From Mytilus edulis (taxonomy: Eukaryota): DNA of 64,000 nucleotides. The notes under the pieces were generated by a model. The model made no database searches and had not been told where the DNA came from. It worked only from the letters and a program-made list of their open reading frames with translations. Location: contig NC_092349.1 in NCBI RefSeq assembly GCF_963676685.1, positions 77,500,001 through 77,564,000 of the forward strand, in the 5' to 3' direction. Below are positions 1 through 64,000 of the stretch, in pieces (positions within the stretch are counted from its first letter, which is position 1; each line of letters begins with the position of its first letter). The position numbers and the translations under genes were made by a program.

Positions 1-3000
1 TAGACATGTTCAAGTTGGTAAACCCGGATATGTTTTTAGTCACATAGACAGTAGCCATTATAAATGTAACTACTCAATTAAAACGTATTAAAAAACACCC
101 AAAAAAAAATATGTTCTTTTGAATTTTTATTTTCATATCTTTCAAACTTTCATTTAACAACTTAAATTACATAATTATTCTAATAAAAATAAATTAAATA
201 TAGGTTACAGAATGTTTTCTCTCTCATGTAATCGAGTTAAGGTTTCGTTAGGCCTTAGATATACATCGAAATTTCATAACATTTTACCTTTTGGCTTTTT
301 AATATGCTATTTTTCATATTTATAGCTTTAAATTTTTATAATTAGATGACAAACTAAGAATCAAAAACCTATTAATCATCTAATAATCATCTTACACCGA
401 ACATTAAATATGTTTTAAAACACAACACGTTGTAACATAAATATCGGACGTTTTACATATATATCTTTTGGCAATACATTTATGTGCGCAGTTTCGTGTG
501 CCAACTAATTGCTGATCAAAGGATAGTACTAAATCACTGTACTACAAAGTCACATATAAAGATTAACGTATGAACTATCTAAAAGCGTAATTACAAAATT
601 TTACTTTAAAAGTATGTGAATGTTCATGTGCACATATACAAAGAAATGCACTATGTATAATTGTGTACAAAGAACTAAAATGTCAAAATGTCAAGGTGAA
701 ATTTACAAAAAGGCATATTTCCATTCTATTTTGTATTTCACTAACAACGACAAATTCTAAACGTTTAAAAATTCCTACTGAAAATTGAAAATTAAAAAGT
801 CTATATCATATTCTTAAAAAAATATATGACAATTTTACATTTTTTCTGTAAAATTAATATTTTATTTAGCGCTATTTAAATGTGTCCATTCCCCTTTCTA
901 TCTCCGAAAAGTGTTAATACAATTTAAAACCCTAGCTATTTTCTTAACAAACTTACGTATTGCACCGTGTGATGATTCCTGTATTTGATATAATATGTAT
1001 TTACTTGATATAAGCTGTATTGCTTTTTTGAATTAAGAATCATATATTCAATGACCCAATTGTTATCTAAACTGGTCATTTTGTAATTTAATAATTTATA
1101 ATTTGTTCGCATAGTTTCATTGTACCCTAACACGATATCCACTTCATACTTCTCTATACTGATGACGTAATGCATTGGACGTTTGAAAGTAAATATGGTG
1201 AAATTAAGAAAAACGATGATACTTTTACGAATAAATATGATAATATTAGGAATGCATAAAATACAATTAAGAATAAAGAATACATATAATGAAATTAAGA
1301 ATAAGTATAATAATATCAGCAAATGTAAACAATCATCAGTAAAGGAGGGACTTCGTAGAAGAGTGTTTTTCGGTTGACTGGAATAATATACAATTGAAGT
1401 ACTTTATTAACAAAATTAAAATATGAATACGGATAATAATTCAAAATTTTTAAATATGTACAAAAAAATTACCTGTTAGTTTGTTCCTGTCAATCACCCA
1501 TTATATGTTATGTACTATATATAGCCAGTTACATTCGGTTTTAGTGAACTTTAGTCAACGCATTACATTACATTATAGGTATGTCTAATAAAATGTTCAA
1601 TATTAATTTATTATGATTCATTTATTAATCCAACAACCGAAAGACCATATACAGTACGGAACATATTTTTCTTGATAACCATATTTTGTTTATAGATATA
1701 AAAAAAAAACCTTACGGAATATTAACCATAAAGCGTCCAGTTCATTGTAGTCAATATTAAGACTATGTTTTGGAATGTGAATGATTTAAGACCAAACTAT
1801 TTGTAACTTTTTACTTCAAACTCATGAGCATGAAACTGATACAAATGAAATTTAAAAAAGAAACATAATTTACTATTATCAATCACGCAGTTCAAATGGA
1901 ACTATAGTTTCAATTCATTTTGCTATATCAAATAATTATTTGACCGTCCCCTTTCGACCTTGGTTTGACTGTATATCTTTTTCCCCATATGCATGTGCCA
2001 TACTACTGGTTTCCGAGAAGTGTTGTAGTATTGCATTGACATTTTTGTCAGGACAAGACAACCTTACGAACCTCCGATACAAGAAATCAAACGTAATTGA
2101 AAGATTTTAACGTGTTGCATTCAAACGAATCGTTGACTAAATATTAAATGAAAATTATAAATTTCAATGTTAACTAAATGGCTTTAGATATTATTATGTT
2201 GGCGTTGAATGTCCGATAGAACTGTACAATCATAACAGAAAAAGATCGACAATAGATATTTGCGTTGAATGTCCGATAGTACAGTGAGTAAAGAAGCGGA
2301 ACGACATATAGATACGCATATGTCACGTAAAACCTATATACTTCATCCATAAAATTAATGGTGCATTGAAATAATTATTGATAATGATTTTTACGTCTCA
2401 AACGGCCAACTTTCAATAGAGAATACATATATATAGAGAGAGAAAGATTGGACTTTTAAATTTTATTGCTACAGCTAAGCCTGAATGCTTGATTGTACAG
2501 TCAGGAGTCTACTTCGTCAAAATTATCTCCCCATTACGCCAGTTCATTTTCACAATCGTAGAAATGGAAGCCATTGTAGGGATGACGCGCTACCAATATT
2601 GCTCTTGGAAACCGATAAATTTATCCACATTGCACCATTACGATCCTTATATGTCAGTTGTATTTTAAAAGACAAAGCTAATGAGCATCAGTTAAAAATC
2701 TAGTCTGCATTGATTCAACGTTGTCAGGTGGAATTTTCGAAAATTCATAAACATTTAAAAAAATTCTAATTAAATATTTCGTGGAAGGGCAGACTAGATT
2801 TTTTTTAGTGTATGAAGACTATAAACCCTAGTAATCACACACAAAAAATTAGAATTTTTCGAAGATATGCATTTTCATCATCCAACTTGAAAGACTCATT
2901 ACATAGGTATTTCACTTGACCCATATATTTCATCTCTTAGTACTGTGATTTTTTTGTGTTATAAAGTCAACCTGTAGCTTTAATATATAAAAATGATAGA

Positions 3001-3747
3001 ATCTGAAGCGAGACGATGTATGAAATATTCTTACTTTGTACGATATCAAGACAAAATACTCAACTCAAACACGCCCTAACATAAAAAGGTGTACTCGATT
3101 TTCTCTTTTCGATACAATTGTTACCCATTTTTTGGAATTTTTTCTTCAGTCACATAATGGAAGGGCAGACACGAAAATTACTGAACTAATAGATTGATAT
3201 GTTTTCCGTCCGTGGTAATTTTTTCATAAAAATCGGAGGTTATGCATTTTCTTTATCCAACTTGAAAGATACCCATGTCGTCGACTTGATATCTAATTGT
3301 TCTGCTTAACTATGTACTAGATAAATTGAAAACTTATGCAAATGGTGTTAAAAAAATAAAACACCTCGTAATTGAGAAGAAAATTGCAATTTTGTTTGTT
3401 TCTATTAACTATTAAAAATTTTGTCACTAGAGTAAACAATACAGTAAACATTTATCGTCTTCTCTAACAAAGAGCTTCGATTCTTTTGTTCTATTTCAAC
3501 CTGGTTTCCGACTGTGTATATTTAAACATTTTTTATATTTCGTTAAGTACATCTATACGTGGGTTTATGACTAATGTCTCGTCATGAAGTTTTGATGTTT
3601 TACGAACCCAATAACTACTGCATCGAACGTGCATTACGACTTGGTTACCCTTTAAGGTATTGCATGATCGGGTCTCGGGTACTGAAAGGTGGGTATGCAT
3701 GTGGTTAAACTGGTTCCAGTTCATCTATCCACACTTTGGATTTCAAT

Positions 3748-3922
3748 GGAACTTTCAATGGTAGAACTTTCAGTGGAACTTTCAATGGTAGAACTTTCAG
3801 TGGAACTTTCAATGGTAGAACTTTCAGTGGAACTTTCAATGGTAGAACTTTCAGTGGAACTTTCAATAGTAGAACTTTCAGTGGAACTTTCAATGGTAGA
3901 ACTTTCAGTGGAACTTTCAATG
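3748..3922. repeat. 27-bp minisatellite (GGAACTTTCAATGGTAGAACTTTCAGT) x ~6.5
   Basis: Near-perfect tandem copies read directly; explains the three repetitive ORFs at 3689-3968. Confidence 0.95.
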
Positions 3923-6900
3923 AATCTTTAGTATATAGTGTTGTTTTATATCTCCTATTTTGATCCATATTGTTATCGTAGTTTCCAAATTAATTTGATT
4001 TGTCATATTTACAACAAAAAAAGATACTAATCTTTTATGTACTCTCACTGAGTAGTCACTAGATTTCAGATGAAACTTTAATTAAAACTTTATTACATTA
4101 TGCCATGTGCACCGTCTGTTTTAATTATTATTTTTATATTAGGATTGTCACTTACAAAAACATAGTCTTTCTTTCATATAAGTGGTCAAGTTTGTTACTT
4201 GTCTCTGGTATATTGTTGTCTGTTTTCCTTTTAATTATGATGTTAACTGTTCCATTTCTACCCTTGCTACTGGAGCACCTCAGGTCACCCTGAATGTGTG
4301 GTGCCCTCTCTCCCTCTCTCTGGTTGATGGTCAGTATATTGGCAATCATGCCACACCTCATTATTTTTGGTTAATCGTTATAATAATATATGTTTATCAA
4401 ATTAAGTGTAAACAAAAATAAAGCTTTAATGTTCCTTCCATTTTGACTGAAGATTTCAACATTGGAGACAGCTATGTATACCAAAGCTTATATAATTAAA
4501 TGATTGTATAAACAATATTATAAACAATATATAGTGAACTATAGTACGCTATTGGACATCTGAATTTGTACATCTCACAATATTCCGTCAATACAAACAT
4601 CACTGATATCTCAGCTATTACTTCGAGAGATGAGATGGAAATTTTCAAGGACTTAAAGGCTGTATCATCTGACAGATTCCGACGATCTTATCACGTAACG
4701 TTATAAATAAGTACATGTTACACAGAAGTATAATTCATTTTCTAGTTCAGATTTTAGAAGAGGGGATTATTATTCATATGTAATACAGTACAGACATACC
4801 AAACATGCAACTCGTGCCTAACGTGACACTAACAACGGGTTTTATGGCAGTCTAGCTGATCGTTACTGTATTCGCAAGGTCATGCAAACAAAAAATGATA
4901 GCAGTCCGCGGTCAAGCGTTAAGTACTGTTCGAAATGGACACTTTAAAAGAAAACTTATGAATGTATTTTGTCATTTCATTTTCTATATACTAATTTGTG
5001 CACAAAATGACGCTGGGCATTTCTGAAAGTTATCATTTTCACTCCAGACTATTCTCATTGCTGTTTAAAGATCTTTAAATATATTTAAAAAAAAATTACA
5101 TCGGCCGATATTAGAGTCTACAGCACTAGAGTGTAAGACATATGATAAAATTGTCTGCAATAAAAACAACAGTCTGGAATTATTATTTTACTTTGACCTA
5201 TAATTGTTTTCACTACTTTTTACACATTGTGGCTTGGATGAAGCGTTTTTTCATTGGAACCAATACCACATCTTCTTAGTTCCATGTAACATGTTAAAAT
5301 ACATAGTTATATATAACTAAATGACATAGCTTAATATAGCACCAGTTCTGTTTACCCTGACATAATTAAAGGAACAAATATAATAATTGCTCATATCATT
5401 TAAGTTATGAAACAAATAGAAATATAGATTAAATGTATGAATTATGAAATTAACCTATGAAGAAAGTTGTATGAATCACACCTGTTATCAATACAGTTAT
5501 TTGCTGACCACAAATATTGACCAATACTGTTCCCTTGATTAGTTCATTAGCACGGGGAGATTTATTGAATTTTATAAAATATTCCTAATTTCTTGACACT
5601 GGAGAAGCAAGAATTCACAGTAAAATTTAATTTGTGATTATAGTATTGATGTGTATTGTTTGTTTTGTTGGATAAATAGACCCACGAACAAGTTATTGAT
5701 ATGAGACGGACCTTCACAGTACTAACAAAACTTCTATAGTTCGTTAAATAATGATACCAACACTGACCATTTCTAAAGCGCCCTTAATACTATGCATCAA
5801 ATATTGGGTAAAAGTCGTAAACCAAACTGTAAAGTATCAACTACATGTATATCATCTTATAGAAGTTACTTTAGTTTTAAATACAAACATATAAAAGTAT
5901 AAACGAATTTATTTATTTCAAGTTATATTTTTATTTCATAATTTTATAATTTCTAAATTTTACTTTCCTATTCATAACCAATCATATCAATAACATTCCA
6001 CTTCAAAATCAGGAACCACACCGAAGTTGCTGGCATTGCTAACTGTCGTGTCTTCTTTGTTATCATTGCCGTTTTTCAATTTAATACGATGATTCCCTTC
6101 CCCCTTGATTTTTGACAGTTTAGAATTTCTCGAGTTCTCCGTTTCTCGAGCTATCCGTATATGATACTTTACTATATGCTTCTTGTGTCAATGTACGTAA
6201 AGGCAACTCGATTATGAACATCGAAGCAAAGTTTGATATGAATTATTTTTTTCAGCAAATTTCTATTCCTAGTAGTGTTGCTATTAAACTATAGGTGAAG
6301 AAAAATCAGTAAGAGAGTGTAAATGTTTGACCGTTAATGAAGTAGCAGAACAACGAATAACCAGGAAGTTAAAAAATATAAAATGTACAAATTTTCAAAA
6401 TCTTACAGATTATGGGTTATCTCATTGTTCGTACACAAAAATGAAAATGACGTTATATCATAGTTTGATTTCCCATTTGTTAGAACATTTGAAACATATT
6501 AAAACACGTTGATGTTCGCATTTGTAAATATCGCAAAACTGAATAGCACTAAATTCTGAAAGGTCGAATTTTAAACAGGAAATAGTTTAGTCAAAATAAA
6601 ATATCGGGTAGATGTATGGAATTTATTTTTTCAGTAATTACCCTTCAAATTTTGAAGGTCTTAAACAAGAACCAATTTTATAGAGCGCTATACGAATAAA
6701 AAGATTTATAAAAAAAAAAGCGAAATGATGCCAATAATGGTGTGCACTCTCAATGTACTAAAAAACAATTGAATGAGCTACATTTTTCTCCAACAGGTTT
6801 CACAACTTTTTGATATTTATCATGACATTTTCCCCAACCGGTTTCAGAACGTTAATTTAATCTGTATGAATGATTAAAAAAAGATATGAAAATTGTTGAA

Positions 6901-9230
6901 TAAATGTACATAATTAACGTACTCTTAGTACACTTGTGTACACAGACAGATCTTAACATGTTCATGTTGCTTTAAGTTTCAATTTTTAATACAAAATCTT
7001 CTTTTCAGAGATTTTGGTTTTGTCAGTTAGCTGACTATAGTCATTTTACCAATAAGATTAAACCTGTTGATATTTACTGCACTGTAGCATGTTGATCCTA
7101 AGATTAAAACAATTGTAGTGATTTATTACTTTTGAATTCAATTAAGGTATTAATAAGTCCTCTCGACATTTCCCTTACAAGATTTGTGATGGTTATAGGT
7201 TTTCCCTCGCAATAGAATAAAAATGCCATCGTGTAAATTACGGTTCAAACCAGAACTATATTAAGGGCACATTTTTCATTCAAAATTTTCTTTATTTAGT
7301 TTTAATTATGCAACTGAATACTAGTACAATAAATAACACGAAATGATGCCAATGAATTTTGTACAGTCTGAGAAGGGTCAAATATTTTTTTAAGCAAATG
7401 CAATGATTTTGAAGAGACCAAATGTACGTCCAATACGCATATGTTTTAGCAGATATTTCTTAAACATAATTAAGCAGAGTAATTAAATCTTATAAGTATT
7501 TAACCTTTTGTAAAACATTAATATATATATATGTATATATATTTTATTATGCAGCATACCAGCAGGGTAATGACACCTGCGTCATCAAAAATGCACATCA
7601 TAGTATTTACAAACAACATTATATGATTGTAGTAAAAATGGTATAAGATACTTGCAAAAGGCCTTAAAAGTCTTATAAATACATTAACGCTAAAATATCA
7701 TAATAAATTGGTTATTTACAGTGACAATTTCATATGCACAAATACTTTGAAATCTTTCATCCATAAAAGATTTAAAAAAAAAACCAACTTAACACTGAAA
7801 ACGTTCACACACAGTTCAAGATATTATACATTGGAAATCTTATCAATTTGAAAAGAACGTTCATTCATTACGTCTACAAGGTATTTTTTAACGATCTTAT
7901 CTAAACTATTACATAAGTCTGGAGAATACAAGTATCCCAGATCACCTATCATGAACTATATTGTAAAACATTAAAAAAAAAAAAAATACTAACAAATATC
8001 TTTATCAGTCGTACTGATTGTCTTTCGAAAAAGTGTGATTTCATACATGTACTTTATCATATCTATGAATTTAAATATTTCGGAATAAATATCATAGAAT
8101 CATACATTTTCTCGTGTCGGGGCCTTTAATAGCCGACTATATATACAGTTTTGGGTTTTCTCATTGTTGAAGGACGTGTTGTTGCCTATAATTGATTACA
8201 TGCACTTGATTTGAACTTTGGTTTGACGATCATACCACATCTCCTAATTTTTATACATGCCACTCGTATCTTTAAAAAACGAAAGCATAGTTTGGCACGA
8301 CCTTGGCTATATGAGTAGACAATATATGTATAGTCAAAGCGTACAAAATGAGGAGAGAATATCAAACAATACTTTTATCCATGATATTGGAGTCTAATAC
8401 ATGAGACATATTGTTTCCTCACGTTCTAAACGTTAGACTAGTTGAGCTTTTTAAACTGATATAAGCACCTCTTTATAACATTTGACATGTGACTTTATTG
8501 CTTTTTCTGATAGGATTGACGAAACATGTCACCGAAACTTGTTATAACGTTGTAATTAGTTTTTTAATGGCAGAAGACCTCAAATTCAGACGTTTTCTTT
8601 TTCTTAATATATTTTAAAGAAAACCAAAAGTACTAAAGAATCAATTGAATGTAATAAATTCTAGCGCGAGACTAAATGATATTCCTTAATATTTATCGAC
8701 AAGATATTGTTGTTAGAATATAAATAACAATTAACATAAGACACAAAACCAATTGGACAAATAAAGAAAGGATCTCTTTGGGACAGTTCGCGAAGTTAAG
8801 GACGAACGAAGTCATTCGATCTGAAAGCTTTAGGCGATGCCAACCCCTGCGCTTAAGTCGTTCGCTCCGGAATAGTAAATTGTACTGTAATTTCTTATAG
8901 TTGAACTAAAATATGCTGCAATCAAATACTACATAGCTATTGAAAAACGCCTCCAACCTTTAACATCACTCAGACAGCTTTTTATACAATATACGTCACA
9001 TCAAATTTTAAAAAAAAAAGAGCTGAATACTGTGTGCCATGACAAAATGGGTGACATTTTGTTTTGAACTTGTATTATTTCTAAAGTATCAAGCATTTAA
9101 ACCTGTTCTTCACAAGTAAAAACTTTGAAATTCATACTGAACTTGAAATATACTTGATCAACTAACAGCATATTGTCTGATATAAGTTCTTAGAAGGCTA
9201 ATGAGGAATATAGTAAAGAAAGCTACTCAC

Positions 9231-9255
9231 CATGTAACAGTCATCTGGTCTCTCT
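9231..9255 (-). other. Candidate 25-nt micro-exon of an unidentified host gene
   Basis: Minus strand reads ttttgtacttttttctgcag|AGAGAGACCAGATGACTGTTACATG|gtgagtag, with a strong acceptor and a consensus donor. No partner exons identified. Confidence 0.35.
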
Positions 9256-10849
9256 CTGCAGAAAAAAGTACAAAATTATTACTATTATCGCTTAATACCG
9301 TAGTAATTTTTGAATATAATTGACCGGTTTCATGACGCTTGAAAATGTATTACATATATACAAAAACTAACATGTACGTATAAGACGCCCCCGAAGTAGG
9401 GACGATATTACGCATTAGAATTAATTTTTTTAATTTAAATTTAATGCTTTTTTGTGTTATTTATGTTTCATTTTTTTTTTTTTTTGGCAAGTGGAATATA
9501 TCTAAATAAGAGGTGTCCATTAGTCAAACCAACCACAGCATTTTAACGAGTCGTTAATTCGGATTCGGGTTTTTTCGTCATTTATATCAAAAAGCAATAA
9601 AACATATGTATGAATAAAAACATATTTATAGATAAAATAGTAATATGATTTAAGGAACTTTAAAAGTACACCATTAAAACACAAGTGTGAACTATGATTA
9701 ATGTTATATCTAATATAAAAATGCTTTTATCGTTTTTATACAATTTATAATTTATCAACTCTTTAAAAGTTTTCAAAATTTGTTTAATTAATATCTAGAC
9801 CTTTTTCAGTTTCAAATCAGGGCTTTTTTTAATAATAATTTACGTTGAAATGAACAAAGGATTCCATAATGATCCGAATAAAGTTGATGAGACATTGGGA
9901 AAATATTCTAACAATCAAAAAGGTAATCTCCGATTCATGTCATGAAATGTAAATAAATATTGCTACTGATTTTGACCATAGGAATATAGGAACATGGATA
10001 GAAACTCAAATGGAGACTTTACGACCGAACGTCCAACACATTGCTCTCAATACATGCGTTTTGTCTGAAACAATAGTTTTCGTCTACCTAAAGTCTACCT
10101 GCAAGAACATTAGCATATCTTCGTTTATTACCATGTTCTGTTGAGAATCAAGTAAAAAAAAACAAAAAAACAGCGGCATGTAATTCAGTTACGTAAAGAA
10201 ACGGAAACAAACATTGTTTTTTTTCTGTATAAATGGTTATAATTGTAAATCAATTTTAAAAGATAGATAAAAAATATAGAAGAATAAATTTTAAAAATAT
10301 GAACTTTCCCCAGACTTTTGCTGATAATTCAAAAAATATATTAAAAAATCGTATAAACTGTCTGAAGTTTATATGCATGTAAAGCTAAATGATAGTAAGC
10401 GTTAAAACATTACATGATTATAAATCACAGATTCCGATATTTTCTGTTAAAAAAAGTAAAATAATCTCCCACTTACCACAGTCGTTCTGACAAGATTCCA
10501 TTAAGTTATTTGTCAAATGATTATCTCCTCGATTTCTAACCTTTATAACTTTAATATGGAAATTATTGTATAATTCCGAGTGCCAAATTTCATAAGTGTT
10601 CACTAGGGTGAAAAAGATATCTTATCTTCTTTTTCCGGAAAAATGAACATATTGCTCCCAATGCGATCAAAAATTAGAATAGTAAGAAATTATCAGTGAA
10701 ATCAATGCCAATTGGTACGGGAGGTTTGATGGTTGTTTTATTGATATATTACCGTTATTAACCTCTCGTCAGCAGTGTACAAGATTAGAAAGGAAACCAA
10801 TTTGTAATAAATTAATGTATAAATCTTATGATTATTGTTTTGTAGACTG

Positions 10850-10975
10850 AGTTTGATGATACCCATGTAATACAGTGGTTGGTATATTGCGTATGTTGGG
10901 TTGTTTACCCAGTTTGATGATACCCATGTAATACAGTGGTTAGTATATAACGTATGTTGGATTGTTTACTCAATT
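10850..10975. repeat. ~61-bp tandem duplication
   Basis: agtttgatgatacccatgtaatacagtggtt... occurs twice head-to-tail. Confidence 0.85.
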
Positions 10976-12059
10976 TAGGTTATTGCACTTATATATGACT
11001 AGCAAATGAATGTCTGCAAAAGTCTAATTTTATATTTAAATACAACTTTTAAGATGAGGAACTGCAATGAAAGCGCCTTTTCTTTAAAAAATTGTTTCTT
11101 CCAACCTGTCTGTTATGGGTTTGTTACATCATTTAAGTACACCACATATCCTTTCTTACACCAAGTATATTATAGTATACATACATGAGTATTTTTTTAT
11201 AAAGATTATGTCCCTTTTTTTAACACATCCTTTCTTACAGGGAGTTTTATATTTGGAACAGTTAAAACGTATTCGGATAATTGAACCACATTAAGGTAGA
11301 ATACTTCTACAAGACACATTATTTGATGAAGTTAAAAAGTTAATACAATACCATTGATTTTCTATTAATAGTATATTCAAATGCAAACTTTAAACAAATT
11401 ATAAAATCTTTATTTTTTCTTCGTTTATTACCTAATAGCGTTTGGGTAGTTAATTAACAGGGTGGTCTTTTGACGAGAAAAAAAGGCATTTTGAAATTTA
11501 CTAAGAAAAGAAAAGTACTCATACATTAGAATGACAATACAATAAGAGTAGACAAACACACTGTAAAATTAGGTTTGAAATGGCTTGAGTCATCAGATTG
11601 GCACAGAGCAAAATAAAAATCCAACAAACATTAAGACGAAATGCACTAAGTACTGATTTAAGAGTGATCGAAGTTACTGAAAACTGCAATTAGAATTATA
11701 AGACTAAAGATCAAATGACGTCGAAGTTATCAACTGTAGTTACCGTCCGACATTCAACAATGATCAACAGCTATATAGCATATAGTTAGCTAGAATAGAC
11801 CCGAAATGTAATATCCAGCAACAAACAACATCCAATGAAATACGGCATCCCAACTTGGGAGAGATGTGAAGGGGTTATACCAGTTCAAAGCAATTAAATC
11901 TAAAAATATCATGTTCCCCAAAACAGAGTTATCAATCAGTGCATATCCAACGGATTTAGTGTAAAGCACCATAAAAAATGAGATAAGCATTACCTTGTTA
12001 ATATAAAAAAAAATAGTACAATGAAGTTTATTATTATATCTTCTTATTGCGTTATCCTT

Positions 12060-12242
12060 AAAATTGAGAATGGAAATGGTGAATGTGTCAAAGAGACAAC
12101 AACCCGACCATAGAAAAAACAACAGCAGAAGGTCACCAACAGGTTTTCAATGTAGCGAGAAATTCCCGCACCCGGAGGCGTCCTTCAGCTGGCCCCTAAA
12201 CAAATATATACTAGTTCAGTGATAATGAACGCCATACTAATT
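12060..12242 (-). mobile_element. Fragment of an abundant dispersed repeat, probably a retroelement 3' end
   Basis: aaaattgagaatggaaatggtgaatgtgtcaaagagacaacaacccgacc has a second diverged copy at ~45378-45456. Family assignment is from recall only. Confidence 0.6.
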
Positions 12243-12954
12243 ATACTTGCATGCATAAAGGGAATGACGAATTTTCGTTCTTTTATGTTTTTTGTTTTTT
12301 TTAGCTTTGTACGTAAAATCAGACACTTTTTAAATGTCTACTGTCCTGATTTGTTTCAATTCAAAACCAAGAAGACTTTATGCAAATCATTGATTTATGC
12401 TATATTATTTTGCAAAACAATACATTAATGTATCATATATTTCATTTGTCATTAAAATTTAAATTTAAGTATCAAATGTTGTCTTTCATTTTTCCATTAT
12501 CAAATTGAATATCTACCGTCTCAATATAAAAGGCAGATCAAAGCGACGATAAAAATAAGTTCGAAATGACACGAAGCGAGATGAAAAAATATTCCCTTAA
12601 ACTGTCTTAAACTTCTCCCGCCGGTTTTCTAACTCTTTGTAGCTGTGTTGGATTTAAGAGTAAATGCCGTTTTATTTTCAATGGCGTACGATTCTACAGA
12701 AAAGCCTTATAGAACATCAGTATTTTGTTACAAGAAATCGATATGTTATTTGCAAAATGATACAGAAACTATGAATTTTTAATACAAATATATTTTATAG
12801 GTATATGTGCAACATAACAACTTAAGTCAGAATGGAAAAAATCCTCTTGTTAAAATAAAACTATTTCAATATTTTTTCTCATCCTTGAGTCAAGGAGTAT
12901 GACTGCTTTCTGATTTAAGAATCACACAGGAGGAATGCATGGTCTTTAATAAGA

Positions 12955-13220
12955 TATAAGAGTGGTATGAGTGCTATTGAGACAACTCTCCTGTATGAGT
13001 GCCAATGAGACAACTCTCTATCCAAGTCACAATTTGTAAAAGTAAACCATATAGGTCAAAGTACGGTGTTCAACACGGACCATTGGCTTACAAGGAACAG
13101 CTAGTTAAAAAGTACCTTTATATATATAGGAAGATGTGGTATGAGTGCTAATGAGACAACTCTACATCAAAGTCACAATTTATAAAAGTAAACCATTATA
13201 AGTCAAGGTACGGTCGGTTA
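12955..13220. repeat. Cluster of copies of dispersed repeat 'agatgtggtatgagtgccaatgagacaactctc'
   Basis: Three partial copies here. Further copies at ~13685, 31605, 31800, 55278 and 58555, and inverted at ~5200-5280, 8110-8255, 28085-28135, 47045-47200 and 62150-62215. Confidence 0.85.
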
Positions 13221-14120
13221 TACCTATTTTTTTTTTTTTTTTCAAAAAGTGATTAAGTGATTGTAGTTTATTTTGCTTAACGATCAGTGGCAAGTATTTC
13301 ATTCATGTTCAAGACGAAAGCATATTAATAAATAATACAACGAGTAGGTCCTGCATGTGATAGGGGTCGTCTGGAATTAAGGGCGGGAAATTTGGCATGC
13401 TGCTGGTAAAATGCCGGTAAATGTGGGAATGTGATAGACATTTGAAATATTTCACGAGAGCATCAAATTTAAGATTGCAAATTCCATACAACAGAGTGCT
13501 GATAGTCATTAATATATGATAGAAAACTGGTCATTTAAAGTATTACTATACAATTGTATACTTGAGGTGAGAAGCCTGTCTTGGATCTTTGTTGAGGCTG
13601 TTCAAAAATGATAGTGGTCAACTTCATTATGTAGCAAGACCACGAGGATTAGCATGGGGGAATAGCCATACTGGCATAGAAATGAGAAGATGTGTTTTGT
13701 GTGCCAATGACACAACTCTCCATCCAAGTCACAATGTCTGGATTTCTCCAAATAGGAAATATAAACTTAATGCGGCATGTTCATTTTGATTTTTTTTCTT
13801 CAATATACACATACGCAACTATTAAATCGTTTTATCCTGCAATCAGCCAACTATTGTACAAATGAAGGGTACACACATAAACATTTTTATTACTTTGGTT
13901 GCAATGAATTACATTGATTTCCCCGTTAAATAAAAACCGATAATTTCACATGTGAAATAAACGTGGTTATTTCACTCTCACGTCACACAACAATAGGCGT
14001 TGCCAAGACGTCGATAACGGCGGATCAAAACAAATTGTGAATGCGTAGAAAAAAGATATAGTTCCTTACATGTTTTACATTAATTTCTTTTAAAAAAAGG
14101 CATTTGCCAATGTAATAAAA

Positions 14121-14283
14121 AGAATAACTTATTAAAGAATTCAAATAACGAAAAATATTCAACTCGTGACCGAACAACACTGATAATTAATAACTCATGC
14201 GCTACGCGCATTCGTGAATTAATGTGTTGTTCGGTCACGCGTTGAATATTTTTCTCTATATGAATTCTTCGATTAGTTATTCT
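14121..14283. mobile_element. Palindromic (fold-back) element with GC core ATGCGC-TAC-GCGCAT
   Basis: Arms aatattcaactcgtgaccgaacaacac / gtgttgttcggtcacgcgttgaatatt are near-perfect inverted repeats around the core at 14197-14211. Confidence 0.75.
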
Positions 14284-14524
14284 ATAAGCTTTATTTGTAC
14301 TTTTACAAAAAGCGTCTCCTGTTATCCCGCCCTCAATGTTGAGCATACGGTAACGTGGATATTTCTTTTTCGAACCAGTCCATTTTGGGGTCCTCTTCGC
14401 GGTCCGTCGATTTCTTTGAAAGATTAGAGACACTGATTTAGATTTAAATAACTATATTTTCAAGTGTTGGGAGTAAATTTCAGGATAAAAACAATATATG
14501 TACATTGTCGGAAAATATAAAATT

Positions 14525-14602
14525 TATTTGTACTCGCTGCGAAACAGGAGAAAAGCTCGGCGAGCTTCGCTTTTCGTCCAGTTTCTAAAGCTCATACAAA
14601 TA
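14525..14602. mobile_element. Second, decayed palindromic element with core ctcggcgagcttcgc
   Basis: tatttgtactcgctgcgaaacaggagaaaagc is an imperfect inverted repeat of gcttttcgtccagtttctaaagctcatacaaata. Confidence 0.55.
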
Positions 14603-16134
14603 TATTGTATATATATTCACAGAAAGATAATATTTCTATATACTAATTTTACGTTACAAGTCCGACGTAAGCTCTGCAAAATAGGTTTAATTTGGGAACT
14701 GTAACATGCTATTGACTGTCGAACATTTCGAAAATTGGTGACCAGAAAGATCTTTGGATTTTGTATTTACATTATTTTTTCCCCCAATTTTTTATATCAA
14801 TATTCAGCAAAGATAAACATTTTCTATATTTCCCAGTTTTAAAAGATTCTATTGCTTCAGCTCGATAAATAATGAAAATAAAACATTCATGTATTTGTAT
14901 GTATAAATCTAATACCACAGTATAACAATTGCATGTATATTTCTAATACCACAGTCAAACAATTGCGTGTTTATTTAGAATGTCACAGTTAAACAAATAC
15001 TTTCTTTTAAATGTACGATTATTGTTTAGAAATAACTTCAAGAAAGAGTTACTATTTTCTATTCTAAAGGCATCTATTTTGCCAGTGTTTGCACAGAATA
15101 AAAGAGGTATAACAAAGTGGCAATACAAATTCATAATGCACCATATGACCAAAAACCAAGACAAACACAACCACCATATGACCAAAAACAAGACAAACAC
15201 AACCACTAAAACATAACTATGAAATATTAATAGCCGAAAACAACGCACTGTGCGCTTAATGCTTACTCTACAAAATGGGTTTCGCGTAATATTGAAGGCA
15301 CAGCGTTGACCAAAATTTGTTTACATAAACTAGCTCGTCAAAGATACAAGGATTCATTTTGTTTTATCAAAAGACGCAAAGATACACCTTCGTGCTTTCT
15401 TGTATTGCGAAATTTGTATCATTTGCAACCATATACCACATTATCTAATTTAGAATTTATCAAAATATATCTAATAAAAATAAAGTCCGTTGGCGAATCA
15501 CTGATTTCCTGGCGGATTGTATTAGCAGATAAAATCTCTACAAAAAAATGGCGTCAAGTAAAAACAGCACCGCTATGTAACCGCGTGTGACTATCATTGA
15601 ATTACGGGAACTACTAAAATAACGATAAAATTATCTATTTTGGATAACGAACTATAGTTGGCAGATCATTTTGCACACTTAACTGTAAAGTAATTTAGCT
15701 GTCTATATAAAAGTTCTCACTGTAGTGGAAACAATACAGAAGTATGCTCAATACAATTTCATGATTTACGTTCAGTTCTTTTCATTCAATTGTATTTTTC
15801 TCCTTGGACTGTTGGACAAAAGGTACTTCCCCCAAAATGAAATTCAAAATGGAAAGTCCCCAATCAAATGGCAAAATCAATTAAAACCTTAAAACACATC
15901 AAACGAATGGATAAAAACTGTCAAATTCCTGACTTGGTACGGACATTTCTTCTGTAGAAAATGGTAGATTAAACCTGATTTTACAATGCCTGTACCAAAA
16001 CAGGACTATGACATTTGTATACGATTCGTTCTGTAAGTAGATAACGTCTAAATGATAGTTTAATTTTGTTAGTTTTTATGGAATTGCTATTTTTGAATTT
16101 AACGTGGAGTTCTGTATTTTTGTTATACTTTATT

Positions 16135-16212
16135 CTTTCCTGTATGATATTCGCCCTTTCCTGTATGATATTCGCTGTATGATATTCGCCCTTTCCTGTA
16201 TGATATTCGCCA
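16135..16212. repeat. 21-bp minisatellite (ctttcctgtatgatattcgcc) x ~3.5
   Basis: Read directly. Confidence 0.9.
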
Positions 16213-17561
16213 ACAAAGAATATATAAATAGCATCACATACTCAACATATCTTCGTTTGATTAAAAGGCAAGAGTTTCCGAAATCCACAGGTCCGGTATA
16301 TGACATATAAGTTAATGATGTAGGAGCAAAGAGTTTTTCAACTTACACAAAAATGGGCAGCAAAGTGCCATATTACATTTTTTTTTAACAAAAAACCGTG
16401 TGTGGTAAAACGTAGGGACAAACATCCACCAAGTATCCTCTTAATCTGCCCTTGCTTTTGTGTATGTCACAGTTTTTATGGAAATATCTTATCAAAACAA
16501 ATAATTTACTCACTTTTTGAAATCCAATTAATACATAGTTCTTAGTATTCCGAGTGTACTATAAAACTTTTCAAGAGTCAAATATGAAGACTGTTAAATG
16601 CCAGAGCTGCCTGTACGTATTCAAACATTATTGACATTTGTCTTATCACCTGATATTTTTAAAAAATTCAATAAAATTAGACAGCCATGCCCTTATGTAA
16701 TACAGTCCTTCTATTTGTTGAATTATATGTGTACTTTACATCAAAAGTACCAATCAACTATTAATGATGCAGTCTGGTTTCAAGAACAATTAAATACTTG
16801 TCTCCTTGTTCATTTCACTGCAAATAGAATTTAATTAGAAATTATTATATATTGGACAATAAACTTATTGCTCTTTCAATGATTTTACGAATTTGTTGTT
16901 GATTCAACAGATGGGTATGTTTATCAGGAATTATAAAATTTGAGTGTATTAGGAACGGTTAGGATAATAAAACCGGAGTATATATGGTTCAAAGAATGAA
17001 AGGGAAGGTCCCATTTATAATGAAATAGTCATATCTTTCACTATTTCCTGCAACGATAACGGAATAGGATATTGGTAATCGTATCCTTTTCATTTCAGGA
17101 AACCATGTTGAGATCGTCGTTATTGTTAAAAACAATACAACTATAGAGCCAATTAGAATTAGTTTTGATTGTGATAATCTAACATTTTCACTACATTAAT
17201 CTAAACATATTCAATTAGCGAGTACCATCAGCGAAGAAGTTATCATTTTCAATAATTATCGCCTTATTATTTGATGTATTTGTATATTATGAGATATTAC
17301 GTTACAACAGGTGGCAGCAACACAATAACAAAGGAATCAGCAAAGCAAATATCATTATATGTCAAATAACAAAATAAGGGGAAACAAAACATAATCATCG
17401 AACACGCAAAAAATGGTTAAACAACACCAGGATATAAAGACAAACAACCGTCCCCATAACAAATATATAGAAAAATAAAGATTGAGCTACATAAACATAA
17501 AACAATCCTTCCTTGTCAAATTGTGACCCCATCGGGTCATAAACATATGGTCATTATCTGC

Positions 17562-17695
17562 AAAAAGTAAAAATAAAAAATAATACCGAACTACGGGGAA
17601 ATTCTAAACCGAAAGTCCTTAAGCAAATGACAAAATCAAAAGCTCAAACACATCAAAAGATTGGATAACAACTGTCATATACCTGACTCAAGTAC
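17562..17695. repeat. Copy of dispersed repeat 'gtaaaatcacaaaaatactgaac...ggaaagtccctaatcaaatggc...caactgtcatattcctgac'
   Basis: Related copies at ~15830-16030, 18578-18606 and 25155-25280, and inverted at ~19215-19340 and 34933-35066. Confidence 0.8.
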
Positions 17696-17838
17696 AAAAG
17701 AAGAACAGGAACACGGCTAATAGTAGTGTAACATATTCGTTGTCGTCTGATCTAGAGTTTTCCGCTTCAGTCAACCAAGTCATGATGGTATCTATCAATT
17801 AAGACACCTTGTCTAATAGACAAGTAACATGAAAAAAA

Positions 17839-18230
17839 ACTAGATGTGTCGAAAAGACACGAATGGCCCCGTCTCAAATTTTTTTTTTAAATCTGCAATT
17901 TCAAGAACACATGTGGACACAAACATGATGGTAGTCTCATATATAAAAAAAATCAGCTTAAAATCTGAAGGCGTATAGAAAAAAAGTCCGTATAACTGTG
18001 ATTTTCAACAATTTTCAAAGTCGTAAACCCTTAATTTTGGCAAAAATCAGCGGAGCGAAACTTAACTTAAACTTGATCTGTAACTCATCGTGGTTAACTC
18101 ACATATCAAATATCAGCCCAGTATCTGAAAGCGATTAGAAAAAAAGTCCGTATAATGGTTTGTTGCGGAATCACGGAATGACGGACAAGGGTAAAATTAT
18201 ATGGCACCGACTTCGTTACGGGGCCATCAA
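17839..18230. mobile_element. HINE/DINE-like (Helentron-associated) non-autonomous element
   Basis: Subterminal inverted repeat ATGGCCCCGT (17863-72) / ACGGGGCCAT (18218-27); terminal hairpin atggcaccgacttcgttacggggccat; acggaatgacggac microsatellite remnant; internal direct repeat agaaaaaaagtccgtataa; A-run flanks. Confidence 0.6.
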
Positions 18231-20710
18231 AATCATTGTCAAAATTGTGTCAGTCATAAGAGGTTAACATCCGTTCATAATTTGCAAAAGTGTGGATGGA
18301 GAACAAAAACGAGGCTCATAGAAATGGAACATATCCATTGTCATCTGACGCAGATTGTCCGTTTCAGTCAACCAAATCATGATGATATCCGAAAACTTCG
18401 GCAACAGAATTTCATCGATTTTCAAATCTTTTCAATCGAAAAGAAGATACAAATTAAGGAGGCAAATAAAAACTAAGGAAATCGAATAAATTCCAAAAGA
18501 AGCGAGACCGGTTGCAATGACAAGAACAATTCAGAGAGGTTAATTCACTTTTAACCACTCGCGTTTAGATCGTTTAAAAAGTAAAATAACAAAAATACCG
18601 AACTTCAAAGTTCTCTAATAATTTCATGAGGACTACATTTATTTTCCTTATTCATTATTTAAGGGGCTTGCTTGATTTGTAACACTCAACTTACTGACTT
18701 GATACTCCAATCACTATTGAAATTTGCATTCATCTTAATTCAAAAGAGAGTTTTTGACATCCAGTTAGAGAGAACAGAAACGAGAACAAAGGTTCTCCCA
18801 TGTCAGATCATAACTACTAGTAAAAAAGAACAATTAAATATATCAAACAGTATTGTTTCAGTTTTGTTGACTCTCTAAAGAAACCCAAAGGTTGACTTTG
18901 GATATAGAGGTATCATCATCAGTATAGCTGCCAACCGGAATTTAAACCCATTCTGAAGAGGGACGTTTGTGTAGGATACCATTCATCTCGTTTAACCAGC
19001 TTTAACGAACCGTGTTGTGGGCACTCAAACTATTATTAATTACCTTACTGTTACAGCTTTAACAGCAATGTACCTGACAATGTGAGAGCTTCACATATAT
19101 AAGTATTCTGTTTCTTAATTTATATAATACAGCTAAATACCAAACTATACCATGAAATTATTGACTAATACGGAAACAGTTCTTTACTTTACTTGTTTTT
19201 CATTTACACAAGTGAGAGATTTACCTAGCTATAAAACCAGGATTAATCCACCATTTTCTACAATAAGAAAATGCGTGTACCAAATCAGACATTTGACAGT
19301 TGTTATCCATTCGTTTTTGTTGTGTTTGAACTTACTTTAGGTTTTTGTTACTTTAGTTTTTTTACATCTTAACCTTAATGATTTGCAAAATTTGTTTCTT
19401 CAACATTAAGAAATACACCAGAATGAAATGCATTTTCAGTTTCTTCCACCAAAGCTCTATTCCTTCCTTAGACAAGGTTACAATATTGGTGTTAAAACGA
19501 TTAATGTTCTTTGATGTTCACTCCCTTATATAACTCGTTCAATTACTTTATTCGGCCATTCCACATCAAACGTAATTGTCTATATTGTAATATAACAAGT
19601 TATTCTTATCATCATGAGCGTTATAAATGGCTGGACTATAGACCTAGGTGTCGTCCAATAATAAAATTGTAACCATCTCTCATCCTCTTGTCATTTATAT
19701 AAAATATATTGACAAGCGACAATTACCATTGTCTTAGAAAAACCAAAATTGAGCCCAATATTGCGAACAAATAGATTTCAGTGTAATAAACGACACCTCA
19801 AACACGGCGATGTCAGTTATAATCAATGTATTCGACAGATAGACAGTATGAATATAACGACACTAACACATCAATTATGTCTCCGTCAACTGATAGCGGA
19901 TTTCTGTTGACTTTCTTACAAAGATATGTATTTCATAGGACTGAGTTGAGACGCGCCTTAGTGTGAGTGTTTTATAAAATGTCTAGAAATGAACCGAAAC
20001 AAAATTAAAATTTTAATGGTTATTACTGTCCTAAAATCTAGTAAGCTTTTTTTCTAAACTTAAACATTCACGCGTCAAATAGTAAGATTAATTGAAATAA
20101 ACGCAGACATGGGTTTTCATCCATGATACATACACTCGCCACTTTCAAATACACAGCAAAAGATTATCTAAACATCAACGTACGGTTTTGATTTGTCAAA
20201 GTTTGGTTCGTCTTCATTTAGATCAGCCTTCTCAAATATTGCGTATTATGCGTATCAATAAAATGTTTCTATTAATACACACGATATATATATATTGAAA
20301 CCAAAAACAGCAGCATTTTCGTGCTGCCAGGAAATATCATTGATCTATCAATATTTCCGTAAATTACCTCTATAGAATATTAATTACTCGAAACACGAAG
20401 GTTGTTGTACCCCCGTTTTAGTTTGCCTTCGCTATGTTTGGCACAACCTGTTTTAGTTTTTTGTTGTTAATGCTTTTTGTTTTGGAATTGGGATTTCAAC
20501 TGTCTTTACTATTGCTATTACTATTACACAATTATAAACCTGGTAACTTTTATCATTTTTAATTGTTTTGTTTATCTTTATCTGTTTCTTTATGCTAGAA
20601 TTATGAATAAGTGAACCAACTAATTTGAACATCGGTAACTTGTGTTGCCCTTAAAAAATAACCGAACATAATTTTCTAGTATTGTTTTCCTTTTGTCTTT
20701 TTGCATTTAA

Positions 20711-20983
20711 GGTGGTACCCAACACTTTCACTAAAATTAATTTGGTTCGTTTAATTTTCATAAAACTTTGAAAAAGTATTTACTTTGACCCTATAACAAA
20801 AATATAAAAAATTCAAAAATGTTGAACCAACCATTTTATCAGAAAAATTACACTGGTTATATAGCAGTTTGACAAACACCAATTTTGATCATTGAGAAGC
20901 TTAATATTCCCTTTACAACACAATGTATTTAAAACGTTTAACTCACACTACAGAGTTATCTCCCTGTAGTGTAAGGTACCACC
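20711..20983. mobile_element. Kolobok-like MITE
   Basis: TTAA|GGTGGTACC...GGTACCACC|TTAA: TIRs with RR..YY ends and a TTAA target duplication. Confidence 0.85.
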
Positions 20984-23900
20984 TTAAGAAGTTGTCTTTT
21001 TGCATTTAAGAAGGGGTAGAAGTAAACTTTATTTTGTTCTGCGATTTAAAGTTTGTGATTGCTTCCTTGGTAAATATCTTCATTTTTCATAGACAAAAAT
21101 GTTATACAAATCACATCGTTTAACACACTCATATTATATCTCATGATATGAAAAGAAAGAATATTACACAGAGTTAATCATAGAAACAATACTGATGTAG
21201 TTTAATCAATTTACAGAAGTTAATTGGTCTATTATAGATCAGTTCAGAAGTGCCAACTAGATGATTTCGAGAAATATCGACAGTTAACAGCGTTCGTTGA
21301 ATTCCTTAATTGGCTATATACATACATCGACGTGAAACAGAGTAATTCGATAAATACATATAAACCCGAAATTCATTTAAGTGTATACTCTAATACTATA
21401 ACCTCAAAAGCACACAGCCAACGAATAAAAACTACCAAATATTAAACATTTGTTTCCAATACTATGCTGCATAAAGGCAACTGTAGTACACCCCTGTTCA
21501 ATAGTCATCAATCGACCTAACTGAAACGAATACGGGTCACAAACCAAAACCATGGGAAACACATCAACTACCAGAGGAACCATTTTCAATATATGATACC
21601 CCGTAGGAACGTCTAAAAAATCAGTTTGTTATAAGACACAACTGATTCCATAGAATTCTGTTACAATTTATAAAAGTAAACTACTGAAATTATAAATATT
21701 AATAAAACTACATAGACTAGACAAGTTTAAATTGCTGTCTTTGTAGTTCATAATTATTGGAGGTTATATTAGAAAGACATATGAGTATATGTACACGAGT
21801 TAGCAACACTAAATGAAAAGGATTTAAAACGAAATCAACAGGACAACAAATCGGCTTCAACAAGCGACAAATATATGAACAAAATACTTCAAGCTCAAAA
21901 ATTGTGTTCAAACTATTCAACTTGTTTTTAAACAATTCAAGAATGCTATATCAACAAACATCTGACGTGAGCATATAACCCTTAAAAGGACAAAACCAGT
22001 GATAAACTTTATATTTTTTTAGCATTTGGTCTTACCATGTTCCTATGTAAAAAAAAACGACCTGATTTGGCTAGCCTGGTATGTTTGATGAATAAAACAA
22101 CTTGGTTGATTCCACTTCTGTTTCGCAGTGCATCACAAGGACAACACATGATAGTTGTTATACTTCAATGTTGATACGGTCATTTTCGATAAACCTACTT
22201 TAAATACATCTCAAAAAATGTTTCAACACTAAGGATTTTCTACCTACAGGGCATATATTTCTTTAGCATAATTAGACCCAACCTTTTGACATTTTTTTAT
22301 ATTCTAAATCTTAAGTTTTTCAGCTTTGTAATTGGTTTGGCCCTCTAAATATGTTCATTTGAGGATCACTGTTGAGACGAAAAGAGCGTTTATATACGTA
22401 ATCATAAATCTGGTTTGGTCCAGGTTAGCGGAAAATTAAGTGTCCATGAACTTGTGTATGTGATTATTGCAAGTCGGGATATTCTAATTCAGTGGTATTG
22501 TTGGATGTGTGTCTGTACTGTACATACAAAAAACTCTTTCGAAATAAATCTATTCTATATTCCACGATATGTAAAAAACATTAATAGATATACATTTGTT
22601 TTAAATACGGAAATTAGTTCTTTTTTTTATCTTTTGGAATATTTGACAAATTACAGCAATTCCTTCTTGACATTTGAACGGAAATTTATTATTATTTACT
22701 TTGATGTTGAGAAAAATAATCATGTGAAATAAAATTAACTATGATCGATTAATTGATTCTTGTTTAAATAACGTCAAAAGTTTAAACGTTTGAACAATAC
22801 TCTCTCTGTTTTATAAACCAAGTAATGAATGGACAATTTATTTCTACCTTATTAGTGTTATAGACTCTTCATATTGCCAATAAAATCAATTTTAAATTAA
22901 TTTATTTTTCTTGATTTTTCAGGTCAGTTTCCGGTTGCATCCCACTAATATAAATATGTACGTGTATAAAATACATTTAGAAGTTTATGAACGTGTCAGT
23001 AATGGTATCTGACCCTATTTCAATCAATAGAAAAAATATTTCAGCTAATTAAAGATTCTTAAATTACGCTCATGCTGTTTTTCAAGTGTATTTGAACGTT
23101 GTACATTTAATTCTGGAGAATATTGAAAAATACAATGTTCCTTTCGGATCTATTAAATAAATAACAAATACGTGTTTAATATGCATTAATAGTCATGTAT
23201 CATACCATTGACAATTAAAACAAAGCGATTGGTTACTTCATAAACGGTTATCATAATTGCATACGGTTTATGTCTTAAACTTCGGATAATGCTGAACATG
23301 CAAATCTAAGTTAATTTTAAAATCTGATTCCGTCAAAGAGTAGTACTTTCCGGATACATGCTTGTCTCACTAAGATAATTGTTGTTTTTAAACATTTCCA
23401 TTGCATAAGAACTCTATGATCGTATAGGAAAGAAAAGTAAAGCAAGAAGTTCCCATTAAGGGAATTCATATACCGAATAACAGATAGTAGACTGGACAAA
23501 AGGCACATCACCAATAAGATAACACCATAGCACGGTCAAATGATAGAAGAAAACAACTTACTAAATATAACATAGACAACTCAACATTGAGCAAAACAGA
23601 CCCAAAAATACAACCTGGTTGAGGTCAGGGTACGTAAAGAAAATGCAGAAGATAGAAACTAATGTAGACCAAAACAATAACACCCAAATAGCCAGTTCTG
23701 GTCGTGTGTAGGTATTATTCGAGTAAATATAACTTGAAATCAAAATTAAAACCTTCTTATAAACACACAGAAAGTCTCTATGTGTAAACATATGAACTTG
23801 GTAAAATGGATGAATTTTATGACAAGAATATAGTTTACGACAAAAATGCTGATCTGAATGTTGGTGGTCGTGCTGATTAGGGCGCTGAATTCCGAATGCC

Positions 23901-26900
23901 CATTTTATATTCATAAAACCCACCAGTACCGCTCAAATCAGAATAATTAAAAAAAATATTTTTTTTTACTTGAATAGCTTTAAAACCGAAAATTCAAATT
24001 CATCAAAGTTTTATAGAAGCAAGAACATACCAAACATTGAGAAAATAGTGTACGAGCAGACCAATATATTTTGGTACTTCACCTTGCACATGTAATTCAT
24101 GCTAATTGGATTCTTTAAATGATTTTGTGTAAAAACATTTCAAATCAATCATAATATAGTGTAATGAACTAAAGTTAAAAACCAATAAAAATGACAACTT
24201 AATTACAGTAAATTATTTCCTTTCAACATGCAACGGTAGAAAATAAGGCATAGAAACTTTTACAAATGAATTGACACTTTTTTACAAAAATGTTAGACAT
24301 ATCTCTTAAACAGTCAGTTTTATTATTTGCAGAATCTGGGGAAATGGTTAATCGTAAGATTAACATGCAACAAATTATATAGATGAAAATTAATATTTAA
24401 TTATGACTTTAAAATCAAATAAATACATTATATAAAAATGTAAAACTCTATTAATGTGGAGGGTTAATGGATATACTATTGCGTTCATTTCAGAAAGTAT
24501 TGTTACACAATTAAAAGATTTAAAGCCAACACAAATAGCAACAGAAACAAAATGAGACAACATGAGGACCTGTGTGATCATCCTCCACCCTCTACCCACT
24601 TGGTTTTTGGTGGGGTTTGTTTGCCTAGTATCAAGTTTTCTATGTAGTCTTTTGTAGATTTGTCTTTTCGTCGTGTCTGTCATGTATTTATAATACCGTT
24701 TTCATTTTTTTTTTATCTACATTGCACATGTACCTTTTTATTATTTTTTTTTTTGGTATATCATACTTCTTCTTACTAAATATCATCAAGTAATATCTAT
24801 TAGAAATGAAATCAAAATCATGAAAATTATTATGTTTGACAAACACTGATTCTGCGCTGTTTAAATTCAGTTAAAGTCGAACTGATTCCTCTGATCAGTC
24901 ATTCATTTTCTTGGATGTACAACGTCAGAATAAAAATGACGTAACGATAGAAGTGAGGTGGTTCTTTTTAAGGTGAATCACGGGTTTACAGACATCTCTT
25001 ATTTCGATTTTAATAGGATAAAACGATGAAAATGATATCGGTTTTCGAGAACAACTTGGGATAAACATACTTCTTTAAAGATCTTTTCTCTGAATATATA
25101 CCTTTAAAATATCGCATCTCTATATAATTTGATCGATAAATAGATACATGTCAAAAAGTAAAATCACAAAAATACTGAACTCTTAGGAAATAGAAAACGG
25201 AAAGTCCCTAATCAAATGGCAACATTTAAAGCTATAACACACCAAACGAATGGGGAACAACTGTCATATTCCTGATTTGTTTTTTTTTTGCAGTTCAGTG
25301 TTTCTGTTATTCCGGTTTTTTTTTCTTTCGGTTGATGTGTTTTCTTCGATTTTAGTTTGTAACCAGTATGTGTTTTCGTTTTATCGATTTATGACTATTG
25401 AACATAGGTAAACTACAATTTACAAGATTTTTTTTGGTGCAAATGGAAATATTAATTTTCAAAATGAAACATCTTGGAAAAATATGAGTGGCACATAAAA
25501 GTGGTTTAAATTGAGATAAGAAGATACACCATGACCTCATACAGCTTCCAAAAAGTGTTCCGGTTGTCATAACTGCAATCGCGTCATTCTTTTTATACAT
25601 TTTGAGTCCTATATATATAACAATTCATATTCCCATTTATGTAACAGAAGTTTTATCAAATGAAATCAATTATAATAGTTTGAAATGATTAAATGCTAAA
25701 CAGCAAATTTCAAAAGATTTGATATGCTTTAATCACATACAAGCAAAAACTAAAACTGTATTTCAATATGGATCTAAATCATTAATTTTTCTTTGTACAT
25801 GTAGTGATTTGTCGGTTGTTGTTAATTTCTTTTGTCGTTTTACCAATAGTTTTGATACTTCTGTCTAATTGAGATTAAAAATTTCTTTCTTTTCAAGTTA
25901 GTGAAATAAATACACCTCGTTCATATAGTGCTTTGAATTTTAAAAATAGTATGAGACGATCGAAAAAATCAATACCAAATGAATTCGTGTTTATTAACGG
26001 GCATACTTTCAAAGCACAAAAAAGAATTTCAATAGAATAGGCCTCCTAGCTCTTTTGGTATATACGTTGTTTTATTTAAAAACATATATTTAAGTAGAAG
26101 TTTGCCCTTGAATTTGTTCCTTAACTCTCATTTGTACCATTATATGTTTGTTAAAAAATGTATCGACTCAACTAGTATCAAATCCAAATTAAGACACTCA
26201 GCTTTGTCATTCTATATTTGTAACTGAAGAAAAATAGAAACTGATTTCATTTGTGAAAGGTTAAGGTTTCGACCTTACTATACGGATATTCCATTTTCCT
26301 TTATGTTAGCAAGCAATCAATTGTTCAGTCAGTGTATCAACACATCCAGTATACAATTGTCTGAATTTTCTATTGCTCTGTTTTATATAGATGTAAAACC
26401 AAAGCACCGACGAAGAAATGTGTAAAACTCCAAAACATAATAACGATGGTCGTTTTTTTGTCTTATACTAACACGAATAATATCATTGCAACGAAGTAGA
26501 AATGTAACCAGTCATATACTAAGCAGTGACGTTTTATCATTTGAACTTAAAAGTTTACACTTTGAAAGACGTTTGCTATAATTTTATTTAACATTTCTGC
26601 TTTTTCTAGGCAGATTATGATACATAATTATTTTATGTATAATGAAACATCTTTTTTACCAAATAACAATTGAAAAAAAAATACGTTTTCGAAGCAACAG
26701 TATTCTTTATATTTTTCTGTGCGAATTAAGCAATGTTTACTTTTTATGTATAAAGAAATATGTGGTGCTCTGATAGATAATGATATATAAGGTTTTATCG
26801 GCTTGACAAATCAATTGATATCTTCTTCTTTTTTTGACCACCATTTAAACAATTTACAGCAAAATGCTAGAATAAACTAACAAAGTAATAAAACTAATTT

Positions 26901-29544
26901 ATATATCGACTTGATGAAAACATATTTAATTCAATTAAAGTGCAATTTAACACAATTATCAATTCCTTCCCTCAATTTTTACGAAATGTAAATTTACTTG
27001 GAATAGTTTATAAGAAGAATTTGCAAAAAATTAAAATAAATCTTGTTTGTTGAAGAAAATCACATACCTGTACACTTATCATGCGGACATCCTCTCAATA
27101 TTTAGTAATTAAAACTCAGATCATGAATGGTCATAAATCCAGTACGTTTATTTCTCATAATAATCGTCTTACTTGACGTGTACGGTCCATTTTTCGCTAA
27201 TTAAAATATTTCTATCAACTATTTAACCATCACATCAATATTTTGTTTGTAGAATTGATCTATTGTTTTTCCGTCATCTTGAAGATTGTTTCATTTCTGT
27301 CTACCGTTACAGGAACTTCATAATCACAGCCTAATACATAACGATCAAATATTGAAATTTTCTTCCCAAACTTACTCAATACTCTTTTTACAGATTTCAG
27401 GCACCGTTATTTGCATGCCAGTCAACTTTCCTTACAATGATTATAGTGTTTATTAATAATCACATCGTACGTCAAATTGATGCACAGTATATGAAATTTG
27501 TATCGGAAGTAGTTCCATAAATAAATCTGCTCCATTATTTCTTTTTTAATTTATTCACAAACGAACTTTCTATTTTTTTATTTCATGTTTATGGTTAATT
27601 CAAAAGAAATTATAAATACTCAAATCCATATATCAACAAATATTTATCTTTTTTCTTTAATTCTAAACTTTGATTTTATACTAATATGCCATTTCTCGTT
27701 TATAAACCGCCAGTGGCAAAACATATCGCTGAAAGGCATAATTTAAATAGAATAGAGATCTTATTTCAAATATTCAAAATGTAGATGCACAGGAAACACA
27801 GAAAAATATAACAACATATCATATTTGAATGAAAGTTTTCCAAAGGCTATACAACAAATTTATCTTTTATGGTATATGCATCTTATCTTAATCTTGACTT
27901 TTAACAGTTGCATTCGGTATTGCCATAGGATCATTTACTTAAGTAATCCGATCTATTTAAGGACTATTGCATGTCATTTATTTTTATTTTCTACTATCAA
28001 ATGTTATTCATTCTTAAGATAGAAAGGAAATGTTTGCACATTTTTAAGTAAATATGTAAATGAGTTTATCGTTTATTCTCTCTTGAATGGAGAATTGTCT
28101 CGTTGACACTCATGCCACAGCTTCTTATATCTATTGAAAAAACTGTTATCAGGAAAATTTGATGCAGTTTGAGGTTGCTACTGATATTCATTCCTTATTA
28201 GAGAAACGAACAAAGCAATAAAACAAATACAAAAAACAACAATGAACATGCTGGTTCAGCAGAACGCTGTAAAGTTTTAAACGTCATTAGCAATATATTC
28301 CATCTGCAACATAAGGAGAACTAACAAAGCAACGTCAGGTAAAAACGAGTTGACATGTAAACTTATTTAAATTTTTTAAAAGTCATACAAAATCGAAATA
28401 AATAAATAGAAATTATTATGAATTTAAAAATGTAATGATTCAAAAGTTCATTTTCTATTTAAGATATACATGAAATAAATGAACAAATGATCTGAAAACG
28501 TGTTGTACCAACTTAAAGATTAGCACCAAATATCGAGAATGATACATAATTTGCATGTATGTAAAATCCAAATAATAATAAAACGGATAACAGGAAACCA
28601 CAATAATACGAGAAATCACAACCTCCAACACTCGCCTCATCCCCCCAAAAAAGTCAGACGTGCAAACAAAAACAAAAAACAAATAACAACGTCACAACAT
28701 GTTTTTGAACTAAAAATAGACATGCACGATCTAAAACAGCGTCATAAGATGGTAATACATATATGTTGGCCTTTTCCGTTTTTCTAACAATATAATGTGC
28801 AACACAATAGATTTGACGGTCTGCATCGTAAGTTTAAAATATCATTGGTTCTTACTGACGTCATATCAACCATAGACAATAAAGCAACACGAACAGTGTA
28901 AATTTTAATTCTCAGTCTAGTCATATTTCACGTTGGGCTTATACTAAACTTGAAAACTCATTATTTAGCATTCACACAAATAGCTCTGAATTATTCATTC
29001 AAATATCGTGTACGAAATTAACCACGTGACCTTGTGATAAGCTTCTGTATTGAGAAAACAATTAGGAATCGGATAATAAATAACAAATAGCACTGTGAGA
29101 TATTGAAAGCTATTAACAGTAACAGAAAGTACTATGAACTATATAGTAAGGATGTTTTTATATTGATGGGATTTCAGGAAACCACGTAAAATCATGTTAA
29201 TTTGCTATACTTTCTCTGAATGGAAACAGTATCTTTGATATTGTTATAATAATGATAAGAATGTAAATATCAAAAGTAGGGACAAAGTATTTTAAAACTA
29301 ATCAAGTTTTTTTTCTTCGAATACAATTTAGAAAAATGTAAGAAAATACAGAGTGAAAAATAAAAGAATCGAACGTTTCCGAGAAAGAAAGAATACCAAT
29401 TCCAAAGGAATAGAAAAAACAAACAAAGTTTTACACCAATCCATCGGTAGCTATTTAGAAGAATATTTCTGTGACTCTGTTATCAGTCAGAGATTCTCTC
29501 TTACAACAATAAACATTTTATTCTGGTTTTTTTTATTTTCTTTC

Positions 29545-30066
29545 AAAAGAGGGACGAAAGATACCAAAGGGACAGTCAAACTCATAAATCCAAAACAAAC
29601 TGACAACGCCATGGCTAAAAATGAAAAAGACAAACAGAAAAACAATAGTACACACGACACAACATAGAAAACTAAAGAATAAACAACACGAACCCCACCA
29701 AAAACTAGGGGTGATCTCAGGTGCTCCGGAAGGGTAAGCAGATCCTGCTCCACATGTGGCACCCGTCGTGTTGCTTATGTGATTACAAATCCGGTAAATA
29801 GTCTAATTCGGTAGGTCATATTCATGAAAGGGAAGGGGATTGTAGTTACGACGTAAGGAACATATCCGATATCATTTGTGAAACGGTTATTCCATAACGG
29901 TCAACCAACTCGTGATGGCGTCCGTAAAATTTACGAAGGGATGATTTCAACTTCACCATTTGGAACTCTTGGTTTAATAGCTTCCTTGTGAGCAGCAAAC
30001 CTCTATCAAGAAAATCATGATAGGAAATGCAAGCACGGGAATATCGTATCAATTGGGAGATATATA
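29545..30066 (-). mobile_element. 5'-truncated Penelope-like retroelement: RT C-terminus plus 3' UTR
   Basis: Minus-strand peptide YISQLIRYSRACISYHDFLDRGLLLTRKLLNQEFQMVKLKSSLRKFYGRHHELVDRY resembles the RT C-terminus of invertebrate Penelope-like (Naiad-type) elements; followed by a GC-rich 3' UTR (ccggagcacctgagatcacccc). A relic of the same UTR lies at ~4258-4293. Confidence 0.8.
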
Positions 30067-33000
30067 GTTTCAACAGTTGAAAAGTTGCGGCATCATCTTG
30101 AAAACTTAAAATATTCGATGGAAGGTCGTTATAAATAACCTGGATATTGATCCAATGTCCTTAATTACAAAAAAAATAAAGCTAGCAAAATACACAAGGA
30201 TTGAAAATTAAAAATATTCATCTTCCAAGTTGGCCGAGACATTTTTTGTTTTGAACAGGATTAAGAATATATTGTGTATGCGTTCAGTTTTTTACTTGCT
30301 TGTTACTTGGAGAAAAAGAACGAATTCCTGTTTAAGGATCATGAATGAAGCCTCGGTTGTCCCATCGTGTTCGTGTTATTGATCCTTTGTTAGTTCAAAT
30401 TTCTGCTTTGTGTTTGTTATCAATAGGCTTTTCTGTCCTTGTTTAATATATATGGTTTCTGATTGACCCTTATATATTCAAACTTTCCTAATGATTAATG
30501 TGCTTTATCAAACATTAATGGTATGTTTCATTAATTGTTTAGCTTAACTTACTTTCACGTTTAAAACTAGAACACATGAAGAATTCCTCTACAACTTCTA
30601 TGATGCGTTTCTCTTTATAGCGCAATGTTGCATATGTAGAATAAATTCAAAACTTCACAGTAATAAAATTCAATTAAGCTAATAACCTGCATTTTCTTCT
30701 TCATTTCTTTTTCGTAATCATGTCATTGATTTAAAAACTTTCATTGAATCATTTCTTCACTGATAGTGTTATAAGAATTGATTGTTTTTATATCACTAAT
30801 TGATTGTCAATTGTTTCAGCTTCAGTGTTTAAGAGTAAGGAATTAATTTGTATTGAGACAATAAATTGTAGTATCAATATCCACAGATATGAAGTATCAT
30901 CTGTGAGTAATTCAATTATCAAATTAGATTTATTCAGGAAGGAAATCTTGTGTTAAACGATAGCGGATATGAGTACATGAACATTTTGAGTAAACGAGTC
31001 GCAATAAAGGGCTAACAAACAGAATACTCTTGATGTTCAAAAGGCTTAATACCAGAAATAAATTGATTACAATACATTTGCTGTATACCCGTTAAAGATA
31101 TTTAAAAATGAACAACTGAGTAGACGAACGAAGACCATAATTCAGTCGTGAAGATTAGAGTTGCTGTGTTGCACAAATTAAACATTTATTGCGTTTTTAT
31201 AGCTGTTTTTCACTGACTATGCCATTCTTGTTTATTAAACTAAGTAAACTATATTCAAATAAAGGCAACAGTAGTATACCGCTGTTCGAAATTCATAAAT
31301 CGATAGAGAAAAAAACAGTTTGATGATTTACGAAATTGTATGTAATAATATATCCATTTGGACAAACGTGGCGTTCTTTCCTACAAGAATTAAATTGCTG
31401 GAAGATCTAAGTTCTGAAAAGTTGGTAAGTATTTAAGGACAGGACATTTCGACAATTAATGAAAATAATGCCATATTTGATTGGGATAAAAAAAAGTTGC
31501 AACAAGCCATTTTGTGTTACTTCTCTCTGTTTATGCGTAAAAAAAACAAGCTCAACAAACAAGTAAAAAAAACGATACATTTTGATATATACTTTATATA
31601 AAAAGAAGATGTGATATGATTGTCAATGAGACAACTATCCACCGGATGCCAGGATACACAATAATTATCAACCACGGGTCCCCGTACGGCCTTCAATCTT
31701 TTGCCATTTTGATTTCATACTCTATATATTTTTTTTTATATCAAACAATCTCAACAAACAAGTAAACTAATGGAACATTTTCAAAGATTCTTTATATAAA
31801 AGTAGATGTTGTATGATTGTCAATGAGACAACTATCCAACAGACACAAAGTGACGCAGAATTTATCAATCATGGGTCATTGTACGGCCTTCATAGTTCAA
31901 TTTTGTATTTTGGTTCCATAGCAGAACATAAGAAGGTTTTATGACTCTTTAAAGTAAGGTTGTACATTTGTTCTTAAACAAAATACTAGTTATACTTAAT
32001 GAAACTGTCATCACTTTTCTTTAATCTAAAATGATGAGAACAATGTCAGTTCTCCGGTCATATTGCTTGCTTATAATCACTGATTGCTTTGGTCTCTCAA
32101 GATTTTAACGAATTTAATCAAGAAAGTGTTTTCTTGCAATTGTATGAAACAATAAAATCTGCAAAATAATCGAATTTAGAACATCAGTAGTGATAAACCC
32201 TAATAATACTGGCATGAAAACGTCAGACGTCCTCAAGTACCGATTTAATTGGTTGTTTAGTACAGATTTTAACACTGGTTGTATGGTATAATCACTGTAC
32301 TACTATATTTATTAAGCTATCGGATTTAGCTATGTAGACTTCTTTTGATATCTGCAACGAATGGAATTTTTGGTTTGTCTTGTGGTAAATAAATGCAACA
32401 GTAGTGTACTGGTGTTTAAAAGTCATAAAAAGTCATGGTAAAAAAGGAAAAACAACAAATGCCCTCAACTTCAATTCCAACAAATAAGTGCATATATGAT
32501 ATATACACCGTTTGACGATTTAAGCCACAATATCCAAGAAATGTTCTCCTTATTTATCAAAAAGCATCCCAACCTTATTCAGAAACAATAACTGTTACAT
32601 GTGTAACCGGATTAGTTATTTCTTTACGATAAAACAGATGATTTGATATTTGTTTAATCAACGTTTGTGAAAAAAGTTGCAATATTTAGAAGAAATAGTA
32701 TTTAGATAAAATCGTACTAGTATGTCAGTATAATCTCGTGTACATTTTTTAAATGATCGAAATGCGTACTCTTTATTGCAGCATAAACAATATAACTCAT
32801 TATAGAAAAGATTCTAATTATATTGGAAAGGTATGCCTTCGTCGCAAGGGGTGTCAACTTGTCTTTCGGAAATGAATAAATTCAAACCACTTCAGACTAT
32901 GGCCGTATAAAATAGTTCTCTGTAAAGCAAAAATGCCATCGTTCTCTGAACAATGACAAAAGTTGCAATGACTGATTGTATTTGTTACAGTAGATGGTAT

Positions 33001-36000
33001 GATGCAAACTAAATTCTATCCCAATCAAACATGTCATCCTTTTCATTGGCTGACGAAACTTTTTGTCCTTCAATATTTACCAACTTTCCAGAACTTTGAT
33101 CTTATATATTTGTTATTACTTAATATATATGAAATATTTGTCAAAGAACGTTTACAAATAACCATAATCGATCAAATATTTTTTGTAAAGTTGCGCTCCT
33201 TACGAAATCAAAGATCTTAGAGGTCGACACTGTTAAGATTAAAAAGCAAACAGTAATAAATTTTCTTATATCCTATAAAAAGCTACCCACTTCTTTGTCA
33301 AATAAAACCTACAAAACAAAATAAAGGATTATAGGTAAAAAGAATTAGTAATCTAAATGGGTGTATCAAAGATACATTCTACCTTTGAATAATTTGTCAA
33401 CAAGTAAAACAATTTATAAAGATTTATTGGAGTAAATCTGTCGATAGTTTAACATTGGGTTATCTATCATATGTAATTTAAAATTACGTACGCATATAAG
33501 TATATATTTTATCAGCTTTATTGGGGAAATTACAAATTGTGAAGCACTTATAGTGGGTGCCAATAAAAAAGAACTCTTCAACTGCTGAATTTTATTTAAT
33601 TCTAATGACATTATTACATCAACTGCATCATAAACACGTCAACACATGCACTTGACGTTCCAGTACATGACATGATCTTGCTCGCTTAGATTTTTTCTGA
33701 ACACTGCATAAAATTAAAATGAAATACAATAGAACTTGAGTCATATAATTATAGACATATCCAATAAATATATTCCCAAACCCCTTTGACTCAAGAATTA
33801 TGATATCAGCATTCATTGATTTTCAGTTGCAAAGAAGGCCAATATAATGAGTATTTTGATTTTTTAACCTCCAGCGTAAATTTTTCTCGACTCAGATCAA
33901 GTTATTAGGATAAAAACTCGTAAAAAGCTTTGTACTATACCATATGCTGAGTTGGAATTAATAGTAAAATTCAGGAATGCAAAATTTTCTTTATGAAAAC
34001 TACTTTTGACTGAAAATTAAGATATTGCATTAGAACGTTATATTTGTGTACAAAAATAAAAGGAAAACAAAACAGCGTCCTTGAATGAGGTATCAACCTA
34101 GCGTTTCAACAAAACATGTAACACAATGCATCAAATATTACTTATAAACTTACACGATGATTGACACGTCTAATGTCCAAAAACAATTCATCAAAAATAA
34201 GATACAATAACACTTTTTAGAAGATATATAGTCATAAATTTACCGAATTGATTTTTTTTTTAATTAAATGAACTCAGATATCATGAAGTCTAACATTTTA
34301 AATTTATAGATATATAGATACGATGATAAAATATGATATGATATACCATATCAAATATGCAATTTATGAAAACAATTCTATAGACATTTAAAAAAACGTG
34401 TTAAAAAGTTCAAGAACATCTAATTGATAAGGTATTAAGTTTAAGAACCATCTGCTTATCACTTTGGTCAAATATCAATCGTTCTGTATTACGATACAAA
34501 CCCAATGCATTCTAGTGATTTTTTTCTATGAAATTAAATGTATAAATAGAGATGGCACGCCCACCAAATGTTTTATATCATTAGGATAATCATTATAATT
34601 TATTTTCAGCAGACTTTTTTTTTATTTTAAGACTTATTTTATTGTACTTATAGCAATATACAACGTCGGGTCTTCGGTTTGTACATGTAGAAACAAGGTA
34701 TGTGTTCAGAGAAAACTATTTTCCGTGCACGTTACAGAATAAGGCTCGCATATACCTTCCTGATTACATGAATTTCCGAGTCTGGTCAATATGCCTAACT
34801 TATGTCGATAAATTTACATTTTGGATCCGACGAGTTGAAATAGTTTTGTCTTATATACATTCATGTCATTTATAAATATTTGACATTAACATGATTAATA
34901 TGCAGCATGTATAAACAAACAATCGATCTATTCTGTACCAAGTCAGAAATATGACAGTTGTTATCCATTCGTTTGATGTGTTTGAACTTTTGAATTTGCC
35001 ATCTGATTTGGGACTTTCCTTTTTGAATTACCTCGGAGTTCAGTATTTTTGAGTTTTTACTTTTTTCTATGTACAAATATGTGTTTTTTGAAAATTGTGT
35101 GTTAGTTTCCCGCTCTTGTACCAATATAAATAAGACCATGTAAATTTTCGAAATAAATAAATAACATTCAAACTGTTACATAATCTTTCACCTAAATTAT
35201 ACACGTTCTTGAACATTTGACTATGGTATTAGTTACCTTAGTAAGTTCTTTGTTGATCGAACTAATAGAAAACATCACTGTATGCTATATTTCTATTTAG
35301 ATTTAGTCTAGACGGTATGATGTTTATATCAGTACATGAAGTACTTTCGGTTAGCCGCGGTTCATAAGTTATGTGTATTTGTATATACTGATACAGTATT
35401 TTCTGCTGCATGGGTGATATATGAAAGTGGAGGATTAGTTGCTAAAACAATAGTCTAACCCAGGACCATTATAGTGTACCGTATATGTTTTTGCGTGTGG
35501 GTTCTTGTTGATATTGGCTGCTGTTAGTTTGCCTTATAAAGCTAACATCCGTATAATAAATAAAAATAATCCAACCTTATGTTCTAGGGATTTGAAACCT
35601 CCATTATTAAATTAAAATAACTAAAAGCCCATAAGATTCTACAAATCACATTAAAATTTTAAAAAATCTAAAATGTATGCATACTTACGAATTAAGCAGT
35701 GGAATACTATTTTTAAATGGAAAAGCACACGGCATATGACACGTGCAAAATAATGGTATTGCTAACAAAAGTCCATGCACACACGGGTTATTTAATTATC
35801 CTTTAATAGTGAATGTCTTGTTTGCGATGATGTTTAAGTCAGGGTGTTTATTTCCTATCCACAACGTCTATAGTTTATAATATATGTACTTCCATAAAGA
35901 TACAAGATGCACAATTATAATAAATCTACATTGCTTATCTACAATTTATGTTCATAAAGAAGAATTCAATTTCTACCCACATGTACGTTGAACGTCCACC

Positions 36001-39000
36001 CGTATATAAATCCTAAATAGACATTCATTCTATAGATATGGATGCTCTTTATTTCATTCCGAGGATTGTTGCCTAACTTTTATGATTATTTATGAATTTA
36101 CTATCAATAATCTTATTTACACAACAATCTTAATGTCTCTGTCTTGATTATATTTAGATGACCCACGTCACGTTAGTATTTTTGTCCGATTAAAACCGTT
36201 TTAAGCGTGATTTTTTAATCACTTTATTCAATTACTAACGAAAACTTCGCCATATCATTGCTCCACACTATTAGTTTTATGAAGTGCATTTAAAAACCTT
36301 AAATGTCAATTTGAATATAAGCTAATTTAGCAATTTAAAATTTTGTTTCATTTAGAATTTTAAAGGGCATATTTTTCTTAAGAAGACTTTTGATAACTCT
36401 CGAGAGACGACTTTTATCTTTCAATTGTGTTTACTTAGAAGTTCAATGATTATGCTAATCTTTTAGTATTTTTAAAAGATGGACAAGTTTAAGGTTCTTA
36501 GGTGCCTATCAAATTTCCTAAGAGTACATAATCTAACATAATATACCCTTCTTTTCTTAATTTGATCAATAATGGCCCATTTCTACGGAAGCCGGTACGT
36601 GTCATGGGAAATGTTTTATTTCGTAAACTAGTTACTAAGTCGTCAAAATATCTCCCATAGTATTTCCGTACATTTCCTTTTTGAGAAAGGTAAAAATAAT
36701 GTTTTAACACATGGTAAAGTTAAGATGGAAAAAAATGTATAAAGCATTGACAATTCTCAGAACATAAACAACACTGAGTAAAAAAAGGGCATCATGTCCC
36801 GAAATTGGGTAGTACAATATTACTTAATTTAATGTCAATGTGCAGGCTTTTCGTACAATTGTACCCTTTGTCTATTTTCTTAGAACAATATCTTTTCAGA
36901 TGATCTCTTACAAAAAAATTAATTGGTAAAATTAGGATTTTTGTATTAGATTTGGACAACTTAATACATTTCCCTCAAAAAGAGTTTGATGTTGGCCCAT
37001 GACTATATATCCTATAAAAAGTGTAGGTGTATTTCATTTTGATTAATTGTTTTGGACATTAAACTTGCCAACCTACATGTAGGTCAGTAAGTACTATTTG
37101 ATGCATTGTTTTATGGACATTTATTTCGTGTTATGAGGGGTTGCTACCTCATTGACGCTTATTTAATAGTACTGCTATTGGTTTCTATAAATATAACTTA
37201 CTATTGCACTACCGTAACTATGAGTCAAATGCAGTTTCCAAAAAGTAATTTTTGCAAAGCCTGAATTTTACTTTTAACAACAATTCAGCATGTGGGTCTA
37301 GTACAAAGTTTTTACCGCGAGTTTATATATTTAAAAGAGCTTGCTCTCGGTCAGAGTATGAATGTAATATTTTTCGCTTGAAGTTAGACAATCACAATAC
37401 TCATTATCTTTGCAAGTGCCAACTGAAAATAAATGAAGGCTGATATCCTCCGGCCTCACCCCCTTTTAATTTTACTAACCTATTATGGATCCGTAGGGGG
37501 TCAGTAGCGAACCATATAACTTATACTAATTGTTTGCGCTGATCAGTAAAATTTGAAAATATAAGCGAGCAAGGTTATTTCAGATACTTGAACGTCAAGT
37601 GCATGTGTTGACATTTTTATGATGCAGTTGATGTAATAATGTCAGTACAACTAAATAAAAATTCAACAGTTGAAAATGTTTTCTTTATTGACACCCACCA
37701 AAAGTTCTTCAGAACTGGTTAGTTCTCCAGTAGATCTGATAATAGATATTAAATATGCAAATCGACCATTAAACTTTCGAATAAGCATCTATACCATAGC
37801 TCTTTTAATGACTATGAATGATACTTCTCCGTGACGGATCAATGTTTTTCTTGAGAGAGGGACAATGAGAATTTTGAAATCTTAATTTTGTAATAAGTTT
37901 TATGTGGTTTTTGATGAAAAATTTGATCTCGTAAACGGACCTCAAGGGATTAAAATTACCAACATCGCAGTCTGCCAAGACAGCTTAAACTTTTTAATAA
38001 AATCTGTCACTTTATTGATAGGTTTTTGTATGTCATTATTTGTATATATTCCCTGTAATCATGTGACATACTGTAGATAGTAAAGATCAGTCATTCATAC
38101 TTATATACTTTTACATGATTAGTCTTATTTGTTTCTGTTTAACATCTACATATGTCCAGAGCCGGACTTATTTCTACTTAATCACTGGAATAATTTCAAT
38201 TAAAAAACCATGATATGATTTCACATATGAATACTCACAGAATCACATTTTTACATCAAAACTAGAAAATGTAAAAATTATTCAAAGCTGAAACCAAGGT
38301 TGAAATCGTTTGGTTCATCGAATAGGAGATTATAATTTACTGCTCTGTGTTATATACATACAAATTATTCATTAAATCAGGGGTAAATATATTTCAGTGA
38401 TGATTCGCGATGGGGAGCAGTTAATATTCATGAATAGTTGCATGGACCATTTAACACATTCTGCCACTTTGGTATATTTAACACAGTTCTTAAGGTCTAC
38501 GATATCATATATTAGGAGTCATCAAAAAAATCTCTTCAATTTTAAAATAAAAGTATGAAAATATATGGACTTTTACACTATCACTCTGTATCAACATCGT
38601 TTATCAATCATTGTTATATTAGTGTTATTACTGTCTTCATCATTATTGAGGTAAAGTAGGAGAAGGAACAAACGTTTGCCCTACATTGACTTTGAATAGA
38701 ATTCTCAATAAATGTACTGTCATGGCCCGTCAGTTCATACATAAGATGATGTCGTTTGAAAACTACCTTATACATATATGATTGATGATATTTTGTGGAA
38801 ACTGATGTTTTGTGTACCTTAATCGAAAGTCATACAAATCTAAGTGAACACCGTACAAACATCAATGTTAAATATTGTCAAAAGTCAAACGTATTTAGAC
38901 AGAATACAAACAAAATGGGGTGAATGGAAAATATATATTAAAATATAGAGGGGTAAGCACATTCTGCTGCAGAAGAAACATCTGTCGTATTGACAATTTG

Positions 39001-39229
39001 TCAACAATCATGTCTTACGATTGAGTTAGTATAAAACCCGGCGAGATAGTTAAAAGTACACATTTTTATGGTATTTTATCACCGGATTCCGAATTTTAGG
39101 AAGCGGGACCTTAGGTTACTTGTTATAGAAGGAAAGTCGGAGACTTTTTTTTTTTTTATTTGTTTGCCATTCGTGATATTTAAACTATTTTACAAATATA
39201 TATATGCTAGTTCAATCTATACTTCACAT

Positions 39230-39527
39230 TAAAATGACATATTTTGATTGGCTAATACGAGGGTGTTAATTTACTCTATCGCATGGCTGAGCGGGTGACA
39301 TGATCTTTTTCTAATGTTACCCTCTCCTCTATACCTAATACCCGTAACGTTTTTATGTAAGTGACGTCATAGAAAATACTTTAAAAATAAAATTAATCTG
39401 TAAAAGACAATAAGGATAAGACGTTCAGTATGTAATAAATTAAATAACACATAGCTCAGAGGGTGTTAGAGCAGATTGGTACCCCTTGAAAAAGCATTGT
39501 AAACCTTGGATTTGCCGCCGTTGACAA
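39230..39527. mobile_element. Left part of a palindromic non-autonomous element split by the YR retrotransposon
   Basis: 39441-39477 matches the reverse complement of 45322-45358 at 34/37 nt; local symmetry centre ttgtaaac...gttgacaa at 39497-39527; related motif atggctgagcgggtgaca upstream at ~39283. Confidence 0.65.
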
Positions 39528-40469
39528 AAGGATTTAAAATCTACAATTTTAAAGCCCGTTATCCATTGGGTACAAACTCGAAGATTTTAATTTGGGCAGG
39601 TGGTGGTTCACTGTTGGGTATTTAACATTTGTGTTTATTAGTTTGATCGCAACCTCGCTTTGGTCTTTTCGAAATACGTCGGCAAGATTGCAGCAGACGA
39701 AAATTGGACGAGAAAATAATCTTCTTAAAAAAGTTGAAATAACACCTGAAATAGGTTTGATAAAGGGTTATAAGTTTATTTTGATATACGATAAAGACGG
39801 ATTGATATCGATTTAATCCCGATGTCTTGAAATTTTAGTTAAAAACGACATTTAAAAACATACAAAAATTTAATGTGCAAATGAATGTCGAATTTAAGTA
39901 AACGGTCACAGCCAAAAATAAATCAAACCAAGATTGTGTTAGACATTATATTTTTATGCAATTTGAAAATGTGAAGGAATTTATAACTGTTATTGCCGTA
40001 CTTTAGTGATATAAGGGGTTTTCAAATCAACCAAATATTTTCACAATGAAATTTTGAAATAGCTTATTGTCAGCATATAAATTGATGCAGTCGATAACTT
40101 AGTTCATCTAAATACAGGACAAAAATGAGCAAAAAGTTGAGTGTTTCGACTCTATTTATTGACAAACTTGTAATGACAAACTTCCGGTTAACGGTGAGCA
40201 TAAAAACCGGAACCGGCTTTGATAAACTCGTATGTTTCGGATTTGCACAAATGGCAAAACAATCATTTTAGTAAGTAGTAATTGATTCTTAGTTTATATA
40301 TCCTGAGAATAACACGAAAGAGCAAACTATAGGCATATAATCGGAGAGAGATTTGTGAAATACGTATGTTTTTGGATATTCACTTTTAATATTTTATATA
40401 TACATGTATATATAAGGTAAAGCACATGTATTTGAATGAAGATAACACATACACTTAAAGTTTCAGATC

Positions 40470-41564
40470 ATGTATAGGAGGTCCGGCAGAAAAAGGGTGC
40501 CGACAAGCAGGGCAAATAATGGAGGCGCAGCGGCTGCTGCAAAGAAGTCGAAACAGCAACAGGAAGAGGCGACTGCTAATATTGCAGATAGATTACCTAG
40601 AACAAGTGGAACACCACCTGTACAGCTCGGCTCAAAAACAGTGACAACTAATGTACTACCACACAGTCCAATAATGATCCCAGCAACACTGCCAGCAGAA
40701 ACAATTTACCCTGCTCCAGGTAATACAACATTACACCAACCCCTAATTAACACAGGTTATGCCTTACCCATTGAAACGGTTAAGGCGTCAGATGACATAG
40801 CGCGAAACGTATCGCAAAATGTCAAACAAAAAGTAATAAATGGGGAATATGTAGATATGGGCAGTTTGTTAAATAATTCACAAAACATAACAGGAGTGAA
40901 TCAAACACTTACATTTAATCAGGGACAGATTATATTACAACCTAAGCAACAGGATACAAGAATTAACACAATAGGTATATGGACGGATGCCTTTTTAATA
41001 TATATCAGTATTTATTGTACTATACATACATCTCAGTTCCAAGAACTGTTGAAGTATATGCAAACTGTCAGGTTAGGGGCTAAACGCTATGCAGGTTTAG
41101 GATGGAAATTGTATGATGAACAGTTTAGACTACGTAGATCACAGGAGCCTGCTGGATCCTGGTCTGTCATAGACACTGAGCTATGGTTATTGTATATGCA
41201 ACCAGCAGGTCCAATTAATGGGCCAGAGTTCAATATTGCACAAAAACCAACAAACAATTTTCTTAAATGCTATGCATATAATTATAATGGGACGTGCACC
41301 CAACCATATTGCACATACAAACATGCTTGTTTAAAATGCAGTGGGGTACATCCGGTTATATATTGCACTAATAGCAAAGTGACTAACTCTAATAATCCTC
41401 AGTCACCTGGGATTGTTCAGAGATTCAGATCAGCCCGGCCTCAAGCACCACAAAAAACAGCATCTAATTTTCAACCCTTTGCACCTAGGCAAATGCAAAA
41501 TAACACAAGATTCCGTTCTCCTGGAGCATTTATGGGACAAAGGCAAAACCCCAGTCAAAATTAA
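40470..41564 (+). CDS. gag: ORF1, gag-like protein with C-terminal Cys/His knuckle
   Basis: 364 aa; KQKVINGEYVDMGSLL, WTDAFLIY and GWKLYDEQFR blocks typical of YR-retrotransposon ORF1; CYAYNYNGTCTQPYCTYKHACLKCSGVHPVIYC zinc-binding cluster. Confidence 0.88.
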   Translation: MYRRSGRKRVPTSRANNGGAAAAAKKSKQQQEEATANIADRLPRTSGTPPVQLGSKTVTTNVLPHSPIMIPATLPAETIYPAPGNTTLHQPLINTGYALPIETVKASDDIARNVSQNVKQKVINGEYVDMGSLLNNSQNITGVNQTLTFNQGQIILQPKQQDTRINTIGIWTDAFLIYISIYCTIHTSQFQELLKYMQTVRLGAKRYAGLGWKLYDEQFRLRRSQEPAGSWSVIDTELWLLYMQPAGPINGPEFNIAQKPTNNFLKCYAYNYNGTCTQPYCTYKHACLKCSGVHPVIYCTNSKVTNSNNPQSPGIVQRFRSARPQAPQKTASNFQPFAPRQMQNNTRFRSPGAFMGQRQNPSQN

Positions 41565-43149
41565 ATCTTTAAGAGAATTACTGTCAAATTATGAAAACAA
41601 AACTGATGCAGCAATGTTATTATTGGGATTTATAGAGGGGTTTAGATTAAACTATACTGGTCCAAGGATCTCGAGTTTTGCAAGCAATCTCATTTCGGCA
41701 GAAGTTCACAAAACTGAAACGAATTTAAAATTACAAAAAGAAGTGCATCTTGGTAGAATGTTGGGCCCCTTTTCAAAAATACCAATTTCAACTTTAAGAA
41801 TATCTCCTATTGGGGTAGTTTCAAAAAATGACGGTGGATGGCGTCTTATAACTCACTTGTCATATCCTCTAAACTGGAGTGTGAATGATTTCATTGATCC
41901 AGAAATTTGTAAAGTAAAGTATTCTTCTTTTGATAAAGTGGTTGGGATGATCTCTGAATTAGGAAATAACGTGCTTTGCGCAAAAATGGACATTAGTCAG
42001 GCCTTTAGAATTTTATTGGTTCACCCAGCTGATTTTGACCTTCTGGGAATTTTCTTTGATGGGAAATATTATATTAATAAATGTCTGCCTGAAGGCTGTT
42101 CTATATCATGTGCCCTCTTTGAAAAATTTGCCACTTTTTTGCATAAAACAGTTGCATTGAAAGCTGGCATAGAGACTTTAGACCACTATTTGGATGACTT
42201 TTTCTTTGCTGGTGAAAGTTCAACGGATAATTGTACCATTTTGATGGACACTTTTAATGAAGTATGTAGGCAGCTAGGTGTTCCACTAGCAGAGAATAAA
42301 ACAGTAGGTCCTACCACATGTATCACATTTTTAGGCCTTGAAATTGACACAGTACTTATGTTGGTTAGAATCCCCCCTGAAAAACTGGATAAACTTAAAT
42401 TTATGCTTGATCAGGTCTTGTCGAAAAAGAAAATGGCACTGAAGGAACTTGAATCAATTACTGGTTTAATGGCATTTTGTTCAAGGGCTATTATATCAGC
42501 CCGTGCTTTTATTCGTCGTTTTTACGATTTGATAGCTTCAGTTAAGAATGGAAAGCCTTATTATACTGTCAGATTGAATTCAGAGGTCAAAGCAGATGCT
42601 AGAGTTTGGCTAAATTTTCTAGATCAATTCAATGGTCAGTGTTATTTTCCTGATAGATTTTGGTCGACTAATGAAAGTCTGGAATTATTCACTGATAGTG
42701 CAGGTAATGTTTTATTAGGTTGTGGAGCTTATTTTCAAGGTCACTGGGTACAATACCAGTGGCCAAGTAGTTGGGCTGATACTAGCATTTTATTGGATAT
42801 AACATGTTTGGAGCTTATTCCCATCGTGCTGTCGTTCATGATATGGGGTCGTTCATTTAGAAATAAAAAGATTCTGTTGAGAATAGATAATCAGGCATTA
42901 GTAAGCATTGTGAACAAAAGAACATCAAAATCAAAGAGAGTTATGATATTGATAAGACAACTAGTTTTTCTCACTATGAACAATAACATACAATTTAGGG
43001 CACAACATATTGAGGGTGAGCATAATGCAATCGCAGATGCTCTTTCTCGATTTCAGGAACAACGTTTTATGGACTTGGTCCCGAATGCAGACAGTTCTCC
43101 AGCAGCAATCCCACAAGAATTCCTGTCGATGATTTCAGAACTGAAATGA
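41413..43149 (+). CDS. pol: ORF2, reverse transcriptase-RNase H
   Basis: RT motifs WRLITHLS, KMDISQAFR, LPEGCSIS, YLDDFF and FLGLEID; RNase H motifs FTDSAG, LELIPI, IDNQ and ADALSR. Overlaps ORF1 by 152 nt. The listed start is TTG and the first ATG is at 41614, so the true start is uncertain. Confidence 0.95.
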   Translation: MFRDSDQPGLKHHKKQHLIFNPLHLGKCKITQDSVLLEHLWDKGKTPVKIKSLRELLSNYENKTDAAMLLLGFIEGFRLNYTGPRISSFASNLISAEVHKTETNLKLQKEVHLGRMLGPFSKIPISTLRISPIGVVSKNDGGWRLITHLSYPLNWSVNDFIDPEICKVKYSSFDKVVGMISELGNNVLCAKMDISQAFRILLVHPADFDLLGIFFDGKYYINKCLPEGCSISCALFEKFATFLHKTVALKAGIETLDHYLDDFFFAGESSTDNCTILMDTFNEVCRQLGVPLAENKTVGPTTCITFLGLEIDTVLMLVRIPPEKLDKLKFMLDQVLSKKKMALKELESITGLMAFCSRAIISARAFIRRFYDLIASVKNGKPYYTVRLNSEVKADARVWLNFLDQFNGQCYFPDRFWSTNESLELFTDSAGNVLLGCGAYFQGHWVQYQWPSSWADTSILLDITCLELIPIVLSFMIWGRSFRNKKILLRIDNQALVSIVNKRTSKSKRVMILIRQLVFLTMNNNIQFRAQHIEGEHNAIADALSRFQEQRFMDLVPNADSSPAAIPQEFLSMISELK

Positions 43150-44030
43150 ATCATTTACTTATAAATTCATTAGCACCCAGTACACAGAAAGCATATTTGC
43201 ATAGCATGGACATATTTGTTAAATTCAGAGAAAATCATGGTTTTTCTGATGTCTGGCCTATTCCGCTTGATGACTTGACATCATTCATTGTTTATATGTT
43301 TAGAAAGAAATTGTCCCACTCAACAGTATCTGGCTATATTTCAGGCTTAAGTTACTTTAATAAAATCAACAATTTAGAAGACAATACACAGAAATTTGTT
43401 GTCAGAAAATTGATTGAAGGAATAAAAAGGTTGGGGGGCCCAAATCAAAAGGACACTAGATTACCCATAACGAGAGATATATTGGAAAAATTATTGAGGT
43501 CACTGGCGGTGATTTGCAAAAACGGGTATGAGACAAAACTGTTTATGGCTTCATTTTCGCTAGCCTTTCATGGTTTTATGAGAGTAGGTGAAATAACAGT
43601 TGATTGTAAAAATAAGCAGATGCATACTGTAAAATTTGAAAATATAAAGCTTTGTGATGCAAGATTAGAGGTTTTATTGACGTCATCTAAAACTGATCAG
43701 TTTGGTTCTGGAACAACAATCGTTATTTCTAAGCAGAAAAACAAAAATGTATGTCCAGTACAAATAATGGCTAATTTTATTAAAGTTCGCCCACCTTATC
43801 TGGGACCTTTATTTTGTCATTTTGATGGATCCCCCCTTACAAGATACCAGTTTTCAGCATTATTAAAAAGGTCTCTGTCAGTAATTGGTATAGAAAACAA
43901 TGGATTTAAGTCCCATTCCTTTAGAATTGGCATGGCAACTACATGTGCATTAGAAGGTATTTCTGATGAACAAATTAAAGAAATGGGACGTTGGAAGTCA
44001 CAGGCCTTTTTGCGTTACATTAGGATTTAA
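43146..44030 (+). CDS. ORF3, tyrosine recombinase
   Basis: Catalytic set intact: R (GFMRVGE), K (SKTDQ), HxxR (HSFRIG), W (GRWKS), Y (LRYIR). ATGA overlap with the ORF2 stop; the frame is open back to 43026. Confidence 0.95.
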   Translation: MNHLLINSLAPSTQKAYLHSMDIFVKFRENHGFSDVWPIPLDDLTSFIVYMFRKKLSHSTVSGYISGLSYFNKINNLEDNTQKFVVRKLIEGIKRLGGPNQKDTRLPITRDILEKLLRSLAVICKNGYETKLFMASFSLAFHGFMRVGEITVDCKNKQMHTVKFENIKLCDARLEVLLTSSKTDQFGSGTTIVISKQKNKNVCPVQIMANFIKVRPPYLGPLFCHFDGSPLTRYQFSALLKRSLSVIGIENNGFKSHSFRIGMATTCALEGISDEQIKEMGRWKSQAFLRYIRI

Positions 44031-44197
44031 ATGCCTGAACATCATATATGTACATTTATTTGTGTAAATATGTTTCTATATTTGCTTATTTTGTAATGCA
44101 GTCTTGAGCTGACATTTAAATAATATTGTATTATGTAAATAAATGGTATGTCCTGCATCAATATAAGCAAGTAATAATTGCTTTCTAAGAATTGCAG

Positions 44198-44799
44198 GAC
44201 ATGCTACAGTTTGGATCGTTGGATCCTCGATTATTAAGCATGCCTTTGGGGAAGCCAGAGGAAGACCGGGAGGGGTAAACTTGGGGCTGCAGAGGATGGG
44301 AGTAAATATTTGGTGGCAGGGAAAATGTGGAGGTAAAGTGCTGGACATGAAACAACAAATAAGAACCATGTTAAAATATGAAGATCCGCCAACTATATTA
44401 GTTTTACATATTGGAGGCAATGATATAGGGGAAAAAAGTTCAAAAACTCTTTGTGAACTAATAAGGAAACAGTTCAGTTGGATGCGTCAACTGATGTTGG
44501 ACACAGTTTTTGTCTGGTCTCAAATTATTCCGAGATCAAGTTGGCGTTACTCTGACAATATTAATGCCATGGAAAAATGTAGAATGAGGGTTAATACCTC
44601 TATAGCATCATTTTTAACCAAAACAGATGGTTGTTACCTCCGTTACCCTGATATAAAGGCTAATGAATTATTCTTAATGAAAGATGGAGTGCATTTGACG
44701 TCTTTGGGAAATAACATTTTTTTGAATACCCTCCAGGGAGGATTAGAAATGATCATCAGGAATCTTGGCATTAATTTAACCTTCCCCGACTGTAAATAG
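44198..44799 (+). CDS. ORF4, SGNH/GDSL hydrolase (frame extends upstream of the track's 44281 start)
   Basis: Frame is open from 44167: ...GHATVWIVGSSII (block I Ser), GKCGGK (block II), HIGGND (block III), DGVHL (block V). No ATG precedes block I; an acceptor-like ttgcag ends at 44197. Confidence 0.88.
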
Positions 44800-44841
44800 A
44801 TACAACTGTTATGTTAACATTTTATATCTGACGTTTCAAGT

Positions 44842-45256
44842 AAGTTACTAGGAAGTAACTTGAAAGTTAATATATTAAATTGTATTTGGCACAGCTTCGC
44901 GCAGCTACACCCCCTCTTTTCAGTGGCGGTTGTCCAATCAGATCAAGTTGTTACCCTGATCTTATCGGACAATTTGGCACATTTCGCTGCGCTGGATTTA
45001 ACATTCATATATTCAGTGAACAGTAATGATAGCCTCTGATTACCAGGGCTCATCAGTCAACTTCTCGTACCAGACATATTACTTAAATATATTTATATTA
45101 GTGGTTTGCCATAATTTGCGGTAGCCACATTATAATTTACATATATATTAAATACAGACATTGATAAATATATTTCAGAGCAAGATTGCCAATTTAAATA
45201 CATATTATATATCATATATGTTATATTTTATTCAAGATAAAGCTGTGGCCAAATAC
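44842..45256 (+). other. Structured 3' non-coding region of the retrotransposon
   Basis: Several hairpins, most of them enclosed by GTATTTGGCACAGCTT (44882-97) / AAGCTGTGGCCAAATAC (45240-56); pairing found by eye. Confidence 0.6.
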
Positions 45257-45290
45257 TGCCAAAACCTTATTATCTATTTGTTATGTTTTG

Positions 45291-45358
45291 GGCCTCGAGG
45301 ATAATGTTTTCTCGGGGTAATAATCTGCTCTATCACACTCTCAGCTATGTGTTATTTA
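45291..45358. mobile_element. Right arm of the split palindromic element
   Basis: Inverted match to 39441-39500. Confidence 0.7.
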
Positions 45359-47844
45359 TATAACGAAAATCTTATAAAAAAATTGAGATGGAAACGGGGA
45401 ATGTGTCAGAGAGACAACAACCCGACCAAAGAGCAGAAAACTGCCGAAGCTCACCAAGTGTTATAAGTTTGACCTCTTAGTCTATGGATACTAAAGCCAT
45501 TGCCAAATGTGTAGAGAAGAACAAACAAGACATGATACTCGTCTATAGTTTTATCTTATATATTGGGAACATGGTGTTTTATGGCGGATCATTATTGAGT
45601 GTCAATACTGGGATAAATTTATCAAAAATATGTGAAAAAAGAAATACTATAGATAAAATATACTGGGCAGCTATGTTCTATAAAATGGAATGTCATTTAT
45701 GTCGTGTTAAAAGTTTAAAATTATAAAGATAACTTTAAATAATATAGTAATCCAATGTTTACAATATGTGTAAATTGTTTTATTACTACTATAACGGGTG
45801 TGTGTATGTCTCTTAACGAGATTTACATCGAATCCTTAACATGATTGTACAATGAGCGGTTTAGACAAGCTTTTTCTATATTTAAAGAATATATTGTTCC
45901 ATTAGATTGTGATAGGAATTTAATTTTTATGACATACTCTTGGTGGTGATTTATGGCACCTTTGATTCTTAACAACTATGTAAGCTAATGTTAAGTGTTC
46001 TTAACAACAATGTAGGCTAAGGTTAGGCGTACCATGTAAGAGGGTACCTGCGGAAGTGATTAAAAACTTTGACGTATCCACGATAGCATGTCATGTTGGT
46101 TTCTTTTTTTCTTATATTTTAAGCTTTCAACTAAGAGGATCTCATACTAGCTATGAAAATTATTTCACGAAACAACTATGTATTAAAACACAACATGTTG
46201 ATAGTTAAAACAAAATACAGGTACCAAGCAAACAATAACCATAAGTCAAAGAAAAATACAGGTACCAAATATGTAAGCAAACAATAACCATAAATCAAAG
46301 AAAAATGAGAAGGACAAAACGACAAATAACCGTTCACAAAACATAAAAATAACATTAAGAAACCCGAATTATTGGTCTGATAAGTTTACTTGTGTGGGAT
46401 GTATATAGGGAAAACGGTACTATTTATTCTGCCATAGGCGACAATGTTAACATTTTCTAAATTTACCACTTTTTAAGATAAAAACCTGGATAAAACAGTT
46501 ATATGTTGTGTTAGTACTTTATTACTCTGTTTTAAAAATTAAAGCCAAATAGTATCATGACCAACTTCCAACGGAGCTTGTTTATGTTATCCATGCCCAC
46601 CGTCATTTTGCACCAAATTTATGAAATTTTGCAAGTCTTTTCGAATAATTCTCTAGAAAATATTACAATAGCTTTTAAAATTTATATTGTAAATATACAC
46701 ACTGCAGTTATTCATAGACAAATAAAAAATATATTGTACCCTTACATCCAATCACAGCGCTCCTAATTTGACTTCCTTCACCTGCCTTAGGTACACAAAA
46801 GGCCAACCTAATGCTGGGAAAATTAAATACTACTGTTTTCCCTAAATACACAGCCACGTCTAATGATATTATGGACGTTAAACACATCGGATAGTTGGAG
46901 TGTTGTTTTTCAAGTTCTCGATCCACGTACAGAAAACATACTTATCGGATTTATTTATAGTTTATAGTCATCCTGAATATGATACAATGTGTCAACCAAT
47001 CAACATCAATCAAGTTTGTTAGATGTCAACTGATGTCTGTTTCACATTTGGTCATATCGGCTCCTTTTATAGCTGACTATATGGTATGGATTATTCTCAT
47101 TGTTGAAGGACATACATTAACATATTATTGCTTAAATCAGCTATATTTTAAGTCCATCAGATAGCCGTCTCATTTGTATCATAGCATATCTCCTTACTTT
47201 ATATCATTAAACATTGACTTGACCATTAGAACCAAAATTCTGACCAGATTAGCTAATCTGTAATTAAATATTAAATATGCAATTGTATTATAAAACTATA
47301 AAACTTTGTTTATATTTACCTGGAAAGGTGGTAGACATTAAAGCAAATAATCACTTAATATTTTCAGGTACACGAGAAAGATTTAGCTGCATGATTGATC
47401 GTAATATGCAAGTTGTTTTGTCAGTTATTCTTATGCAGGACTTTATAACAGCTTAGTGTGATATGCTGTGAATCCAAAAATGTAATAAAAAAAGTTTTTG
47501 TTAGTCCGAGAAAAGATTTGATTTTTTAGTTCGATAAAAAAATGATTTAAAAAAACACAACTTTAGAACGGTTTCAAAATTATTAATGAAGCTGCTTGAA
47601 ATACCTTCACGAAACTATGTTTAATATAAAATATAAACTGGATAAATGCAAATTGTCTAAACGTTATAATGTCTCCTTAAAATACATGATTGTTTTGAAT
47701 AACCCTTTTTTTTTGTTGGTATTGTTGCTATTGGCGTACAGATTAATGAAATATGGAATTGGTATACACACAGAAAAAAATCAAATTATTTCCAGCGTAA
47801 TTATAGACAGCACTGATTCTAGCAATTTTAATTTTCAAAGAAAA

Positions 47845-48591
47845 CTAGAACACACCCGTGATATCGCGGGTCCGTGACTGAATTAAAGTATATAACTATG
47901 CGCAAGCCTTATTTTAGTATTATTTTTTATCTGATAAAGTCATGCCGATTATAAGATACACAGTTTTCTCTGCTTTCAAATCTTTCTGTTTGAACCTGTC
48001 GAACTTGAACTTATCAATTATTTGTAATATTAATTATTTGAATAACAAAAGGTCCTGGAATGGAGTATTTTTTAATCAACAGCATTGTCCTATGTTAGTT
48101 ATAAATACCATTGAATTCTTTGATTCACTGTTTTATGTCATGCCCGCTAACAAATTGAAAACGGTTCCTATATGCACCTTATTTTTAGTCCAGATTTTTA
48201 GTATTCGTATTGTTATCTTAGAAAGTCTTACTGATTAAAATACTACAATAGGTAACAATTTAGTAGTGTCAACCCTGTGATTATGATCCGTGTATATAGC
48301 ATAATCCTAAATACACCGTTTGGTGGTGCACCTGTTAGATGCGGAACGTACAGATAAGGTAATAGGTAACAGGTGAATATACTATTGGTATCGGTATCGG
48401 ACTCGACCCGGAACTTCTTAATTATTGGCAATATTAATTACGTGGAAAACAAAAGGGCCTGGAGTGGTGTAATTTTTAATCTACACCTTTGTACTATATT
48501 AGTTATATATAAAGCTAAATTCTTTGATTCGTCGTTTTTACGTGATGACGGCTGACAAATTGGACCTCGTAATTTTAGTATTATAGATAGA
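47845..48591 (-). mobile_element. Non-autonomous Helitron (~747 bp)
   Basis: Minus strand: A|TCTATCTATAATAC... ends ...ACCCGCGATATCACGGGT (hairpin) GTGTT CTAG|T. This gives 5' TC, a 3' hairpin plus CTAG, an A/T insertion site and no TSD. Internal duplication ~48020-48140 / 48420-48540. Confidence 0.85.
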
Positions 48592-49904
48592 TTCTATTTT
48601 AGTGGTATTCCTGTCGATGTTCGTTCTTTTCGGGTGATACGGTTTCCACCAATAATTCTGCGACCTATTAAGCATTTTAGTTGGATCAGTCTTTGATGTC
48701 AAAAAAATTGTGAAATATTTGTATCAAAATTCTGCCCAGTAAAATGTACAATATTCTTTGTGGTGGTAAAATTGTCGAAAATGTTTTTTAAACATGACAA
48801 TGGCTTTTAAACTTTGACCCTGTGCGTGAAACAAGCAAATAGAACATCTGTTCTCATCTCTTTTCAAAGCAAATGTATTGTTGCTATGTAAATATAATAT
48901 TTTATAAGCTATACTTAAAAAAGGGGAAATACCAAAGGGGACATAAAAAACGCAGAATTTTACAGTACACAATATATAACAAATATTTCTTTTAAATGCT
49001 ATATGTATATGCATGTTGTAGCTATTTCAAAAAGAAGAAAAAAGCATCGATAGCTACTAAATTGTTTAAATAGCTGATAGAACTAAGGTAGAGGAACGTA
49101 TATTTTACCAATAGATCACAATCATGATAAAAAAAAATGTTCTAAATACCTATGTTTATACGGAATGCATTATAGAGCAACATCATTTCAATCATATCAA
49201 TTTTTACCTAAGTCAGGCAAGGGAGCCATAGCTCTTTCTTAATCAAATTTTTTATCGATAATTTTATCAATCATTGATATTCAATATATATACGATATAT
49301 TGACAATTTTCTTTCCTGATTTCTAGTATCATTATATTAACGGCATTGAACCTCACACACCACACCTACACGTACCAGTCCTAATTTGTATAAAATGGAT
49401 TAGTGACCCAAGTTACCAAATATAAATGTTTGTTGTTTGCTCTTTAAATAATTAATGTTGACCATTCGGAAGTCCTAATATCATAATTCAATAAAAGGCT
49501 TAAATAGCCCGAACTATAAGCTTAACATTATGGGAACTTTTGATGCCTTCTTTCAATGCTTTTGTGGTTTAAAGGGCGTATATTGGTCTAATGGCAAATT
49601 AATAATGCATGATGGTAGTATGACAAATGAAAATGTAATGTCAACAGTTCCAAATAACTGGAGAAAGTTATTGAAAATATGATGCTTAGATGGTATTTGC
49701 AGTCCATAGTAATATTAGCACACACCTCTACTTCTTATAAATATGTTATACCAACAAAAGTCGCAATCTTTAACAAATTGCCGTCAATGGGGAAAAATAC
49801 ATACAACTTGTGTAAATCGTTGATACTTAAATTTACATTAAATATTTCGTAGTTCTACATTTGTTAATATACATTTTCGGCGAGGTTTTTTTTACAAGGA
49901 AACA

Positions 49905-49944
<40 letters not shown>

Positions 49945-50988
49945 TTGATGATAAGTCTAGTTACATTGACACACACATGATAAACAGAAGCAGTACACAC
50001 TACTAATGCAACATTTGAATGTTTTCAATTCAATTTCATTTTTTTTCATCGAATGACAACACACCACACTGTCCGGTGTATTCATTGAACGAAACTATCT
50101 CAATACATTTTAGATTCATTTTAAAAACAGCAAGACAATGAGCATCAGCTCAATAAAAAATCTATGAAATATTGAAGACTATACCCTAAGTTCAATTGAT
50201 CGTTTCAAGGGATGCAATTCAAATAAGACAATGTAGTTTAACCAAGAGAAACGCTTTACTATTAAAATGTTAAATATCTTTGAACCAATTCATTTTCTGG
50301 GGCCTTTTTAAGCTCTTATTTTACCTCTTCGTGTGGCCCTTTTTAGCCGTTTTATTTGTAAAACCTGCATTAAGCGTCAGTTGATTGCTTATTGCTACTA
50401 GAGTGTTGCTTTTGAACATGTCCCATATCTTTGTTTTAGTACACATATGTTCCTGTAATATGTATTCAAAATATAAAGATTTCATACATTTTCCATTTAA
50501 TATAAATATCTTTAAAAAATAAAAGATTTTAATTCTTTCAATTGTCCATCATTTTGCAACTTCTTTTCTTTTCCTTTTTTTTAATACCTATAGTATACAA
50601 GTGAGACATTAATCTTTTTCTAGTTATTAGTATCCTCAATTTTTACATATCAATAATTCCCAAAATTGATTATATCACGACATCTTAATATCTTTGTATG
50701 TCTACGAGGAGTATTCTTTACCCTCTTAACTTCTTGAATGTTATTTAACGGTATATACATGATATAATGACCCTTACTCTTTCAAGTTGTTTACTCATAT
50801 TATCTAAGTAAATAACTCCAGTATTTTTGTCACATTTATTAAGGTGGTGATAATTTACTGTTCATCGTTTCACTTTGTCGTATACTTATTTTGTTTACAC
50901 AAGTAAAACGTATACTAATTCCTTCTGATTACAGTGTAATGGGTAATGATATTATACTCTACATTAATCAACGGGCTATGCTCCGTAC

Positions 50989-51154
50989 CGATTATCAGTT
51001 TGTCTGTATGTTTATATTTTAAAATATCAGCTGCGAATAACAATATGATTTGTTTTGTCGAGTGAGCGCACCGAACGAGTTGAAAAAAGCTTTATATTGT
51101 GTCGAGTAGCTGACATTTAATAAAATCAATATGCAGTAGACAACCTGATAATCG
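50989..51154. mobile_element. Palindromic element with core cgagtgagcgcaccgaacgag
   Basis: cgattatcagtttgtct...atatcagctg / agctgacattt...agacaacctgataatcg form imperfect inverted arms. Confidence 0.65.
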
Positions 51155-51438
51155 ATTTATCAAATTGCATTTGGTCCAGGGACACAGTTTTGGGTTTTCA
51201 TTGTCTACGAATATAGTCCCTAGCGTGAACAGTGTACAACTTGCATTTTTTATTCGATACACTTTCCCAATTTATTTCTTGATATTTAAAATATGCATGA
51301 AAAATTAAGAAGGAGGATGTAATTACATGTTAAAAAAACTTGCTGAATCTTTATGTTAAGGAGTGATTTGGTCCTGTTAAAAAAAAAGTCAAATTTTATT
51401 ACGTCTGAAGCTGTCAAACTGAATTTTAGACCCCTTAA

Positions 51439-52037
51439 GGTGGTATGGGTGTCTTTCGCGATCTTGGATTGTAAAAAACAGAGAACCTAAGGTCAAGATT
51501 TTCTACATATATCATGTTAGCAAAATTTTATTCAGGAATGCAGATATTTAAGGTGAATTTTCATTCAAAGAACCAATTTATAAGAATATAACTTATATAC
51601 ATTAATATTTTTACAGGTGTAGATTATTTTTTGTTGTTTTTAAATATTCTCATATTGGCATTTTAATGGGAGGTAACTCTAAAACAGTGCATTTTCTGAA
51701 GGAATCTACATGGAATTTCCTATTTTGTATTTTAGCCGGAAAAAACGTACGGTGACCCTATCTTTTCTTTAGATATTCTCAAAGCATTGTCTGAAAGCTA
51801 TCTTTTACCCATTTATTTTACAATTCTATCATTTCGTTTAGTTTATAATCACAAAATGTTGTTTTTTTCCCTGTAGTAATCAATACAAAATGTGTCATTT
51901 TGTCACAACCTGTAGCTTGAGAAAATGCGCGGTGACCTATCATTTTTATAATATTTTTGAACATTTATCAATAGATACTACGTTTTGGTATAGTATGAAC
52001 AAATTCTATCATTTTTATTTTAGACTCCAATACCACC
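51439..52037. mobile_element. Kolobok-like non-autonomous DNA transposon
   Basis: TTAA|GGTGGTATGGG...CCAATACCACC|TTAA; internal repeated cggtgacc(c)tatc motif. Confidence 0.85.
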
Positions 52038-52300
52038 TTAACACAGAATTGTCAATATTTTGAGTTTGAGCTGGTAGAAGTTTCGGATCAAGTATAGAAT
52101 ACGTGATTGTAGTACCATCGGACTTATATTTAAGTCAAATGAAGTAAATCGGTTCTTATACAAATTACATAATTGTAGTACCATCGGACTTATATTTAAG
52201 TCAAATGAAGTAAATCGGTTTTTATACAAGTTAAATTATTTTCCAGGTTTATTATTTGAAGATTGTAGTTATGTTTAATCGCCATATTAAGTTGGGATCG

Positions 52301-52400
52301 TCAGGTCGACAGGCCGACAGGTCGACAGGTCGATAGATCGACAGGTCGACAGGTTGGCAGGTCGACAGGCCGACAGGCCGACAGGTCGATAGGTCGACAG
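52301..52400. repeat. 8-bp satellite (caggtcga)n
   Basis: ~12 units read directly. Confidence 0.9.
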
Positions 52401-52929
52401 TGACATGTCAACAATTAGCTTGATTGACAGTCCGACATGTCGAAAATGTAGCTATTTCTTTTTTATAATTGTTAAAAGTTTAGGCAAACGGTTCTACAGA
52501 TAAAAAAAACATAAGCATCAACACATACAATAACAGTATAAGCTATTTATAGTTTTTCATCTAATATATAAAAGAAGTGATTGTATATTTTATTTGAGAG
52601 GAAAAATTAAATTTCAACAAAACAAAACTCGTCAATTACTTTTTCTTTAAGTTTACAGTGGCGCTTTTTAATCCATTTTAGTTTATCTTTTATTGGCCGT
52701 TTCATTTTTTTTCATTAAAGATTGCAATGTCCTTTAAAAATTTATGGAAAACGTCTCCATTTGAAAACCCGTATCTGTATCTGTAGCAAAATTCATTTAA
52801 TATGTCACCGATTCTTTCACGTCTCACTCCTTTTATTGATTTGATTTTTAGTTTTGCAAGCCCCCATATGCCTTCAATTTCATTTGTGCAGGTTCCATCT
52901 TGTGCTTTACAATACGATACAGTTCAATT

Positions 52930-53485
52930 GCTGACTTGTCGACTTGCTGACTATTTTTATTGAGTACTCAACTTCCCCCTACACAACATCCTGACTTAAT
53001 GACAAATAATCTATGGATAACATGAAACATCTGCTGACCTGTCGACCTGTCGTCCTGCTGACCTGTCGACCTGTCGACCTGTCGACTTGCTGACCTGTCG
53101 ACCTGATGACCTGTCGACCTGATGACCTGTCGACCTGTCGACCTGCTGACATGTCGACCTGCTGACCTGTCGACCTGTAGACCCGTCGACCTGCTGACCT
53201 GTCGCCCTGCTGACCTGTCGACCTGCTGACCTGTCGACCTGCTGACCTGTCGACCTGCTGACCTGTCGACTTGCTGACTATTTAACTGAGTACCAAACCT
53301 TTCCTCTACACAACATCCTGACTTAATGACTAATAATCTATGGATAACATGAAACATCTTTTGACCTGTTGTCCTGCTGACCTGTCGATCTGCTGACCTG
53401 TTGACTTGCTGACCTGTTGACCTGCAGACCTATCGACCTGCTGACCTGTTGACCTGCTGACCTGTAAACTTGCTGACTATTTAAT
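52930..53485. repeat. Inverted 8-bp satellite (cctgtcga/cctgctga)n inside a higher-order repeat
   Basis: The spacer cttgctgactattt...ctacacaacatcctgacttaatgac...gaaacatct recurs at ~52943 and ~53270 and partly at ~53469; explains ORFs 52968-53357 and 53338-53559. Confidence 0.9.
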
Positions 53486-55640
53486 TGAGTATCCAACCTC
53501 ATGCTAGTCCCTATCCACATTGACATATTAACAGCTGTTATGTTAACCCCCAAAAACACCGACCCACAAGAACATATTTAATGTTTCAGCGAATGAATAT
53601 TTCGATTATTGCCGGAACTAGGCCTTTAGATTGTTGCGCGCCTAAACATATTTAAAGCATTGGCGTATGGATATTTCGAATATTGCCGGAACTACTTAAA
53701 CGTATTCTATACTTGGGCCGAAGTTTCTATAAATTTGATATTATTTGTCGCGCTATAATAGTACACTACGCTGTAAAAATCTTTTTGAGATAGAGCAGAC
53801 GCGATTTTTTAAAATTTATATTTATTGTCTAAAAGAAATGCACTAAGAAATTAACTGTGTTCTCGGGTCATTTTTCTATTCAGATTGATATAAACCAGTA
53901 ATTCTTCGTTACAATAAAAATAACATGTAGAAAAACCAACAATACCACGACCAAACAAAGCAATTAAAAGAAAACATCAGTACAAAATACTACCAGTGGA
54001 ATAAAGACCGTGTAACACGCACACAGTCAGAAATAGTAAAAAAGTGAATAATCTGTGGCACCCAGGGTAGACTAGGTTGATCCTTCTTCAGAATTGAAAC
54101 CCATGGCTTTCTTCGTTTCAAGAGCAACTCGGTGTAAATGTGACAGTCGATGAAAAGAAGCCATTATCATTTTGAACATATCCGTGGTACAGTCTGTATG
54201 CTATGTCACAGATATACTATGATCCTTTGGTTTGAAGGAAGTTAGATCATCGGTCAGTCGTATAATAATAATTTCCAACTGGCATATGAGACATGTAAAT
54301 CCTATCCGGTTAAATCTTGTTATTTTTTAAGTAAAGTAAATTCGACAGCCGCTTGAATTTTATATGATGCTAATCTTTAATCTAGATATTTAATAGTTCA
54401 CATTAATCTCTAAATATGCAATTTTCAATATTTTTGGCTTTAAAAGTAATTTATTAACCCAAGCAAAATATCCTTGATTTCAAAATTGTGAGGTAATCAT
54501 AAATGGTATGTCTTTAAAGTGCCGTTGCCCTCCTTCTTATGTAACTTTGAATTATTAGGTCAGTTTGATTTAATATCTAAAAGCATTTGGGTTTTTTTCC
54601 TTCAAAATATGAAAAAACTACTGAATTTCAAAATTGCGATAGAGAAGTGTAACAACCTACCTTTTTCAATGCAGACAGACTGAATCCCAAAAGTACAGAA
54701 AATGTTAATAAATAAATTTTAAAAAGTTACAAAATGAAAATTTCTGCAATAAAAGAAGAAAACTGTTTAAAACTGTTCTTTTGCTAGTCTATTTTGTAAA
54801 TAATTTAAGAGCATGCAAAAAAAAACTAACAATATGCACATAAACAACTTGTTTATTGAGCTGTTAATGCATGAATGAATATCAGACGTATTATATGTAA
54901 TTAGTTGTTGGTGACATATGCAAAATGCATTGTTTGCACATTGTAATGTAGAACGAACGTGACTCAAAGCAGAAAAACTTCTACCATACGATTTATAATA
55001 AATTATATTCAATAAGTGTGCATATTGCGGAATGCACATTTTTCTTGTGTTTGATCCCTAATGTTTATTATTTTGCACGCGTTGTACCCTCTTGTTATTT
55101 GAATTGTTTGGTCACGGGTTGCTTTAATGTTGTAACATATTGTCAGTGTTTTCGCCCATTTTTCCGGAGTCCCCAATTACAGACTCTAATGCTTTAAACG
55201 GGCACACAAGAATGTTCAAAATTAGGTCATGTGAGTTCAATTGCGTTCAGACCAGACGGAACATGAATATATATATAGGAAGATGTGGTATGAGTGCCAA
55301 TGAGACAACTCTCCATCCAAGTTACACCTGAGACTACTATAACACAGGTTGCACATTCAGTATTCATATTTAGTAATATTCTTAGAGTGTAGTATAAACT
55401 ATTTATTGATGAGGTTCAAACAGATTTTAAGTTTGTAATTTTGTTATAAAAATCAAATTTCTGTCCCATCATAAATTATAGGCTATAACTATTCCCTTCA
55501 TCCCTCTCTTTTCTCTGCATCATTGAGAATAGTCACAGTGGATGTTGTCTTGATAAATTTTCAGTCTCGGCCTGATCAAGTGTATCTTTGAGCATTACCT
55601 GGCTTTATTGTGCAAATACTTCACATATATGTGACCCGCC

Positions 55641-56857
55641 CAGGGGCGGATCCAGGACCTCGATGTCTAGGGGGGCACCATGAACTATTTTTTTTTTATA
55701 TAAATATATATATATATGCGAGTGTGAGTGGGTGCTAGGTTTGTTTTGTTTTGTTTTTTTTGTGTTTTTCGTGTGTGTTTTTTTTTGGGGGGGGGAGGGG
55801 AGGGGGGTAAATCATTAGTTCTGTATTTCGATATGTTTTAAGTTTTTTACTTTTCACTTTACTGCCAACTGATCTTTGTAATATTCGACAAAAACATGCA
55901 TCAAATATTTGCCACTGGACGTTTAACAACCATGCAACAACCAAACAATATTTTCTTTATATTTCATCACCTCTATATTTTTATATCTATATTTTTTGGC
56001 TTCGCTTGCAGACTTACTTTTTTGCACATTATTCTAATATCTGCAAAACACCTTCATATCTTCATAAATTGTGACCTGTTGCATAGCCTCATACATGTAC
56101 ATGGTAATTGAAACAAGAACAATAAAAACTAATATAACTGCATGCTTCGGCTTTTAGAGAAATGTATCAGTCCTAAACTCTGTTTCAAACTAAATTTTAA
56201 CGAAAATCAAATAGCATTTTATTAATGATTATTTAATAGGAAATGTCAATTTATTTTTCCTGGACGGGGGAAAGCATAAGAGGAAGGGGAGGGGGAGTAA
56301 AACAAATCCCTTCAAAAAATAAGAGTGGAATAAAATATGACATTCCTTTTTAAAAAAACATATATCTTCTAAGTTATAAAAAAAAAAGAAATAGTTTAAT
56401 TTGTTGCTGAATAAATTTACAAAAAGAAAGTTTTGGAAAAAACGTACATTAACAGGAAATGTTAAAGTTTGTACCTATTCTTCAAATACACAGATCAGAA
56501 GTTTCACCTGGTTATCGATCTTAATCGGTATTGTATTATTATACACCAATACAAATTTGTACTATTCCAATCATAATGTAAATGTATTTTACATAAAAGC
56601 TTTTGCATAGGGACATTACACACTGGTGTCAATATTTACACATCCACCGATAAGTTGTCATAAATCACGCATGGGGACGCTGGTATTAATTAACGACCAG
56701 TTTAAAAAGTCTAATCAAGCTGTGACCATTTCCGCACTAGATAAATGCTAGATTAGACAAGTTTCAGTAGCGATAAAATTATGTTAGAAAAAAAATTTTG
56801 ACGACCTGAACTGGGGGGGCACGTGCCCCCTGTGCCCCCCCGGTAAATCCGCCACTG
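55641..56857. mobile_element. hAT-like non-autonomous element with 6-bp TSD
   Basis: CAGGGGCGGAT...ATCCGCCACTG termini; G/C-run subtermini; TSD CCCGCC at 55635-40 and 56858-63. Confidence 0.8.
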
Positions 56858-57100
56858 CCCGCCATGACATTTGCAGGCTTATTGAGGTAGAACGTCATTG
56901 TTAGAAAGATTATAAACATGATAAATATCGAGATTCAATGAAATACGTATTGCAAAGAAGAGATGAACACTTTCCTTGGCTTCTTTTTTGCGGACGCCGA
57001 ATTATACATCATATATAAGTTTTGTAGAATTTTTAGTTTATTGTGTGAAGTGAAAAGTATTTGAATCTACATTTTAAATTGATACAAAAAAAAAAAATTT

Positions 57101-57591
57101 CTGCTCTATAGATTTCCTTTCATAAATGAAGTCTGAAATATATCCATAATAATAAATGCACCGTATTAAATGCATTTAAGAGAACACCTACTTATAAACT
57201 GTTACGTGTTGCATACTATGTAAAGAGACATGCATAATAAATCTTGAATAAAAAGAAGGAATTCTTAAAGCTTATTTTGACAAATTTTAAACATATTTCA
57301 ACAAGTTTAAATTACATGTTCTAGAATAGAGCTACAAACAAAACAAAAATGCTGAGACTGCTCTAAAGATTTTTTTTTCATAAATGAAGTCTGAAATATA
57401 TCCATAATAAATTCACCGAATTAAATGCATATATGAGAACACCTCATAAACTGTTACGCGTCGTATACTATGTTTAGAGACATGCATAATAAATGTAAAT
57501 TAAAAAAAAAGAGGAATTTTTAGAGTTTATATTGACAAATTTTAAGCTAACTTCATTTCAACAAGTTTAAATTACATGTTCTAAAATAGAG
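57101..57591. repeat. ~257-bp tandem duplication
   Basis: ctgctcta..tttcataaatgaagtctgaaatatatccataat...caagtttaaattacatgttct occurs twice. Confidence 0.9.
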
Positions 57592-57962
57592 ATCAGAATT
57601 GTTTGTATTGTAGTAAATTTAAGTCTTTGATATTTTATTCAAATACGCTATTGAACATCACCAAGAGCCAATAAATACAATTTTGTGTTTTATAAATTAG
57701 TGCCTTCAATAAATAAAAGTCGTCATAGAACAGTCTCATTTCCATACCGGTATTCGAAATGACTCGTTGCTTTTACAACAAAAATGTCATAAAAACATGA
57801 CTAGGTCTTCTAGATAAATATACAAAAAGCAAATTTTAGACAATGTACCCTCCTAAGCCTTGAAGTGGTTTGTCACATATAGTTAATGGCGTTTTTCTCA
57901 CAATGACTTTCTACCCCCATAAGCCTACGGAAGCCGATAAGGGCCATTCAAAAAAAAAAAAT

Positions 57963-58263
57963 TATGTCGTAATTACGACATAGCATGTCGTAATTTCGAC
58001 ATAACATGTCGTTATTACGACATAGATGTGTCGTAATTTCGACATAACATGTCGTTATAACGACATTGCTATGTCGTAATTTCGACATAACATGTCGTTA
58101 TTACGACATCGCTATGTCGTAATTTCGACATAACATGTCGTTATAACGACATCGCTATGTCGTAATTTCGACATAACATGTCGTTATAACGACATCGCTA
58201 TGTCGTAATTTTGACATATCATGTCGTAATAACGGCATCACTATGTCGTAATAACGACATCGC
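57963..58263. repeat. ~43-bp tandem array of paired CGACAT/ATGTCG hairpins, left arm
   Basis: Unit acgacatcgctatgtcgtaatttcgacataacatgtcgttata, ~7 copies. Confidence 0.92.
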
Positions 58264-58273
58264 TTTATATATA

Positions 58274-58550
58274 CCAACTCTCATGTGCCTAGGAAATTAC
58301 ATTATTAAAAGTTTAGAAATAAGATCTAGATGTAAACAAAATATATGAAATAATATAATATCTTATTGTTATAAGACCTAATATAATAGTTATATAAAAC
58401 ACATGTTGTGTTAGGCTCTGATCCTGTCCATAATGTTATAGTATGGTATAGTTTTCTGTTTTGCTTTTTCCAATCATATTGTGTTGTAAAATGATGCCCT
58501 TTATGGGTTCTTGATTAGATTAATAAAATTCTTATCTTATCTTATCTTAT
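58274..58550 (+). mobile_element. 5'-truncated LINE 3' end (CR1/L2-group-like)
   Basis: Absent from the mirror arm; begins with ORF tail PTLMCLGNYIIKSLEIRSRCKQNI* (stop 58346-48); AATAAA at 58522; ends in (CTTAT)4; inserted in a TATATA site. Confidence 0.7.
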
Positions 58551-61500
58551 ATAAAAGAATATGTATTATGATTGCCAATAGACTAAATGACACAGAAATT
58601 AACAACTATAGGTCATCATAATGCCCCCAATAATTAGAAAAGCCCCACATAGTCAGCTATAAAAGAGGGAGGAAAGATACCAGAGGGAGAGCCCCCGAAA
58701 TGCTGTGTGGCAGACAGTGTTATTAATTAATTATTAGCTCCCTTGGTAAAACTCCAAATTTCATATTTAATGTATTTCATTGTTAAATAATTTGCATGAA
58801 GCTTAATAAGTACATATTTGTTAATTGCATAGACTTTGCTATTTGAATTCATTGGTTAAAGATATTTATTTATATTGTAAAGTTTAATATTTGTATCGTC
58901 GCAAAATCTTTGGTTACCTTCTTTGAATAGATTCTGTTAGAAATTTATATATTTTATAGATCCCATGTAATTACACCGACCTTGTATGATAAGTCTAACA
59001 TTCATTCCTAGCAAGGCAAGCTATCCATCTCCCTACAAATAAATGCAAACTTCAAGGCTTTTTGTAATATTATTGTATTGAAGTATTGATTGCTCTTTTT
59101 CTACTTTCAAACGTTGGGCACGATGTTCCTACAACGCCTAGGATTTAAAACAGAATCTTCGAAATTTCATCCGCAAAACAAAATAAAAATAAAAATGTTA
59201 GAAAACACGAAACAATATTGTAACAAATTCAGTATATGTTTTAAATTATGTTTTTACAGCTCTTGATCATATACTAAGTAATATCTAGTTTATTTGAGGA
59301 TTAAAATAAGAAAGCTTTGTGAAAAAAACGGATGTCCAACGTTACATTTATGAAAAACTGTTTTAACCCTTATGTATAGTGATCCTATTTCTTATTCTCT
59401 GATCTTCTTGATTCTTGGCAGGAACAACGACATGTGTTGGTTCTCTGTGCCGTTAAAGCCGTTATTTTGCCAAATTTCATTTGACTCGGTGACTGCATAT
59501 TAAGCTGGAATAAGAAAAATGTCCAACGACGTTTTTCATTAACTCAACGACTGAAAGTGAATGTTATAAGTAGATACAGCAGAAAATGAATAAAAAGAGT
59601 AAGACAATAATAATATCTAACAAAAGTACAAATATTTGCCTCATGTGAGTTCAAATATTGCTGATTCAATAAAAATCTTCTCTACACAGTCGTTTTTCAA
59701 ACGGTAGCCATTTTGTCCAAGTTGATATTTCATTTTTCAAAGCAGTTAACGCGTATTTTTTATAATTAATAAAAACAAAAGTTAGATACACGAAGAGTAA
59801 AAAATGCCAATATTCTTTTCTTATTACCTACATATTTGGGTCTTAAAGGAATAAAATGCTTCCACACATTACAAAACGGTAGCCAATTTGTCCAAACGTC
59901 TGAAAACGTCTAAAATCCTAAAGACGCTAATTTCCGACGTTACATGTGGTAAAGTTTCAATTAAATGTTCATGATAATTAAAACAAATCGTGTTATAAAA
60001 TTTGGAAAAAGAGGTTGATGATTGCTGCCGAAAAAAAAAGAATAGTGCATGTTGCTATAGACTCCGCCCGAGGACATAGGTTCGACACAGGTTAAATTTT
60101 GCAATTTTTATTAATCGTTTATAGCTTTTAACGATTTATTTAAAAGAATTGGGAAATGGGGAAAACATCCCATTACATGAACTTCGTCCAACTTTTGCAA
60201 AGACACCAAGACAGTCCTCTAAATGTAAAATGCGAATTGAAAGTTATGTTACGGAAGTACTCCGAAATAGATCATTTAAAGTCGTCACTTCAGTAAGGTG
60301 CAATCACCAAAATTTAAAGACTTAATACCAGTTCACGGAATGTTTTACTTCGCGATTTGTCCTGCTATTCATGTTAACTTATAACGGTCGTGATGAAAAT
60401 ATTTCCTGTACTAGCGAAGCCGGAACTTTTCGTCAATATAAACTTGTGCATGAAATGGAGGTAATTGAAAGACGAATCCCAAACAGCAACGAAAACCGTT
60501 TCATCGAATTAATAAAAACCCTGGATTATATTTGCCGTTTTCGCGGACGATCCAGGAGTAGATTACTATACTTTAGAATATATATCAGAAGTTAAACGCT
60601 ATAGATGACTTGGGAAATAATTTTCAAGCCAAGGTTCAAGTAATTGAAGGGGTGTATTTCGACAACTTATGTGCCAGGGAAAATACAATTCTATTCAAAT
60701 TTTACCAAGGGTAAAAATGTTCGATTTACTTGCAGAGTGTCAGATATATTTGTATTGGTTGAATTAAGATATAGAAATTTTACAATGACAGATGATATGC
60801 ACCTTGAAAGTTAAACATCCTATGATTAAACAAAAATATGGAAAACCGTGTGCATGTACTACCGTCCCATCTTTCCTTCCTACATTACTTGCGACAGTAC
60901 TGCATTTTTAGTTGAAATAAATTAAAGAGTAAACATTATTAAATCGATTTCCACAACTCGAGGTAATTTTTGACATCACAAAACGAACAGAACCAGAATC
61001 AACCAACAATATGAAAAACCGAATAAAACTTGCAAAAATTCGACGCCGCATGTTAAAGTGAAACGTCGTGTTGTAGGAATGTCGTGCCCAACGTTTGAAA
61101 GTAGAAATAGAGCTATCAATACTTCAATTCGCCCTTATTACAAGAAGCCATGTAGTTTGCGCTTATATAAAGGGAGATGGAATGCTTGCCATGCAATGCC
61201 AGTCCTCATATATTTCCACGTCTTATTTGTTTATTTCAAACTTGTCTGGCTGTACAGCCCTTCCATGGCAGGTAACTTTTAAAACTTCGACGGGATTTTA
61301 AAAATATATAAGTTTCTCACTGAAGGTATCCAAAGAAGGTAACCAAAGATTTTGCAACGATGCAAATATTAAACTTTACAATGTAAATAAAAAATCTTCA
61401 ACCAATGAATTCAAATAGCAAAACCTATGCAATTAACAAATATATACTTATTAAGCTTCATGTAAATTATTTAACAATGAAATACATTAAATATGAAATT

Positions 61501-61713
61501 TGGATTTTTACCAAGGGAGCTAATAATTAATTAATAACACTGTCTGCCACACAGCATTTCGGGGACTCTCCCTTTTGGTATCTTTCCTCCCTCTTTTATA
61601 GCTGACTAATCGGGGGCTTTTCTCATTATTGGGGGCATGATGATGACCCATAGTTGTTAATTTCTTTGTCATTTAGTCTCTTGGCAATCATAATACATAT
61701 TCTTTTATATATA

Positions 61714-61950
61714 GCGATGTCGTTATTACGACATAGCTATGTCGTTTTAACGACATAGTGATGTCGTTATTACGACATGATATGTCGAAATTACGACATA
61801 GCGATGTCGTTATAACGACATGTTATGTCAAAATTACGACATAGCGATGTCGTTATAACGACATGTTATGTCGAAATTACGACATAGCGATGTCGTAATA
61901 ACGACATGTTATGTCGAATTACGACATGCTATGTCGTAATTACGACATAA
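61714..61950. repeat. ~43-bp hairpin tandem array, right arm
   Basis: Inverted counterpart of 57963-58263, ~5.5 copies. Confidence 0.92.
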
Positions 61951-63602
61951 AATATTTTTTTTGAATGGCCCTTATCGGCTTCCGTATAAGCCTGCATGGA
62001 TATGTCGTGGCTGGTCACATATGTGATAGTGCTAAGCTCTTTTTGTAAACTACGTTTTACACAGAGACAGCTTTCAACCGAAATGTAAGCACCACAATTA
62101 AATTAATGTAAGATTTAAAATGATTTTTTTTTATTTACTTCCATGCTGTTGGTTACTTTTCTTTTACATTGTGACTTGGATGGAGAGTTGTCTCATACCA
62201 CATTTTCTTATTTGTTTAGTATTAGGAAAGAGAATACGTATTGTGTTCTAAATCTTAATTCAAAATCTAAACATACATGTAACGTTGATGCCTTAGGAAA
62301 AATGGATCCCCCTTTTATAATTCCTTTTTTCCCGAGGGCATCGTCTGAGGTAAATGTATTTTCGAGGGTAAACAAGTCTTTTATATCTCCTTAAGACCTG
62401 GAAAATGAATGTTGTAGGTAAATGTTATTTCATATATACTCGCTTGCTTTTTATAATTACATGGCATAAATAGTAAATGATAACATTTTTTAATAAATAA
62501 AAAAAAAATTTGATCATAGACCTGATATCAACATTGATTTCAGTGTATAAAAAGCGTTTAAATGGTTACCGTATGTAAACCGCGCGAGAAGTCCAGTAGG
62601 GAATACGATGTTTTGTTCAATGTCGCAGTGAAATAAAATAGTTCATCAATATTTATCAGTGTTTGATATTGTATATAAAAAATCATTGCATTTTTATCTA
62701 GATATTTTCAATTTCTTTTCAGACAATTCATTTTGTATCGATTAGCGCAGTTGAAAAAAAGCAACTCAAAACTCTCTGGAATTTTGACAATGAAATTAAC
62801 TGGCTGAAGTATAGTGTTTAAAAAGTACTGAATTCAAAACAGTGAGGTATGGAATAATGTGTTTATATCAATCCAAAAATCGTAATGTTAAAAGAGCAAA
62901 TCAAATTTCTATGGCGACGTCATTAATTATTCGTAAAGTCGTCATTTTTATCTCATATTTTATCAAATTTCGACTAAAATAACTTAAACAGGATCTTTGT
63001 TCATTAGGACTTTGTTTTTTTTCTTTCAAATAACTAACATATAAATAATGACAGACAACTAACTGATTTATCGAAAGGCCCTCATATCTATAAATGTGAA
63101 AAGTCATATGAATGACAAAAAATAATGTATTAAAAAGAAAAAAACATTAATTTTAAAACAGGCATGCAGGAAAAATTAATGTTGATTTTATAATTATTTT
63201 TTTAATCACTATTTGGATTAGTATTATTAAAGGGAATACTGCAGTGTATGTCACATCATACAGCAAACAAACGATACAAACAGTCAAGAAACAGAGGTCT
63301 ATTTAATATGTCAAACTCTTAATAGGCTGGTTCTCTCCCTTGCAACATACGGGTATCTCAGATACCTATGTCTGTCAAAGCCAAACAGATAAAGGACAGA
63401 GAACCAGTCTAAGCCCTCATTCGCCACTAGACTACAGAAAAAAACTATAAAGTATGTCTCACTTTCATTGAAGTAATATTTTCTAGTAATCATAAGATAT
63501 GTGTCAATTTGTGTGATTGAAGACACATTTAGGAGCAACTGCTTTTACTTTCGTGTATTAATGTCAAATATTTGTTCAACTTCTTTTTTACAAAAAAAAA
63601 AT

Positions 63603-63807
63603 CGACCAAAAAATAATTTTATTCGCTGTTTCAGAATCTAAAGAATCATGGGTAATTTCATTGTTCGTACCCCAAAATGAAAATAACGCCACGTCATTGG
63701 TTAAATTTCCATTGTTTATGACATTTTTAACCAATCAGGACGTTGTGGTGTACACTTTTGAAAATATTACCCAGGATGCATTAGATTCTGAAACGGCGAA
63801 TTGGTCG
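63603..63807. mobile_element. Small fold-back MITE
   Basis: attcgctgtttcagaatctaaagaatcatgggtaat / attacccaggatgcattagattctgaaacggcgaat arms; inner attggttaaa / tttaaccaat pair. Confidence 0.75.
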
Positions 63808-64000
63808 CCTTATTATGAGATTCTGGAATGTGTCGTCATTCAGTTTTATTACTAATTACAAGTTCTACGGATCAGGTATTGAAAAAGGTAGTGATCAACT
63901 AGCTAAATAATTTAGGTATTGAAATGCTAGTATATGAAAATAAACGTTTTTTGTCATTTCATTATAATATTTGAAGAAAAGAGATGTGGCGATTTTTCCT

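Follow-up and report, generated by a model that had tools for sequence, protein, structure and literature searches.

Several retroelements use subgenomic splicing: ASLV env is expressed with a few gag codons, Drosophila gypsy env and foamy virus pol also depend on splicing, and the HIV major donor is joined to several acceptors. In such retroviral and errantiviral systems one upstream donor serves several downstream acceptors, and the unspliced RNA is both genome and gag message. In Arabidopsis, conserved alternative splicing of Ty1/Copia RNA to short GAG sets the ratio of structural to catalytic protein, the spliced RNA giving GAG and the full-length RNA the polyprotein (PMC5580714). The closest counterparts of the element described here are Xenopus DIRS-53_XT and DIRS-54_XT, Ngaro-like elements of the order DIRS which have the same order of gag, RT/RH, YR (tyrosine recombinase) and SGNH hydrolase, and likewise carry A1...B1-A2-B2 split direct repeats and no methyltransferase ORF (PMC9210276); the same source regards the hydrolase function as unproven. 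The relevant passages of DIRS-order papers term the ORFs overlapping or frameshifted and leave translation of the downstream enzymes unstated. The strings 'splic' and 'intron' are absent from PMC9210276, and a shared spliced leader is described neither there nor in PMC3783388 and PMC3266345 (0 occurrences). Our literature search, with Repbase reports and supplements outside its scope, returned no description of such leader splicing; Goodwin and Poulter (2004) and Poulter and Butler (2015) may mention splicing.

In this work we analysed a 64,000-nt stretch of Mytilus edulis DNA (the window), which contains a Ngaro-type tyrosine-recombinase retrotransposon of Mytilus (Table 1). Its ORFs run in the Ngaro-like order of gag-like, RT/RNase H and YR, and an SGNH hydrolase lies 3' of the YR, as in some Ngaro-like elements. 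Sister copies L002-L014 are arranged A1...B1-A2-spacer-B2, the split direct repeats (A1 5'; B1-A2-B2 3') that define Ngaro-like elements (PMC9210276), and the window copy retains A1 and one B only. PF00078 and PF00589 matched above and PF13456 below the Pfam cut-off; GDSL families matched ORF4 below their own curated cut-offs (E 4e-5), and its homologs carry PF13472. The gag-like ORF1 had no Pfam match at E 0.01, its assignment being based on position and Cys/His motifs. Pfam found no methyltransferase in the four ORFs, which agrees with a Ngaro-like element and led us to reject a PAT-like identity (split direct repeats plus methyltransferase; PMC7192593). A DIRS1-like identity (inverted terminal repeats, internal complementary region, methyltransferase) was discarded on the direct repeats at the element ends; the sole long inverted pair sits in the flanks, outside the element. 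A retrovirus or LTR retrotransposon (LTRs, protease, DDE integrase, env) was rejected as well, with no such Pfam matches in the four ORFs and a YR instead. An Rfam search of one full copy gave nothing above chance.

We concluded, with a probability of about 0.92, that the three enzymes of this element all arise through alternative splicing at a single phase-1 donor after gag codon 83. The initial annotation had proposed one leader joined to three phase-1 acceptors, and the proposal is now supported by conserved signals in 19 families, base-exact genomic joins in relatives, and RefSeq models of the YR and hydrolase joins. RNA in which the donor stays unused would supply Gag and the genome template, and splicing to 41489, 43057 or 44198 would yield leader-RT/RNase H, leader-YR or leader-hydrolase, respectively, with the leader providing the start codon of each enzyme. 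The leader has a basic N-terminus, with 9 K/R in its first 30 residues and a Pro/Thr-rich stretch behind them; this N-terminus would probably serve nuclear import or RNA binding. The leader stops short of the conserved gag core, which would therefore not become part of the enzymes. Unlike the retroviral systems, the mussel element would need splicing for all three enzymes, its shared exon comprises ~40-165 aa of the Gag N-terminus (83 in the window family), and it is without env, protease and DDE integrase; the likeness is one of mechanism, not of membership. Relative to Ty1/Copia the roles would be reversed, the spliced RNAs giving separate enzymes.

Table 1. Features of the window copy and their positions in the window
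Feature	Positions	Strand	Remarks
A1 terminal direct repeat, ~208 nt	39525..39732	+	Recurs as A2 right behind B1 in full-length sister copies
Likely 5' UTR intron	40271..40466	+	Donor GTAAGT at 40271; tandem acceptors (exon from 40461 or 40467)
Shared coding leader	40470..40719	+	250 nt = 83 codons + 1 nt; gag ATG at 40470
Gag-like ORF1, 364 aa	40470..41564	+	Would be translated if 40720 donor unused
Major phase-1 splice donor GTAATA	40720..40725	+	RNA contig, RefSeq joins, 18/19 families
Predicted RT acceptor	41464..41488	+	Branch-point-like CTAAT, pyrimidine tract, AG; score 1.1
RT/RNase H exon	41489..43149	+	PF00078
YR acceptor inside RNase H ..LSRFQ codons	43040..43056	+	Sequence, 19-family codon comparison
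Tyrosine-recombinase exon	43057..44030	+	PF00589; 407 aa with leader
Hydrolase acceptor in YR-hydrolase spacer	44180..44197	+	Sequence, 19-family comparison
SGNH/GDSL hydrolase exon (GSS, GGND, DGVH motifs)	44198..44799	+	PF13472 below curated cut-off; 283 aa with leader
Single B repeat	44972..45304	+	A2-spacer-B2 block of sister copies L002-L014 absent in window copy

Re-reading of the sequence agreed with most sites of the initial annotation: the donor CCAG|GTAATA (cut 40719|40720, 83 codons + 1 nt, phase 1), the three acceptor-like sites, all in phase 1 with a Gly codon recreated at each join, the branch-point motif at 41464 (CTAAT), and the YR acceptor hidden in the RNase H LSRFQ codons. 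As it had described, the first ATG of the RT ORF2 (41614) is downstream of the TPV block, and the hydrolase is without an ATG before the catalytic GSS, its first in-frame ATG being 44296, after GSS; that of the YR is at 43146. The RT acceptor precedes TP by 62 nt, the distance being 62 nt in family F2 and 59 nt in family F3, and the predicted leader-RT product is 636 aa, with no database counterpart seen. The further phase-1 AG|G is present, with 40756 rather than 40755 as first exon base, and was judged unused as an acceptor on the ground of minimum intron size, the intron being 36 nt. For the proposed 5' UTR intron both GTAAGT and the TTTCAG ending at 40466 are present; the RefSeq model of a sister copy (XP_071140300.1) joins 40232-40270 to 40461 onward, thus using an acceptor 6 nt further upstream, and no use of the 40467 acceptor was seen. 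The exact ORF1 gag sequence is present in NCBI. Taken singly, the sites of the window copy would not beat chance: phase-1 AG and GT win ~40-56% of control coding windows, and the initial annotation had cautioned that phase-1 AG|G arises by chance. What exceeds chance is the agreement among the 19 families and the existence of spliced copies.

Conservation of phase in related elements, named in the initial annotation as a check, was examined in 19 diverged families of the same genome, with scoring matrices built from approximate frequencies. An unrestricted scan of the gag leader placed the best donor in phase 1 in 18/19 families; with the scan window fixed afterwards it was 19/19, against 120/243 control windows. 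The best AG before the hydrolase GSS is in phase 1 in 18/19 families versus 64/162 controls (naive p 6.5e-7, overstated like the other p-values because the families are akin), and an open hydrolase frame without an in-frame ATG before GSS was found in 15/19 family representatives. At the YR acceptor the score test alone was not significant (phase 1 in 11/19 vs 43/88 controls). The codons there are conserved: a CAG Gln codon stands 2 or 4 codons past the RNase H Arg in 19/19 families (background 72/166), that Arg codon is CGN in 19/19 (background 123/294), and in unshifted copies the YR frame closes 2-24 codons 5' of the RNase H-tail CAG. In intact copies of nine families the stretch from the YR acceptor to the first YR helix has no Met. 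The RT acceptor gave a weak test (phase 1 in 15/18 families vs 74/133 controls, p 0.014); the best RT AG is off phase 1 in F4 and F7, the score of F1 is low, and upstream ATGs occur in each of these three families. Representative copies, some of them frameshifted, differ in the offset between the gag and RT frames (0, 1 or 2), while the splice phase is constant at 1. Leader splicing is the likely means by which these elements produce enzymes whose own ORFs offer no usable start codon.

The leader-YR and leader-hydrolase joins are already contained in RefSeq, whose models are automated predictions. The M. edulis protein XP_071174200.1 (407 aa) equals leader, Gly and YR exon, with 1 mismatch in the leader and 0 in the exon, and XP_071174201.1 (283 aa) equals leader, Gly and hydrolase exon; among the six 283-aa leader-hydrolase models checked, XP_071180569.1 has 0 mismatches to the window copy. 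Other families have similar leader-fused models, by inspection, in M. trossulus, M. galloprovincialis and Ostrea edulis. RefSeq labels the proteins 'xerD homolog' or 'uncharacterized protein', and the retrotransposon expression programme is unrecognised there. A 636-aa leader-RT was absent from the 15 members listed of the 42 in the window family's RT cluster, and exact look-up of 10 RT proteins from nine other families gave no match in the protein collection.

We compared 135 genomic copies in 17 families with their family references and obtained 62 deletion-like rows. In seven of them the 5' border coincides with the predicted donor and, without exception, the 3' border with the predicted AG (junction letters checked); GT-AG among the remaining 55 rows was 0/55 (the donor flag is void for F16, and the GT-AG check is independent of it). 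These base-exact joins come from three relative families: four to the YR (F11 copies L068, L138, L162 and L168), two to the RT (F10 L090 and F12 L182) and one to the hydrolase (F11 L156). Copy L068 retains a 371-aa open leader-YR frame. Any two of the four YR copies have 0-2 private variants in common, which agrees with separate events. Spliced RNAs would keep both element ends, and their occasional reverse transcription and integration would explain the spliced genomic copies. Spliced copies of the window family were not found among 19 sister loci or 20 matches to the donor region. A GT-AG row in F4 (three queries vs L103) was rejected as an insertion in L103 alone with a short duplicated end, and the deletions of L139 and L091 lack clean GT-AG borders.

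In RNA, X6 contig record 3 (depth 28.6) runs through 40690-40719 and continues with the first base behind a host AG acceptor, out of frame; this is one contig, and the join requires an insertion absent from G000, where a search of 20 kb upstream and 10 kb downstream gave no source copy. Pfam gave no name to the host exons, which by motif we take to resemble PLAC8/cornifelin. The internal junctions 40719>41489, >43057 and >44198 predicted by the initial annotation were seen neither in raw reads nor in either of two contig sets: the runs X22 and X23, too shallow for the purpose, yielded just 8 and 78 reads and no joints; an X6 contig is unbroken across 40690-45000; and X8 contigs have no branch at the three acceptors. 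Contigs, however, lose rare forms. An X8 in-branch at 41543 (phase-1 AG|G) was dismissed as a splice, because its loose end aligns, with 3 mismatches, to a genomic stretch elsewhere that has no donor after it.

The strongest competing explanation accepts splicing for YR and hydrolase and has the window-family RT made differently, either as a Gag-Pol fusion, through frameshifting or slippage where gag and RT overlap, or by initiation at the RT's ATG 41614. The two frames do overlap in the window copy with a +1 offset, sister copies L007, L012 and L013 have a 1-nt deletion near 41456 in an A6 run that creates fused frames of 896-900 aa, the database RT models among the matches listed begin at the 41614 Met (511 aa), and the 41489 acceptor scores low. 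However, a start at 41614 would leave out the conserved TP block, and leader-to-RT joins are base-exact in two other families. In F0, F8, F10, F14 and F15, moreover, the phase-1 acceptors are strong and the RT frame opens just 13-34 codons upstream of TP; no ATG intervenes in F8, F10, F14 and F15. We therefore consider this explanation unlikely and infer the join 40719>41489 in the window family. Far less probable is that the sites are cryptic ones at which the host machinery inactivates element RNA, the enzymes being made through internal ATGs, leaky scanning or reinitiation and the spliced copies being dead-end by-products. Contig graphs show mainly unspliced RNA, and the single RNA join observed leads out of frame into a host exon, but the conserved phase and the in-frame joins (as in the L068 leader-YR) speak against it, and the 15/19 hydrolase representatives and the intact YR copies of nine families have no internal ATG where one would be needed. 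That codon structure by chance supplies phase-1 AG|G and G|GT sites, which gene predictors then exploit, fits the share of control windows won by such sites and is nevertheless hardly credible, because the seven exact genomic joins, with GT-AG otherwise absent in the deletion rows, and the RNA branch exactly at the donor do not depend on gene prediction.

The one-donor/three-acceptor programme offers a concrete and testable answer to how downstream enzymes of DIRS-order elements are translated, gives biochemical work the true N-termini of RT, YR and hydrolase, and predicts that enzyme amounts are set by splice ratios. The odds seem even that splicing of a basic Gag-derived leader onto every enzyme is an ancestral, general strategy of animal Ngaro elements, perhaps of much of the DIRS order, which fills the role of Gag-Pol frameshifting in other elements, explains both the overlap of YR with RT and the conserved codons at the RNase H tail, and gives rise again and again to integrated retrocopies of single enzymes. 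The programme also identifies many gene models of bivalves, named 'xerD homolog' or 'uncharacterized', as isoforms of such elements, and the strong donor provides a route for capture of host exons by the elements. The Ngaro hydrolase often has no start codon upstream of its catalytic motif.

The element in the window (see table) is a single copy of a tyrosine-recombinase (YR) retrotransposon with four ORFs. About 20 copies with 95-100% identity were found in the 1.37-Gb M. edulis genome assembly G000 (40 of 108 candidates scored); identical proteins in the databases are labelled Mytilus edulis. The sister copies L002-L014 carry split direct repeats in the order A1...B1-A2-spacer-B2, and the window copy retains A1 and one B. 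Its features agree with the definition of the Ngaro-like group given in passages of PMC9210276 and PMC7192593. The single B at the 3' end, seen in several copies of family F11 as well, likely arose when B1/B2 recombination eliminated A2 together with the spacer. Because the element lies between the two arms of an inverted repeat, its insertion target was probably a small hairpin or MITE-like repeat. A target-site duplication was not apparent at the ends of L001-L014, where the B terminus reads ..GATAA, the A start reads (C/T)AAAAGG and the letters at the junction are similar to those of the target.

Features of the window copy and of related loci
Feature	Position	Remarks
Element	window 39525-45304	ORF order: gag-like, RT/RNase H (PF00078), YR (PF00589), GDSL/SGNH hydrolase (PF13472, match below its cut-off)
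3' end	window 44972-45304	single B repeat
Inverted-repeat arms	window 39441-39492, 45307-45358	52 nt, 87% complementary, flanking element
Leader; donor	window 40470-40719; 40720	
Acceptors (exon start)	window 41489 (RT), 43057 (YR), 44198 (hydrolase)	
Tract at donor	window 40706-40725	10/12 pyrimidines + CAG
A6 run	window 41452-41457	1-nt deletion in L007, L012, L013
Open frame outside element	window 52968-53429, minus strand	153 codons, derived from tandem repeat
Spliced copies, F11	L068, L138, L162, L168	donor to YR, 2316 nt deleted
Spliced copy, F11	L156	donor to hydrolase, 3398 nt deleted
Spliced copy, F10	L090	donor to RT, 1088 nt deleted
Spliced copy, F12	L182	donor to RT, 709 nt deleted
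5' UTR deletion, F15	L091:916 vs L121:616-1550	933 nt
Hydrolase-first element L137	G000:C2:66701000-66709000	HYD-gag-RT-YR
Host exon	G000:C4:86190259 (L021:1530, minus strand)	no Pfam match

The initial annotation had proposed that one gag leader is spliced to RT, YR and hydrolase. Its sites are all in place, except that the extra phase-1 site starts at 40756. The leader does comprise 83 codons plus one base, the three acceptors are all phase 1, and the first in-frame ATGs fall downstream of the RT TP block and of the hydrolase GSS. Its caveat about chance is real: phase-1 sites were frequent in control coding windows (best AG in 64/162, 74/133 and 43/88; best GT in 120/243), and the splice sites of one copy alone are no proof. 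A pyrimidine tract and CAG precede the window donor itself, giving it a dual acceptor/donor look that is absent from most families.

Conservation was examined in 57 diverged loci picked from the hydrolase match list; 55 of them and the window make up 19 families, two loci without a hydrolase anchor being left out. Hydrolase identity among the family representatives, which were selected by open-frame length, was 24-63% (median 37%). Sites were scored with generic matrices of approximate frequencies, and the naive p-values ignore kinship among families that share ancestry. In the stretch from the gag ATG to the conserved gag core, the best GT is phase 1 in 18/19 families (exception F7), and in a 210-nt window, fixed after the first result was known, the donor is phase 1 in 19/19 and lies 77-179 nt upstream of the anchor. 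Of the AGs located 9-60 nt upstream of the hydrolase GSS, the best is likewise phase 1 in 18/19, the phase-1 site being a close second in F12, and the pre-GSS open frame lacks an in-frame ATG in 15/19 representatives. The RT acceptor is weaker (15/18, p 0.014); the misses F11 and F12 are phase 1 in intact copies, and F4, F7 and F1 gave no clear phase-1 result even in a wider window. A natural contrast is provided by two full-length families (L137; L140 and L141), and likewise L142, in which the hydrolase has its own ATG and precedes gag. Their phase-1 donor is the top-ranked one in L137, L140 and L141 and the runner-up in L142.

For the YR acceptor, the score test alone gave phase 1 in 11/19 families, which is not significant. 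The codon test is sharp: Gln encoded by CAG is found 2 or 4 codons past the RNase H Arg in 19/19 families (CAG background 72/166 Gln codons elsewhere in RT), and this Arg is CGN in 19/19 against a background of 123/294. Naive p-values are ~1e-7 and overstated by the common ancestry of the families. The CAG is in YR phase 1 in 18/19 families (exception F17, a single shifted copy) and is retained in the hydrolase-first elements. From CAG to the YR domain the frame is open in 16 families. The YR frame closes 2-24 codons upstream of CAG, and a Met ahead of the first YR helix is absent from intact copies of nine families.

Spliced copies were found in the genome itself. After 80 further loci had been fetched, comparison of 135 copies in 17 families with their family references gave 62 deletion-like rows, some of which are one event repeated while others stem from a reference that carries an insertion. 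In seven rows the deletion begins at the predicted donor, and in every one of these it stops at the predicted acceptor with base-exact junctions; GT-AG occurs in 0 of the remaining 55. Besides the conserved sites and phase, relatives thus show each of the three joins as exact genomic copies, which support the model; the window's own family yielded none. L068 retains both terminal repeat blocks, and its leader-YR frame is open over 371 aa. The spliced copies diverge from the reference by about 1% to >10%, and each pair of YR-spliced copies has 0-2 private variants in common, which suggests repeated events. Separately, the F15 5' UTR deletion runs from ATGAGT to an AG immediately ahead of the gag ATG and leaves one extra G. 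Several copies in five families (L073, L131, L096, L093, L117, L017/L018) keep A1 and are deleted from the A1 end to an internal point, a pattern that jumping of short cDNAs to the A repeat would produce.

Within the window family, two joins are supported by database models, which are automated RefSeq predictions. XP_071174200.1 (isoform X1, 407 aa) is leader + Gly + YR exon and XP_071174201.1 (X2, 283 aa) is leader + Gly + hydrolase exon, each part having 0-1 mismatches; the accessions are consecutive and on one chromosome. XP_071180569.1 has zero mismatches to the window copy, and XP_071140300.1 joins the UTR donor 40271 to 40461. By inspection, leader-fused YR or hydrolase models of other families exist in M. 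trossulus (LOC134707625 X2, X4, X5), M. galloprovincialis and Ostrea edulis, and a 300-aa ORF from Logan and a 384-aa ORF from ENA are built alike. The RT cluster has 42 members, and the 15 that were listed include no 636-aa leader-RT model; we consider the 40719>41489 join in the window family likely. Where the join falls, the database isoform pairs P0023/P0086 and P0211/P0267 are 3 or 1 residues apart, a sign of tandem acceptors.

Four RNA runs were compared with window 39800-45000. A 559-nt contig of set X6 (depth 28.6) matches 40690-40719 and then departs from the element; its following 30 letters equal C4:86190259-86190230 with one mismatch, directly after a host pyrimidine-rich AG. Donor 40720 is therefore used in RNA, out of frame onto a host exon, in one contig with a 3-nt CAG ambiguity. 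The join presumably stems from an insertion absent in this assembly, and a chimeric transcript from a polymorphic insertion is likely. By motif, the host gene resembles a PLAC8/cornifelin type. Evidence against the model is that the main X6 contig is continuous across all three acceptors and that no branch at them was seen in X8 contigs; raw reads gave no joints, but numbered only 8 and 78, too few. Contigs drop rare forms, and the internal splices may therefore be minor or tissue-limited.

We regard the leader-splicing programme as real and well supported. Spliced RNAs would be translated into leader-enzyme fusions, RNA that bypasses the 40720 donor would supply Gag and genome, and spliced RNAs retaining both ends would be copied back into the genome by reverse transcription. 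Unlike a Gag-Pol fusion, the leader stops before the conserved Gag core. In 18/19 families, 7-11 K/R fall among the 30 residues that follow the first or second Met (the F16 copy is truncated); a role in nuclear import or RNA binding is plausible, and a putative NLS is marginally favoured. No description of shared-leader splicing in DIRS/Ngaro elements was found in a literature search whose reach stopped short of the founding Ngaro paper and a 2015 review, and an earlier mention is possible. A term look-up in PMC9210276, PMC3783388 and PMC3266345 returned zero occurrences of 'splic' or 'intron'; intron passages in PMC7192593 (12 of 30 places) concern a reporter intron, and the passages retrieved from PMC6681497, PMC4157794, PMC9341512, PMC2632668 and PMC9940879 have no bearing on leader splicing. 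In three sister copies the 1-nt deletion in the A6 run brings gag and RT into a single frame of 896-900 aa, and F12 L094 has an 875-aa frame; this may reflect a slippage hotspot or homopolymer assembly errors.
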